In this document: piece by piece, positions 1-44,289 of the stretch
Numbering within the stretch: position 1 is the first letter of the stretch
How the letters are laid out: each line of letters starts with the position of its first letter
From: an uncultured Pseudomonadota bacterium
GTDB lineage: Bacteria; Pseudomonadota; Alphaproteobacteria; RF32; CAG-239
Length of the DNA: 44,289 nucleotides
Assembly: GCA_902797315.1 (NCBI GenBank)
Contig: CADBSM010000054.1
Span: 1-44,289, forward strand
Direction of reading: 5' to 3'
Program-made: the position numbers and the translations under genes
The notes under the pieces: model-generated
Database searches by the model: none
Told to the model about the DNA's origin: nothing
What the model saw: the letters and a program-made list of their open reading frames with translations, nothing else

Positions 1-289
1 CAACCCTTAATGTAAGCATCTTCTCTCTTTGCTGTTACCTAGCGTATATATTGATCCCTAAGATACATAATCTTATAACTGAGACAGTCGGGCGGTCGTT
101 CTTCTTTACGACTCTTTAGCTACGATGAAACAAAGATCCTTTTTGCCTATTGCTCATTTTAGGTTTTTGTTTTTTGTTAATAATTTTATACTAATAAACT
201 TTCATTTTCATAGTACAATTTTTTTTTACAAAAATCAAGAAAATTTTTCAGAAAGATCTCTTGAACAATAAGCTACAAAACATTTTTTA

Positions 290-2080
290 TCAACTGATGC
301 TTTCTTTTAACAAAACAGATAAAACGCCTATTCCTTCGTAAGGCGGATCTAAAACATCCTCTGCAGGCTCAAAATTTAAAAGTAATTTATTGTTATCAAT
401 CAGCTTTTTTTCAATTCGAACAGATTTTTCTAAAGGTTGCTTATCTTCCGCCAAAACGTGCCACACATCTATCAGATGCCCATTGGCATAAACTTTAATA
501 TCTTGCTTTAAGGATTTTTTTAAAAGCATTTTGAAAGAAATTTCCAAAATCAAATCTTTTGAAATATCTTTAGGTAAACTCAAAGATATCTCATTTAAAA
601 ACACCATATCAAAAAATGTTTGTGAATATGAGGCATAACACTGTAAATCTGAAACTTCAGAAATTTTTTTATTTAAAACAGTATACGGATAATATTGCGG
701 TGAACTCACTGTTTTGGGCTCTTCAAATTTTTGATAAATTTTTGAAGATTTCATCAACTCTGCTTCTAATTTGAGACCTTCGCTTTCAATCAAAGTTGGA
801 ATATTTCTTAAAAGAGAACGCCCAAGTCCAAAACCTTTATCATCAAAATTAACACCTATGGCATTGAGCATTGTAGGCGCCATATCAAGCATAGTGTATT
901 TTTGATGCTTTTCTTTTTTAAAAATTGGTGATGGATTTAAGATAAAGTTGACAATTTTTCTTTCTTCAAAAGCTTTCAGAAGAGCGTTTTTCCCTATTTT
1001 CAGATGGTTTCCCAAAACGACAACAGTCGTATTTTCATAAAATTTCTGAGTTTTCATCCACTCTAAAAATGAGTTTAACATTTGATCTGCACAAGCAACA
1101 ACATCTTTTAGGTTCTCTTTTTGACCCTGGCAAGAGGCATCTAAATAAAAATCAGGAGCACGTGTATCAAGCGAAAAAAAAAAAAAAAAGAAAGGTTCTT
1201 TATGGTCTGCCAACTTTTGAAGTTCTGTCTGAGCTTGCTTATAAAGTATACTATCTCGAAAACCATTAAACGCCCCTTTATTTTCCTTAAATAAAAAATA
1301 TTGTTTTAGATTATCTTTGCCATAGACGTTTGAAAAACCATGTGTTTTTAAAAATAATCCTGTTCTTGCAAAATTAATATTTGAAGCTTGAAGAAAAGAT
1401 GTGTTGTAGCCATTGTTTTTTAATATTTCAGGCATACAAATAATTTGCGGTAAAAAATTTTGATATCCAGAACGCCTATTAAAACTTGATTTTTGATAAG
1501 GCACTGCACACAAACTTTCAACCATCGCAGCAATTGTAAAACCCTGATTTTTAAGCTGGTAAAATCCATCAAACGATAAATGATTTTGCATATAAGACGA
1601 AATGTTAGGAATTAAATTTTCATTTTCAGATCCTGCTTTTTGATAACCTTCTTCCATCGATTCTAAATAAATCAAAACCAAATTTCTTTTTTGAGACGGA
1701 AAGTCATATCTTAAGTTTTGCGGGTAGACATATTCGTTTTCATAAACAAGAGAATAGGTATACTGATTTTTAAGATATCCATACAAATCTATTTTATAAC
1801 AAACGAACGCTAGAAAAATAACCGAAATAAAGCACAAATCTCTGTTTTTTGAAAAAATAAAAGAACACGCAAACATTAAAAACACAGCAAATAGAATGCT
1901 AAAGATATAATTCATTATCATTGCGGGCGACAAATCTGCCACACCATCTTCCAAATTAATCAAAATCTGCAAAAAATTCACATCTCCCCATACATAGTTC
2001 GTATAGATAAGCATGACAAACAATGCGGCAGCTAAAAATAAAAAAATTAATGTTAAAACATCTGCAATTGTGTGTTTCAT
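290..2080 (-). CDS. Sulfatase/alkaline-phosphatase-superfamily membrane transferase (LtaS/OpgB/EptA-like lipid-headgroup transferase)
   Basis: 596-aa ORF. The N-terminus has several hydrophobic helices, followed by a sulfatase-type domain (LVLIYLESMEE, SLDTRAPDF). Its ATG overlaps the upstream gene's TGA (ATGA at 2077-2080). It contains the T16 coding-strand run. Confidence 0.6.
   Translation of the reverse strand: MKHTIADVLTLIFLFLAAALFVMLIYTNYVWGDVNFLQILINLEDGVADLSPAMIMNYIFSILFAVFLMFACSFIFSKNRDLCFISVIFLAFVCYKIDLYGYLKNQYTYSLVYENEYVYPQNLRYDFPSQKRNLVLIYLESMEEGYQKAGSENENLIPNISSYMQNHLSFDGFYQLKNQGFTIAAMVESLCAVPYQKSSFNRRSGYQNFLPQIICMPEILKNNGYNTSFLQASNINFARTGLFLKTHGFSNVYGKDNLKQYFLFKENKGAFNGFRDSILYKQAQTELQKLADHKEPFFFFFFSLDTRAPDFYLDASCQGQKENLKDVVACADQMLNSFLEWMKTQKFYENTTVVVLGNHLKIGKNALLKAFEERKIVNFILNPSPIFKKEKHQKYTMLDMAPTMLNAIGVNFDDKGFGLGRSLLRNIPTLIESEGLKLEAELMKSSKIYQKFEEPKTVSSPQYYPYTVLNKKISEVSDLQCYASYSQTFFDMVFLNEISLSLPKDISKDLILEISFKMLLKKSLKQDIKVYANGHLIDVWHVLAEDKQPLEKSVRIEKKLIDNNKLLLNFEPAEDVLDPPYEGIGVLSVLLKESIS
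1174..1189. repeat. A16 homopolymer (T16 on the coding strand), in frame inside the sulfatase-family CDS
   Basis: Counted directly as gcg-A(16)-gaaagg. It encodes part of the FFFFFF-S stretch (ttc ttt x5 tcg). It is the longest homopolymer I saw in the window. Confidence 0.95.
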
Positions 2081-2712
2081 AAAAGACCTTTCATTTTTAA
2101 AATAATTTCATCAAACATAGCTTGCGTTAAAACACCAGTATTGATATTATAGCGCGAAGTATGGTACGAATTTATCAGATAAAAATTTTGTTTTGCTAAA
2201 AAATGGACAGCCCCATGCTGAAACTTGAAAGCGCTTTTTTTATATGACAAAGCTGTCAAAACACATTGATGTGCGACAGAGCCCAGCGTAAGAATAATTT
2301 TCAAATTTGGCATATTGGTTATTTCATTTATTAAAAAGGGACGGCAATTTTTTTCTTCTTCGGCTGTCACCTTATTTTGAGGCGGCACGCAACGCACTGA
2401 ATTTGTCACACGCACATTTAAAAGTTCAAACCCGTCATCTTTTCTTTTTTGATAAGTTCCTTGAGCAAATCCAAATTTTTTTAAACAAGGATACAAAATG
2501 TCTCCGGCATAATCGTTTGTAAATGGTCTATTAGTTTGATTCGCCCCATTTAAACCCGGCGCTAAACCAACAACTAAAATTTTGGCATCAAGTGATCCAA
2601 AGGAATGAACAGGAGCATTATAATATGATGGAAATTTTTGTTTGTTTAATTTTCTGAAAGCGACAAGACGCTGACATTTGGCACAATTTTTATCCGGATT
2701 ACAAAAAAGCAT
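2077..2712 (-). CDS. Uracil-DNA glycosylase superfamily protein (family 4/5-like)
   Basis: 211 aa. It has an N-terminal CAKCQRL Cys motif, VVGLAPGLNGANQTNRPFT (motif A-like) and a C-terminal HTSRYN (HPS-type motif B-like). Confidence 0.75.
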   Translation of the reverse strand: MLFCNPDKNCAKCQRLVAFRKLNKQKFPSYYNAPVHSFGSLDAKILVVGLAPGLNGANQTNRPFTNDYAGDILYPCLKKFGFAQGTYQKRKDDGFELLNVRVTNSVRCVPPQNKVTAEEEKNCRPFLINEITNMPNLKIILTLGSVAHQCVLTALSYKKSAFKFQHGAVHFLAKQNFYLINSYHTSRYNINTGVLTQAMFDEIILKMKGLL

Positions 2713-2867
2713 ATTCTTAAACCTTGTTTATCGCTTGCTAAACATACGGTAACACAATTTTTTTTCAAACGCACTATTTAAAATTTTTTTTTACAGAATA
2801 TATAGCATGTGAACTTTAGGATTAATTCATTTAACAACATCTATTTATAAATAGGAGAATATTTAAA

Positions 2868-3434
2868 ATGAAAAAGATATTATTGCTAGCTGGTGTTGCC
2901 AGTATTGTCACACTCAATGCAAAAGCTGGTTATTGGACGGACATGTACAATGATATGAAACCTTATATTGGGGCAGATTACATTTATAGCAACATCAAAT
3001 TTGGCAATCCTGCACGAGGTTTAAGAGATAGCTATCACTCAGGTTCGGTTAATTTGGGTGCGCGTATGTACGGTTATTGGGGGCTAGAAGCCTTTTATCA
3101 ACAATCAGGTAAACGCGAAAAGAGACACCCTGACGGCAAACATTCTGCCGAATTTTTAGCTTATGGTGCAGATTGGTACGGCTATGCACCGATTATGTGC
3201 AGCCAATTTAATGTACTGGGCTCTCTTGGTTTAGCCAATTATCGTTTTAAGTTCGGCTATCCCGACATTGCTTCAAAAACTCAAAACAGAGTAGGTTATC
3301 GTGCCGGTATCGGTATGCAATATGACTTTAACGAGCACATAGCTGCCCGCGTTATGGGACGCTACACTTATCTTGGCATGAAACGTGTCAACAACTTAAA
3401 AGAAGTCACTGTCGGTTTAAGATATATGTTTTAA
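2868..3434 (+). CDS. Small outer-membrane beta-barrel protein (OmpA-N/OmpW/opacity-type barrel)
   Basis: 188 aa. It has a signal peptide (MKKILLLAGVASIVTLNAKA), alternating aromatic/Gly-rich strands and a terminal ...GLRYMF with C-terminal Phe. SD is AGGAGA 9 nt upstream. Confidence 0.6.
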   Translation: MKKILLLAGVASIVTLNAKAGYWTDMYNDMKPYIGADYIYSNIKFGNPARGLRDSYHSGSVNLGARMYGYWGLEAFYQQSGKREKRHPDGKHSAEFLAYGADWYGYAPIMCSQFNVLGSLGLANYRFKFGYPDIASKTQNRVGYRAGIGMQYDFNEHIAARVMGRYTYLGMKRVNNLKEVTVGLRYMF

Positions 3435-3454
3435 TAAAAGCAACAACCACAAAA

Positions 3455-3486
3455 AAGATACCATTTTATCATGGTATCTTTTTTTA
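3455..3486 (+). terminator. Rho-independent terminator after the OMP gene
   Basis: Perfect 10-bp stem AAGATACCAT / ATGGTATCTT with loop TTTATC, followed by a T-run. Confidence 0.7.
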
Positions 3487-3548
3487 TATTCAAAGGGCTT
3501 GCATTTTAAGTAAAGAGCATATATCATCAAGTTTGAAAAGGATTAAAA

Positions 3549-4046
3549 ATGAAACTTTACCATTATGTGCCCAAAAAAAATACTGTTTTTCAAGACGGCA
3601 TTTTATCAATTTCAAAAAATGATACCAATCTCAAAACTTATTTCAAACGCGCCAATTCTGACAATAAAGAAGATGTTATAGCGTGGCTTGAAAAAACATT
3701 TCCAGGACGCAGTAAATCAATTTCCTGTTTAACGGAACCTATCAAATGGCACTCAAATGACATCGTTTTAAAACAGATTGTTCAAAATTCAGAACTCTTT
3801 TCTTTTGAACTTAATGATTTAATCGAAGACGGATTAGTCGAAGCAATCTGGTGTAAAGCAGGCTCTCAGGCCAATGGCATCAACGAACAATTTTTTTTAA
3901 TAGATTCTGAACAAATTGACACCTCCCCTTTACCTTGGCACAAATGTAATAGTTCCAGAGGCTTGATTTATGGCGTCATACGCCATTATTTAATTGTCTT
4001 AAAAGATGGCCTTATTCCGCCTCAATACCTTTCAAAAGAAGATTAA
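3549..4046 (+). CDS. Hypothetical protein (165 aa), no family recognised
   Basis: ORF with AAGGA SD-like sequence upstream. It is convergent with the large orphan ORF, 16 nt apart. I could not see convincing catalytic motifs. Confidence 0.45.
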   Translation: MKLYHYVPKKNTVFQDGILSISKNDTNLKTYFKRANSDNKEDVIAWLEKTFPGRSKSISCLTEPIKWHSNDIVLKQIVQNSELFSFELNDLIEDGLVEAIWCKAGSQANGINEQFFLIDSEQIDTSPLPWHKCNSSRGLIYGVIRHYLIVLKDGLIPPQYLSKED

Positions 4047-4062
4047 CTCTCAAAAAAACACT

Positions 4063-6375
4063 CTATTCTTTAGAGTATTTATTCAAAACACCTCTCATCT
4101 TTGCGATCCAAACCTCTTGCTGTTTCTGATTATTTTGTTGGAAACAAGCATCTTCTTTTTCAAAAGCTTTGTTCGAAGGGAAAGGAATATTAATTGTCTC
4201 TCCTGTTTCATATTTCATTTGAGTATAATATTCACCATTTTCACTGGCAAAAGGAATTTTATATTCGTGATTTGGACCAAACTTTATAAGCTCCCTGCCG
4301 TTAACAATTTCGACAATCGGCTCTTGCCCCGGTTTGATAGAAATTCTTTTATCATAATGCATTAAATTTCCTTGCTGATCAACAAACTCAGCCAACCCAT
4401 TTTTTTCATCAAACAGAGGATAAAGTTTGCCTTCACACAAAATTTGGCACGTTTTATTTTGTTCATCTAGAACAAGATTTAAAGTTGCATCGGAAGCAAT
4501 TTGATAGGTGGTTTTATTTTTTTGTTTCTGATTTTGGTTCTTAATTCTACCATATTCATCAAAATCGACTTTTGATTGATTTTGGTTGCAATCATTAGAA
4601 TCCGAAAAAATCGGGTTTTGGAGAGCTCCTCTGCCACTTTTTTGCATAATTTTTAAGCTTAATGGAAGCTCTGTATTTCTACATAAAATTTCAACATTTT
4701 TATTTTGAATTTGTGTCTGCAGAAGTTCTTTATCTTGAATGTTTTCAACCTCGATTTTTGTGGAGGGAGAAACTGTCATAGCTGTTGTTTGTGCATAATC
4801 CGGCTTTGCTCTTTTATCAAAAACAATTTTTTTTGCTCCTGAAAAATCTATATTTTTAGGAAACTTAACATTATATTTTAATCTGAGTTCTTCTATGTGT
4901 TGAGGCAGTTTTACCATTTGAGCTTCGGACAAATCAACATCTTCAAGTATCATTTTTTTGCATTTCATATCATTTAAATCAAGAATCTTCATCGGGGGTA
5001 TTTTGACCTCAGATAATGTGAAACTTTCACATTCTTTTGGTGCCTTAATACCGACATATTCCATATTTGCCACACATACATTGCCTCCACAATTAGAAGC
5101 ATCAAGTGCATCAAAATCAGGCGACAATGTGCAATTGTACAGCATCATGTCACCTTTTAAATGCACATCACGAAATTTTTCAGATATAACAATTGAATGA
5201 AAAGATGCATCTTTAATTTCAAGAAAATTTGATGTTGGTTCGATTTGATCTGAACGGCACAACCCTCTCACATTCAAATCTTTATTATATACTTCTAAAG
5301 ATTGATTTTTTTTAAAAATACCAAGCCGCTTTTGAGACTCTTTCTTATACTCAAATGTTGGAAAATCTTTAATTTGTTTGTTGTTTCTTTCAATCAGATA
5401 ATCATTCAATTCACTCGTGTTTTTAGGTGTATGTAGCTTAGCAAATTTTTCAAAATCTATACCTTCTTTTTTAAAATAGCCTTTTGCATCAGCAATTTGA
5501 ACAAGTTTGTCATCTACACGCAAATAGATTGCCGACAACGGATTTCTGTCTTTAAGGACAAGAGTTTCATAGTCAGCTCTATAATCTTTTTGATAAGCTG
5601 TGTGTTTTTTTAAGGCCGATGCAAAAGGTCGCTCTGCACCGGCCATATCATAAAATTTTTGACCTTTTTGTTGTTTAAACTCATAAACAAAACCATATTG
5701 CATACCATCTATTGTTTGATATCGCAAACCTTTGCCTAAATTAGAAGCTTTTGAATATTTAACAGCTTCTGACAATCTGTTGGTTGCATAAACACAATCA
5801 CGAGAACGACGACTTGAGGCTATAGCATATGGTTTATCACCTAAAAGACCTCCTCTATAAATATATTTTTGAGAAGTAAATTCTTTATCACCTTCTTGAG
5901 AAATCACAACGTTAGGCATTTTATCTGCGGCATATTTTAAAAATTCAGATAAAATCTGATGAACATTTTTTTCTTCAGGATTATTTTTTTCAATATCAAT
6001 GATATAATCTGCATATCTTTGAGAGGTTGCCTCAATTAGGTTGTCCTTCACAACAGGCATAGCGCAGCTTGTCTCAAAACCATTTTCGCTTAAAATACGA
6101 ACCATATCTTTTGTAGCAAGCATAGCATCTTTTGCGGTTTTAAAAAAAGGCGTACGAATACCGGATCCTTCAACGACAAAACAACTCAAATCATCTTTAA
6201 TATTTTCATCATAAAAAGGCAGAGCATGAATCCCCCCTCTTCTAAGCAAATTGACCACATCTTCAACTGTTTGTTTTTTTAAGTGAAGCCCTAAAGAAAC
6301 TGAAAGTGGTTGTTTGATACTATCAAAATGGTCTGAAACCACACTTTTGTATATTGTGTTATAATTACCTGCCAT
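4063..6375 (-). CDS. Large orphan protein (~770 aa), effector-like, no family recognised
   Basis: Long uninterrupted ORF. GAGGAG lies 8 nt upstream of the ATG at 6375, whereas the track's TTG at 6381 is only 2 nt from the SD. It has N/Q/K-rich low-complexity segments and a central Cys/Leu-rich irregular repeat-like region. There is no signal peptide and no TM helix. Confidence 0.6.
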   Translation of the reverse strand: MAGNYNTIYKSVVSDHFDSIKQPLSVSLGLHLKKQTVEDVVNLLRRGGIHALPFYDENIKDDLSCFVVEGSGIRTPFFKTAKDAMLATKDMVRILSENGFETSCAMPVVKDNLIEATSQRYADYIIDIEKNNPEEKNVHQILSEFLKYAADKMPNVVISQEGDKEFTSQKYIYRGGLLGDKPYAIASSRRSRDCVYATNRLSEAVKYSKASNLGKGLRYQTIDGMQYGFVYEFKQQKGQKFYDMAGAERPFASALKKHTAYQKDYRADYETLVLKDRNPLSAIYLRVDDKLVQIADAKGYFKKEGIDFEKFAKLHTPKNTSELNDYLIERNNKQIKDFPTFEYKKESQKRLGIFKKNQSLEVYNKDLNVRGLCRSDQIEPTSNFLEIKDASFHSIVISEKFRDVHLKGDMMLYNCTLSPDFDALDASNCGGNVCVANMEYVGIKAPKECESFTLSEVKIPPMKILDLNDMKCKKMILEDVDLSEAQMVKLPQHIEELRLKYNVKFPKNIDFSGAKKIVFDKRAKPDYAQTTAMTVSPSTKIEVENIQDKELLQTQIQNKNVEILCRNTELPLSLKIMQKSGRGALQNPIFSDSNDCNQNQSKVDFDEYGRIKNQNQKQKNKTTYQIASDATLNLVLDEQNKTCQILCEGKLYPLFDEKNGLAEFVDQQGNLMHYDKRISIKPGQEPIVEIVNGRELIKFGPNHEYKIPFASENGEYYTQMKYETGETINIPFPSNKAFEKEDACFQQNNQKQQEVWIAKMRGVLNKYSKE

Positions 6376-6391
6376 TGTCAAAACTCCTCTA

Positions 6392-6418
6392 GAAATTAAA
6401 CCACCTTATTCAGGTGGT
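6392..6418 (-). terminator. Intrinsic-terminator-like hairpin immediately upstream of the RBS of the 770-aa ORF
   Basis: The minus strand reads ACCACCT-GAATA-AGGTGGT followed by TTAATTTCT, then AGAGGAG and ATG. It could terminate an upstream RNA or act as an attenuator. Confidence 0.5.
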
Positions 6419-6727
6419 CTGGAGAGTTCATAAATCATACACTGTTAAATGATCCTGCAAACCTTTCAGATTACGGGCTATTGCTGATAATCCTTGGACA
6501 TTCGCCTGCAGCTCCCAGACCATTTTCGATCTGGGATTATTTACTATTGGCAACTTAAATTGCACCCTAGCATAACGGTGACAATCCCTGACACCGAACA
6601 GTGTAAAAAGCTTATGAAGGCTCCGACCACACCGGATCTAAATATGCGCATCTAGTGCATATCTGTTTAAAGGATATCACGTCAGCTTTTTAAAAGCAAC
6701 TAAATATTTTGGCAGAAAAAACGTTTT
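6419..6727 (-). other. GC-enriched noncoding region: candidate structured RNA or long regulatory 5' leader
   Basis: About 300 nt with no ORF of 60 aa or more, and visibly more GC-rich than neighbouring AT-rich intergenic DNA. It holds several local hairpins (CCCAGA-N10-TCTGGG, CGGTG-N10-CACCG, ATATGC-N9-GCATAT). No tRNA, tmRNA, RNase P or SRP signature motifs were found. Confidence 0.3.
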
Positions 6728-8065
6728 TTAAGCGTATGGATTATCTGATTTTCGAACAGTTATTCGAATAGGCACACCGCCTAAATCAAATGTTTGACGC
6801 ATATCATTAATCAGATATCTTAAATAAGAATCCGGCAAACCTTCCGGGTTGCTTGAGAAAATATAAAAAGACGGCGGTCTTGTTTTGGCTTGGGTAATAT
6901 ATTTGAGCTTAATACGCCTCTTATTTTTTCCGAGCGGCGGTGTATTTTGCGCTTGAACATCGGAAAACCACTTATTTAACGGTGCTGTCGGAATGCGTTT
7001 ATTCCAGCGTTCATAAACTTTTAAAACAGCCCTCATCAATTTATCTAAACCTTCTTTTTTCAAAGCAGAAACCGTCACGGTTGGAATACCACTCACCTGA
7101 GTTAAAGATGTCTGAAGTCTGTCATTAAGACGCTGAATTGTTTGTTGACGCTTAGCTATATCCCACTTGTTGACAGCAATAACCAAAGCACGACCTTCAT
7201 CAATAACCTGTCTGGCAATTGTTAAATCTTGCTTATCTAAAACGGCATCAGCATCTAAAACCAAAATCACAACCTGAGCCATAAAAGCAGCATGTTTCGT
7301 CGATGCAGCAGACATTTTTTCAAGACTATCCACAATTTTGCTTTGACGTCTTAAACCTGCTGTATCAACTAAATTAATGCGGCGACCGTCAAAAGACCAT
7401 TCCGTTTTAATTGCATCACGCGTAATTCCTGCCTCAGGACCTGTCAACATTCGCTCATCATTTAAAAAAGCGTTCACAAGAGTCGACTTTCCAACATTTG
7501 GTCTGCCGACAATTGCTAAATCTATTGCTTTTTCTTTCAGGTCTTCTTCGATATCTTCTATGTCAGAATTTTCTTTATCGTATTCAACCAAAGCTTGATA
7601 TAAATCTTCTAAGCCAAGACCATGTTCTGCTGAAAACGGTATCGGTTCGCCCAAGCCAAGTTTATAACTTTCAAAAATAGAATCTTCTTGATTTTTGCCT
7701 TCACATTTATTGGCAAGCAAAATAACAGGCTTATGACTTTGCCTAACTAATGTTGCAAAAACTTCGTCATAAGGATGAAGCCCTGTTCTGGCATCAATCA
7801 TAAAAAGGCAAACATCTGCAGCATCTATCGCACGTTTTGTTTGTGCATACATTCTACTTTCAATACTGTCTTCGCCTCCTGTTTCGAAGCCTGCGGTATC
7901 AATCAACTTTAAATCTAACCCTCTAAAAGAAGCCAACGCTTCTTTGCGATCACGTGTCACTCCCGGCGTGTCATGAACAAGAGCAACCTTGCGCCCGACC
8001 AATCTATTGAGTAAGGTCGATTTTCCAACGTTTGGTCTGCCGATAATTGCAACAGTGAGAGCCAT
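6728..8065 (-). CDS. der: Ribosome-biogenesis GTPase Der (EngA)
   Basis: 445 aa with two tandem G domains (GRPNVGKST twice, DTAG twice, NKCE/NKWD) and a KH-like C-terminal domain. Confidence 0.95.
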   Translation of the reverse strand: MALTVAIIGRPNVGKSTLLNRLVGRKVALVHDTPGVTRDRKEALASFRGLDLKLIDTAGFETGGEDSIESRMYAQTKRAIDAADVCLFMIDARTGLHPYDEVFATLVRQSHKPVILLANKCEGKNQEDSIFESYKLGLGEPIPFSAEHGLGLEDLYQALVEYDKENSDIEDIEEDLKEKAIDLAIVGRPNVGKSTLVNAFLNDERMLTGPEAGITRDAIKTEWSFDGRRINLVDTAGLRRQSKIVDSLEKMSAASTKHAAFMAQVVILVLDADAVLDKQDLTIARQVIDEGRALVIAVNKWDIAKRQQTIQRLNDRLQTSLTQVSGIPTVTVSALKKEGLDKLMRAVLKVYERWNKRIPTAPLNKWFSDVQAQNTPPLGKNKRRIKLKYITQAKTRPPSFYIFSSNPEGLPDSYLRYLINDMRQTFDLGGVPIRITVRKSDNPYA

Positions 8066-8073
8066 TTCAACCT

Positions 8074-9402
8074 CTATTCAAAAGCAATAAGCTCAGCATC
8101 TTCTGTTGTTATTACAACGGTTTTTTGAGCCGCAATAGGTGCAAAAGCAATATTTTCTTTAGATTCGATTTTGTTTTTTTCTGCCCCATTTTGCGCCGAA
8201 AAAGCATAAATCAACCCTGATGATGTTGTCACAAAAAGCTGAGAATTAATCATCACTGGTCCGTTTGCATATAAATTTCGGCGTTTTCTAGCAGATATAT
8301 CTCTCAAAAATTCTTTCTTAAACAAAATAGAGCCCGTTTGTTTATCCAAAGCATATAGCTCAAAATTATTTGAAAGAATAAAAATCGCTTCAGAATCCAC
8401 CCAAGGTGTATTTGTTCCTCCAATCGGAGCCTCCCATAGAACATCTCCGTTTTCTAAATTAATTGCAAGTGTCAAATCTGTGCTTCCGACCACGTAGACA
8501 ACATTGCCATCTATTACCGGCGCTGCCTTAATAGCATTAATTCCCAATGAAGAACCTATCTGTTGATTATTAATCAAATTATTTGACCAGATTGGATAAC
8601 CTATTCTGCCATTAAATGCTTGAACTTCGCCATTTGAAAAGCCTGCAACCAAAATTTCTTTTTGTGCATCATAGGCGGGCACTGCACCACCTGCTAAAAC
8701 GGTATCTTCAGCAGAAATACCATAATTCCAAATTTCAGAACCATTTGAAGCGTCTAAACACAAAAGCTGATTATCAATTGTTTGAACAAAGATTTTGTTG
8801 TTTGCCACAACAGGAGCCACACGAAGCGGAACATTAAAGTCTTTACGCCAAATAATTTCACCGGTTTGAGCATTCAAAGCAAAGGCTGAGCCAAAACCCG
8901 TTAAAGCATAAATTTTGTTATTATCCGCAGCTAAACCAACACCGTTCAAAGCGCTTGAGGCATCATTTTCATTTTGAGGTTTTAGTTTTGTTTTGAAAAT
9001 CTCTTTGCCTGTTTTTAGCTCAAAAGCATAAACTGTAGCGTTCACATCCTGAGCAAAAACTTTGCCATTGTATATAATAGGCGAAGCTAAAAGCAAATTC
9101 CTTTTTGAAGAGCCGTCTCCAAAATCGACTGACCAAGCTTCTTTAATGTCTGCATTGGCTAAAATATTTTGAACCAAATGTGTTGCATTATCTCCACTTT
9201 GCGCCCAGTTGATATTAGTAAGAGGCGACGAGATCGATATCGATTTTTTCTGAACATTATTTACCGACAAGGTTTGATCCGGCATTTCGAGTACGGATAT
9301 ACGCTCACCTTGCGGCAATTCTTTTTTATTTGAAAAAATGCCACACGAACTCAAAACCGTTATCAAACATAACAGTCCAATTCTTTTACATTGAAACCTC
9401 AT
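8074..9402 (-). CDS. bamB: BamB-like outer-membrane assembly lipoprotein (PQQ-like beta-propeller)
   Basis: 442 aa with lipobox LSSC-G and repeated propeller blades. It sits between a yfgM-like gene and der, as in the classical yfgM-bamB-der cluster. Confidence 0.75.
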   Translation of the reverse strand: MRFQCKRIGLLCLITVLSSCGIFSNKKELPQGERISVLEMPDQTLSVNNVQKKSISISSPLTNINWAQSGDNATHLVQNILANADIKEAWSVDFGDGSSKRNLLLASPIIYNGKVFAQDVNATVYAFELKTGKEIFKTKLKPQNENDASSALNGVGLAADNNKIYALTGFGSAFALNAQTGEIIWRKDFNVPLRVAPVVANNKIFVQTIDNQLLCLDASNGSEIWNYGISAEDTVLAGGAVPAYDAQKEILVAGFSNGEVQAFNGRIGYPIWSNNLINNQQIGSSLGINAIKAAPVIDGNVVYVVGSTDLTLAINLENGDVLWEAPIGGTNTPWVDSEAIFILSNNFELYALDKQTGSILFKKEFLRDISARKRRNLYANGPVMINSQLFVTTSSGLIYAFSAQNGAEKNKIESKENIAFAPIAAQKTVVITTEDAELIAFE

Positions 9403-9422
9403 AAGATCAAACCCCTTTTTTA

Positions 9423-10187
9423 TTACATATCAGATAAAGCTGTTAACATATCTTGCACACGGTTTCTAAAATCTTCTGAAATTCTACCGTCTTGCATAAG
9501 CTCTTGGTACAACAACCGAGCGCCTTGAATGTCACCATCTTGAATTAATGCTAAAGCCAAATATTCTTTAGCAATAGGAGTCCAAGAGTCATCAGCAGCA
9601 ATAACAGGATTAAGCAATGCCTCAATTTCAGCACGCGGTGCAGAATCAATTTTTTGTGCAGCTAATTTAACAGCTGCCAAGTTACGAACACGTTGATTAA
9701 GCTCGTCGTTATCAACCATCATCGAAAGCATATTGATAGCTTCTTCATTTTTGCCCTGTTCGATAAGCAAATCTGTTATTTGAATGCGCGCCAATTCACT
9801 GTACACACCATAGTTTCCAGAAGCAATTTTTTCAAGAGCCGTCATCATTTGCTCAGGATTTGAAGCATAGTTTGCTGCAATATAATCATCTGTCTTTGCT
9901 TTGAATTGATTTTCTCTCCAATTTTTAATGGTTTCAAAGCTAACCGTCACACTCAAAACCAAAATGACGAATAAAACAACAAACAAACCATATTTTTTCC
10001 AAAACACTTTTAAATTGTCGTTTTTAACCTCTTCATCAACCTCCATGATAAAAGCATCAGCCATTTGCTCATCATAAACCTCTTTTTTAGGTGTCTGTTT
10101 AACAATCTTAGGTTCAACAGCTTTTTGCGCTTTTTTCTGCTTTGGAGCAGCCGATTTTGTTGTTTTCTTTTTAAGTTCTTTTGCCAT
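9423..10187 (-). CDS. YfgM-like TPR-type membrane-anchored protein
   Basis: 254 aa with a Lys-rich N-terminus, a single TM helix (LFVVLFVILVLSVTVSF) and a helical TPR-like C-terminal domain. It lies upstream of bamB-der. Confidence 0.55.
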   Translation of the reverse strand: MAKELKKKTTKSAAPKQKKAQKAVEPKIVKQTPKKEVYDEQMADAFIMEVDEEVKNDNLKVFWKKYGLFVVLFVILVLSVTVSFETIKNWRENQFKAKTDDYIAANYASNPEQMMTALEKIASGNYGVYSELARIQITDLLIEQGKNEEAINMLSMMVDNDELNQRVRNLAAVKLAAQKIDSAPRAEIEALLNPVIAADDSWTPIAKEYLALALIQDGDIQGARLLYQELMQDGRISEDFRNRVQDMLTALSDM

Positions 10188-10268
10188 GTTCTTTTTCCTT
10201 TACTAAAAAATATCACTTATCGTTAATATAAAACAATTTTAAAATTTATCAATTGCTTTATCAAATTG

Positions 10269-11444
10269 TTACTCAATTATTTCACTAATCAAGAATCCCC
10301 TAATCCACCGCAAATCATCGGGCGAAAATTTATTAAAGACAACAAGAGCGTGCTTGTCTGTCACAATATTGAGGGCATATCTGTCTGTTGTCGGAGTATA
10401 GACAATATCAATACCTTTAATTTGCTCAAAGGCAATCACTTCTTCTTTGATTGAAACAAATAAAATTTTTCTAAAAACAGCTATTTTTCTGTCGCTGATA
10501 ATCAAAATATCCCTACTGATTAAGCTTAGATAAGCATACGCAATTAATGTCAATAAAACAGCATAAAACATCAAAAGGTATTTTAATGATACATAATTTA
10601 GAATCACATTTTGACTTATCACGGCATAACATAAAAGCGCGCTAAACAAACTGATAACAAGAACATTTAACGAAGCATATAAGTCAATAATCATTCTTTG
10701 AGCTTTAATTAACTTTTTGCCTAATTTCTTTTTGCAAACAAAGTTTTGTGAATGGTTTTTATTGACCATAAAGTTTGGAGGCAAATTCCAGCCTTTAACC
10801 ACTTCTGCATAAGATCGTCCCATATCATGGGCATTATGTGAAACCATACCTTTTTCTGAAATATGTATCGGCGGCAATGCAAATTTCAAAGCATAACTAC
10901 GCCACAACGCACGAACTCCCTTTTTGTTTGTACTGATATAAAGCGGAATAATCTTTTCATGATCTTTGTGATAAAGTTCAATAATAAATTTATTTTTATT
11001 GATAATGCCATATTGGCAAAATTTGAGACGCAACCGAACACCACTGTAATTAGAAAGTTTTTCAGAAAAGCTATGCGATTTTCCAAAAATAGGATGATCA
11101 TGCACAACAAAAGTTATACCATCAAACGAAATTTTTTTAGATCGAAACAATAAAAATATTGTGACAAGAAGTATACCGGCACCCAAAAACGCGAGTATAT
11201 AGCTAAAGATTTCTGTCGATATAAAAGTATGCAGAGCAAGTTTTGTTTTTGAAATTGTTTGCTCAAAATCCGTTGTCCCTGACAACTTAACAGCATTAAT
11301 CAGGTATCCGCCAACAAAAAGAAAAATCAACCCAAATAAAAATGCCAAAAATAGAATGCGATACGAAAACCTGTCTTTAGCGGTTACAGGCAGCTTATCT
11401 GTTTTGAGCCAAAAGCGATAGCTGTAGTGTTCACGAAATTTCAT
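10269..11444 (-). CDS. Polytopic membrane protein, unknown function (possible bacterial PH-like C-terminal domain)
   Basis: 391 aa with two clusters of TM helices separated by a soluble segment. It is divergent from the diguanylate cyclase gene. Confidence 0.45.
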   Translation of the reverse strand: MKFREHYSYRFWLKTDKLPVTAKDRFSYRILFLAFLFGLIFLFVGGYLINAVKLSGTTDFEQTISKTKLALHTFISTEIFSYILAFLGAGILLVTIFLLFRSKKISFDGITFVVHDHPIFGKSHSFSEKLSNYSGVRLRLKFCQYGIINKNKFIIELYHKDHEKIIPLYISTNKKGVRALWRSYALKFALPPIHISEKGMVSHNAHDMGRSYAEVVKGWNLPPNFMVNKNHSQNFVCKKKLGKKLIKAQRMIIDLYASLNVLVISLFSALLCYAVISQNVILNYVSLKYLLMFYAVLLTLIAYAYLSLISRDILIISDRKIAVFRKILFVSIKEEVIAFEQIKGIDIVYTPTTDRYALNIVTDKHALVVFNKFSPDDLRWIRGFLISEIIE

Positions 11445-11588
11445 TAACTTATATCCTACCTATTTCAATTTATTTTTTTAATATACATAATTTTTTTTTA
11501 ATAATCATCTCTTTTTTTCGTTTTAACAAAAGTTTTAAATTTTCAGATTAAACTGTTTTCAGATAAAAAGATAAATAAAGGTATTTAT

Positions 11589-13244
11589 ATGCTGTTTTCA
11601 GGCTTTTCAAATAGTTTAACAGAATTAAGCTTAGGCTTATCTGGTTTTGCATTTTTGGGTCTTGCCACCCTCATCTCTTCATCATTAAAATCGGCCAAAG
11701 GGCTCAAACTTTTATGGTTTGGATTGTTTTTATTGTTTTTCAATGCTCTTTTATATCAGCAATACAACTTTTTAAGTTTTTACGGAATTTCTTTTGAAGT
11801 GTTTGTCTTTTTTAGGCTTTGTTTATCTGTCAGTGCAACCATTTTATTCGTTGCTGCTGCATCAGAAATTTTGCTTTACAAACCTCTTTCACTTAATATT
11901 TTATATTTATCCATCAGTTCGGGATTGATTTTAAGCTTTTATGCAGTTTACATTTCACGCAGCATTGAGATTCAAGACAACGTTGAAACAGCGCTTCCGA
12001 TGATCGGATTGATTTATCTGTTTTTGGCATTTATTTCTCGACCCAATTTAAAAAAACATATCGGCGAAATATTTGCCGCCATGTCTGTTTTAGGATTGAT
12101 TGAACAAACTGCTGTCCACTTATTCCTGCATTTTGAAGTTTCTGTTATTTTTTCTGTTGTCTTACTTTTTATGCTTTCATCCTCTTATCTTTTAATGCTT
12201 ATTGAGTGGCAATCTTCTGAAAAAGAAGAGCTTTCTGCTAGCCTGCAGAAAATGTCTAAAAACATGTTCAACATTATCAAGTCTTCTGCTTTCCCGATTA
12301 TTATTTCAAAACTTAAAGATGACAGCATTGTTTTTGCAAACCAAAGCGCCTCAAAACTTTTTGAGCTTAACCTTTTAGAACTTTCAAGATATCACTTCAA
12401 AGATCTTTTCGTTGATGCACAAAATCGAAAATTGCTTTTAGAAAAACTCGAACATGCAAAACAGGTACAAGATTTTGAAATTCTGGTCAAAAGTTCTATC
12501 GGACAAACCCCCTTTTGGCTTATTGCTTCAGCCAATATTATAGAATATGAAAATGAGCTGTCTTTATATATTGCCTTTCAAGATATTACTGAACGAAAAC
12601 AGCGAGAAAAACTACTTCAAAATCAGGCCGATCGTGATCCTTTAACATCTATTTACAATCGTCGTTATTTTGAAAACAGCGTCACACAAAGAATTAAACA
12701 AGCCTATTTAGAAAATCAAAATTTTGCAATTTTGATGATTGATGCCGATCATTTTAAAAGCATTAATGATAAGTACGGACACAAAACCGGAGACAAGGTT
12801 TTAATGGAGCTTGCACACACGATTGAACGTTCACTCAGACCAGAAGATGTCGTTGCTCGTTATGGTGGCGAAGAGTTTGTTGTTTTTTTACACAATGTTT
12901 CTTCTGATATTTCTTTGCTTGTTTCTGAGCGCCTAAGAAAAAGCATTTCACAAAGCGTTGTTTATTCTGATGATAATGAACCGATTTCTTGGACAGTTAG
13001 CATCGGCATTGCGCCATCTGGCTTATCCGACAGCGTTCCCGCCATGATTAAAATGGCTGATGATGCAATGTATATTGCAAAACAAAACGGTCGAAACCAA
13101 GTTCATCTATACGACTTAACCGACATTGACAAACTTGAATTAAAAACAACGTCAAAAGAATTGATTCACCCCGTTTTCAAAAGCGAGGAAGAAGAGATTT
13201 CCTTGCTTGATGGTCTTGAAACAAACCATATCATTGAGGAGTGA
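11589..13244 (+). CDS. Membrane-bound PAS-GGDEF diguanylate cyclase
   Basis: 551 aa with an N-terminal multi-TM domain, a PAS-like segment and a GGDEF domain with an active-site GGEEF. An RxxD I-site sits 5 residues upstream (RPEDVVARYGGEEF). Confidence 0.85.
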   Translation: MLFSGFSNSLTELSLGLSGFAFLGLATLISSSLKSAKGLKLLWFGLFLLFFNALLYQQYNFLSFYGISFEVFVFFRLCLSVSATILFVAAASEILLYKPLSLNILYLSISSGLILSFYAVYISRSIEIQDNVETALPMIGLIYLFLAFISRPNLKKHIGEIFAAMSVLGLIEQTAVHLFLHFEVSVIFSVVLLFMLSSSYLLMLIEWQSSEKEELSASLQKMSKNMFNIIKSSAFPIIISKLKDDSIVFANQSASKLFELNLLELSRYHFKDLFVDAQNRKLLLEKLEHAKQVQDFEILVKSSIGQTPFWLIASANIIEYENELSLYIAFQDITERKQREKLLQNQADRDPLTSIYNRRYFENSVTQRIKQAYLENQNFAILMIDADHFKSINDKYGHKTGDKVLMELAHTIERSLRPEDVVARYGGEEFVVFLHNVSSDISLLVSERLRKSISQSVVYSDDNEPISWTVSIGIAPSGLSDSVPAMIKMADDAMYIAKQNGRNQVHLYDLTDIDKLELKTTSKELIHPVFKSEEEEISLLDGLETNHIIEE

Positions 13245-13249
13245 AAATA

Positions 13250-14395
13250 ATGGGATGCACACTTTATCCACAATGCGGCGGATGCTTTTTTCGGGATTTA
13301 GATCAATTATCTTATCAAAAACAAAAGGAATTTTCTGTTTTTCAAACACTCGAAAAACGTTTGGATAATATTCAACATATTTGGCAACCGCCGATTTTTT
13401 TGGCTGATAGCACAAGAAGACGTGCAGCTTTAACTTTTTCCTTCAAAAAACAAAAATTGCTTTTTGGTTTTAATTCTTTTCGCAGCAATGATATCATTGA
13501 TATTGAAATTTGTTTCATGCTTTCTTCCGGCATTGCATCTCTCATACCTTCCATTCGAGAGTTTCTTTTAAAGCTGTGCTCTGTTATCAGCTCAAAAAGA
13601 ATCAAAGGCAAAAAAGTTATCAATGAACAGATCCAAAGCGGTGATTTGCTGATTTTAGAAGCTGAAAATGGCATTGATATTGTTCTTGAGACTGCAACAG
13701 ACCTTGTGTTGGATCATCGTTTGATTATTAATGAATTACTGCAAGAAAAGCCTGAAATTATACGCTTTTCATGGCGCAAAAAACATTGTCAAAATGCTGA
13801 GCCTATTCTAGAAAGAGCCAAACCGTTCATTAAAATTGGTAAAACAGAGGTTTTTATTCCTGCCGGCGAATTTTTGCAACCATCTAAACAAGGCGAACAA
13901 GCTCTCTTGGATTTGGTTGTTAAATATGTTGGAACAACTCGCGGTCAAATAGCTGATTTATTTTGCGGAATCGGCACTTTTTCATACAAACTTTCAGAAC
14001 TTGAAAATGTAAGAATAACCGCCATTGATATCAGCGACCATTTGTTAACCGGTTTTCAAAAATCTATCAACGTAAATATGATACAAAATATCTCTGTCAA
14101 AAAGCAAAATTTATTTTTATATCCTTTGGACCATACGCAATTATCTGAATTTGACATTGTTATATTTGATCCGCCGCGTGCTGGAGCTTTGGCAACGGTT
14201 AAAGAATTATCTAAAATTGACTTCAACTCCAGGCCAAAGAAAATTATTGCCGTTTCGTGCTGTCCAGAAACTTTTGTTCGTGATGCTTTTGTGCTTGTAT
14301 CTGCCGGTTATTCTCTCAAAAGCATAACAATGGTTGATCAATTTGTATATTCTAACCACAGTGAACTTGTTGCCCTGTTTACAAATGAAAAATAA
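13250..14395 (+). CDS. TrmA/RlmD-family SAM-dependent RNA (uracil-5)-methyltransferase
   Basis: It has an N-terminal Cys cluster (CTLYPQCGGCFF), a SAM-binding LFCGIGTFS motif, DPPRAG and a catalytic-region SCCP. GAGGAG lies 8 nt upstream of the ATG at 13250. The track's GTG at 13241 overlaps the upstream stop. Confidence 0.7.
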   Translation: MGCTLYPQCGGCFFRDLDQLSYQKQKEFSVFQTLEKRLDNIQHIWQPPIFLADSTRRRAALTFSFKKQKLLFGFNSFRSNDIIDIEICFMLSSGIASLIPSIREFLLKLCSVISSKRIKGKKVINEQIQSGDLLILEAENGIDIVLETATDLVLDHRLIINELLQEKPEIIRFSWRKKHCQNAEPILERAKPFIKIGKTEVFIPAGEFLQPSKQGEQALLDLVVKYVGTTRGQIADLFCGIGTFSYKLSELENVRITAIDISDHLLTGFQKSINVNMIQNISVKKQNLFLYPLDHTQLSEFDIVIFDPPRAGALATVKELSKIDFNSRPKKIIAVSCCPETFVRDAFVLVSAGYSLKSITMVDQFVYSNHSELVALFTNEK

Positions 14396-14439
14396 AAATA
14401 TATAGTAGCCAATAAATACATCTATAAGGAGATAATTCC

Positions 14440-14943
14440 ATGAATAAAAAAACTTTAATTTTACTTGTATCCTTGCTTTTAAGCGGGTGTCTCACCTACC
14501 AGCCTGCAAAAGATATAGCAAACTCTGATTCATCTGCTTGTCCACAAGTTGTGATTCGTCCGCAAGATAAAAGCATTATTCAAACGGCATCTCATCAAAG
14601 AATTTTCAAAATTGAAATTGTTGGTTATAGCGGACATTGCTATTTCGATGAGCGCATTGGAAAAAATAAAGCTGTCGTCGCACCTTCTTTTAAGATAACA
14701 CGCTTGAATGAATCCAATGTTGAAGATGTACATTTTTCTTATTATCTTGAAACAGCTGAGGGTCCTAGCCGCTTTTTGGGTAAAAAAACTTATTTTACGC
14801 AAGCTCGTATTGCCAAAGGTCAGTATGAAGCCTATCACAATGCTCAATCAGGAGAGCTTAGTATTCCCTATGCTCAAGGTAATGTTGATATATATACTGG
14901 TCTTTATGCGCAAAAAGCAGATTCAGAATATAAAAATAATTAA
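14440..14943 (+). CDS. Putative lipoprotein, unknown function
   Basis: 167 aa with a signal peptide and lipobox LLSG-C. SD is AAGGAG. Confidence 0.55.
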   Translation: MNKKTLILLVSLLLSGCLTYQPAKDIANSDSSACPQVVIRPQDKSIIQTASHQRIFKIEIVGYSGHCYFDERIGKNKAVVAPSFKITRLNESNVEDVHFSYYLETAEGPSRFLGKKTYFTQARIAKGQYEAYHNAQSGELSIPYAQGNVDIYTGLYAQKADSEYKNN

Positions 14944-14965
14944 CCATTAAAAAAGGAGACAAAAA

Positions 14966-16915
14966 ATGCAACCTAATATTTCGATGTCTAATGCTGTTCG
15001 TTTTTTAAGCGTTGATGCCATCAACAAAGCCAACTCCGGACACCCGGGAATGCCTCTTGGCATGGCAGATGTTGCAACAGTTTTGTTCTCAAAATTCTTA
15101 AAGTATAATCCTCAAAGCCCAAAGTGGTTTGATAGAGATCGTTTTATTCTATCAGCCGGTCATGGCTCAATGCTATTATACGCCCTTTTATATTTAACAG
15201 GTTATGCTGATATCAGTCTTGAAGATCTCAAAAATTTTCGTCAGCTTGGGGCGAAAACAGCGGGGCATCCGGAATACGGGCATTTAGAGGGCATAGACAT
15301 GACAACGGGGCCTTTAGGTCAGGGCATTTCTTCAGCCGTGGGCATGGCCATTGCTGAACGCGTCATCAATGCTAAATTCGGCGATCAACTGTGCAATCAC
15401 CGTACATATGTGATTGCTGGTGACGGATGTTTGATGGAGGGCATTTCACAAGAAGCGGCAGAACTTGCCGGACACCTAAAACTAAACAAATTAACTGTTT
15501 TATGGGATAATAATAACATTACCATTGACGGAACAGTCGAAGATGCAAGCTCAACCAACCAGCTCAAACGCTTTGAAGCTATGGGTTGGCATACAATATC
15601 TATTGACGGTCATAATTTTGACGCTATTGAGAAGGCTTTAGCTGAGGCAATTTATTCATCAAAACCGACTCTTATTGCTTGCAAAACACAAATTGGATTC
15701 GGTTCTCCAAACAAATGCGGCACTTCAAAATGCCACGGATCACCTTTAGGTGAACAAGAAACGGATTTAATGCGTCAAAATCTTGGCTGGAATTACCCAC
15801 CTTTTGAAATTCCTGAAGAAATTTTAAATGCATGGCGAAGTGTCGGTAAAAAATCTGAAACAGAATTTTTGCGTTGGCAACAAGAAGCTCAGCAAAAGGG
15901 AAAATCATTTACAGATTATATCAATAATATTTTGCCACAAAACTGGGATATCGATCTACAAAACCTTAAACAAAAGTCATTAATAGAAAAAACGAATGTT
16001 GCTTCACGCAAAGCTTCTCAACTTTGTCTTGAACAAATTGTTAAAAACATTCCTCAAATTATCGGAGGTTCTGCAGATTTAGCCGCATCGAACTTAACTT
16101 TTGTTGAGGGAATGAAAACAATTCGTGCTGGTGATTATAATGGCAACAATATTAAATATGGCATCAGAGAACATGCCATGGGGGCCATTATGAACGGTCT
16201 GTCTCTTCACGGCGGTGTTATACCTTATGGTGGAACATTTTTTGTTTTTTCAGATTATATGCGTCCATCTATGCGTTTAGCAGCTTTAATGGGCATACAG
16301 ACAATCTATGTTTTGACACACGATTCCATCGGTGTCGGCGAAGATGGACCCACACATCAACCAATTGAACACCTTGCCTCTTATAGGGCTATGCCAAATA
16401 TTCAAACATTCAGGCCTTGTGACATGATTGAAACTGCTGAAAGTTGGGAGATTGCTCTCAAAGAAAAACATAAACCTTCCATCTTGGCTCTTTCTCGTCA
16501 AAACTTGCCTTTACTTCGGAATTCTTGTGATGAAAATTTGACAGCCAAAGGCGGTTATATTATTTCAAAATGCGAAGACAAAGCTGATATTACTTTAATA
16601 GGCACAGGTTCAGAAGTGATGCTTTGTATTCAGGCTCAACAAATTCTCAAAAACAAAAAAATTAAAGCCTCTGTTGTTTCGATGCCTTGTGTTGAATTAT
16701 TTACCAGACAAACCAAAGAGTACCAGCAATCTGTTTTAGGAAGCTCTCCACGCCTTGCCGTTGAAGCTGGTTCAACTTTTGGCTGGCATTGTTTTGCCGA
16801 TGATGTCATCGGAATTGATCGTTTTGGCGCTTCTGGCAAGGGTGAAGAGGTGTATAGCTCTCTTTCAATAACAGTTGATGAAATTTTAAAAAGAGTTGAA
16901 AAGCTTCTTTCTTAA
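14966..16915 (+). CDS. tkt: Transketolase
   Basis: 649 aa with SGHPG, GDGCLMEG (ThDP-binding) and THDSIGVGEDGPTHQP motifs. Confidence 0.95.
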   Translation: MQPNISMSNAVRFLSVDAINKANSGHPGMPLGMADVATVLFSKFLKYNPQSPKWFDRDRFILSAGHGSMLLYALLYLTGYADISLEDLKNFRQLGAKTAGHPEYGHLEGIDMTTGPLGQGISSAVGMAIAERVINAKFGDQLCNHRTYVIAGDGCLMEGISQEAAELAGHLKLNKLTVLWDNNNITIDGTVEDASSTNQLKRFEAMGWHTISIDGHNFDAIEKALAEAIYSSKPTLIACKTQIGFGSPNKCGTSKCHGSPLGEQETDLMRQNLGWNYPPFEIPEEILNAWRSVGKKSETEFLRWQQEAQQKGKSFTDYINNILPQNWDIDLQNLKQKSLIEKTNVASRKASQLCLEQIVKNIPQIIGGSADLAASNLTFVEGMKTIRAGDYNGNNIKYGIREHAMGAIMNGLSLHGGVIPYGGTFFVFSDYMRPSMRLAALMGIQTIYVLTHDSIGVGEDGPTHQPIEHLASYRAMPNIQTFRPCDMIETAESWEIALKEKHKPSILALSRQNLPLLRNSCDENLTAKGGYIISKCEDKADITLIGTGSEVMLCIQAQQILKNKKIKASVVSMPCVELFTRQTKEYQQSVLGSSPRLAVEAGSTFGWHCFADDVIGIDRFGASGKGEEVYSSLSITVDEILKRVEKLLS

Positions 16916-16959
16916 AAGTATAGTTTAGATAGTTTTAGTTATGATAAAGGAAAATTGAT

Positions 16960-17430
16960 ATGGCAAATAGCATCAACAAAGTCACCCTTCTCGGCAATTT
17001 AGGCGCTGATCCTCGTGTTGCCAACACTCAGTCTGGCTCTAAAATTGTTAGTTTTAGCTTAGCAACATCTGATCGTTGGCGTGATAAAGCTTCGGGAGAA
17101 ATGAAAGAGCGCACAGAATGGCATCGTGTTGTCATTTTTAACCCTCAGCTAGCTGAAACAGCCGAGCGTTATTTGCACAAAGGTTCTAAGGTTTACCTTG
17201 AAGGACAGCTTCAAACAAGACGTTGGGAAGACAACAACGGCCAAGAGCGTTTTACAACTGAGATTGTGCTGCAAAATTTTGGAGGAACTCTTGTATTGCT
17301 TGATGCTCGTAGCGATGATGGTGTCGGCGCTTCAGAAGACCCCTTTGCCGCCACATCTGCCGGATGGGATGCTTCTGCTTCATCAGTCTCACCCTCTTCT
17401 GCTGATTTAGATGATGACATTCCTTTTTAG
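16960..17430 (+). CDS. ssb: Single-stranded DNA-binding protein
   Basis: 156 aa with an OB-fold N-terminus (NKVTLLGNLGADP...TEWHRVV), a Gly/Ser/Asp-rich tail and a terminal DDDIPF. Confidence 0.95.
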   Translation: MANSINKVTLLGNLGADPRVANTQSGSKIVSFSLATSDRWRDKASGEMKERTEWHRVVIFNPQLAETAERYLHKGSKVYLEGQLQTRRWEDNNGQERFTTEIVLQNFGGTLVLLDARSDDGVGASEDPFAATSAGWDASASSVSPSSADLDDDIPF

Positions 17431-17450
17431 AAAGCATTTTACAAAATTTA

Positions 17451-17477
17451 ACCCGCTATCTTAGCGGGTTTTTTTTA
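17451..17477. terminator. Bidirectional rho-independent terminator between ssb (+) and the S41 peptidase gene (-)
   Basis: ACCCGCTA-tct-TAGCGGGT followed by T8, with an A-rich stretch on the other side. Confidence 0.75.
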
Positions 17478-18527
17478 TCAATCACCTTTCAAAAATTTGA
17501 CTGCCTCTTCGATGTCTTCATCTTTATTAAAACGATCAGCCGGCTCACAACTTTGATTTTTGCCTGTACAAATAAGAGGATTTAAGCCTTTTTGATCAAT
17601 CTTCAAACCCGAAGGTGTATAGAAAAATGATGTCGTCACAGAGATTGCCCGATCCTGATCCATTTTTGTAACATCTTGAATGCTGCCTTTGCCATAAGTT
17701 TTTGTACCAATCAGAATCGCTCTGTCTTGCTCTGCTAAAGATGCTGCCAGAACTTCTGCTGCTGAAGCTGTTTTGCCATCTACTAAAATCACCATAGGTT
17801 TTCCATCTAAAATGTCTCCCGAAGCCGCATTGTAATACATAGGTGTGTCACTTTCACTACTTTGTGTATAAGTAATAATACCTTCATCTAAAAACATATC
17901 GGCAATGCGAATCGCTTCATCAAAAAAACCTCCATGATTTGCCCTCAAATCAAGAATCAAACTTGTACATTTAGAGCATTCAAGAACAGCCTCTTTGACA
18001 CGCACAGATATATCCTTTTGAAATGTCAAAATTTTAATAAGCAAAACATCATCAATTGTGCGAGAAGCGAAAGATCTTCGAATTTTAAATGGCTTATCAT
18101 CGTTTTCATCAAAAGCCCCAAAATAGTGCGAATACCCGTCTAACCCATCAAAAACAGATTTTGCGAATCGGTCTGGAATTTCAAAATCTAACACTTCTAA
18201 TTTTTCAGAAAACTTCGTTGCTGTCTTGATAACCTCTTGGCTCAAATTAATATATGCATTTTGATCATTTATGTGAGACGGTAAATTAAATTTTCCAATC
18301 AACTTAGACTTGTGATACAAGAAGATTTTGTCAGATGTTTGTTTTACAACAATATTTGAATCCATTTCATGAAGAGCATTTAAGCCTTTTAAGGTAATAT
18401 CCTTGTTGCTCATTTCGCTAATATAATCGCGGCCAAGGATAGAAAAGACCTGTTCAATAACGTTTATTTGAGCGCTAACCGATAGAGGAATTAACAAAAG
18501 CATTACAACAACAAGAATTTTTTTCAT
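17478..18527 (-). CDS. S41-family C-terminal processing peptidase
   Basis: It has LDLRANHGGFFDEA, a TASAAEVLAASL region and GTKTYGKGSIQ, with signal peptide MKKILVVVMLLLIPLSVSA. I prefer the start at 18527 (AAGGAA SD) rather than the track's 18560, which overlaps xth. Confidence 0.8.
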   Translation of the reverse strand: MKKILVVVMLLLIPLSVSAQINVIEQVFSILGRDYISEMSNKDITLKGLNALHEMDSNIVVKQTSDKIFLYHKSKLIGKFNLPSHINDQNAYINLSQEVIKTATKFSEKLEVLDFEIPDRFAKSVFDGLDGYSHYFGAFDENDDKPFKIRRSFASRTIDDVLLIKILTFQKDISVRVKEAVLECSKCTSLILDLRANHGGFFDEAIRIADMFLDEGIITYTQSSESDTPMYYNAASGDILDGKPMVILVDGKTASAAEVLAASLAEQDRAILIGTKTYGKGSIQDVTKMDQDRAISVTTSFFYTPSGLKIDQKGLNPLICTGKNQSCEPADRFNKDEDIEEAVKFLKGD

Positions 18528-18537
18528 TTTCGTTCCT

Positions 18538-19308
18538 TCATATATCAAATTCAGCCACAAGGGGTGTATGATCTGATGGCTTTTCCTTTATTCTCAAGCT
18601 TCGATCAATCTCGCAATTTAAGGTGCAATCCATCATTTTGGAAGATCCGAAAAAATAATCGATCCGAAGCCCAAAATCATTTTCAAACGCACTTTGTGTA
18701 TAATCCCAAAAAGTATACCCATTTTGTTTTGGATTAAAATTTCGATAAATATCATAATAACCCATATATTCCAAAGTTTTAAGATGTGAGCGTACAATCT
18801 CATCTGTCAGAGCATTTGTTTTAAAAAGATCCGGGTTATAAACATCAAAATCTGTTGCAATGACATTAAAATCACCGCCCAAAAGGACATATTCGTTTTC
18901 AATAAGCAATTTTTGAGCATGCTTATTAAAAGCTTTCATAAAATCAAGTTTATATAAAAATTTATCACCTGGTTTTGGGTTACCGTTAGGCATATATACA
19001 CAACCCAGTTTAAGCTGATGATTAACGTTAACTTCTAAATATCTGGCTTGCACATCCTCAAAATTTGGTAAATTTTCACACACGACATTAACGTTTGTTT
19101 TAGATAGAATAGCCACACCATTATAACCTTTTTGACCAAGCACTTTTGCTTGATAGCCTGCCATATTGATTTCAAAAAAAGGAAAAGAATTAAATTCCGT
19201 TTTAATTTCTTGAAGCATAACAACATCTGGTGAAACTTTCGACAGCCAATCTAAAAGCAAAGGCAGACGAGCATTTATTGAATTGATGTTAAAAGTTGCT
19301 ATTTTCAT
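18538..19308 (-). CDS. xth: Exodeoxyribonuclease III
   Basis: 256 aa with MKIATFNINS..., LQEIK, GDFNV and a terminal SDHTPL motif of the EEP/ExoIII family. Confidence 0.9.
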   Translation of the reverse strand: MKIATFNINSINARLPLLLDWLSKVSPDVVMLQEIKTEFNSFPFFEINMAGYQAKVLGQKGYNGVAILSKTNVNVVCENLPNFEDVQARYLEVNVNHQLKLGCVYMPNGNPKPGDKFLYKLDFMKAFNKHAQKLLIENEYVLLGGDFNVIATDFDVYNPDLFKTNALTDEIVRSHLKTLEYMGYYDIYRNFNPKQNGYTFWDYTQSAFENDFGLRIDYFFGSSKMMDCTLNCEIDRSLRIKEKPSDHTPLVAEFDI

Positions 19309-19411
19309 AATGATACTTTATTAAATTTTTTTATAAATTCAACCAAGAAAATTAAATGATTATAAAGTTTTAAATGTTATTGTCGCTTCATTAGGAAATC
19401 ACGAGGCCAAG

Positions 19412-20368
19412 ATGAGAGAACTTTTAGACAATCCGAAAGAAGATCAATATTTAAACGAATTTCGCCAAAAAATTGCTCAAGAGATGCAAGAGGACATTGA
19501 GCGTCGTCGTCATGAATTAGAACGTTCACGCAATGGCTTGATTGGTTCTATTGCCGGCATTGTTCTAGCCGCAGTAGTCAGTTGGTTTCTTTTATTACCT
19601 CATTTTGGTGGCAATGCTGATAAAGAAATCCCCGTCATTAAAAGACCGATATTACCGGTCAAAATTCAACCGAGCGAACCCGGTGGCATGGAGATTTTAA
19701 ACCAAGATAAAACCGTTTATGCTTTGGTTGAAAAAAATGCCACTCTTGACACGAAAGTTGAAAGTTTGCTCCCCTCGCCTGAAACTCCTAAAATGCCTGT
19801 TATTGAGGCAAAAGTTGAAGAAACAGAAACTATTGATGAAATTTCATCTCAAGCAGAAACAGAAACAAGCTCTCCCGAACAAACACCTGAGAGTATTTCT
19901 GATTTAATAGAATCTGTTCAAGCAACAGCTACGGAAAAAATTAAAATTCCGGAGAAACTTCGACCAATTGAAGTCAATATTGTCAAAGCCACAACTGATG
20001 ATATTCAAAAAGCTGCAGCCATTCAAAATAATTTGCCAACCCAAAGTCAGTCAGAAACAAAGCCTGAAGCAAAACTACAGCCTAAAGAGCCCGACCTTGT
20101 TCAAAAGACAACAACAAGTGCTCCCTCAAATGCTCGTTTCCAGATTCAGCTCATGGCTTTATCTAAAAAAGAAGCTGTACAAAAAGGATATCAACAAATT
20201 AGCCTTAAACACGCGCATCTTAAAAATTTGCCTTATCAAATTGTACAAGGGCCATCTGATAGCCTTTACCGTTTAATGGTTGGTGCGTTTGCCACCAAAG
20301 AAGAAGCACAAAAACTTTGTGATCAAATCAAAAAAACAGGTGATAGCTGTATGGTCAAAGCAAAATGA
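19412..20368 (+). CDS. SPOR-domain membrane protein with an acidic/Pro-rich linker
   Basis: 318 aa with one TM helix, a long low-complexity E/T/P/K linker and a C-terminal SPOR-like fold (FQIQLMAL...YRLMVGAFATKEEAQKLCDQIK). Confidence 0.65.
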   Translation: MRELLDNPKEDQYLNEFRQKIAQEMQEDIERRRHELERSRNGLIGSIAGIVLAAVVSWFLLLPHFGGNADKEIPVIKRPILPVKIQPSEPGGMEILNQDKTVYALVEKNATLDTKVESLLPSPETPKMPVIEAKVEETETIDEISSQAETETSSPEQTPESISDLIESVQATATEKIKIPEKLRPIEVNIVKATTDDIQKAAAIQNNLPTQSQSETKPEAKLQPKEPDLVQKTTTSAPSNARFQIQLMALSKKEAVQKGYQQISLKHAHLKNLPYQIVQGPSDSLYRLMVGAFATKEEAQKLCDQIKKTGDSCMVKAK

Positions 20369-21426
20369 AACCGATATTAAGCACTATACTATCTGTTGCA
20401 TCTACAAAATTAAACGATGACGAAAAAAGGCTTCTTGAAAAGTCTAACCCTGTTGGTGTTGCTCTTTTTTCACGTAATTTAAAAACACAAAAACAAACAA
20501 CAAAACTAATTAAGAGCATCAAAGAAACTATTGGAAGAGACAATGTTTTGATTGCCTTGGATCAAGAAGGAGGGCGCGTTAACAGGCTCAAAAGTGCCGG
20601 ATTTAATGACTATGCTTCTCAAAGCATTCTTGGAAAAATTGGCAAATCACAAATTGTTCGTTCACATGCCAAGTTAATATCTGCTGACATGCGCTCTATT
20701 GGCGCTAATTTTAATTTTGCACCTGTTCTTGACATTGATTATCCTGAAACGACTTTTGCATTAAAATCAAGATGTTTTGGGTCAAAAATCAAAAAAATTG
20801 CACACTATGGACGCCTTTTATGGCAAACATATGCCCAATATGGAATTTGTCCTTGCATCAAGCATATGCCTGGACATGGCAGAGCACAAGCAGATCCGCA
20901 TTTAGGGCTCCCCATTGTTCAAAATTCTTTAGAAGAGCTCGCACAAGATTTTTATCCTTTTATTCAAAATAAGGATTGTCCTGCTGCTATGACTGCACAT
21001 ATTTTGCTCTCATGTATTGATCGTAAAACCCCTCTCACATTATCTAAAAAAGGTATTTCAGAAATTATCCGCGGCATTATCGATTATCAAGGCTTCCTTA
21101 TTTCAGATGCTATTGAAATGCACGCCTTAAAGGGAAATTTAATACAACGTATCAGTCAAGCACATAAAGCAGGCTGTGATGCAACGTGTTATTGTTTAGG
21201 ACATTATGATGCCTTAGAAGCTATTTGCACACAACCTATTTTTCTTTCAGACTCTTCTCTTGAAAGGCTGGAAAAAATATTTTCTGTTTTTAATAAGCAT
21301 AAAAACCAAAGAAAGCTTGATTTAGAAAAGAAAAAATATTACAGTTTAACTAATCTGTATGCTCAAGAAAAAGTAAATTATGATGCAACAGAAGTTTTAT
21401 TTAAACTTGAAAAAGGAGAAAGTTAA
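20365..21426 (+). CDS. nagZ: Beta-N-acetylhexosaminidase (GH3, NagZ-like)
   Basis: 353 aa with DQEGGRVNRL and KHMPGHGRAQADPH motifs. Its ATG overlaps the upstream TGA (ATGA). Confidence 0.85.
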   Translation: MKPILSTILSVASTKLNDDEKRLLEKSNPVGVALFSRNLKTQKQTTKLIKSIKETIGRDNVLIALDQEGGRVNRLKSAGFNDYASQSILGKIGKSQIVRSHAKLISADMRSIGANFNFAPVLDIDYPETTFALKSRCFGSKIKKIAHYGRLLWQTYAQYGICPCIKHMPGHGRAQADPHLGLPIVQNSLEELAQDFYPFIQNKDCPAAMTAHILLSCIDRKTPLTLSKKGISEIIRGIIDYQGFLISDAIEMHALKGNLIQRISQAHKAGCDATCYCLGHYDALEAICTQPIFLSDSSLERLEKIFSVFNKHKNQRKLDLEKKKYYSLTNLYAQEKVNYDATEVLFKLEKGES

Positions 21427-21608
21427 TGTTTGGGTGGTTGCTTGTCATTATTTTGGTCGCAGCTATTTTTTCAGCTCATAAACTTCCGGCATTTAAGGAA
21501 GAACTCAAGAATCTTGCAGACAAAGGTATTGAAGCTGCTAAAAACAGCAAAGAAAAAGCCGAAAAGAAAATTGCTGAAGCTAAAAAAAATCACAAAAAAG
21601 AAAAGTAA
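21426..21608 (+). CDS. tatA: TatA/TatE-like twin-arginine translocase subunit
   Basis: 60 aa with a single N-terminal TM helix, a hinge ...FSAHKLP (usually FG..KLP) and then an amphipathic Lys/Glu-rich helix. SD is AAAGGAG, with a TAATG overlap with nagZ. Confidence 0.55.
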   Translation: MFGWLLVIILVAAIFSAHKLPAFKEELKNLADKGIEAAKNSKEKAEKKIAEAKKNHKKEK

Positions 21609-21621
21609 TATCAGCTTGATT

Positions 21622-21652
21622 AAAAAAAACTCCCTTTAAAAGGGAGTTTTTT
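21622..21652. terminator. Bidirectional terminator between tatA (+) and the RND permease gene (-)
   Basis: A8-ACTCCCTT-TAA-AAGGGAGT-T6. Confidence 0.75.
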
Positions 21653-21659
21653 ATTAAAT

Positions 21660-24600
21660 CTATTTTTTAGTCATAAATTTTTCGGTAATACTTTGAAAAA
21701 GTACATACAACAGCGGAATAATCAGCAAACCACCTATTGTACCAATAAGCATTCCATAAAAGACAGGCACACCGATAGCCACCCTACTACCTGCCCCTGC
21801 GCCAGTTGCAACAATAAGCGGCAACATACCTAAAATAAAGGTAAATGCCGTCATTAATACAGCTCTAAATCTTTCTTTAGTCGCAATAATTGCGGCCTTA
21901 TCAATAGAAACACCCTTTGCTCTTTCGTCTCGGGCAAATTCTACAATCAAAATAGCATTTTTGGAAGCTAAGCCAACCAGTAAAATAAGACCAAGCTGAG
22001 CATAAATACTTAAAGATAAAGAAGCAACAAAAGTTCCAAAAAAAGCACCAAGCATAGCCACCAAAACGGAACTTAAAACCGAGATTGGTAACATCCAGCT
22101 TTCATATTGAGCAACTAAAAACAAATAACCAAACAAAATAGCAAGTGCAATCAGCATACCCACCTGCCCACTGTTTTTCTTTTCTTGTAAGCTCATTGTG
22201 GACCATTCGTAACTATAACCTTCCGGCAAAGATTTAAGTGCTAAATCTTCCATGGCTTTCATCGCTTGTCCGCTACTCACACCAGGATTTGTCATAGCGG
22301 TGATGGTTGCTGCTGGAAATTGATTGTAACGATCAAAACTACGTGGTGCCTGTATCATATCAATTGTAATCAAACTACCTAAAGGAACCATGTGGCCGTC
22401 ATTGCTTGTGACATGGAGTTTTTTAATACTGTCTATGTCCTGTCTGTAAGGCCAATCAGCTTGAACCATAACTTTATTAACTTGCGTACCGATGTTAATG
22501 TCATTAACATAGCTAGAACCCAAATAATTTTGCAATACAGTATAAATCGACGAAATGGAAACATTCATTATTTCAGCTTTTTCTTTATCAATTTCAATAT
22601 GTGCATGAGGCGTTGCTGCCGTATATGTTGAAAAAGCATACATAATTTCTGGAAGCGCATTAACTTTAGCGACAAAGCTTTTCGTCACAGTCTCAAGAGC
22701 CTTTGGATCGGTCGAATCTAAGGACTGCAACCTGAAATCCATACCTCCCGTATTACCAAGTCCTGGAATGGCTGGAAATTCAAATAAATTGATCTCTGCT
22801 TCAGGTATAGAAGAGATTTTAGCTTTAATGCGATTCAAGATATTTGTTGAATACTCTTCTTTGCCTTTACGCTTATCCCATGGAGCAAGATTAATAATGG
22901 CTATACCCACATTTTCACCCTGACCTGAAAGCATACTAAAACCGATAATATCCATCACTGATTGAACGCTTTTTTCTTGTTTAATGATAGGAATAAGTTC
23001 TTTAATGACATTATCCGTTCTAGGCTGTGTGGCCCCTTCAGGAAGCTGAATATTTGTCACAATAACACCTTGATCTTCAGCAGGAATAAAGCTCGTATAG
23101 CTTATCTTAAAAAAGAGCATATTAGCCACAAACAAAAGAAGCAATATCAAAGCAATAACACTAATTTTACGGGCAATATAACCAACATAGGCTAAATATT
23201 TATTGCGGCTTTTTTCAACAATTTTGTTAAACCACATTAAGGGACCACTTGTTGTCGGTTTAAGCGGTTTTAAAATTGTGGCACACAAGGCTGGTGACAA
23301 CGTCAAAGCATTCACCGATGAGAAAACAACAGCAAACGAAATAGAAATAGCAAATTGTTGGTAAATTTTACCTGTAATACCTCCGATAAAGGCAATTGGC
23401 ACAAAAATGGCCAGTAAAACAAGTGTTGTTGCAACAATGGCGCTTGAAACCTCTTCCATGGCCTTAACTGCTGCTTGTTTTGGCGTTAAATTTTCTTCTT
23501 CCATTAAACTTAAAACACGTTCGACCACAACGATAGCATCATCAACGACAAGACCTATAGCTAGAACCAATCCAAAAAGTGTTAAAATATTCAAGCTATA
23601 TCCTAAGGCAAGCATCACGGCAAAAGTCGCTAGCAACGATACCGGAATTGTAATTGAAGGCACTAAAGTTGAACGCCAGTCCTGCAAAAACAGGTAACAC
23701 ACAGCCACAACCAACACAAAAGTCAACAGAAGCGTTTCAACGACTTCTTTGATTGAAGCTTTAATATAATCAGTTGCATCAAAAAAGACATCTATCGTAA
23801 AATCGTCCGGATAAAAAGCAGACAAGCGTTCCAGTTCTTCTCTAACAGCCTTCATGGCCTCAATTGCATTGGCACCTGATAAGGTATTCAGAGCAATAGC
23901 CACTGAAGTAGAGCCATCAACTTCTGATTTAAAGGTGTAATTTTCCGAACCGATTTCAACACGTGCGATATCTTTTAATTTTACCAAACCACCGTCTTGT
24001 TCTGTCCGAATAATAATATTTTCAAAATCCTTAACCTCATTTAGACGTCCCTGAGTCTCAAGGGTATAAAGCATTTGTTGTCCTTCATCTGAAGGCATTG
24101 AACCGACCGAACCTAATGATGGCTGAAAATTTTGGCTTGAAATAGCCGCCCTGATAGCCGATAAAGGAATATTTAAAGCAGCAATTTTGTCAGCGTCAAG
24201 CCACACTCTCATAGAAAGAGGTGCAGCATAAATACTTACCTCACCAATACCATATAGTCTGGCTAAATTATTTTTAACATTGTTTTCGATATAATTGCTC
24301 ATGAAGCCACGATCTAACGTGCCGTTTGGCGAATGCGCAACTAAAAACCCTAAAATATCCGAGGATCGGCGTTTAACAGACACCCCAAATTTTTGAACTT
24401 CTGATGGCAATTTACTCATAGCCTGCTGAACACGATTTTGGACTTTAACTTGTGCCATATCTGGATCTGTTCCTACCTCAAAACTCACAGACAAGCGATA
24501 CATACCTGTATTTGAAGAAGTAGAGCTCATATAAAGCATATTCTCAACACCGTTAACATCCTGTTCAATAGGAATACCGACGCTATTGGCAACCACTTCT

Positions 24601-24764
24601 GCCGAAGCACCCGTGTAGTTTGCCGTAACATTAACTTCTGGGGGAGTAATTTGCGGATAAAGAGAAATCGGCAGCGAGAAAACAGCAATAAGACCAGCCA
24701 ATGACATCACAATGGCGATGACAATAGCAAAACGCGGGCGTTCAATAAAAAATCTTGAAAACAT
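21660..24764 (-). CDS. RND multidrug efflux permease (AcrB/MexB family)
   Basis: 1034 aa with 12-TM RND architecture, starting [14 protein letters not shown], with two large periplasmic loops. Confidence 0.95.
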
Positions 24765-24782
24765 ATCGACAACAATCCTTCC

Positions 24783-25937
24783 TTAGTTTGCTTGCACGAA
24801 AGCCTGTTGAACTTTTGTACCGTTAGAAAGCTTTTGGAGGCCTTTAATCACCACTTTCTCACCATCACTCAAACCTTCTTTGACTACTTGTTTGTCAGCC
24901 AAAACTTCGCCCAAAACAACGCGCCGCTCGTAAGCAATATTATCGTTATCTACCACAAAAACATAAAAACCATTTTCATCTTGAGCCAAGGCTGCTTGCG
25001 GCACCATAACACTTAACTGAGGCTCCAAAATAAGAGCTATTTGCACGTAACTACCCGGAATAAGCCGTTCATCATCATTTTCAAAATCGCCATATATCGA
25101 AACTGTTGCGGTATTGGTACTCACCTCATTATCAACAAAACTTGATTTAAAATCTTTCACAACGACTGTTCCATCTGGTAAAGTAATACGTGCCTTAATT
25201 TTAGATTTTTCAACGGATTGAGCATTATTTTTAAACGCTAAAAACTCTTTATCTGTTAAAGTAAAAGCTATACGAATAGGATTAAGCTGAACAATTTTAG
25301 CCAATACCTGCTGTGAAGCAATAACACGATTGCCTTTTGTCACCAAAGCCTTACCGATGTAACCATTAATAGGGGCGCGACTAGCTGTGTCTTCATAGTT
25401 AATTTGCGCAAGTTCTAAATTTGCTCTCGCTTGAGCAACATTTGCTTTGGCTTGAAGATACATGCTTTCTGCCGCATCGAAAGCTGCTTTTGATGAAATA
25501 TTTTGTTTGCTCAATTTTATTTGACGGTTATAGTTTCTTTCAGCTTCTGTGAGGGCTGCTTGTGCACGTTCAAGCTCAGCCTGTCTCAAATCAACAGTTG
25601 CCTTAAAACTTGCTGCATCAATTTTAAACAGAATATCACCTTCTTTAACAAAGCTTCCTTCTTCAAAAGCAACTTCTTCTATCGTACCATTTACTTTAGG
25701 TTGCAATGCCACGCTATTAATAGCCTCCACATGGGCAATATGGGTTTGTGCTTTGGCCGTATCCGCAAGTTTTGCTTGAGTCGTTAGCACATAAGGCACC
25801 TGTAGCCCGAAGGCTCCCATATTCATTTTAGGTGTCATTTTAGCCTTTAAGAACCACCCTAATGACACACATAAAATAATAAAAGCCAATCGTCTTAAAA
25901 TAACTGTTTTATGTGGTTTAGTGAGCAACATTTTCAA
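24783..25937 (-). CDS. RND periplasmic adaptor (membrane fusion protein, AcrA family)
   Basis: 384 aa with an N-terminal anchor, a coiled-coil hairpin and lipoyl/beta-barrel segments. It lies immediately upstream of the permease gene. Confidence 0.9.
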   Translation of the reverse strand: MKMLLTKPHKTVILRRLAFIILCVSLGWFLKAKMTPKMNMGAFGLQVPYVLTTQAKLADTAKAQTHIAHVEAINSVALQPKVNGTIEEVAFEEGSFVKEGDILFKIDAASFKATVDLRQAELERAQAALTEAERNYNRQIKLSKQNISSKAAFDAAESMYLQAKANVAQARANLELAQINYEDTASRAPINGYIGKALVTKGNRVIASQQVLAKIVQLNPIRIAFTLTDKEFLAFKNNAQSVEKSKIKARITLPDGTVVVKDFKSSFVDNEVSTNTATVSIYGDFENDDERLIPGSYVQIALILEPQLSVMVPQAALAQDENGFYVFVVDNDNIAYERRVVLGEVLADKQVVKEGLSDGEKVVIKGLQKLSNGTKVQQAFVQAN

Positions 25938-26547
25938 TCCTTTCTTTCAACCCATTAATCATTAAATCAAAATTTTTTTCAACCATTGTTTTTAAATCAA
26001 TGGTTGAACGTTTGCTAAAATAAGCTTCAAGCGTTCCTGTCCAAAGATTTAAAAGAATATCAGCTAAGATGTTCACATCAAAATCGCGACGTATTTCGCC
26101 ACCTTTTTGAAGCAAAGTCAAGCAATCTTTCAAATATTCAAGATGATCTTTTTTACTTTTTCCAATGGCTGTCATCACTTTTGTGATAATGGCTTCAGAC
26201 CATTCCATTTGCAAACTCAAGAAAAAAGCAAGTTTTGTACAATTTGAATCACTTAAGATAAAGTCTACCATACATAAAAAATACCGTCTAACATCATCTA
26301 GTGTGCTTATTTTATTCATTTTTTGGCTTAAATAAGCATGTTTGATTTCAATATATTGGTTAATCAGAGCGACCAACAAATCCGGCTTATTTTTAAAATG
26401 CCAATACACAGCACCTTTGCTTAAACTGATTTGCTGAGCAATGCCTTCAAAAGTTGTTTTTGAATACCCCTTTTGGTAAAACAAATCAAGTGCAGAATTT
26501 AAAATTGCTTGACGTGTTTCTTCAGCTTTTTGCTTTGTTCTTTTCAT
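25918..26547 (-). CDS. TetR/AcrR-family transcriptional regulator
   Basis: 209 aa with an N-terminal HTH (GYSKTTFEGIAQQISLSKGAVYWHFKNK). It overlaps the adaptor gene start by 20 nt. Confidence 0.9.
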   Translation of the reverse strand: MKRTKQKAEETRQAILNSALDLFYQKGYSKTTFEGIAQQISLSKGAVYWHFKNKPDLLVALINQYIEIKHAYLSQKMNKISTLDDVRRYFLCMVDFILSDSNCTKLAFFLSLQMEWSEAIITKVMTAIGKSKKDHLEYLKDCLTLLQKGGEIRRDFDVNILADILLNLWTGTLEAYFSKRSTIDLKTMVEKNFDLMINGLKERIENVAH

Positions 26548-26627
26548 TTTACCCTTCTTATCATAACAACATACATTCGGGTAGGTATAAATAATTTTTC
26601 ACCAATATGCAAGAAGTTTTTAAAAAA

Positions 26628-26660
26628 AAGAAACCTTAAATCTTTAAGGTTTCTTTTTTT
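26628..26660 (-). terminator. Rho-independent terminator after the oxidoreductase gene (symmetric, A-run/T-run flanked)
   Basis: AAGAAACCTTAAA / TTTAAGGTTTCTT inverted repeat, flanked by A8 and T7. Confidence 0.7.
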
Positions 26661-26674
26661 GACATTAAAAATTT

Positions 26675-27691
26675 TTAGGCTGCATTCAAAAAAGAAGCTT
26701 GTGATGACTTTAAAAATCCGAGCTTTCGTTGAACTTCCCATACCACTTTTAATGCTTCAAGTGCATTTTCACCACTGATACGAGGCGAGCTTTTTCCTAA
26801 AATGCAGTCAATAAAATGTTTTTGTTCAGCCGCTAAGGGTTGATTTGTCGGAATAAACAAATGCTCTTCACAACCTTTTAAGCCATAATTCATCCATTCA
26901 GGAAGAGATTCTTTATTTATGTAAGGCGACCTTCCCTGCGTACAAACATTAATGCTTTGAGCAATAAAATCCATATCTATATAATTTTCATCTGTTGTCA
27001 CCGTTAATGTTCTGACGCGCGACTGCGTAATGCGACTAGCCGTTAAGTTTGCTGTTACACCATTTTCAAATTTAAGCAACGCAGAAATATAGTCTTTTCC
27101 GTCTGGTTTATCTTTTGTTTGTACATTTGAAGCCTCAACATTTATGACTTTAGATTTCACAAGAGATTGTACAACTTCAACATCGTGAATCATCAAATCC
27201 ATCGCCACATCAACATCTGTGATACGACCGCTTGCAGCTGACATGCGTTGAGCTGTCAACGATCTGATTTTAGAGGTGTCTGTCAAAATTTTAGACAATT
27301 GTTCCACTGCCGGATTAAAGCGTTCAATATGCCCAACAAGCAAGACAGCATTGTTTTCTTTTGCCGCCTTAATCAAACGTTGACATTCTAGCTCTGTCGT
27401 TGCCAAAGGCTTTTCTATTAAGCAGTGAATACCTTTTTTTAAGAAAAACTCACCCACATCAGCATGCGTTACTGAGGTTGTCACAACACTAACAGCCTGA
27501 ACGTTTTGAGCCACTTCTTCCATCGAAGAAAAAGCTTTAATGTGAAATGTTTCAGCAGCTTGATTCGCAGCTTCTTCGAACACATCATAAACGCCAACCA
27601 AATCAACTCCCGGAAGAGATTGATATGTTTTAATATGATTTTTACCCATCATACCAGCGCCTATAACGGCAACTTTAATCAAATTTGTCAT
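26675..27691 (-). CDS. Gfo/Idh/MocA-family NAD(P)-dependent oxidoreductase
   Basis: It has the Rossmann motif KVAVIGAGMMGKNH and EKPLA. I prefer the start at 27691 (AAGGA SD) over the track's 27736. Confidence 0.8.
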   Translation of the reverse strand: MTNLIKVAVIGAGMMGKNHIKTYQSLPGVDLVGVYDVFEEAANQAAETFHIKAFSSMEEVAQNVQAVSVVTTSVTHADVGEFFLKKGIHCLIEKPLATTELECQRLIKAAKENNAVLLVGHIERFNPAVEQLSKILTDTSKIRSLTAQRMSAASGRITDVDVAMDLMIHDVEVVQSLVKSKVINVEASNVQTKDKPDGKDYISALLKFENGVTANLTASRITQSRVRTLTVTTDENYIDMDFIAQSINVCTQGRSPYINKESLPEWMNYGLKGCEEHLFIPTNQPLAAEQKHFIDCILGKSSPRISGENALEALKVVWEVQRKLGFLKSSQASFLNAA

Positions 27692-27799
27692 AAGAGTTCC
27701 TTTGTTTAAGTTAAAAACTGAGCAAGAATATATCACACTTTGAGCTTAATTTCTTTTAAAAAGATGTTACATTTTATTACATTTTATGCTTTCAACCGC

Positions 27800-27813
27800 T
27801 TGAAATATTTCAA
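27800..27813. promoter_or_regulatory. Perfect 14-bp palindrome TTGAAATATTTCAA (FNR/FixK/CRP-family-type box, TTGA-N6-TCAA)
   Basis: Read directly from the sequence. It lies in the divergent intergenic region between the oxidoreductase gene and the small secreted-protein gene. Confidence 0.3.
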
Positions 27814-27853
27814 CAAGAGAATATATCTTTATTTTTACTTGGAGAACAAAGAT

Positions 27854-28279
27854 ATGTATTCAATAGTGTTAGCACTGTTAATTGTTTGTCAAGCGGTATA
27901 TGCCCAAGAAAATACTGAAATATTCGGGCAGGCTCGAACGCCTTCAGGAAAGAAGGTGCAATCTTTTATGGTTGTTCCTAATGACCCTACACAAAATTTT
28001 CACAGCGAAAATCCCATCAAACAAACTTTACCCGAGCCAATTGAGAGAAAAACTCCAGAAACATCGAACATTCAGCCATTAAAACAAATCAACCAATGGG
28101 CCAAACAAGATCCAAAGCCTTTTTCTATTTCGCCTCAAAAAGAGCAAAATGAAATTGAAAACACACTCTATGAAGGAGGAAACCGCATTTACGATGTTCA
28201 ATCTTATCCCATCAAAGACATTAAAACGATAACCGAGCCAAACTTAGACCCGACAATTTCGACTTATCCTGAGTATTAA
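27854..28279 (+). CDS. Small secreted protein, unknown function (Pro/Gln-rich)
   Basis: GGAGA lies 8 nt upstream of the ATG at 27854, and the signal peptide is MYSIVLALLIVCQAVYA-Q. The track's longer N-terminal extension lacks an SD. Confidence 0.5.
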   Translation: MYSIVLALLIVCQAVYAQENTEIFGQARTPSGKKVQSFMVVPNDPTQNFHSENPIKQTLPEPIERKTPETSNIQPLKQINQWAKQDPKPFSISPQKEQNEIENTLYEGGNRIYDVQSYPIKDIKTITEPNLDPTISTYPEY

Positions 28280-28998
28280 ACACGTTCATATTCAAAAAAA
28301 ACAGGGCGCCTACCTTCTCTTAGGGCCTTACGCTGATATTTTGTATCTGCCCAATCCGAAGGCGGATTTCGCCAATCGTTCGAACTTTTGGCCGTCCAGC
28401 GAAAATTCGGACACTGGTGCATTGTTCTTAAAACGTGGCGTTTATATATCGGATGATCTGTCGCAATTTGCAAAACGCCTCCTTTTTTTAATATTCTGCT
28501 TAAGTCTTGAAGATTTTTAGCATTAATAAAACGGCGTTCTGCATGCTTTTTTTTAGGCCAGGGATCTGGAAAAAGAAGATAAATTTTATCAAAAAAGGCA
28601 TCTGGGATGTAATCAAACAACAATCTGACATCATCATCAAAAATACGCACATTATCAGATCTTGTGTCAAGAAGCGAAATGTCGTTTGCAATCATTTGTG
28701 TATCTTTAACGCCTGTCATTAGCGATAAAAGGTTTGCAACACCATTTTGAAAAACTTCTACACCAATAAACGCCGTATCTTTCATTTTTGATGAAACTTG
28801 TGCGAGATGTTCCCCGTCTCCAAAACCAATTTCAAGGTAAACTTTTTGATAGTCCCTCGAAAACATTTTCGATAGCTCAAAGGGTGTTTTCGGTGAAATA
28901 CGCACTGAGGGCAAAAAATGAGCCAGTAAAAAGCTTTTTGCTTTTCTGATTGTTCTGCCCTTGCGTCTGCCAAAAAATTTCGGAGAATCAGAAAACAT
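28276..28998 (-). CDS. trmB: tRNA (guanine-N7)-methyltransferase
   Basis: It has EIGFGDGEHL (SAM site) and LLFPDPWPKKKHAERR. An alternative GTG start at 29022 would overlap the XRE gene. Confidence 0.9.
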   Translation of the reverse strand: MFSDSPKFFGRRKGRTIRKAKSFLLAHFLPSVRISPKTPFELSKMFSRDYQKVYLEIGFGDGEHLAQVSSKMKDTAFIGVEVFQNGVANLLSLMTGVKDTQMIANDISLLDTRSDNVRIFDDDVRLLFDYIPDAFFDKIYLLFPDPWPKKKHAERRFINAKNLQDLSRILKKGGVLQIATDHPIYKRHVLRTMHQCPNFRWTAKSSNDWRNPPSDWADTKYQRKALREGRRPVFFEYERV

Positions 28999-29008
28999 GA
29001 CAGAGCCT

Positions 29009-29503
29009 TTATTTGTCTTCACTCAAATGAGCATTTGATTTTGAGACAGCGACGATCAAATCAAAAAGATACTTTGCAATTTTACGATTATTGATTTTAT
29101 AGTAAGCACTAACGAGCTCCAATGTTTCTTTGCGTTTCATAGGATCTGTGTCCATAACTTCTTGATTTTCGTGAAGTTGGATAGAATTGAGTTGCGTTTC
29201 AGCTGTCAGCATCATCGGACTTTGATACTCAACAGAAACCGGCATATCTTCAAAAAAGAAATCCATCGAAACTCCTAAAACGCGGCTGATATCAAACAAT
29301 CGACTAGCACCCACTCTGTTTAAGCCTTTTTCATATTTTTGGATTTGTTGAAAAGTTAAGCCCATTTTTTTTGCTAATTGTTGCTGGCTTAGTTTCAGAA
29401 TTTGGCGTCGCAGTTTAATTCTTTGTCCTACATAAACGTCAACAGGGTTCGGTGCGCCTTCTTGAAGTCTTCCGCGCACAGATTTTTCCTTTATTTTCTC
29501 CAT
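29009..29503 (-). CDS. XRE-family helix-turn-helix transcriptional regulator
   Basis: 164 aa with the HTH LSQQQLAKKMGLTFQQIQKYEKGLNRV. Confidence 0.8.
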   Translation of the reverse strand: MEKIKEKSVRGRLQEGAPNPVDVYVGQRIKLRRQILKLSQQQLAKKMGLTFQQIQKYEKGLNRVGASRLFDISRVLGVSMDFFFEDMPVSVEYQSPMMLTAETQLNSIQLHENQEVMDTDPMKRKETLELVSAYYKINNRKIAKYLFDLIVAVSKSNAHLSEDK

Positions 29504-29597
29504 ATGTTCGTTCCTGATATCAATAGTCCTCTGCTTGAGATATATAAAAAATTATATTAAAAAAGTCAAGCATCTATTTAAGTTTTAGCCAAATGTT

Positions 29598-31091
29598 TTA
29601 AAGCAAAAAAAGAACAAACAAAAACACTAAAAGAAGACCCTGAATATAAACGGATTTAATTTTAGAATAAATTGTCTCAACAGTAGAATTTTGAGCAAGC
29701 TCCACATCAAATACGCCTTTTTGATTTAGTTCAAGGGAAGAAACGACTCTTCCCATTGGATCAATTAAAGCACTGACACCATTGCCCGCACCTCGAATAA
29801 TTGTTATTCCCTCTTCAACAGCTCTCATCTGGGCGCTGACAAGGTGCTGATAGGGACCCGAACTTTGACCATACCAAGCATCGTTGCTCAACACAAACAA
29901 AAACATCGGCTTATCATTTCTATTGACCACCTCGTCAGGAAAAATAATTTCATAACAGATTAAAACACCAAATTTAAATACACCGTTCAAATCAATATTT
30001 TTAAGTTTTTCACCGCTGCTTAAATCAGATAACACTCGTGCAATCGGGCTCATCCATTCTGGCAAAAATTGTGAAAACGGCAAATACTCTCCAAAAGGCA
30101 CTAAGTGATATTTATCATAAAAAGCCACCGTGTTTCCTTGATCATTGATGACAGACACAGAATTATAAGCTTTTTGCATTTCATCATCATATCTGATTAA
30201 ACCTGTCACTAAATATCCGTTTTTAGGAACAGCTTGCTTAATTTTATTTTGAATATAGTGTGATTTTCGCGGGTCAAAAGCAGAAGCCGTTTCACTCCAA
30301 ACCACAAACTGAACATTGTTCAGCCCTTTAGTTTGGCTCATTTTAATATAAGTGTCTAAATTTTTTTCAAGCTCATTTTCATCCCATTTCATACTCTGCT
30401 TAATACTTGGTTGCACAACTCGAATTTTAATATTTGAAGGCTGTGCTTGGTATGTTGAAATACGATAAAAACCAAAAGCCACAACAAAGGCGCTGACAAC
30501 ACAGAAAACAAATAAACCTGATTTTAAAAAGCCTTTTGCACAAGCATATATGGAGCCTGCTAAAATTAAAACAATCAAAGATAAAAGATATGTTCCACCA
30601 ACAGATGCAAGCTGTATAAAACGAGCATCAAAAGCTAAAACCGTACCAAGCATATTCCACGGAAAACCCGTGAGCAAAAAGCTTCTAAGGTATTCCATCA
30701 AAACAAAAACAATAGCAAATGCACCAATTTTAAAACAGATATTTTTTCGAACGAAATAATGCCAAAACACAAAAGGCAAAATCATAAATAACCCAAAAAA
30801 AGCACCAAGTGCTAACAGTGTTATCGGATACAAAAAACCAAAACGCGCAACATCAATTAATAAGGCATTCCCAATCCAATAAAATCCGGCTGAAAAAAAA
30901 CCAACACCATAAACATATCCCAACAATGCCGCTTTTTTGTATGAATTTATTGTATCAGCAATCAGCCATATACTCACAAAACAAATAAAAACCAAAGGCA
31001 CAACAAAAAAGGGAGCAAAGCCTAAACTTGCCAAAGCACCTAAAATAAATGCTGTAGTTTTTTGATGTTTAACGGACAGGATTAGTTCCAT
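29598..31091 (-). CDS. lnt: Apolipoprotein N-acyltransferase
   Basis: 497 aa with an N-terminal polytopic domain plus a CN-hydrolase domain (VVWSETA, LICYEIIFPD). Confidence 0.9.
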   Translation of the reverse strand: MELILSVKHQKTTAFILGALASLGFAPFFVVPLVFICFVSIWLIADTINSYKKAALLGYVYGVGFFSAGFYWIGNALLIDVARFGFLYPITLLALGAFFGLFMILPFVFWHYFVRKNICFKIGAFAIVFVLMEYLRSFLLTGFPWNMLGTVLAFDARFIQLASVGGTYLLSLIVLILAGSIYACAKGFLKSGLFVFCVVSAFVVAFGFYRISTYQAQPSNIKIRVVQPSIKQSMKWDENELEKNLDTYIKMSQTKGLNNVQFVVWSETASAFDPRKSHYIQNKIKQAVPKNGYLVTGLIRYDDEMQKAYNSVSVINDQGNTVAFYDKYHLVPFGEYLPFSQFLPEWMSPIARVLSDLSSGEKLKNIDLNGVFKFGVLICYEIIFPDEVVNRNDKPMFLFVLSNDAWYGQSSGPYQHLVSAQMRAVEEGITIIRGAGNGVSALIDPMGRVVSSLELNQKGVFDVELAQNSTVETIYSKIKSVYIQGLLLVFLFVLFLL

Positions 31092-31097
31092 TTTGCT

Positions 31098-31613
31098 TTA
31101 TTCCTTATATGGATTTTCAAAACCCAGTTTTTCTAAAATTTCTATTTCTTTTGCTTCCATTTCAATTCTGTCTTGTTCCTTTATATGATCATAACCTAAG
31201 ACATGGAGCAAACCATGCACCCATAAATGGCAAAAGTGCTCTTTTAATGACACACCTATTTCTTCAGCTTGTTGTTGCACTGTTTCAAAAGCGACAATAA
31301 CATCTCCTAGTTCTATATTATTTTCTATTTTTAAGATTTGATTAAAATCATCACCATCAAGGTTTGCAAACGAAAGAACGTTCGTAGGCATATTTTTGCC
31401 TCTAAACTCTTTATTTAAGAGGCAAACCTCTTGATCATTACTTAAAGACAAATTAACGCTAAAATTTTTATTTTCCTTTAAAAAAGAAACACTGTTTTTA
31501 ACACACTCAACAGTCACTTTTTGACAGATTATGACAACATCTTCAATATCTGGAATTTTTTTAATCCAGCGTTCATCATCAACTTCAACAAAAACATCAA
31601 ATTTATTCATCAT
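31098..31613 (-). CDS. ybeY: rRNA maturation endoribonuclease YbeY
   Basis: It has the zinc motif HLWVHGLLHVLGYDH. I prefer the start at the MMNKF ATG (31613/31610), which overlaps the phoH stop by about 11 nt. The track's extension is unlikely. Confidence 0.9.
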   Translation of the reverse strand: MMNKFDVFVEVDDERWIKKIPDIEDVVIICQKVTVECVKNSVSFLKENKNFSVNLSLSNDQEVCLLNKEFRGKNMPTNVLSFANLDGDDFNQILKIENNIELGDVIVAFETVQQQAEEIGVSLKEHFCHLWVHGLLHVLGYDHIKEQDRIEMEAKEIEILEKLGFENPYKE

Positions 31614-32574
31614 CTTTTGCTTGTAATTTTTTGCTTTTTTCTTCATAAGCCTGAACAATCTTAGCAACCAATCCGTGACGAACCACATCTGAGGATGTAA
31701 ATGTCACTGAAGAGATGTTGCTCACATTTTTTAGTGTGTCTAAAGCATCTTTCAAACCCGAGACAACCCCTCTTGGCAAATCAACTTGGCTCAAATCGCC
31801 ATTAACCACCATTCGCGAATTTTCACCCAAGCGCGTTAAAAACATTTTCATTTGCATCGGTGTTGTATTTTGAGCTTCATCTAAAATCACAAAAGCATTT
31901 GATAGGGTTCTTCCGCGCATAAAAGCGAGTGGTGCAATTTCAATCTCGCCAATTGAAAGCTTTTTATCAACTGTTTCTGCTGGCAGCATTTCATACAAAG
32001 CATCATACAAAGGTCTTAAATAAGGGTCCACTTTTTCTTTTAAGTCTCCAGGCAAAAAACCCAAATTTTCACCAGCCTCAACTGCAGGACGCGACAAGAT
32101 AATTTTATCCACAGCTCCTTCAAGCATCATCGAAACAGCTAAAGCCACAGCCAAATATGTTTTACCCGTGCCGGCAGGACCAAGTCCGAAAACAAGCTCA
32201 TTTTTCATCATCGATTCGATATATTTTGCCTGTGTTGCAGATCTCGGATAAATATAGCGTTTTTTTGTTTTTAAAACCATTTCATTAAAATTTTGGAGCT
32301 CTGCTTGACTTAAATTTCCCTCACAAAGACGAATAGCGGCCTTAACTTCTTCTTCGCCGATGTTTTGTCCTTTACTTGCTTTGTCATAAAGAGCCATAAT
32401 TGTTGCCTTTGCTTTTTCAATTTCAGCAGCACCTCCTTTAATTGTCATGTCATTGCCGAAATTTAAAATTTCAACACCCAAAGTTTTTTCAATCAATTTT
32501 AAGTTAGTATCTGACACACCAACCAATTTTTGTATCAATTGATTATTATATAATTCAAAATTAATTTCTGCCAT
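31603..32574 (-). CDS. phoH: PhoH-like ATPase (YbeZ)
   Basis: 323 aa with Walker A GPAGTGKTYLAVA and a conserved ILDEAQN box. Confidence 0.9.
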   Translation of the reverse strand: MAEINFELYNNQLIQKLVGVSDTNLKLIEKTLGVEILNFGNDMTIKGGAAEIEKAKATIMALYDKASKGQNIGEEEVKAAIRLCEGNLSQAELQNFNEMVLKTKKRYIYPRSATQAKYIESMMKNELVFGLGPAGTGKTYLAVALAVSMMLEGAVDKIILSRPAVEAGENLGFLPGDLKEKVDPYLRPLYDALYEMLPAETVDKKLSIGEIEIAPLAFMRGRTLSNAFVILDEAQNTTPMQMKMFLTRLGENSRMVVNGDLSQVDLPRGVVSGLKDALDTLKNVSNISSVTFTSSDVVRHGLVAKIVQAYEEKSKKLQAKDDE

Positions 32575-32644
32575 GATAGAATACCTTTCTTCTTCTTTTG
32601 TTTCGACAATATAAATCTAAGATTTGTTAACCAGGATCGCCCAT

Positions 32645-33976
32645 TTAAACCACCTTTCCTTCCAAAGAATTTGCCGTTGCGCTCAAAATTTTAACTTTTT
32701 GAATTTTGCCCATCATTTTTTCATCAGCTGAGGCGTGTACATTTTGCATATAAGGCGTGCGTCCGATAAATTGGCCTTTATGACGCCCTTTTTGTTCAAA
32801 CAGAACTTCAAAAGTTTGTCCGACACACTTTTGGTTGAAAGCGTTTTGCAAAGCAAACAGTTTATTTTGCAAAATATTGAGTCGTTCTTTTTTTATTTTT
32901 TCCGGCACTTGATTTTCCATCACAGCAGCCGGCGTTCCCGGTCTTTTGCTATATTTAAAGGAAAATGCCTGAATATAAGAAACTTTGTCGACAAGTTTTA
33001 AGGTTTGCTCAAAATCTTCATCTGTTTCTTCAGGAAATCCGACAATAAAATCTGACGACATTTCAAGTTTTGGGTTAGCTTCTTTGAGTTTTGAAACAAC
33101 TTCTAAATATGTTTCAGCCGTATGACGTCTGTTCATTAATTTCAAAATTTTGTTAGATCCTGATTGCACAGGCAGATGCAAATAAGGCATCAAGATATCA
33201 ATATTTTTATGACATTGAATTAAGTCATCATCAACGTCCGCCGGATATGAGGTTGTATAACGAAGCCTTTTCAAACCATCCAGTTCGGCCATTTTGTTTA
33301 AAAGATACGCCAGATTTTGTTCTTTTCCATTTTGATCTTTACCATGATACGAATTGACATTTTGCCCTAAAAGATTAATTTCAAGCGTACCTGTTTCAAT
33401 CAGCTTTTTGGCCTCTTTTAGAACATCTTCAACGGGTCTTGAATATTCGACACCTCTGGTATAAGGCACAACGCAATAAGTGCAAAAATTGTCACATCCT
33501 TCTTGAATAGCTAAAAACGAGCAGCCACCTTCAGCTTTATTTTCGGGCAAAAAATCAAACTTTGATTCAACCGGAAACTGTGTATCTAAAATTCCGGAAA
33601 TATGTTTTGTTTCAAGTTGTTTTAAGATTGCAGGCAAGCGATGATAGGTCAAAGGCCCCAATGCAAAATCGACATAGGGTGCACGCTTTAAAATTTGGTC
33701 ATCTTCAGCCTGAACAACGCACCCCAAAACGCCGATAACCGTATTTAAACCATTTTCTGTGCGTTCATTTTTAACAATTAAGGCGCGTCCTAAATCTGAA
33801 AAAAGTTTTTCAGCAGCTTTTTCTCTGATATGGCAAGTATTAAAAAGCACCAAATCTGCATCTTGTTGATGATTTGCTTTAACATAACCCAAATTTTCAA
33901 GGCTCATGGCAATACGATGCGAATCGTAGACATTCATTTGACAGCCATATGTTTTAATAAAATATTTTTTATTCAT
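32645..33976 (-). CDS. miaB: tRNA-i6A37 methylthiotransferase MiaB
   Basis: 443 aa with KTYGCQMN, the radical-SAM motif CDNFCTYC and a C-terminal TRAM domain. Confidence 0.95.
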   Translation of the reverse strand: MNKKYFIKTYGCQMNVYDSHRIAMSLENLGYVKANHQQDADLVLFNTCHIREKAAEKLFSDLGRALIVKNERTENGLNTVIGVLGCVVQAEDDQILKRAPYVDFALGPLTYHRLPAILKQLETKHISGILDTQFPVESKFDFLPENKAEGGCSFLAIQEGCDNFCTYCVVPYTRGVEYSRPVEDVLKEAKKLIETGTLEINLLGQNVNSYHGKDQNGKEQNLAYLLNKMAELDGLKRLRYTTSYPADVDDDLIQCHKNIDILMPYLHLPVQSGSNKILKLMNRRHTAETYLEVVSKLKEANPKLEMSSDFIVGFPEETDEDFEQTLKLVDKVSYIQAFSFKYSKRPGTPAAVMENQVPEKIKKERLNILQNKLFALQNAFNQKCVGQTFEVLFEQKGRHKGQFIGRTPYMQNVHASADEKMMGKIQKVKILSATANSLEGKVV

Positions 33977-34089
33977 CTGTTTTATATTTTCTTTTTTTCA
34001 ACGTCTTTATATGCTAAGTCAAAGCTTTTTATTTTTCAAATCTTTTTTGCAAATCTATTCAACTTTTTAATATTTGGAGACAAATATGA

Positions 34090-35034
34090 TTGAAAAAGAG
34101 AACAAAGACTGTTATAAAAGAGGCGATGAAAAGAACAAAACACAAAAACATTAATGGTTGGCTTATTATTGATAAACCCAAAGACATGGGCTCAACAGAT
34201 GTCGTCAATTTAACAAGGCGCCTTTTAGACGCCAATAAAAATGGTCATTGCGGCACATTGGATCCTTTTGCCACAGGCGTCTTGCCGATTGCTTTTGGCG
34301 AAGCCACAAAATTAATACCTTTTGTTATCAATGGCGCAAAAGAATATGAGTTTGTCCTCAAATTTGGATTTGACACCTCAACGGATGACATTGAAGGAGA
34401 GCCTGTTCACACAAATGGTTTGATCCCTGAGTTAAAACAGATTTTAGACATACTGCCTTCCTTTGTCGGGCAAATAGAGCAAACACCACCTCTTTATTCA
34501 GCAATCAAAATTAACGGACAGCGAGCTTACAAACTGGCACGTCAAGGTCAAAATATTGAAATTCCTGCGCGTAAAGTGACGATATATGATCTTCAATTTA
34601 TAGAAGCTCTTTCACAGAACCGTTTTCGTTTCAGGGTATGTTGTTCAAAGGGAACATATGTGCGCACACTTGGCAAAGACATTGCCTTAAAGCTCAATAC
34701 TTTCGGGCATTTAACCGAACTCAGAAGAACAAAATGTTCAAATTTTTTACTTCAAGATACGATTTTACTGGAAAATTTAAAAAAGATGGTGTATGAAGGA
34801 GACGAGCAAGATTTTCTTTTGCCGATAGAGACCGCACTGCGCGACATCGCGGTGTTGGCCGTTTCGGCAGAAGATGCCGTCAAATTAAGGCATGGCCAAA
34901 AACTCTCAGCAAGTTTTTATCAGATGTTAGATCATCAGGGTGAAACGTTTGCGGCTTTTGACCAAAATTGTTTGACAGCGCTTGTTCGAATTGAGAACAA
35001 AGCGATTGTTCCGATTCGTGTGTTTAACATTTAA
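34090..35034 (+). CDS. truB: tRNA pseudouridine(55) synthase
   Basis: It has the catalytic motif [23 protein letters not shown]. The TTG at 34090 has GGAGA 9 nt upstream, and the ATG at 34126 is the alternative start. Confidence 0.9.
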
Positions 35035-35053
35035 TAAAAAAAGGAAAAAAAAG

Positions 35054-35323
35054 ATGTCGATTACAAATGAACAAAAGCAAGAAATTGTTGAAAAATATGG
35101 CTTAAAACCGGGTGACACAGGTTCACCTGAAGTTCAAATTGCCATTTGGACCTATCGTATTAATGCATTGATTGAACACTTCAATGTTCACAAAAAAGAC
35201 TTGCATTCAAGATTAGGTTTGATGAAGATGGTCAGCCGCCGTCGTCACCTTTTGGATCACTTAAAAGCCAAGAGTGAAGACCGCTACCAAGACATCATCA
35301 AAAAGTTAGGTTTGCGTAAGTAA
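35054..35323 (+). CDS. rpsO: 30S ribosomal protein S15
   Basis: 89 aa, [16 protein letters not shown]...GSPEVQIA...LGLRK. AAGGA lies upstream of the ATG at 35054. Confidence 0.95.
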
Positions 35324-35344
35324 CCTTAAAAGAAAATACAAAAA

Positions 35345-35373
35345 ACTGCGGGGCATGGGGCTCCGCAGTTTTA
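35345..35373 (+). terminator. rpsO terminator / first hairpin of the pnp leader
   Basis: ACTGCGGGGC-ATGGG-GCTCCGCAGT, a GC-rich stem of about 10 bp including one G-U pair, followed by TTTT. Confidence 0.65.
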
Positions 35374-35382
35374 ACAAAAAAT

Positions 35383-35399
35383 CCTGGCATGGGGCTAGG
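35383..35399 (+). promoter_or_regulatory. Second pnp-leader hairpin with the same apical 11-mer as the first
   Basis: CCTGGC-ATGGG-GCTAGG. It shares GGCATGGGGCT (35386-35396) with 35352-35362. Confidence 0.45.
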
Positions 35400-35430
35400 T
35401 GAGGTTTATAAATAGGAAAGGTAAAAAAAC

Positions 35431-37554
35431 ATGATAAATTTTAATGTGTCCCGTCAAGAACTTGATTGGGGCGGTGAAAAACTGGTATTAGAAACAGGCA
35501 AAATTGCAAGACAGGCGACAGGCGCAGTTGTTGCCACATATGGAAAAACAGTTGTTGTGGCAACAGTATGTGCGGCCAAAGAAGCCAAACCAGATCAAGA
35601 TTTTTTTCCTTTAACCGTTAATTATCAGGAAAAATACTATGCAACCGGCAAAATTCCCGGCGGTTTTATGAAACGCGAAGGCAAACCTTCAGAGAGAGAA
35701 ATTTTAATTTCGCGTCTTATTGACAGACCGATTCGTCCTTTATTTCCTGATGCATTCAAAAATGAAGTTCAAATTATTTGCACAACACTTTCACACGATC
35801 AGAAAAATGATTCTGATGTTGTTGCCATGATAGCTGCTTCTGCAGCTTTAGCTGTTTCAGGTATTCCTTTTATGGGGCCGATTGGCGCAGTTAAAGTTGG
35901 CTACAAAGACGGTCAATACTTATTAAATCCGACACTTGCCGAACGCAAGACATCTGATTTGGATTTGACGGTTGCCGGAACTTCAGAAGGTGTTTTAATG
36001 GTTGAATCTGAAGCAAACGAGCTTCCTGAAGACGTAATGTTAGGGGCTGTTATGTTTGGTTTTGAAAGTTTTCAACCTGTCATTAAAATGATTAACGCAT
36101 TAAAGGAACAAGCCGGCAAAGAGCCTTGGGCAGAGCCTGAGTTTCCGGCAGAATACGATGCTTTATGCGCACGTGCTGAAAAAGAATTTGGCGCAGAATA
36201 CGAACGTGCTTTTAACATTATCAACAAACAAGAGCGTGTCAGCCTGTTAGGAGAGTTGGCAGAAAAATTCAAAGCCACAATTGATCCTGAAAACGAGATT
36301 GAAGTTCGTTATGCCCAAGATGCCATTGAGCATGTCATGCACAAAACCATGCGTGAAAAAGTTTTATCAACAGGTCATCGCATTGACGGCCGCGACACAA
36401 AGACAGTTCGTCCGATTGAGTGTCAAGTTGATGTTTTACCAACAACACACGGTTCAGCTTTGTTTACCCGTGGCGAGACTCAAGCTTTGGTTGTTACAAC
36501 ACTTGGCACAGATGATGATGCACAAATCGTTGATGGTTTAATGGCTGAATATCGTGAAGATTTCATGCTTTACTACAACTTCCCGCCATTTTCTGTCGGC
36601 GAGTGCGGTAGAATTGGTTCTCCAGGTCGTCGAGAAATCGGTCACGGCAAATTAGCATGGCGTGCCATTCACCCAATGATGCCAACCGACAAAGAAAAGT
36701 TTCCTTATTCTATCCGCGTTGTTTCAGACATCATGGAATCAAACGGCTCATCATCAATGGCAACAGTTTGCGGCACAACTTTATCATTGCAAGCAGCCGG
36801 CGTGCCTATGAAAAAGCCTGTTGCAGGCATTGCCATGGGTTTGATTAAGGAAAATGACGGCAGAGTTGCCATTTTAACAGACATTTTAGGCGATGAAGAT
36901 CACTTAGGTGATATGGATTTCAAGGTTGCCGGCACAAAAGACGGTGTCACAGCCTTGCAGATGGATATTAAAATTACATCTATCACCAAAGAGATTATGA
37001 AAACAGCTTTAGCTCAAGCTCATGAAGGGCGTATTCACATTTTAGGCGAAATGGCAAAAGCTATTTCTGAACCGCGTGAAAAAGTTTCTGAGTTTGCACC
37101 GCGTATTATCACCTTAAAGATTCCTGTTGACAAGATTCGTGAGGTTATCGGCACGGGCGGAAAAGTCATTCGTGAGATTATTGAAAAAACCAACACGAAG
37201 ATTGACATTACAGATGATGGCATGGTTAAAATTGCCTCTGTCAACACAAAAGACGGCGAAGCAGCTCTTGAACTGATCAACGCCATTGTTGCTGAGCCTG
37301 AAGAAGGCGTGATTTACAAAGGTGTGATTACAAAGATTATGGACTTTGGTGCTTTTGTTCGCTTTGTCGGCTCTACAGAAGGTTTAGTTCATATTTCTGA
37401 AGTTAAAAACGAGCGAATCGCTTCTGTTTCAGACTTTTACAAAGAGGGCGATTCGATTTGGGTCAAATGCATTGGCATGGACAACCGCGGCAAGTGGAAA
37501 TTGTCTGCCAAGCGCGTTAACCAAGAAACAGGCGAAGAGATTGTTCAGCAATAA
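35431..37554 (+). CDS. pnp: Polyribonucleotide nucleotidyltransferase (PNPase)
   Basis: 707 aa with two RNase PH domains followed by KH and S1 domains (GAFVRF...GLVHISE). Confidence 0.97.
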
Positions 37555-37581
37555 TTTGAACTGTTTTAAGCTTTTACAAAA

Positions 37582-37610
37582 AACACCGCTTTCATGTGGT
37601 GTTTTTTTTA
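37582..37610 (+). terminator. Probable pnp terminator
   Basis: AACACC-N10-GGTGTT followed by T8. The stem is short, so confidence is moderate. Confidence 0.55.
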
Positions 37611-37674
37611 TGTTTAAAAACATTGTCACCACTTTAAGCCGTGTGATACGGGCGTCAATCTACAACCCGCCGCT

Positions 37675-37721
37675 CTTTGCAAAGCACATCCTTTCAAGAA
37701 GGGGGCTCATCTTTGCAAAGC
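37675..37721. repeat. Two copies of the palindrome-containing 11-mer CTTTGCAAAGC, 36 bp apart, at the left edge of the insert
   Basis: The copies are at 37675-37685 and 37711-37721. The core CTTTGCAAAG is self-complementary. Confidence 0.8.
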
Positions 37722-37744
37722 GCCTTTATTTGATGAAGTTGAAT

Positions 37745-37777
37745 AAACAAAAAAGCAGCTCCCTAAAGGGGGCTGCT
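37745..37777 (-). terminator. Terminator of the island operon
   Basis: A 10-bp stem AGCAGCTCCC / GGGGGCTGCT with loop TAAA. On the minus strand it is followed by TTTTTTGTTT, and it lies 27 nt past the barrel-gene stop. Confidence 0.65.
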
Positions 37778-37803
37778 TTCTATTTTGTTTCAGGAAAGAA
37801 ATC

Positions 37804-38559
37804 TTAACGAACCTTCCGGGCAATACCAAACTGGATACCCAGAGTGGCCTTGATCTGCCATTCGCGTTCCGTGTGGTTCAGGTGAACCGTCGGAATGTTC
37901 TCAGCGGTTGCGCGAAGAACAAGGCGCATGGACTTCATGCTCGGACGGAAAGAGTATTCTAACCCACCGCCAAAGGTGAGACCGCTTCCGGTGTAATACG
38001 CGTTGTAGATCTCGACCTGGCTCTCGGTTTCGACCTCGACAATCTTGCGATTGTCTTTTCCAAACAGGTAACCGGCAGAACCTACAACGTTGATGCGGCT
38101 GTTAACCCAGCGATTTTCCCAGATCATCACCTTGCCATTAAAGGTGGTGTAATAACTCAGGTACTTTTGGTCTGGGTTATTACTCTCCTTATCGTATTCA
38201 CGCATCAGAGCGCCTAAATTCAGCTCAGCGCTGAAGATGCGGACGGCGTGTCCATTGCTGGACCACAGAGCGCCGCCTTCGTAACCGAAGGTTACGCCCG
38301 CGGTGGGGCTCAGCTGCTTTCCGAAGAAAGCTGCGCCGCCGTTGATGCCGGCATAGAAGCCGTCGATCTTAACAGACCGAAGCTCGCCGGTAGAGAGCTG
38401 CCACTCCTCATGACGAGGAGCCTTATTGAGCTTCTGCTTCGTGGCCTCAGAGAGGTCCTGGAGACCGGCTTCGGTCAGGACCATATCAAAGGTCTGAGCG
38501 TTGGCGTTGAACATGGCTGCGATGATGGCGATGGTGACGATGATGATATTCTTTTTCAT
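37804..38559 (-). CDS. Small outer-membrane beta-barrel protein (island gene 2)
   Basis: 251 aa with signal peptide MKKNIIIVTIAIIAAMFNANA-Q and alternating Gly/aromatic strands (GVTFGYEGG, GSAGYLFG, GLTFGGGLEYSF, ATLGIQFG). It is GC-rich with no SD. Confidence 0.65.
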   Translation of the reverse strand: MKKNIIIVTIAIIAAMFNANAQTFDMVLTEAGLQDLSEATKQKLNKAPRHEEWQLSTGELRSVKIDGFYAGINGGAAFFGKQLSPTAGVTFGYEGGALWSSNGHAVRIFSAELNLGALMREYDKESNNPDQKYLSYYTTFNGKVMIWENRWVNSRINVVGSAGYLFGKDNRKIVEVETESQVEIYNAYYTGSGLTFGGGLEYSFRPSMKSMRLVLRATAENIPTVHLNHTEREWQIKATLGIQFGIARKVR

Positions 38560-38659
38560 GATTAGTCTTTTTTTGTGAGGGTTGAGCAGGATAATATTAG
38601 GCTCTTCCCTCTGATTATTAAATAAAATTGAGATAGGTTCAAAAACAATATAATATGAA

Positions 38660-38700
38660 CCTTTCGGCTGAAGGGTTTTTCAAGCCGAAAGGCTTGAAAA
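38660..38700 (-). promoter_or_regulatory. Mutually exclusive hairpins between the two island genes
   Basis: TTTTCAAGCC-GAAA-GGCTTGAAAA (38677-38700) shares 38684-38692 with an alternative pairing CCTTTCGGC (38660-38668) / GCCGAAAGG (38684-38692). Confidence 0.45.
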
Positions 38701-39894
38701 CTATTTCAGCGTCAGAACGACTTGACCGTTATAAGAAACGATCATATTCTCACCCTCGAAAGAGCAAGAATAACCGCTGACCACGGTGGAGAAATTGCCG
38801 TTCCGCCAATTCCAGTTTTCGAGGCTGGATTTGCGGATGGAACGGACACAAGTGTTTCCTTCGAAATACTTGATACCGTCTTCGGCATCCTGGGCGATGC
38901 AAGGCTTCCACGTTCCGTCCTGCAGGTAGTAGGCGCTGTTGCAGGATGAAAAATCACCTTCCCAAACATCACCATTTGCTACCATCTCGGCGGTCGGCTC
39001 TGCATTCATGGGAACAATCACCGTAATGGCGCTGTTCTCCTTGAAGAATACAAAAGCCTTGTGGGCCTCACGCTCACCTTTGCCATCAACGAGCTTGCCA
39101 TTTTCTGCCATCGCGGGGACGGCGGAAACAGCAAATCCCTTGAACGCGGGCTGGGCGGGCTTGGGCTGGACGGGGGCAATAGGAGCGATTTCCATCGTAC
39201 GGGTGTACGAAGTGGAAAGCTCAAACACCTCATCCTCAGCGTCTGCCTTCACAATTACCCCTTCGTAAACGACAGTCACGTCGTTCACCTCGGCGGTCTC
39301 GGAAGACAGAGCCTCGTTCTTGACGCTTTCAATAGACTTTACCTTGATGTCCTTGAACTCAGCGTTCAGGAGCTTCAGAGTGTCTGCCTTGGCGCTCTCA
39401 ACGAGAGTGCTTAAGTCAAGAACGTTGCCGTCCTTGAGGTCAGTGGTGTAGACGTCCTTAACGGAACGCTTGACCACATCACCTTCCTTCACCTCATTGG
39501 CATCATTAGCCTTTTTGGCGAAATTGAAGGTGGTTGCCTCAAGAGCCTCGCGGCTGTCAACTTTAACATTGACAGCATTGGCAAGGTTGGCTGCCAAAGT
39601 CAGGCGAACCACATTCGTGGTACGATTGACCTCTTCACCGTTTTTGATGGTGACGGTGGTGATGGTGTTATTCTGGTCAACAGTGTTGACCTCAACATCC
39701 TTCACCTCAAATTCCCCAACGTAAGAAACGGTGGCTTTGGTTTCAAGCACATCTTCAGATGCGGGCTGGGCGGGAGCGGACTTCTGATAAGTCTGAGCTT
39801 CCATTCCCCACATGCTGTCATCTTTGGTGCAGGAAACAAACATAGCGACGAGGCCAACCATCGCGATAACAAGGGCCGTAGTGTTCTTTTTCAT
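38701..39894 (-). CDS. Lipoprotein of unknown function with a Bacteroidota-style export signal (island gene 1)
   Basis: 397 aa. Signal peptide and lipobox are MKKNTTALVIAMVGLVAMFVS-C, followed by T-K-D-D. It continues with a beta-rich Val/Thr/Asn/Glu region, a Pro-rich linker (APIAPVQPKPAQPA) and a C-terminal domain with 4 Cys. The leader is A-rich with no SD. Confidence 0.65.
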   Translation of the reverse strand: MKKNTTALVIAMVGLVAMFVSCTKDDSMWGMEAQTYQKSAPAQPASEDVLETKATVSYVGEFEVKDVEVNTVDQNNTITTVTIKNGEEVNRTTNVVRLTLAANLANAVNVKVDSREALEATTFNFAKKANDANEVKEGDVVKRSVKDVYTTDLKDGNVLDLSTLVESAKADTLKLLNAEFKDIKVKSIESVKNEALSSETAEVNDVTVVYEGVIVKADAEDEVFELSTSYTRTMEIAPIAPVQPKPAQPAFKGFAVSAVPAMAENGKLVDGKGEREAHKAFVFFKENSAITVIVPMNAEPTAEMVANGDVWEGDFSSCNSAYYLQDGTWKPCIAQDAEDGIKYFEGNTCVRSIRKSSLENWNWRNGNFSTVVSGYSCSFEGENMIVSYNGQVVLTLK

Positions 39895-40089
39895 ATTTGA
39901 TTTATTTTTTGATTATCGATTTATTTAATTATCAAAGAACTCATGAAAAATCTTTCCTGACTTTTAATGATTACTATGATAATAGACAACACTTATATTT
40001 TTACATTCTCAATCTAACACATTTTTCAACAAAAAACAAGTGAAAAAAACACAAAAAATTATTTTTTTGTACAAAAAGTCAAAACAAGC

Positions 40090-40731
40090 CTAAAATTCGA
40101 CATTTTTTTCATGAGACAAGACCAAATCTTCAAAATCTTCCAAAAACCAGCTCAGTTCTTCTTCGTCATCTTTAATCATTTGCAGAACACGGTTTCTTAA
40201 GGTTAAGAGCATACTCGTTTCAGCAATTTTAAAATCAACAAGCAACAAGTCGTTTTGTCTTTGAGTAATCTTAAAATCGACTCGCACAGATTCAAGGTTT
40301 TCGGTTCTGAATTGCTCCGGAAGTTTAATCCGCGCATAAGCGTTTGTGAAAGGCTGACCTAAATCAATGCTTAAAACCTCAAAATTGATTCCTTTTGTTT
40401 CAAACTCAAGCGGATATGATTTATAAAGTGCTTTCAAATAGCGCGCAAACAAATTTTGAAAATGTGCCTTTTGCGATTCGTCCATTTTTTTGTAATAAAC
40501 ACCCAAAACAAATTTTGCGCCGTAAGAAACATCAAACTTTGTGTCAAACATTTGATCTAAGGTTTGATATTTGAGCCATTTGTCATCAGAGCCGATTGTT
40601 TCAATAAGCTTTTCACCTGTGTCATTTAAAAAAGCACGCACTTTTTCATCTGTCATTGCAGCATTCGAATCGAAAAAACACAGCAGAACACTAAAAAAAA
40701 TAAAGATTGCTTTCAAAAACCGATTTTTCAT
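40090..40731 (-). CDS. mlaC: MlaC/Ttg2D-family periplasmic phospholipid-binding protein
   Basis: It has signal peptide MKNRFLKAIFIFFSVLLCFFDSNAA and family-typical FD..FDVSYGAKFVLGVYYKKMDESQKAHFQNLFARYLKALY. I prefer the start at 40731 over the track's 40878. Confidence 0.7.
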   Translation of the reverse strand: MKNRFLKAIFIFFSVLLCFFDSNAAMTDEKVRAFLNDTGEKLIETIGSDDKWLKYQTLDQMFDTKFDVSYGAKFVLGVYYKKMDESQKAHFQNLFARYLKALYKSYPLEFETKGINFEVLSIDLGQPFTNAYARIKLPEQFRTENLESVRVDFKITQRQNDLLLVDFKIAETSMLLTLRNRVLQMIKDDEEELSWFLEDFEDLVLSHEKNVEF

Positions 40732-40835
40732 GATCAAAATTCCCTTTTCAAAGCTCATTTTAACACATAAGCAAGCAAGCTGTAAAGTCTTAATTCGAAA
40801 ATGCTTTGACGTTTTTTTGTGCCATGCGTATGAGA

Positions 40836-40905
40836 TGGCAAAACGAGTTTGGCATGACAATTTTTTGGGGGTTGTCATGACATTTTGGGCTAGTTGGCAA
40901 AACGA
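40836..40905. repeat. Direct repeats TGGCAAAACGA (x2) bracketing CATGACA(A)TTTT..GGG (x2), upstream of mlaC
   Basis: TGGCAAAACGA is at 40836-40846 and 40895-40905. The inner copies include the palindrome TGTCATGACA. Confidence 0.7.
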
Positions 40906-40914
40906 TTTTAATCA

Positions 40915-40946
40915 ACAAAAAAGAGCCTTCAAAAATAAAGGCTCCC
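40915..40946 (-). terminator. pgk terminator
   Basis: GAGCCTT-N8-AAGGCTC. On the minus strand it is followed by a T-run. Confidence 0.65.
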
Positions 40947-40967
40947 TTTGAAATAAGCATCAAAAAC

Positions 40968-42173
40968 TTATTTTTTCATCACCTCAACACCTGGCAAGGC
41001 TTTGCCTTCCATCCATTCCAAAAAGGCACCGCCTGCTGTTGAAATATAAGTCATTTTGTCTGCGACACCAGCACTCTCAAGCGCTGAAACTGTGTCACCG
41101 CCGCCGGCAACCGTGACAAGTTTGCCTTGCAAAGTTAAATCTGCCGCAAAACGAGCAACCGCATTTGTTGCTTCATCAAACGGCTTTAACTCAAACGCAC
41201 CTAAAGGTCCGTTCCATACAAGCGTTTGACATTCGCTCATCTTGGCTTTAATCAATTCCACAGTTTTTTGACCGACATCAAGCAAATGACCGTCTGATTC
41301 TATGTCATTCAAATCAACCGTTTTGTGCTCAGCATTTGCAGCAAATTCTTTTGCCCATACCAAATCGACAGGCAAAATAACCTCACAATGAGAAGTTTTT
41401 GCTGTTTCTAAAATCATGGAAGCTGTTGAAAGCATATCCATCTGAACAAGCGAATTCTGCTCGTTGATTTTGTCATACCCTAGTGCCTTCAAAAAAGTGT
41501 GCGCCATGCCGCCTGAAATCACAAGCTTATCAACTTTCTTTACTAAATTGTTTAATAAATCAAGCTTTGTTGAAACCTTTGAGCCACCAACAATTGCCAT
41601 TAAAGGACGTTGCGGATTGTTTAAGCCCTTGGTTAAAGCCTCTACTTCTTCACTCATCAAAAGCCCCATTGCCGAAGGCAAATTCTGAGCGGCAGCAACC
41701 ATTGAAGCGTGCGGTCTGTGCGCTGTTGAAAAAGCATCAGACACATAAACATCTGCCACCTTAACAAGCTCTTTTGCAAAAGCTTCATCACCCTTCTTCT
41801 CTTCGTTGTAAAAACGCAGATTTTCAAGAAGCAAAACTTCATCAGCACTCATTTGTTTGACAGCTGCTTGAACCTTTTCACCGATACAATCGTCAACAAA
41901 CACAACCTTAGAACCCAAGGCCTTTTGCAAATCGCCCACAATGTGTGCAAGCGAATTTTTTGTATCGCCTTTGCCTTCCGGTCTGCCAAAGTGTGAAACA
42001 ACAACAACTTTAGCGCCTTTTTGCATTAAAAGCTTAATGGTTGGCACAGTGCGATCAATGCGCGCCGTATTTGTCACCTCAAATTTTTCATTCATCGGAA
42101 CATTTAAATCGGCTCTCAGCATAACAACTTTGCCGCTTAAATCTCCTAAATCATCAATAGTTTTATATGCCAT
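40968..42173 (-). CDS. pgk: Phosphoglycerate kinase
   Basis: 401 aa with RADLNVP, SHFGRP and the C-terminal GGGDT...STAGGAFLE motifs. Confidence 0.97.
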   Translation of the reverse strand: MAYKTIDDLGDLSGKVVMLRADLNVPMNEKFEVTNTARIDRTVPTIKLLMQKGAKVVVVSHFGRPEGKGDTKNSLAHIVGDLQKALGSKVVFVDDCIGEKVQAAVKQMSADEVLLLENLRFYNEEKKGDEAFAKELVKVADVYVSDAFSTAHRPHASMVAAAQNLPSAMGLLMSEEVEALTKGLNNPQRPLMAIVGGSKVSTKLDLLNNLVKKVDKLVISGGMAHTFLKALGYDKINEQNSLVQMDMLSTASMILETAKTSHCEVILPVDLVWAKEFAANAEHKTVDLNDIESDGHLLDVGQKTVELIKAKMSECQTLVWNGPLGAFELKPFDEATNAVARFAADLTLQGKLVTVAGGGDTVSALESAGVADKMTYISTAGGAFLEWMEGKALPGVEVMKK

Positions 42174-42244
42174 TTTATTCTTTCCTTAACTACAAGAAAT
42201 ACCCCCTTGAGGATTGGCTCAAGAGGGTATGTCTTAAAAAATGT

Positions 42245-43261
42245 TTATTTTCTGTAGGCCTTTGCCATTGCAACTGCTGTGTCAGACATTTTGTTTGAGA
42301 AGCCCCATTCGTTGTCATACCAAGAAACAACTCTTACAAATTTGCCGTCAATGACCTTTGTTTGACCAGCATCAAAAACAGATGTGTTTGAATCTGTCAC
42401 AAAGTCTTGAGAAACAAGCGGCTCATCGTTATATTCCAAAATGCCTTTAAGCTCACCTTCTGCGGCTTTTTTCATAGCTGCGTTAATTTCTTCAGCAGTT
42501 GTTGCTTTTGTTGCATCAAATGTTAAATCAACCAAAGAAACATCAGGAGTCGGCACGCGAACAGCAGAACCTTCAAGTTTGCCTGCAAGCTCAGGCAAAA
42601 CCAAGCCGATTGCTTTAGCAGCACCTGTAGATGTCGGAATCATATTAAGCGCTGCAGCTCTGCCGCGATATGGATCTTTCGGGTGAACAATATCAAGTGT
42701 GCGTTGATCACCTGTGTAAGAGTGAATGGTTGTCATATAACCTTTTTCAATGCCGCAAACAGCTTGCAAAACCTTGCAAATAGGAGCCAAGCAGTTTGTT
42801 GTGCAAGATGCATTAGAAACAACTCTGTCATCTGCTGTTAAAGTGTTGTGGTTGACACCATAAACAATCGTTTTGTCTGCACCCTTTGCCGGAGCAGAAA
42901 CCAACACTTGCTTTGCACCAGCTTCTAAGTGAGCTGAAGCCTTTTCTTTGTCGGCAAACAAACCTGTACATTCCATCACAACATCAACGTCTAAGTCTTT
43001 CCAAGGCAGGTTATGCGGATCTTTTTCAGCAAAAACTTTGATTTTGTGACCATTAACTGTAATAGAATTTTCATCAGCTGTCACTTCACCTTTAAAACGA
43101 CCATGAACAGAATCATATTTAAGCAATCTTGCATTATCAATAGGTTTACCTAAATCATTGATTGCGACAAGCTCAATATCTGTTCTGCCTGATTCTACCA
43201 TAGCACGGTGTGTTAAACGACCGATACGACCATATCCATTAATTGCGACGCGAACGACCAT
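42245..43261 (-). CDS. gap: Type I glyceraldehyde-3-phosphate dehydrogenase
   Basis: 338 aa with INGYGRIGR, active site [12 protein letters not shown] and WYDNEWG. Confidence 0.97.
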
Positions 43262-43425
43262 ATTTATTTTCCTTCATTAAAAAAACAGTTACCTCTAAAA
43301 TAATAGAGTTGTGCGGACACCCCGCACGGGGGATTCTTTTTTCACCTTGAAATCTAACATCAAACACAAATTTTTCAAGCAAAAAAACAAAGAAAAGCTC
43401 ATTTTTTTTATCTGACTGAAAGACC

Positions 43426-43463
43426 AAACAAAAACAAAAGCCTTAGAAAAAAACTAAGGCTTT
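43426..43463 (-). terminator. Terminator of the Cys-rich gene
   Basis: AAAGCCTTAG-A7-CTAAGGCTTT. On the minus strand it is followed by TTGTTTTTGTTT. Confidence 0.65.
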
Positions 43464-43506
43464 TATTGGTGTGAACTAAAGCTGTACTATGGCACTTTTA
43501 AGAGCA

Positions 43507-44289
43507 TTACTCCTGATTTGCACAATACAGCTCCTGGCCGCTCATAACACAGTGACTGCAATTTGCATCAATGCTTCCTCGATAATATACCACATTAATA
43601 TCATTGACGCACTCATTGTTCCAGTTATCAATTTTATCTTTGTTCCAATTTAAGGCAACGACACACTCATCTTTAGAATAATGGTAAATTCCTCCCATTG
43701 GAATAGTCGTACAAACGTCATTATAGGCACCAAGTTTTGTTTTACAAGATGAAGTTGTACGACAGGAGAAGCCTGAACAGCTTTGAATTGTGTTGCCTAA
43801 AACCACAGCTAAGCTGCTTAAAGATTCATATCTTGACCGTGTGCAAACAGCCTCATAACAAGCGCCTGTGTTTGACCCGGTCGGATTTCCGACCCGTTTA
43901 CAAGATTCTCCCGCCTGAAGAATGTTTGAATTGGCTAACTTGCAGGCGTTTGCATTTTTATAATATGTTCCGCCGTTAGGACACTTCGGATCTATAACAG
44001 GGTCAGATGATTTAAGACAACAAGGCTTGCTTGCTGAGCCGTCCGAATTAGATACGTTATACAGAACACCCTCAATACACCTATCTCCTCTAAAAGGCGA
44101 AACAAACTCTGAACCGCACATTGCAAACAAACCGCCAGAATCAGCACATGCTATACATGTTCCGTTTTCTTGCGGGTCTCTTATCAAACCACACTGCAAA
44201 TCTTCGCACGATTTTGCAACTTTTTGAGAACATTTTGCATCGACAGAAACACACTTATAAAAAGCATCTTCTACACATTCTGAAGCTTC
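43507..44289 (-). CDS. Cysteine-rich protein, unknown function; 5' end lies beyond the window edge
   Basis: The frame stays open from 44199 to 44289 (EASECVEDAFYKCVSVDAKCSQKVAKSCED precedes the track's TTG start). I count 25 Cys in the 260 visible residues. It is Gly/Ser/Asn-rich with no TM segment. Confidence 0.55.
   Translation of the reverse strand, partial: EASECVEDAFYKCVSVDAKCSQKVAKSCEDLQCGLIRDPQENGTCIACADSGGLFAMCGSEFVSPFRGDRCIEGVLYNVSNSDGSASKPCCLKSSDPVIDPKCPNGGTYYKNANACKLANSNILQAGESCKRVGNPTGSNTGACYEAVCTRSRYESLSSLAVVLGNTIQSCSGFSCRTTSSCKTKLGAYNDVCTTIPMGGIYHYSKDECVVALNWNKDKIDNWNNECVNDINVVYYRGSIDANCSHCVMSGQELYCANQE

Follow-up and report, generated by a model that had tools for sequence, protein, structure and literature searches.

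The question raised by this locus is how two genes of markedly deviant composition came to stand between pnp and mlaC in the AT-rich contig of an uncultured bacterium. The window, by which we mean the whole analysed stretch of 44,289 nucleotides, is otherwise ordinary diderm housekeeping DNA (including Lnt and BamB) with a PNPase 76-81% identical to homologues from uncultured alphaproteobacterial MAGs, and by this gene content its host is evidently an alphaproteobacterium. A sequence-only reading had described a GC-rich, codon-discordant insert and left two explanations for it, namely a recent horizontal acquisition, with Bacteroidota-like donor signals, or a chimeric assembly. While horizontal acquisition is borne out by composition and by discordant synonymous divergence, the Bacteroidota donor is not. 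The best explanation, and in our view a likely one, is a two-gene outer-membrane cassette that is exchanged within its clade and was recently received from a GC-richer relative.

The departure in composition is pronounced by every measure. GC content is 0.493 in 37615-39960 and 0.365 across the remaining window, and six 60-nt lines whose G+C had been counted by hand all proved exact on recount. GC3 reaches 0.671 in the barrel gene and 0.616 in the lipoprotein gene versus 0.22-0.37 in the other 34 ORFs (at least 120 aa), and in tetranucleotide usage the island is further from the rest than 75 other segments of 2.35 kb are, by 10.4 SD (z = 10.4), outside the normal range of the window. Synonymous codon choice is flipped as claimed: the RSCU correlation between island and native genes is -0.13, with AAG (0.76 in the island, 0.18 in native genes), CAG (0.89, 0.22) and ATC (0.74, 0.17) up, and ACA (0.00, 0.55) and TTA+TTG (0.10, 0.59) down. 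Third-position A makes up 0.09-0.11 in the island genes, the lowest native value being 0.24. In GC, GC3, codon usage and oligonucleotide signature the island thus lies outside the host range, as horizontally acquired DNA does.

Such a codon dialect need not come from elsewhere. The locus could instead be long resident, its odd codon usage and GC3 being held by selection (for high expression, SD-less initiation or mRNA properties), a reading that we consider unlikely. Highly expressed native genes favour ACA (0.63), AAA (0.73) and TTA (0.38), and the native OMP_b-brl gene at 2868-3434, which has an AGGAG SD, a GC3 of 0.37 and an AAG share of 0.25, lacks the dialect, so that the latter is not an exaggerated native expression bias; both prefer codons which the island avoids (ACA, TCA, TTA, AAA). 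The non-coding tail of the island (37615-37803) is also GC-richer, at 0.43, than native intergenic DNA (0.16-0.40), which again speaks against selection on the genes.

At about 2.47 kb (from about 37610 to 40074), the island forms a self-contained cassette of two genes in the order promoter and leader, lipoprotein gene, spacer, barrel gene and terminator; both ORFs lie on the minus strand, which corrects the sequence-only reading. The GC-rich part does extend over 37615-39960 as proposed, but the unit does not end there, as its AT-rich promoter and leader reach to about 40074, which leaves 15 nt to the stop codon of mlaC. The features are as follows, counted from the pnp side.

37578-37609, plus strand: native intrinsic terminator of pnp, a hairpin and then a T-run; pnp-side edge of the island
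37610-37753, no strand: non-coding tail of the island, GC above native spacers, with TCTTTGCAAAGC repeated perfectly at 37674-37685 and 37710-37721
37754-37777, minus strand: bidirectional cassette terminator hairpin 3' of the barrel gene, 12-pair stem, extended arms at 37742-37789
37804-38559, minus strand: outer-membrane beta-barrel gene, 251 aa, with signal peptide, N-terminal helix and about 10 strands
38560-38700, minus strand: spacer between the two genes, with the SD-less, A-rich barrel leader CCCTCACAAAAAAAGACTAATC at 38560-38581
38701-39894, minus strand: lipoprotein gene, 397 aa, with lipobox FVSC, Cys22 and then T-K-D-D
39895-40074, minus strand: cassette promoter and 5' leader, AT-rich and SD-less
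39943-39965, minus strand: core cis motif AAAAGTCAGGAAAGATTTTTCAT, conserved among family upstream regions
40011-40021, minus strand: extended -10-like element TGTGTTAGATT, conserved likewise
40035-40042, minus strand: -35-like element CACTTGTT, conserved likewise
40061-40074, minus strand: distal element TTGTACAAAAAAAT, conserved likewise

The spacer also holds a hairpin 3' of the lipoprotein stop (38660-38697). Among related loci (numbered L), a lipoprotein gene (226-801 aa) is followed by a barrel gene (220-267 aa) in L002, L004-L007 and L088-L092 as well, the barrel leader motif is kept in L001 and L002, and the independent contig L001, which stops at 37768, matches the cassette terminator at 31 of 31 nt.

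What do the two genes encode? The lipoprotein N-terminus, MKKNTTALVIAMVGLVAMFVS-C22, carries the lipobox cysteine of bacterial lipoproteins and the maturation pathway is present in the host, whose contig encodes Lnt at 29598-31091; lipidation is predicted, and we propose that the protein is lipid-anchored. It is probably surface-exposed too, because K-D-D follows the cysteine, and a C-[TSED]-K-[DE]-[DES] pattern can be read in most full-length family members. In the family alignment a variable middle precedes a conserved C-terminal domain of about 165 aa; this domain is common to all 70 clusters (at 50% identity) that make up the family in 1.84 billion representatives. Sequence searches of Pfam, NCBIfam, PHROG and PDB with the lipoprotein gave no match, save for a sub-threshold NCBIfam match to BamJ across the signal-peptide region, and its AF2 model (pLDDT 36) is too low in confidence for interpretation.

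The AF2 model of the barrel protein (pLDDT 77) has 10 strands and, on this predicted model, belongs to the outer-membrane beta-barrel structural class: Foldseek retrieved Ail, the OmpA TM domain, NspA, OmpW and OmpX (E 4e-5 to 3e-4, TM-scores 0.32-0.46), with a probability of 1.00 for Ail, OmpA, NspA and OmpW. The barrel family comprises at least 102 clusters, and a metagenome scan with its profile returned just 3 distant loci. PF13505 does not match the window barrel at E up to 1 and matches 3 of 56 family members, DUF560 (Slam) matches neither the window barrel nor any of these 56, and DUF6850 (PF21012) scores 21.5 bits, below its cutoff of 27, over profile positions 327-464 of 464; a literature search on DUF6850 found no papers.

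The signals for expression set the cassette apart from its surroundings. Both island genes have ATGAAAAAGAA starts and A-rich leaders devoid of SD, and an SD-like motif occurs at a plausible start of about 30 of the 34 native ORFs, in agreement with what had been said of the island and of its flanking genes. Related loci likewise have SD-less, A-rich leaders next to neighbouring genes that carry SD. Upstream, the promoter and leader elements keep the same order in the window, L004, L006 and L088-L092, and the cassette promoter may be described as a putative sigma-70-like -35/-10 arrangement. The core motif GRAAAGATTTTTCA occurs once in the window, once in each of the fetched loci with a family upstream region (12/12) and in none of 87 other loci. 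The leader does not correspond to a known cis-regulatory RNA: an Rfam covariance-model search gave no match in it and chance-level matches elsewhere (chance-level only in the non-coding tail, too), and RNAalifold predicted 9 pairs with zero compensatory changes.

These signals bear directly on the possibility of a recent transfer straight from Bacteroidota, in which SD-poor initiation is usual and in which Prevotella-like genomes may have a comparable A3-avoiding, AAG/CAG/ATC-rich dialect. Absent SD, A-rich leaders, MKK protein starts and the weak, partial match of the barrel to DUF6850 would all fit such a donor, as would K-D-D after the lipid-modified cysteine, since the surface-export signal (LES) of Bacteroidota is given as K-(D/E)2 or Q-A-(D/E)2 after Cys+1 by Lauber et al. 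2016 (PMC5080379). However, the traits that had been taken for donor signals are found family-wide in alphaproteobacterial contigs, and because they are common to the whole family wherever it resides, they are not marks of a recent donor. Every readable genomic context of a homologue of either gene (9 contexts) is an alphaproteobacterial-type housekeeping contig, with no other type of context among them, and as far as seen the cassette family is confined to a clade of uncultured gut and rumen Alphaproteobacteria. The small size of the lipoprotein family, with its mere 70 clusters, also counts against a Bacteroidota source, and the Bacteroidota -7 motif TAnnTTTG is absent upstream of the lipoprotein genes of all 9 family members examined, the sigma-70-like arrangement being seen instead. 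Taken together, we regard direct transfer from Bacteroidota as highly improbable.

At the pnp side, the edge of the island is precisely where it had been placed: GC rises from 0.28 in 37555-37614 to 0.43 in 37615-37803, directly past the pnp terminator, and a hairpin with T-run stands 25-50 nt past the pnp stop in all close relatives. In the non-coding tail at 37610-37753 no gene remnant was found, and the tail resembles neither other loci nor the remaining window. Searches also upheld the stated lack of mobility signatures, with no integrase or transposase among Pfam-annotated window ORFs, no tRNA in the window, and no convincing terminal repeats beyond short AT-rich matches at chance level; the two edges share one 11-12-nt AT-rich match, and tblastn of plasmid and phage collections with both island proteins gave no match. 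The island therefore does not have the hallmarks of a classical genomic island or mobile element (integrase or transposase, tRNA target, flanking repeats). The notion of an insert between pnp and mlaC implied a conserved adjacency of these genes which is absent: the four nearest relatives (L008-L011) have nothing but truB-rpsO-pnp in synteny, making the presence or absence of the pnp|mlaC junction uninformative.

Sharp edges of this kind also arise when a 2.4-kb block of another, GC-richer organism is stitched into a contig during assembly. The composition step is very sharp at either end, the contig belongs to a metagenome bin, physical linkage rests on one assembly, and all independent contigs on which the island occurs are short, stopping close to an edge of it (at 39988, 39931 and 37768). 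No junction-spanning independent contig was found by exact-protein look-up, which gave no record for the lipoprotein or for MlaC (with its SD-supported start), and only contigs of 729 bp and 810 bp for RpsO. On the other hand, a chimera would need two mis-joins, both of them intergenic, with genes intact and separate terminators on each side, while the match shared by the edges is not long enough for a k-mer join. The DNA on both sides of the island speaks one dialect (RSCU r 0.91, which the null, 0.93 +/- 0.02, includes), the clade of the cassette family is that of the host, and in L088, an independent assembly, the pair shows a similar GC3 excess (0.54/0.58 vs 0.29-0.39 in its flanks). On account of the intergenic junctions, the terminators, the uniform flanks, the family's place in the host's clade and the excess in L088, we consider a chimera very unlikely.

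The relatives of the cassette offer a glimpse of how it moves. Between the window and L001, L093 and L094, each from a different further sample, the lipoprotein genes share 97-100% identity (dS 0.05), whereas the adjoining barrel gene is 75-83% identical (dS 0.68), a 13-fold rise in dS with dN/dS of about 0.2 for both genes. Identity falls from 0.93-1.00 to 0.75-0.83 at the 38560-38700 spacer, the site of the recombination breakpoint. A similar discordance exists between L004 and L089, where fabG and fabD differ at a dS of 0.28-0.40 but the adjoining barrel genes at a dS above 2.8 (68% aa identity). Given the jump in dS within the pair and the saturated barrel gene next to fabD and fabG of low dS, we conclude that the locus is habitually exchanged; its history is discordant with that of its neighbours, as horizontal acquisition predicts, although this phylogenetic argument comes from a dS comparison. 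The hosts of L001-L003 and L093-L094 could be of the same species as the window host.

The same relatives inform the choice between import and long residence. Known relatives of the window's allele lineage are all GC-rich (0.51 in L001, 0.50 in L093, 0.53-0.55 in L002 and L003), the spacer of L002 included. The cassette family does not need a GC3 above 0.6, because L092, whose locus GC of 0.353 resembles that of the window host, has a resident pair with GC3 values of 0.32 and 0.38, inside the native range of 0.20-0.385; a copy of native-range GC3 in an equally AT-rich host is hard to reconcile with selection holding GC3 up, and the dS discordance shows that the locus is replaced, not simply retained. 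Yet there are observations on the other side. In all genomes examined the pair is set apart from its host by a preference for AAG, GAG, CAG, TTC, TAC and CTC/CTG with avoidance of TTA/TTG, and L004, L089 and L091 hold the pair in a fixed slot at near-host GC3, still with the dialect. Leaders without SD and a cis element that is conserved run through the family, and substitutions between the window copy and its near-identical relatives show no A/T-ward asymmetry (9:5 and 48:57), so that there is no direct sign of ongoing amelioration. As part of the dialect (AAG, CAG, TTC, TAC, CTC/CTG) is present even where the pair has near-native GC3, recent arrival must have another contributor beside it, be it selection or a GC-rich reservoir as yet unseen. 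Selection on translation as the only cause was considered and discarded, since the dialect is missing from highly expressed native genes as well as from the native OMP, and since the copy in L092 is ameliorated.

We therefore return to the cassette exchanged within its clade, for which the following course of events may be envisaged. Alleles that have diverged, whether of the pair or of one gene at a time, are traded through recombination, and the housekeeping genes at their sides change slowly; imported DNA would enter by recombination, making a mobility gene unnecessary. The AT-rich lineage of the window (36.5% GC) most likely obtained its cassette in a recent transfer whose donor was a GC-richer clade member, with a GC perhaps of about 50% or more, and the window copy would so far be unameliorated. 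Functionally, we propose that the lipoprotein would present a C-terminal binding domain and that it would form a single working unit in the outer membrane together with the co-inherited barrel.

Another aspect is the reach of the C-terminal domain into phage-like proteins. In the family member P0186, whose N-terminus is 47% identical to Mtd and which has tail and tail-fibre PHROG matches, the tip is the lipoprotein family's C-terminal domain (E 4.5e-34), and in P0192 and P0195 a Head_fiber_dimeric domain is joined to the same tip. In viral contigs P0186 and P0192 gave no confirmed relatives, the lipoprotein family alignment being too diverse for pattern design in that search, and an annotated phage genome collection contained no genome with the domain. 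One may speculate that the cassette is an arms-race surface module with Bacteroidota-style expression and export logic and a family-specific operator, a doubtful reading in our eyes. The conserved domain would then bind the co-inherited barrel or a surface glycan, phages would have captured it as a fibre tip or donated it, and phage selection would drive allele swapping at the locus. SD-less, A-rich leaders and the K-(D/E)2 signal would have been brought into Alphaproteobacteria by the module, and control would be exerted through an operator in the conserved leader.

There is nothing unusual in the event itself: a sharp compositional anomaly is accounted for by a small surface-protein cassette under horizontal exchange. 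It serves as a caution that such anomalies in MAGs are not automatically cross-phylum transfer or misassembly. What is new is an undescribed two-gene outer-membrane module restricted to poorly known gut and rumen Alphaproteobacteria, together with a promoter and leader element specific to its family. SD-independent initiation of both genes amid mostly SD-bearing genomes, a surface-export-like motif beyond Bacteroidota and a C-terminal domain common to lipoproteins and phage fibre-like proteins add to its interest, and offer handles on the surface biology of an uncultured lineage, on its interactions with phages and on its recombination.

How does the cassette compare with known systems? Like the small outer-membrane barrels (Ail/OmpX, the OmpA TM domain, NspA and OmpW; PF13505), its barrel is a predicted antiparallel one with a signal peptide, but it has about 10 strands and an N-terminal helix in place of 8 strands, and it is always encoded directly 3' of a partner lipoprotein gene. 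Pairs of lipoprotein and barrel genes are found in Proteobacteria, for instance Slam/DUF560 with TbpB, LbpB or fHbp, and NilB/NilC. The cassette resembles them in having a lipoprotein gene beside an outer-membrane barrel gene, a variable lipoprotein and a recombining locus. Slam barrels are about 480 aa long and combine DUF560 with a TPR region at the N-terminus, whereas the cassette barrel has 251 aa, about half of that, and no DUF560; translocation of the lipoprotein by the barrel is only a possibility. With its C-T-K-D-D sequence and SD-less genes the cassette also resembles the LES lipoproteins of Bacteroidota, as the signal is defined in PMC5080379. It differs from them in its alphaproteobacterial-type host contigs, in the absence of TAnnTTTG, and in a partner that is a small barrel and not a TonB-dependent transporter, with surface exposure being predicted. 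Phage fibres with exchangeable C-terminal tips, such as Mtd of Bordetella phage BPP-1, are matched by P0186 with its tip and Mtd-like N-terminus, but the window lipoprotein carries no phage module.

The closest conceptual parallel is perhaps that of Lawrence and Ochman, in which compositionally atypical islets are acquired horizontally and later ameliorated. The island agrees with it in the departure of GC, GC3, codon usage and oligonucleotide signature and in having an ameliorated resident relative in an AT-rich host (L092). It differs in being free of integrase, tRNA and flanking repeats, in a donor that apparently belonged to the same clade, and in a locus that is a habitual target of recombination.

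The GC-rich unit between pnp and mlaC is probably a genuine cassette of the alphaproteobacterial clade to which the host belongs, which an AT-rich lineage took up recently from a relative of higher GC and which has yet to ameliorate. Its main features and left-hand border are:

37578-37609, native pnp terminator, after which the island begins
37804-38559, minus strand, outer-membrane barrel gene, 251 aa
38701-39894, minus strand, lipoprotein gene, 397 aa
39895-40074, minus strand, promoter and leader of the lipoprotein gene

The shift in composition is genuine and substantial. The stretch 37615-39960 has a GC content of 49.3%, compared with 36.5% in the remaining window, and is the only one near 0.50 in a 1-kb scan; all six lines counted by hand in the earlier sequence-only reading were exactly right (6/6). 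Tetranucleotide statistics, proposed there as a check, place the island's distance from the remaining window 10.4 SD above that of 75 other equal-sized windows. Third-position GC (GC3) is 0.671 in the 251-aa gene and 0.616 in the 397-aa gene, as opposed to 0.22-0.37 in all 34 other window ORFs of at least 120 aa (34/34), and third-position A is 0.09-0.11 in both island genes against a native minimum of 0.24. The flip in synonymous codon choice noticed by eye, AAG included, is confirmed, and the island's usage is a separate dialect, not an intensified native one.

Codon usage in the island and in native genes
ACA (Thr): island 0%; native genes 55% (63% in pnp, pgk, gap, tkt, ssb and rpsO)
CAG (Gln): island 89%; native genes 22%
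AAG (Lys): island 76%; native genes 18%
ATC (Ile): island 74%; native genes 17%
TTA+TTG (Leu): island 10%; native genes 59%
AGA (Arg): island 0%; native genes 30%

Just as first described, both island genes, which begin ATGAAAAAGAA, are preceded by A-rich leaders without a Shine-Dalgarno (SD) motif, whereas in about 30 of the 34 native ORFs a plausible start is accompanied by an SD-like motif. The native gene at 2868-3434, encoding an OMP_b-brl/Opacity-family barrel, served as an internal control for both traits: it has a strong SD (AGGAG), a GC3 of 0.37 and native codon usage, so outer-membrane barrels of this host genome need neither the dialect nor an SD-less start. The dialect is absent from this gene and from the native highly expressed genes, and is not an expression bias of the window's host.

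In every readable homolog context a lipoprotein gene (226-801 aa) is followed by a barrel gene (220-267 aa). The pair lies directly after fabD-fabG in seven loci (L004-L007, L088-L090), flanked by peptidase and hydrogenase genes in L091, with nusB, def, hfq and hflX nearby, and close to dksA, rng and trcR in L092; on the short contigs L001 and L002/L003 it stands alone. Both genes lack an SD and have A-rich leaders in all contexts read, and most neighbouring genes have a clear SD. By these sequence comparisons, the pair is a cassette that includes its own control region, a unit of about 2.47 kb (about 37610-40074).

The 251-aa protein has a signal peptide, and its AlphaFold model (mean pLDDT 77) shows ten beta-strands together with a helix at the N-terminus. 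The structures it resembles most are those of small outer-membrane barrels, namely Ail, the OmpA transmembrane domain, NspA, OmpW and OmpX (E 4e-5 to 3e-4; TM-scores 0.32-0.46); at the sequence level only a partial, sub-threshold match to DUF6850 was obtained, and 3 of 56 barrel family members reach Pfam OMP_b-brl. The 397-aa protein, with a lipobox FVS-C22 followed by T-K-D-D, has no sequence match in Pfam, NCBIfam, PHROG or PDB, and its AlphaFold model (pLDDT 36) is too poor to interpret. When 1.84 billion representatives were searched exhaustively with a profile, only 70 clusters of this family emerged, whose members, 109-1,406 aa long, all share a C-terminal domain of about 165 aa. A recognisable lipobox is present in 36 of the 69 members read, typically with [TSED]-K-[DE]-[DES] after the cysteine. 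In a few non-lipoprotein members, all related to window 38701-39210, the same C-terminal domain forms the tip of a protein with phage modules: P0186, with tail and tail-fibre PHROG matches, has an N-terminus that shares 47% identity with Mtd, the tail-fibre protein of Bordetella phage BPP-1, and P0192 and P0195 have a Head_fiber_dimeric domain. These fusions suggest a distal binding role for the domain. No carrier of it was found in annotated phage genomes or IMG/VR contigs.

Upstream of every family lipoprotein gene lies a non-coding region whose nucleotide sequence is conserved, even though the encoded proteins share only about 30% identity. From its distal end it comprises a TTGACAAAAAAAT-like element, a -35-like CTTGT, an extended -10-like TGnTAGATT, GAAAAATAAGGWTTWTGT, GGAAAATTGAAAAGATTTTTCAT and an A-rich run reaching the ATG. 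Beyond the window it was located in the fabD-fabG loci (L004 ~7790-8000, L088 ~7170-7382, L089 ~7745-7953) and elsewhere (L091 ~5300-5509, L092 ~7050-7262, L003 1-141, L094 1-92). Since it spans 40074-39895 in the window, the cassette takes in the AT-rich spacer to within 15 nt of the mlaC stop. A single copy of the core motif GRAAAGATTTTTCA is present in every one of the 12 fetched loci with the family upstream region (12/12), and likewise in the window; the remaining 87 loci have none (0/87). RNAalifold supported no conserved structure in the leader (nine pairs, no compensatory change), and there was no Rfam match. Because conservation of the leader is at the sequence level and includes an imperfect palindrome, a promoter-proximal protein-binding site would fit better than a riboswitch; with no RNA structure supported, GRAAAGATTTTTCA may be an operator for a regulator.

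The two genes differ in their recent past. Short contigs from three other samples (ERR14224292, ERR14224296, ERR14224300) carry the island, and against these copies (L001, L093, L094) the lipoprotein gene is 97-100% identical and most of the barrel gene 75-83%. Identity switches near 38600, in the spacer separating the genes, and returns to about 0.9 at the barrel gene's 3' end and terminator. Synonymous divergence (dS) from these copies amounts to 0.05 in the lipoprotein gene but 0.68 in the neighbouring barrel gene; dN/dS is about 0.2 in either case, and faster protein evolution does not account for the contrast. Recombination has brought two separate histories together. The discordance recurs at greater evolutionary depth between L004 and L089, where the flanking fabG and fabD have a dS of 0.28-0.40 and the barrel beside them has reached saturation (dS above 2.8, 68% amino-acid identity), and the pattern between L004 and L088 is similar. 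Alleles at this locus are therefore replaced habitually within the clade. The window's own allele lineage (the window, L001, L093 and L094, with L002/L003 at 46-49% amino-acid identity) is known only from GC-rich sequence (0.50-0.55), including a GC-rich spacer in L002; the L002/L003 lineage, from SRR33674999 and SRR33675007, has 53-55% GC. The donor type predicted from this is an alphaproteobacterium of about 50-55% GC. Neither island protein had a match in plasmid or phage records.

How unusual the pair is in composition depends on its host.

GC3 of the pair and of native genes in six loci
Window: pair 0.62 / 0.67; native genes 0.22-0.37
L088: pair 0.54 / 0.58; native genes 0.29-0.39 (one at 0.49)
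L004: pair 0.55 / 0.54; native genes 0.385-0.535
L089: pair 0.46 / 0.54; native genes mostly 0.41-0.50 (full range 0.19-0.55)
L091: pair 0.51 / 0.48; native genes 0.38-0.525
L092: pair 0.32 / 0.38; native genes 0.20-0.385

A milder dialect is kept by the pair in every host (AAG, GAG, CAG, TTC, TAC and CTC/CTG favoured, TTA/TTG avoided), even at near-native GC3 in the fixed slot after fabD-fabG (L004, L088, L089 and L091 compared). This shared preference could stem from selection, or from a pool of GC-richer hosts or alleles beyond those sampled. The main residual rival, which we consider improbable, is long residence with the codon usage maintained by selection. The key control is L092, where the host matches the window's in AT-richness (locus GC 0.353) and the resident pair is at native composition; the family therefore has no need of high GC3, and resident copies ameliorate. 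The native-gene controls, the dS discordance and the fact that the island's non-coding tail is also GC-richer likewise speak against long residence.

Recent acquisition thus remains the favoured account, and the horizontal transfer put forward in the sequence-only reading is supported by composition and dS discordance. The Bacteroidota donor that it named is not supported: the supposed Bacteroidota-like signals are family-wide traits, none of the homologs read has a Bacteroidota-like context, and none of the 9 upstream regions examined contains the Bacteroidota -7 promoter motif.

The other explanation offered there, a chimeric assembly, bears on the flanks. The window is an entire contig of 44,289 bp with the usual housekeeping genes of a diderm (Der, BamB, Lnt, PhoH, MiaB, TruB, RpsO, PNPase and MlaC, together with PGK, GAPDH, transketolase, SSB and AcrAB). 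For five ORFs of native composition (4063-6381, 10269-11444, 3549-4046, 14440-14943, 43507-44199), one of them 772 aa long, Pfam gave nothing at E up to 1e-4. The left and right flanks are one genome: their codon usage correlates at an RSCU r of 0.91 (null from random native subsets 0.93 +/- 0.02), and either flank against the island gives about -0.12. A chimera would also require two intergenic joins. The cassette family belongs to the host's own clade, and the pair shows a similar GC3 excess independently in L088. Exact-protein look-ups of the lipoprotein, MlaC and RpsO found no independent contig crossing either island junction. On balance, a chimera is unlikely.

PNPase of the window is 76-81% identical to that of four uncultured alphaproteobacterial MAGs (L008-L011) and about 60-65% to that of cultured Alphaproteobacteria. 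The host's nearest relatives include RUG13362 (CADAJN01), BRZ_KG bin92 (CALXPU01), SI.O7 bin100 (CASFSV01) and Mx356_bin52 (JAISVX01). Synteny with these relatives is limited to truB-rpsO-pnp (window 34090-37554 compared), and neither mlaC-pgk-gap nor the island genes were found within 10 kb downstream of their pnp, so the island was not inserted into a conserved pnp-mlaC adjacency, contrary to what the original description of an insert between these genes had implied; with the adjacency absent from 4/4 relatives, the comparison is uninformative on insertion. Gene order has been extensively reshuffled in this lineage, 8-10 kb upstream and 10 kb downstream of truB-rpsO-pnp being non-syntenic with L008-L011. 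One relative, L011 (JAISVX010000001.1), is titled 'Lactobacillaceae bacterium', yet its PNPase is 76% identical to the window's and truB-rpsO-pnp is syntenic; the label looks wrong, or the bin contaminated.

A hairpin and T-run just 3' of pnp in each of the four relatives indicate that the terminator at 37578-37609 is native and that the island starts beyond it. The reported lack of mobility features holds: there is no tRNA in the window, no integrase or transposase domain in any window ORF, and no meaningful terminal repeat of the island. Its non-coding tail holds two perfect copies of TCTTTGCAAAGC, 36 nt apart (37674-37685 and 37710-37721), each including the palindrome TTTGCAAA and together able to form a 13-nt hairpin; nothing similar was found in other loci. 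AT-rich look-alike strings occur at the edges, TTTTACAAAAAA in the pnp terminator (37572-37583) and TTGTACAAAAAAAT in the distal upstream element (40061-40074), the latter part of the conserved cassette-family element. They could be integration microhomology or chance in AT-rich DNA.

Taken together, these features allow a working model. Transcription would start from the cassette's own promoter, and both genes' mRNAs would be translated independently of an SD, out of their A-rich leaders. The lipoprotein is predicted to be lipidated, with Lnt encoded by the host, and may reach the cell surface, where it would display its putative C-terminal binding domain; the barrel would be inserted in the outer membrane and work with it as anchor, partner or conduit. 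The surface location is proposed from K-D-D after the cysteine: PMC5080379 gives K-(D/E)2 as the Bacteroidetes lipoprotein export signal, to which the family's motif bears a resemblance at the level of sequence. A surface module under phage or host-environment pressure would fit a pair that is co-inherited, with a lipoprotein of variable length and a C-terminal domain found on phage fibre-like proteins. The process itself, compositional islets arising via within-clade transfer at a recombining surface locus, is well known; the gene family, its leader element and the SD-less design in Alphaproteobacteria are undescribed.

Follow-up and report, generated by a model that had tools for sequence, protein, structure and literature searches.

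How proteobacterial lipoproteins arrive at the cell surface and are retained there without Slam is still poorly understood. Small 8-stranded outer-membrane barrels are frequent phage receptors and antigens, the lipoprotein RcsF uses a conserved N-terminal tether for threading, and in type-B secretion by the T9SS the barrel is typically encoded beside its cargo. Slam itself combines a TPR N-terminal domain with a 14-stranded DUF560 barrel (PMC5449769). Binding of the T9SS type-B CTD to its cognate small outer-membrane barrel leads to surface anchorage (PMC9143113), and in Bacteroidota the lipoprotein export signal (LES), with the form K-(D/E)2 or Q-A-(D/E)2 right after the lipidated Cys, is sufficient for surface export (PMC5080379).

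The window analyzed here is the whole 44,289-nt stretch of contig CADBSM010000054.1 from an uncultured alphaproteobacterium (GTDB lineage RF32; CAG-239). It carries, as the original prediction had it, two minus-strand open reading frames (ORFs) that encode a 397-aa lipoprotein and, 141 nt downstream, a 251-aa beta-barrel with a signal peptide. Neither ORF can be ascribed to chance, because the lipoprotein has homologues at E-values of 1e-16 to 1e-39 and the barrel has 103 homologues, the weakest at an E-value of about 1e-30, in a search with a profile of six sequences (the window barrel and five from related loci). The features of the unit, in the order of transcription, are as follows.

40011 to 40040, minus strand: promoter-like site of the lipoprotein gene (-35 CTTGTT, extended -10 TGTGTTAGATT), with a putative function
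39943 to 40021, minus strand: conserved leader core with the near-invariant palindrome (T)GAAAAGATTTTTC(A), which in the window has the form GGAAAGATTTTTC (39945 to 39957)
38701 to 39894, minus strand: lipoprotein gene, 397 aa (signal peptide, lipobox with C22, C-T-K-D-D, stalk module, Pro-rich linker, C-terminal domain)
39184 to 39744, minus strand: stalk module of the lipoprotein (residues 51 to 237, ~185 aa), one copy in the window
38704 to 39183, minus strand: conserved C-terminal domain of the lipoprotein (~165 aa in the family)
38560 to 38700: spacer between the two genes, 141 nt
38677 to 38700, minus strand: hairpin directly after the lipoprotein stop codon, TTTTCAAGCC-TTTC-GGCTTGAAAA, predicted by RNAfold and possibly terminator-like or attenuator-like
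38614 to 38642, minus strand: promoter-like site in the spacer (TTGAAC, 17 nt, AATAAT), a consensus match that ends just upstream of the barrel 5' hairpin
38577 to 38611, minus strand: conserved barrel 5' hairpin (GAGGG-AA-GAGC, loop CTAATATTATCCT, GCTC-AA-CCCTC), ending 17 nt before the barrel ATG
37804 to 38559, minus strand: barrel gene, 251 aa (signal peptide 1-21, N-terminal extension of ~40 aa with a helix at 30-46, beta-barrel 65-250)
37742 to 37789 (hairpin 37752 to 37779), both strands: bidirectional intrinsic-terminator hairpin that closes the unit, with T-runs on both strands (inverted repeat I1)

The lipoprotein has a modular architecture. Lipoproteins were recognized by a signal peptide whose n-region is positively charged and whose core is hydrophobic, followed by a lipobox of the form [LVI..][ASTV][GAS]C, and the window protein shows KK in the n-region, a hydrophobic core and the lipobox F-V-S-C22 (cleavage between MKKNTTALVIAMVGLVAMFVS and C22), as befits a substrate of Lgt, LspA, and Lnt. 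A lipobox is found in most full-length members of the family, and a C-x-K-D/E motif after the lipidated Cys recurs across it, most members having a single acidic residue after the Lys and then S-x-F/Y-L-G. The number of ~185-aa stalk repeats per protein ranges from 0 to 3. The window also contains a gene for Lnt (29598 to 31091).

The description of this protein as an orphan holds in part: an exhaustive search of 1.84 billion protein representatives yielded a small family of 69 clusters, none of which is named by Pfam or NCBIfam, and no Pfam domain was detected even in members of 1000 to 1400 aa. Both the window lipoprotein and the barrel fall below all Pfam, NCBIfam, and PDB sequence thresholds, sequence comparison yields no relative with a solved structure for either, and no source names any of their homologues. 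The AlphaFold2 (AF2) model of the lipoprotein, built from a 17-sequence alignment, has a pLDDT of 36, which is too poor to judge the fold, and searches of Pfam and NCBIfam revealed no TbpB/fHbp-like C-terminal eight-stranded beta-barrel. A legume-lectin/ConA-like C-terminal domain was considered and rejected, as PDB hmmsearch gave only weak hits (E-values of 0.2 to 2, the best covering ~45 residues) and an hhalign comparison with a pea-lectin sequence gave a probability of 1.2%. Weak matches of the window proteins and of many relatives to Pfam, NCBIfam, PHROGs, and PADLOC models (BamJ, E-value 0.076; DUF7122; PDC-M24A, E-value 0.01) were dismissed as subthreshold noise.

The signal peptide of the barrel protein ends in ANA, followed by Q. 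Its AF2 model (pLDDT 74) contains 10 strand segments according to DSSP, read as 8 long strands of which two are kinked, and the best Foldseek matches are Ail, OmpA-TM, OprF-N, OmpX, and NspA (E-values from 1e-5 to 5e-4; TM-scores on the target from 0.44 to 0.66). The top PDB matches are all 8-stranded barrels, and small phage-encoded outer-membrane barrels match the model as well. The protein looks like a barrel of the Ail/OmpX/OmpA-N type, most probably with 8 strands and less probably with 10, and is not large enough for a translocon, a TonB-dependent transporter, or a pore that would let the lipoprotein through. The barrel reaches none of the gathering thresholds of the Pfam families OMP_b-brl (PF13505), OmpA_membrane, and Ail_Lom; its best Pfam match is DUF6850, with 21.5 bits against a cutoff of 27. 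Among its homologues, 9 of 103 have a precomputed match to PF13505, and one of 35 family members reached that model at an E-value of 0.003. The N-terminal extension of ~40 aa, with its predicted helix, is conserved and includes the invariant P48. Some barrels (L019, P0137, and P0142) are longer owing to insertions of ~110 aa that have no significant similarity to the lipoprotein C-terminal domain.

Linkage of the homologues in other genomes was the decisive check. The barrel gene lies directly downstream of the lipoprotein gene, at a distance of 57 to 215 nt, in 10 distinct loci with protein identities down to 27 to 30%, and all the paired lipoproteins have the same ~165-aa C-terminal domain. 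These loci occupy at least five unrelated neighborhoods (fabG/mraZ, S66 peptidase/hydrogenase, trcR/patatin, hemN/NTP-transferase, and pnp/mlaC), and the lone exception to the pairing is a solo barrel homologue that follows secA (L019). Across loci, the identity between C-terminal domains rises and falls with that between barrels (r = 0.87), and both genes place the window together with L001 and L006 in a single deep clade. With a family of its own below the Pfam thresholds that diverges together with the lipoprotein domain, the barrel is not a generic one that happens to sit beside unrelated genes. The observation behind the original prediction is confirmed, and its interpretation as a lipoprotein-barrel module is supported. 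The distribution of this unannotated family is restricted: only two GTDB species representatives encode the lipoprotein, and scans of JGI metagenomes found no window-type lipoprotein and detected the barrel in just two short contigs. The module is confined to one group of uncultured Alphaproteobacteria that are associated with the gut.

The unit proved longer than the originally proposed 37745 to 39894, as a conserved promoter and leader of its own extend it to ~40040. Upstream of the lipoprotein gene, CTTG followed after ~17 nt by TGnTAnATT is present in all eight loci with enough upstream sequence. An nhmmer profile of the leader gave a single match in each locus, and this match invariably lay upstream of the lipoprotein gene (E-value in the window, 4e-12); the 13-mer palindrome likewise appears a single time in each locus (214 kb of sequence in total). 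RNAalifold revealed no covarying RNA structure in the leader, just the invariant 6-bp palindrome. The TGAAAAGATTTTTCA box of the module is a candidate regulator target.

The two genes had also been proposed to form one operon, which is not established: a single transcript is doubtful because the spacer contains two hairpins, one terminator-like and the other the conserved barrel 5' hairpin, as well as a promoter-like site. A hairpin comparable to the one after the lipoprotein stop codon is found in at least 6 of the 9 other folded loci (L001, L002, L009, L011, L012, and L015); it is less clear in L006 and L010, and the 57-nt spacer of L013 shows no such element distinct from the barrel 5' hairpin. 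A TAATAA(C) box occupies the equivalent spacer position in L002, L009, and L013. The barrel 5' hairpin, judged from per-sequence folds, is present in all 10 paired loci, where its 3' end lies 17 to 24 nt before the start codon. Its stem sequences vary, and its loop carries a near-invariant T/AAAAAATTATC in five loci and a close variant in three more, including the window; in each locus, this loop motif with flanking inverted repeats occurs solely at the barrel 5' hairpin. The MAFFT-based alifold of this element was poor because the loop lengths differ. Rfam 15 has no gathering-level match in the window and only chance-level ones in the module and six related loci. At the end of the unit, the predicted terminator hairpin and T-run are there, and the stem described as 10 bp of GC consists of 12 pairs, of which 7 are G-C, and contains one mismatch. 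The folding energy of the region from 37608 to 37751 is no better than that of shuffled controls (z = -1.0). That the module brings a promoter, a leader, and a barrel 5' hairpin of its own points to strong expression of its two genes, each with its own tuning.

That the module is an insert, as originally claimed, is borne out by its composition, with a GC content of ~0.49 against ~0.35 in the flanks and GC3 values of 0.62 and 0.67, where the host averages 0.297 (standard deviation 0.039, maximum 0.37). AGGA-type ribosome-binding sites, common in the host genes, are missing from both module genes, and in the relatives the GC3 of the module is at most moderately above that of neighboring genes. 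The window copy is compositionally foreign, and the window genome gained the module by horizontal transfer. The search for an insertion mechanism found no flanking direct repeats, tRNA gene, or integrase, and a look-up at pnp for strains without the insert returned no record.

A second kind of exchange affects the barrel. Three independent sister contigs (L001, L021, and L022) have the same lipoprotein-spacer-barrel order as the window, and the lipoprotein gene is 96 to 100% identical to theirs per 100 nt of DNA. In the barrel ORF, the identity is 69 to 86% over window positions ~38630 to 37925 and returns to 98% at the 3' end; the dS is 0.94, against 0.03 to 0.05, with a dN/dS of 0.17. Judging from these alignments, the barrel allele has been replaced by recombination among near-identical strains. 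This marks the barrel as exposed to selection and is what one would expect if it were a phage receptor or a target of immunity. C-terminal domains that are 97% identical are found with barrels that are only 81 to 85% identical, so any contact between the two proteins must tolerate or avoid the variable barrel positions. The C-terminal domain is also shared with a phage: the tail-fibre protein of one 40-kb phage contig ends in a domain of this type that is 46 to 48% identical to those of the lipoproteins and nests inside their diversity. Further phage copies were found neither in IMG/VR viral contigs nor among GenBank phages.

We regard it as moderately probable that the locus is a two-gene module of the outer membrane, self-contained and mobile by horizontal transfer, which joins a surface-displayed binding lipoprotein or adhesin to a dedicated barrel partner. 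The lipid anchor and the short acidic C-x-K-D/E tether would hold the lipoprotein at the outer membrane, while a variable number of ~185-aa beta-rich stalk modules and the Pro-rich linker would carry the ~165-aa C-terminal head domain, the likely business end of the protein. The 8-stranded barrel with its periplasmic N-terminal helix could be an obligate partner on which the lipoprotein docks or is anchored, or one that helps to deploy it at the surface. An extracellular role of the C-terminal domain is inferred because of its use in a phage tail fibre, the 0 to 3 stalk repeats, and the LES-like C-T-K-D-D. Surface exposure, physical contact between the two proteins, a binding function, and the roles of the cis-elements are likewise inferred.

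Of the other explanations, the one that survives best, unlikely as it seems, is a periplasm-facing pair in which the lipoprotein contacts the N-terminal helix of the barrel in a structural or homeostatic complex, such as a tether or spacer between the outer membrane and the cell wall. Most proteobacterial lipoproteins do face the periplasm, the conserved ~40-aa extension of the barrel with its predicted helix and invariant P48 would be periplasmic, an 8-stranded barrel cannot translocate a folded protein, and the window shows no evident flippase of the Slam or Bacteroidota kind. However, a phage tail fibre, whose place of action is outside cells, reuses the C-terminal domain as its distal end, variable stalk repeats and barrel allele replacement are typical of exposed surface proteins, and there is no OmpA_C or peptidoglycan-binding domain and no Brucella-type Ala-Asp N-terminus.

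Two related readings give phages the leading part. It is quite doubtful that the C-terminal domain docks on the outer face of its own barrel and that phages pirated it to use the barrel as a receptor, which would have driven the allele swapping. Nor is an arms race probable in which barrel loops dock the lipoprotein domain, phages captured that domain, the lipoprotein also masks the receptor, and alleles are exchanged for escape. The nesting of the tail-fibre domain among the lipoprotein domains, the strict genetic linkage, and the replacement of a barrel segment, not of the lipoprotein gene, among near-identical strains speak for it; against it, the phage example is a single one, the domain could equally bind a glycan, and the PADLOC anti-phage models gave no meaningful match (best E-value 0.01, 14 bits).

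That the two genes form no functional unit, being unrelated neighbors or the product of a chimeric metagenome assembly, is highly improbable and already largely refuted. The contig is indeed metagenome-assembled, the composition of the insert is sharply unlike that of its flanks, and the spacer has terminator-like and promoter-like signals of its own; however, the pair recurs in 10 loci and five contexts at identities down to 27%, host-like sequence lies on both sides of the insert in one contig, the three sister contigs share the arrangement, and the AT-rich conserved leader belongs to the insert. Least credible of all is membership in a known lipoprotein-barrel system (Slam/T11SS-TbpB, SusCD, LptDE, or T9SS type-B CTD/PorP), since, despite a similar layout in which a dedicated barrel adjoins a lipoprotein or cargo whose C-terminal domain is conserved (PMC5449769, PMC9143113) and an LES-like motif after the lipidated Cys (PMC5080379), DUF560/TPR, TonB-dependent receptor, SusD, LptD/E, PorP/SprF, and T9SS CTD models are unmatched at an E-value of ≤1, the barrel has ~8 strands, and sequence searches turn up no relative of known structure.

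A surface-displayed lipoprotein with a dedicated barrel partner would be the first candidate for a major surface structure in these uncultured gut Alphaproteobacteria. The module is very compact, consisting of two genes and their own control elements, and its evident movement between genomes in one piece means that transplantation into a model diderm should be a workable test. Two cis-elements without annotation, the palindrome of the leader and the hairpin 5' of the barrel gene, lend themselves to separate study. Should the docking and piracy reading be true after all, the module would offer a new route of lipoprotein surface deployment, independent of both Slam and the Bacteroidota machinery, and a clear case of phage ligand mimicry.

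In line with the original prediction, Pfam and NCBIfam searches revealed no TonB-dependent, SusCD, or Slam motifs in either protein, and the comparison with known systems is one of partial likeness. SusCD and other TonB-dependent systems have a 22-stranded barrel with a plug and a SusD-like TPR lipoprotein, whereas the module barrel is 251 aa long and matches none of their models. RcsF with OmpA/OmpC/OmpF and LptE with LptD likewise tie a lipoprotein functionally to a barrel, but those barrels are housekeeping proteins with 16 to 26 strands or OmpA, they have no sequence relationship to the module, and their genes are not similarly adjacent. OmpX/Ail/Lom, the OmpA N-domain, NspA, and OMP_b-brl (including the alphaproteobacterial Omp25/Omp31) share the fold according to Foldseek; unlike these small 8-stranded barrels, the module barrel has a ~40-aa N-terminal extension and an obligate lipoprotein neighbor. 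As in Slam with TbpB, LbpB, fHbp, or HpuA, a surface lipoprotein gene adjoins that of a dedicated outer-membrane barrel, but the module barrel has 251 aa, ~8 strands, and a short N-terminal helix, with no DUF560 or TPR match at an E-value of ≤1, and no TbpB or fHbp model matches the lipoprotein. The C22-T-K-D-D of the lipoprotein fits the K-(D/E)2 form of the Bacteroidota LES (PMC5080379), although the hosts are not Bacteroidota and the signal has been validated in Bacteroidota only. T9SS type-B cargo with PorP/SprF differs in that the module cargo is a lipoprotein and its hosts are Alphaproteobacteria, and the Pfam and NCBIfam models of the T9SS CTD and PorP/SprF match neither protein at an E-value of ≤1. 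Its large, variable surface proteins with a conserved C-terminal domain nonetheless make this system the best functional analogy for a barrel that may act as a docking partner.

Recurrence of the lipoprotein-barrel pair in other genomes had been set beforehand as the decisive check of the original prediction, and the pair was indeed found at ten distinct loci, distributed over five unrelated neighborhoods, with a single barrel seen on its own. In the window, the two minus-strand ORFs, a lipoprotein gene and a signal-peptide-bearing barrel gene downstream of it, exist exactly as claimed and are flanked by housekeeping genes (truB, rpsO, and pnp upstream; an MlaC-like gene, pgk, and gap downstream). 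The elements of the module are as follows.

39943-40021, minus strand: leader core (in relatives, L002 7848-7929, L010 3227-3307, L013 5125-5211, and others)
39945-39957, minus strand: palindrome box
39894..38701, minus strand: lipoprotein gene, ORF of 397 aa, lipobox F-V-S-C22
141 nt, minus strand: spacer between the lipoprotein and barrel genes
38677-38700, in the spacer: terminator-like hairpin after the lipoprotein stop codon
38577-38611, minus strand: barrel 5' hairpin, at the same position in L001, L002, L006, L009-L013, and L015
38559..37804, minus strand: barrel gene, 251 aa, Sec signal peptide ending in ANA before Q
37752-37779: closing hairpin of the module, 12 pairs, 7 of them G-C, one mismatch, T-runs on both strands

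The predicted closing terminator is present as a hairpin with T-runs, but its stem is not the 10-bp GC stem that had been described.

Word-indexed searches returned only one close barrel homolog (81%) and few relatives of the lipoprotein, which form a small family: a protein sharing 49% identity with the C-terminal half and, at 30%, a family of ~610 aa. On every contig examined for these, the barrel lies directly downstream of the lipoprotein. A profile built from six barrels retrieved 103 barrel homologs. Five divergent barrels on long contigs are each preceded by a protein of 226-801 aa with no Pfam match, and all these upstream proteins carry a lipobox and share the C-terminal ~165 aa of the window lipoprotein, with the motif W-x-W-R-x-G-N-x-S-T-x-V-x-G-Y...Y-N-G. 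The paired loci counted were the window, L001, L021/L022 (sister contigs of L001), L006/7, the L002 group, L009, L010, L011, L012, L013/14, and L015/16, and their neighborhoods are fabD-fabG/mraZ, S66 peptidase/Fe-hydrogenase, trcR/patatin, hemN/NTP-transferase, and pnp/mlaC. The sole unpaired barrel (L019 715-1851) directly follows secA and has no lipoprotein; together with L020, P0137, and P0142, it belongs to a set of long variants (359-378 aa) in which ~110 aa are inserted behind the N-terminal region, an insertion with no detectable relation to the C-terminal domain of the lipoprotein. Across loci, the C-terminal domain and the barrel vary together in pairwise identity (r = 0.87, a correlation that alone is no proof of physical interaction), and both genes place the window, L001, and L006 in a single deep clade, which argues for joint inheritance and transfer of the pair.

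The hosts of these loci, as far as their gene content tells, fit diderm Alphaproteobacteria. Neighbor genes in the relatives include mraZ-rsmH-PBP, ftsK, and those for MlaC, TrcR, and BamD-like proteins (the MlaC-like proteins of the window and L002 are 41% identical), the window also encodes BamB, Lnt, AcrB, and DUF2659, and one locus comes from a human-gut MAG, a GTDB representative titled "uncultured Alphaproteobacteria bacterium." Contig L009 (CAVBCV010000018.1), from a bin labeled Lachnospiraceae, shares the module and its diderm gene set with the near-identical contig L008 of the alphaproteobacterial MAG, so that label is probably a binning or labeling error. The lipoprotein family is small, with only 69 clusters in an exhaustive HMMER profile search of 1.84 billion representative proteins, and no source gives a name for any member. 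Near the start of the window, a 188-aa OMP_b-brl barrel (2868-3434, plus strand) and a 165-aa no-Pfam ORF (3549-4046, plus strand) are syntenic with L013 3162-4228; in L013, the native lipoprotein-barrel module lies ~1 kb beyond, and the corresponding place in the window is occupied by a 772-aa ORF (4063-6381, minus strand) with no Pfam match.

The lipoprotein begins with a typical lipoprotein signal peptide (MKKNTTALVIAMVGLVAMFVS followed by C), and the motif after the lipidated Cys, C-x-K-D/E-S-x-F/Y-L-G, recurs in the family. Its form in the window, C-T-K-D-D, fits the K-(D/E)2 lipoprotein export signal of Bacteroidota (PMC5080379), a likeness taken here as a lead only. The family ranges from 109 to 1406 aa and is modular: beta-rich stalk modules of ~185 aa (0-3 copies; one in the window, residues 51-237) are followed by a Pro-rich linker and the C-terminal domain. 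No Pfam domain was found even in the longest members, nor any relative of solved structure by sequence search, and the AF2 model (pLDDT 36) is too poor to give the fold of the C-terminal domain; a weak legume-lectin lead for this domain was unsupported by hhalign. The domain also occurs by itself in proteins of ~170-190 aa (P0170, P0175, P0194, P0196, P0210, P0213, and L018 465-1031), which lack a lipobox, share a start motif of the type FWSKKLL, and may be phage or stand-alone forms. The sole contig retrieved for them, L018 (1.3 kb), is too short for context.

Not all family members are lipoproteins. P0169 (389 aa; L017 8001-9170, on a 40-kb phage contig) has a tail-protein/tail-fiber N-terminus (PHROGs, E-values of 6e-7 and 1e-5) and is encoded near an SU10-type major capsid, Gp80, and Mtd_N, along with head and virion-structural matches. 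Over its C-terminal 165 aa, it shows 46-48% identity to the C-terminal domains of lipoproteins and is nearer to them than the window's own domain is. Because tail-fiber tips act outside cells, this phage copy, known from one contig (IMG/VR and GenBank phages yielded no others), is the best available argument for the C-terminal domain as an extracellular binding module.

The AF2 model of the barrel (35 sequences, pLDDT 74) places a helix at residues 30-46, after the signal peptide, and strands between 65 and 250; these are read as eight long strands, of which two are kinked and give a protruding hairpin. The top Foldseek matches in the PDB are all 8-stranded barrels (Ail, OmpA-TM, OprF-N, OmpX, and NspA; E-values of 1e-5 to 5e-4, TM of 0.44-0.66 on the target), and those in the viral library are small phage-encoded OMP barrels. 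At the sequence level, the barrel is a family of its own: its best Pfam match, DUF6850, is below threshold, PF13505 is reached by only 1 of 35 family members (E-value of 0.003), and no sequence relative was found in the PDB.

Ahead of the lipoprotein gene, every locus has a promoter-like CTTG-17-TGnTAnATT and a leader core of ~80 nt, the conservation of which exceeds that of the coding sequence and which contains, once per locus, the near-invariant palindrome TGAAAAGATTTTTCA. As no covarying structure was found in the leader, this block is more likely a sequence-specific binding site, a candidate operator or protein-binding site, than a structured RNA; a leader peptide was ruled out, as we read the block, because the upstream ATGs of different loci read it in different frames. 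The 3' end of the barrel 5' hairpin lies 17-24 nt ahead of the barrel start codon in all 10 loci, and a -10-like TAATAA box precedes it. Its stems vary between loci (e.g., GAGGGAAGAGC, GGGGGACCGGA, and GGGAGCGGC), and 5 loci have T/AAAAAATTATC as a near-invariant loop, of which 3 others, the window among them, carry a close variant. It may act as a 5'-terminal stabilizer of a separate barrel transcript. Rfam holds neither the leader nor the spacer elements. Given the terminator-like hairpin, the -10-like box, and the conserved hairpin in the spacer, each gene may have its own transcription start, or attenuation may differ between them, and the predicted single operon is not established. Judged from the 20 nt upstream of all window ORFs, many host genes have AGGA/AAGGA ribosome-binding sites; the module genes of the window and all related loci have A-rich leaders devoid of Shine-Dalgarno sequences. 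Downstream of the barrel gene, the main clade (L002 10728-10830, L010 6664-6770, L011, L012, L013, and L015) has three elements in succession, namely a conserved hairpin after the stop codon, an AATTATTA(TT) motif, and a AAACGGCGC...GCGCCGTTTTT terminator of canonical type; the window clade has neither that hairpin nor that motif.

The GC content of the module is ~0.49, versus ~0.35 in the flanks, and the GC3 of its genes (0.62 and 0.67) is far from that of the window's 35 other ORFs (0.297 +/- 0.039, maximum 0.37). In the relatives, the module either has the GC3 of its neighbors or exceeds it moderately; in L013, with the same genome GC3 (0.30) as the window's host, the module values are 0.32 and 0.38. 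The foreign GC3, together with the match to the sister contigs L001 (0.64) and L006 (0.71), indicates that the entire unit was acquired, along with its promoter, from a lineage richer in GC. The insertion site is not marked by any tRNA, integrase, or flanking repeat. The ~145 nt at 37608-37751, which separate the module terminator from that of pnp (37578-37607), probably belong to the imported DNA; they contain two TCTTTGCAAAGC copies (37674-37685 and 37710-37721) forming a 13-nt inverted repeat, and their folding energy is no better than that of shuffled controls.

Compared in 100-nt steps with the sister contigs L001, L021, and L022, which come from other samples, the lipoprotein gene is 96-100% identical at the DNA level (92-100% with most of the spacer). 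Identity drops sharply to 69-86% from about 38630 to 37925, covering the barrel 5' hairpin and about 80% of the ORF, and returns to 98% in the last ~150 nt of the barrel region. The dS of 0.94 in the divergent segment (dN/dS 0.17), versus 0.03-0.05 on either side, points to replacement by a divergent allele through recombination and not to a burst of mutation. Amino acid differences cluster in the signal peptide and residues 70-84 and 118-132. Such clustered or mosaic divergence is typical of surface antigens and phage receptors.

The undescribed lipoprotein-barrel module of the original prediction is thus confirmed as an observation and supported in its interpretation: its two genes, conserved as a pair, unnamed, and transferable together with cis-elements of their own, make up an outer-membrane module that combines a small Ail/OmpX-like barrel, diversified by recombination, with a lipoprotein of modular build, the C-terminal domain of which also terminates a phage tail fiber. 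The lipoprotein would be displayed on the surface with this domain as a binding head, and the barrel would serve as its dedicated partner in docking, anchoring, or deployment; owing to its small size, it cannot be a conduit for the folded lipoprotein. Alternatively, the two could form a periplasm-facing structural pair using the N-terminal helix of the barrel, or a receptor-ligand pair exploited by phages. Coincidence or assembly chimerism is largely excluded, as the pair recurs in other loci.

With its putative surface-displayed lipoprotein and partner barrel, the module adds an undescribed case, of presumed function, to the known theme of a surface lipoprotein with a dedicated outer-membrane barrel. 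As had been predicted from the absence of family motifs, it belongs neither to Slam, which combines TPR with a 14-stranded DUF560 barrel (PMC5449769), nor to SusCD; LptDE membership was likewise rejected. The barrel is proposed to act on the lipoprotein in a manner akin to the PorP/SprF-type barrels that hold type-B CTD proteins in Bacteroidota (PMC9143113), although nothing in the module is homologous to them.
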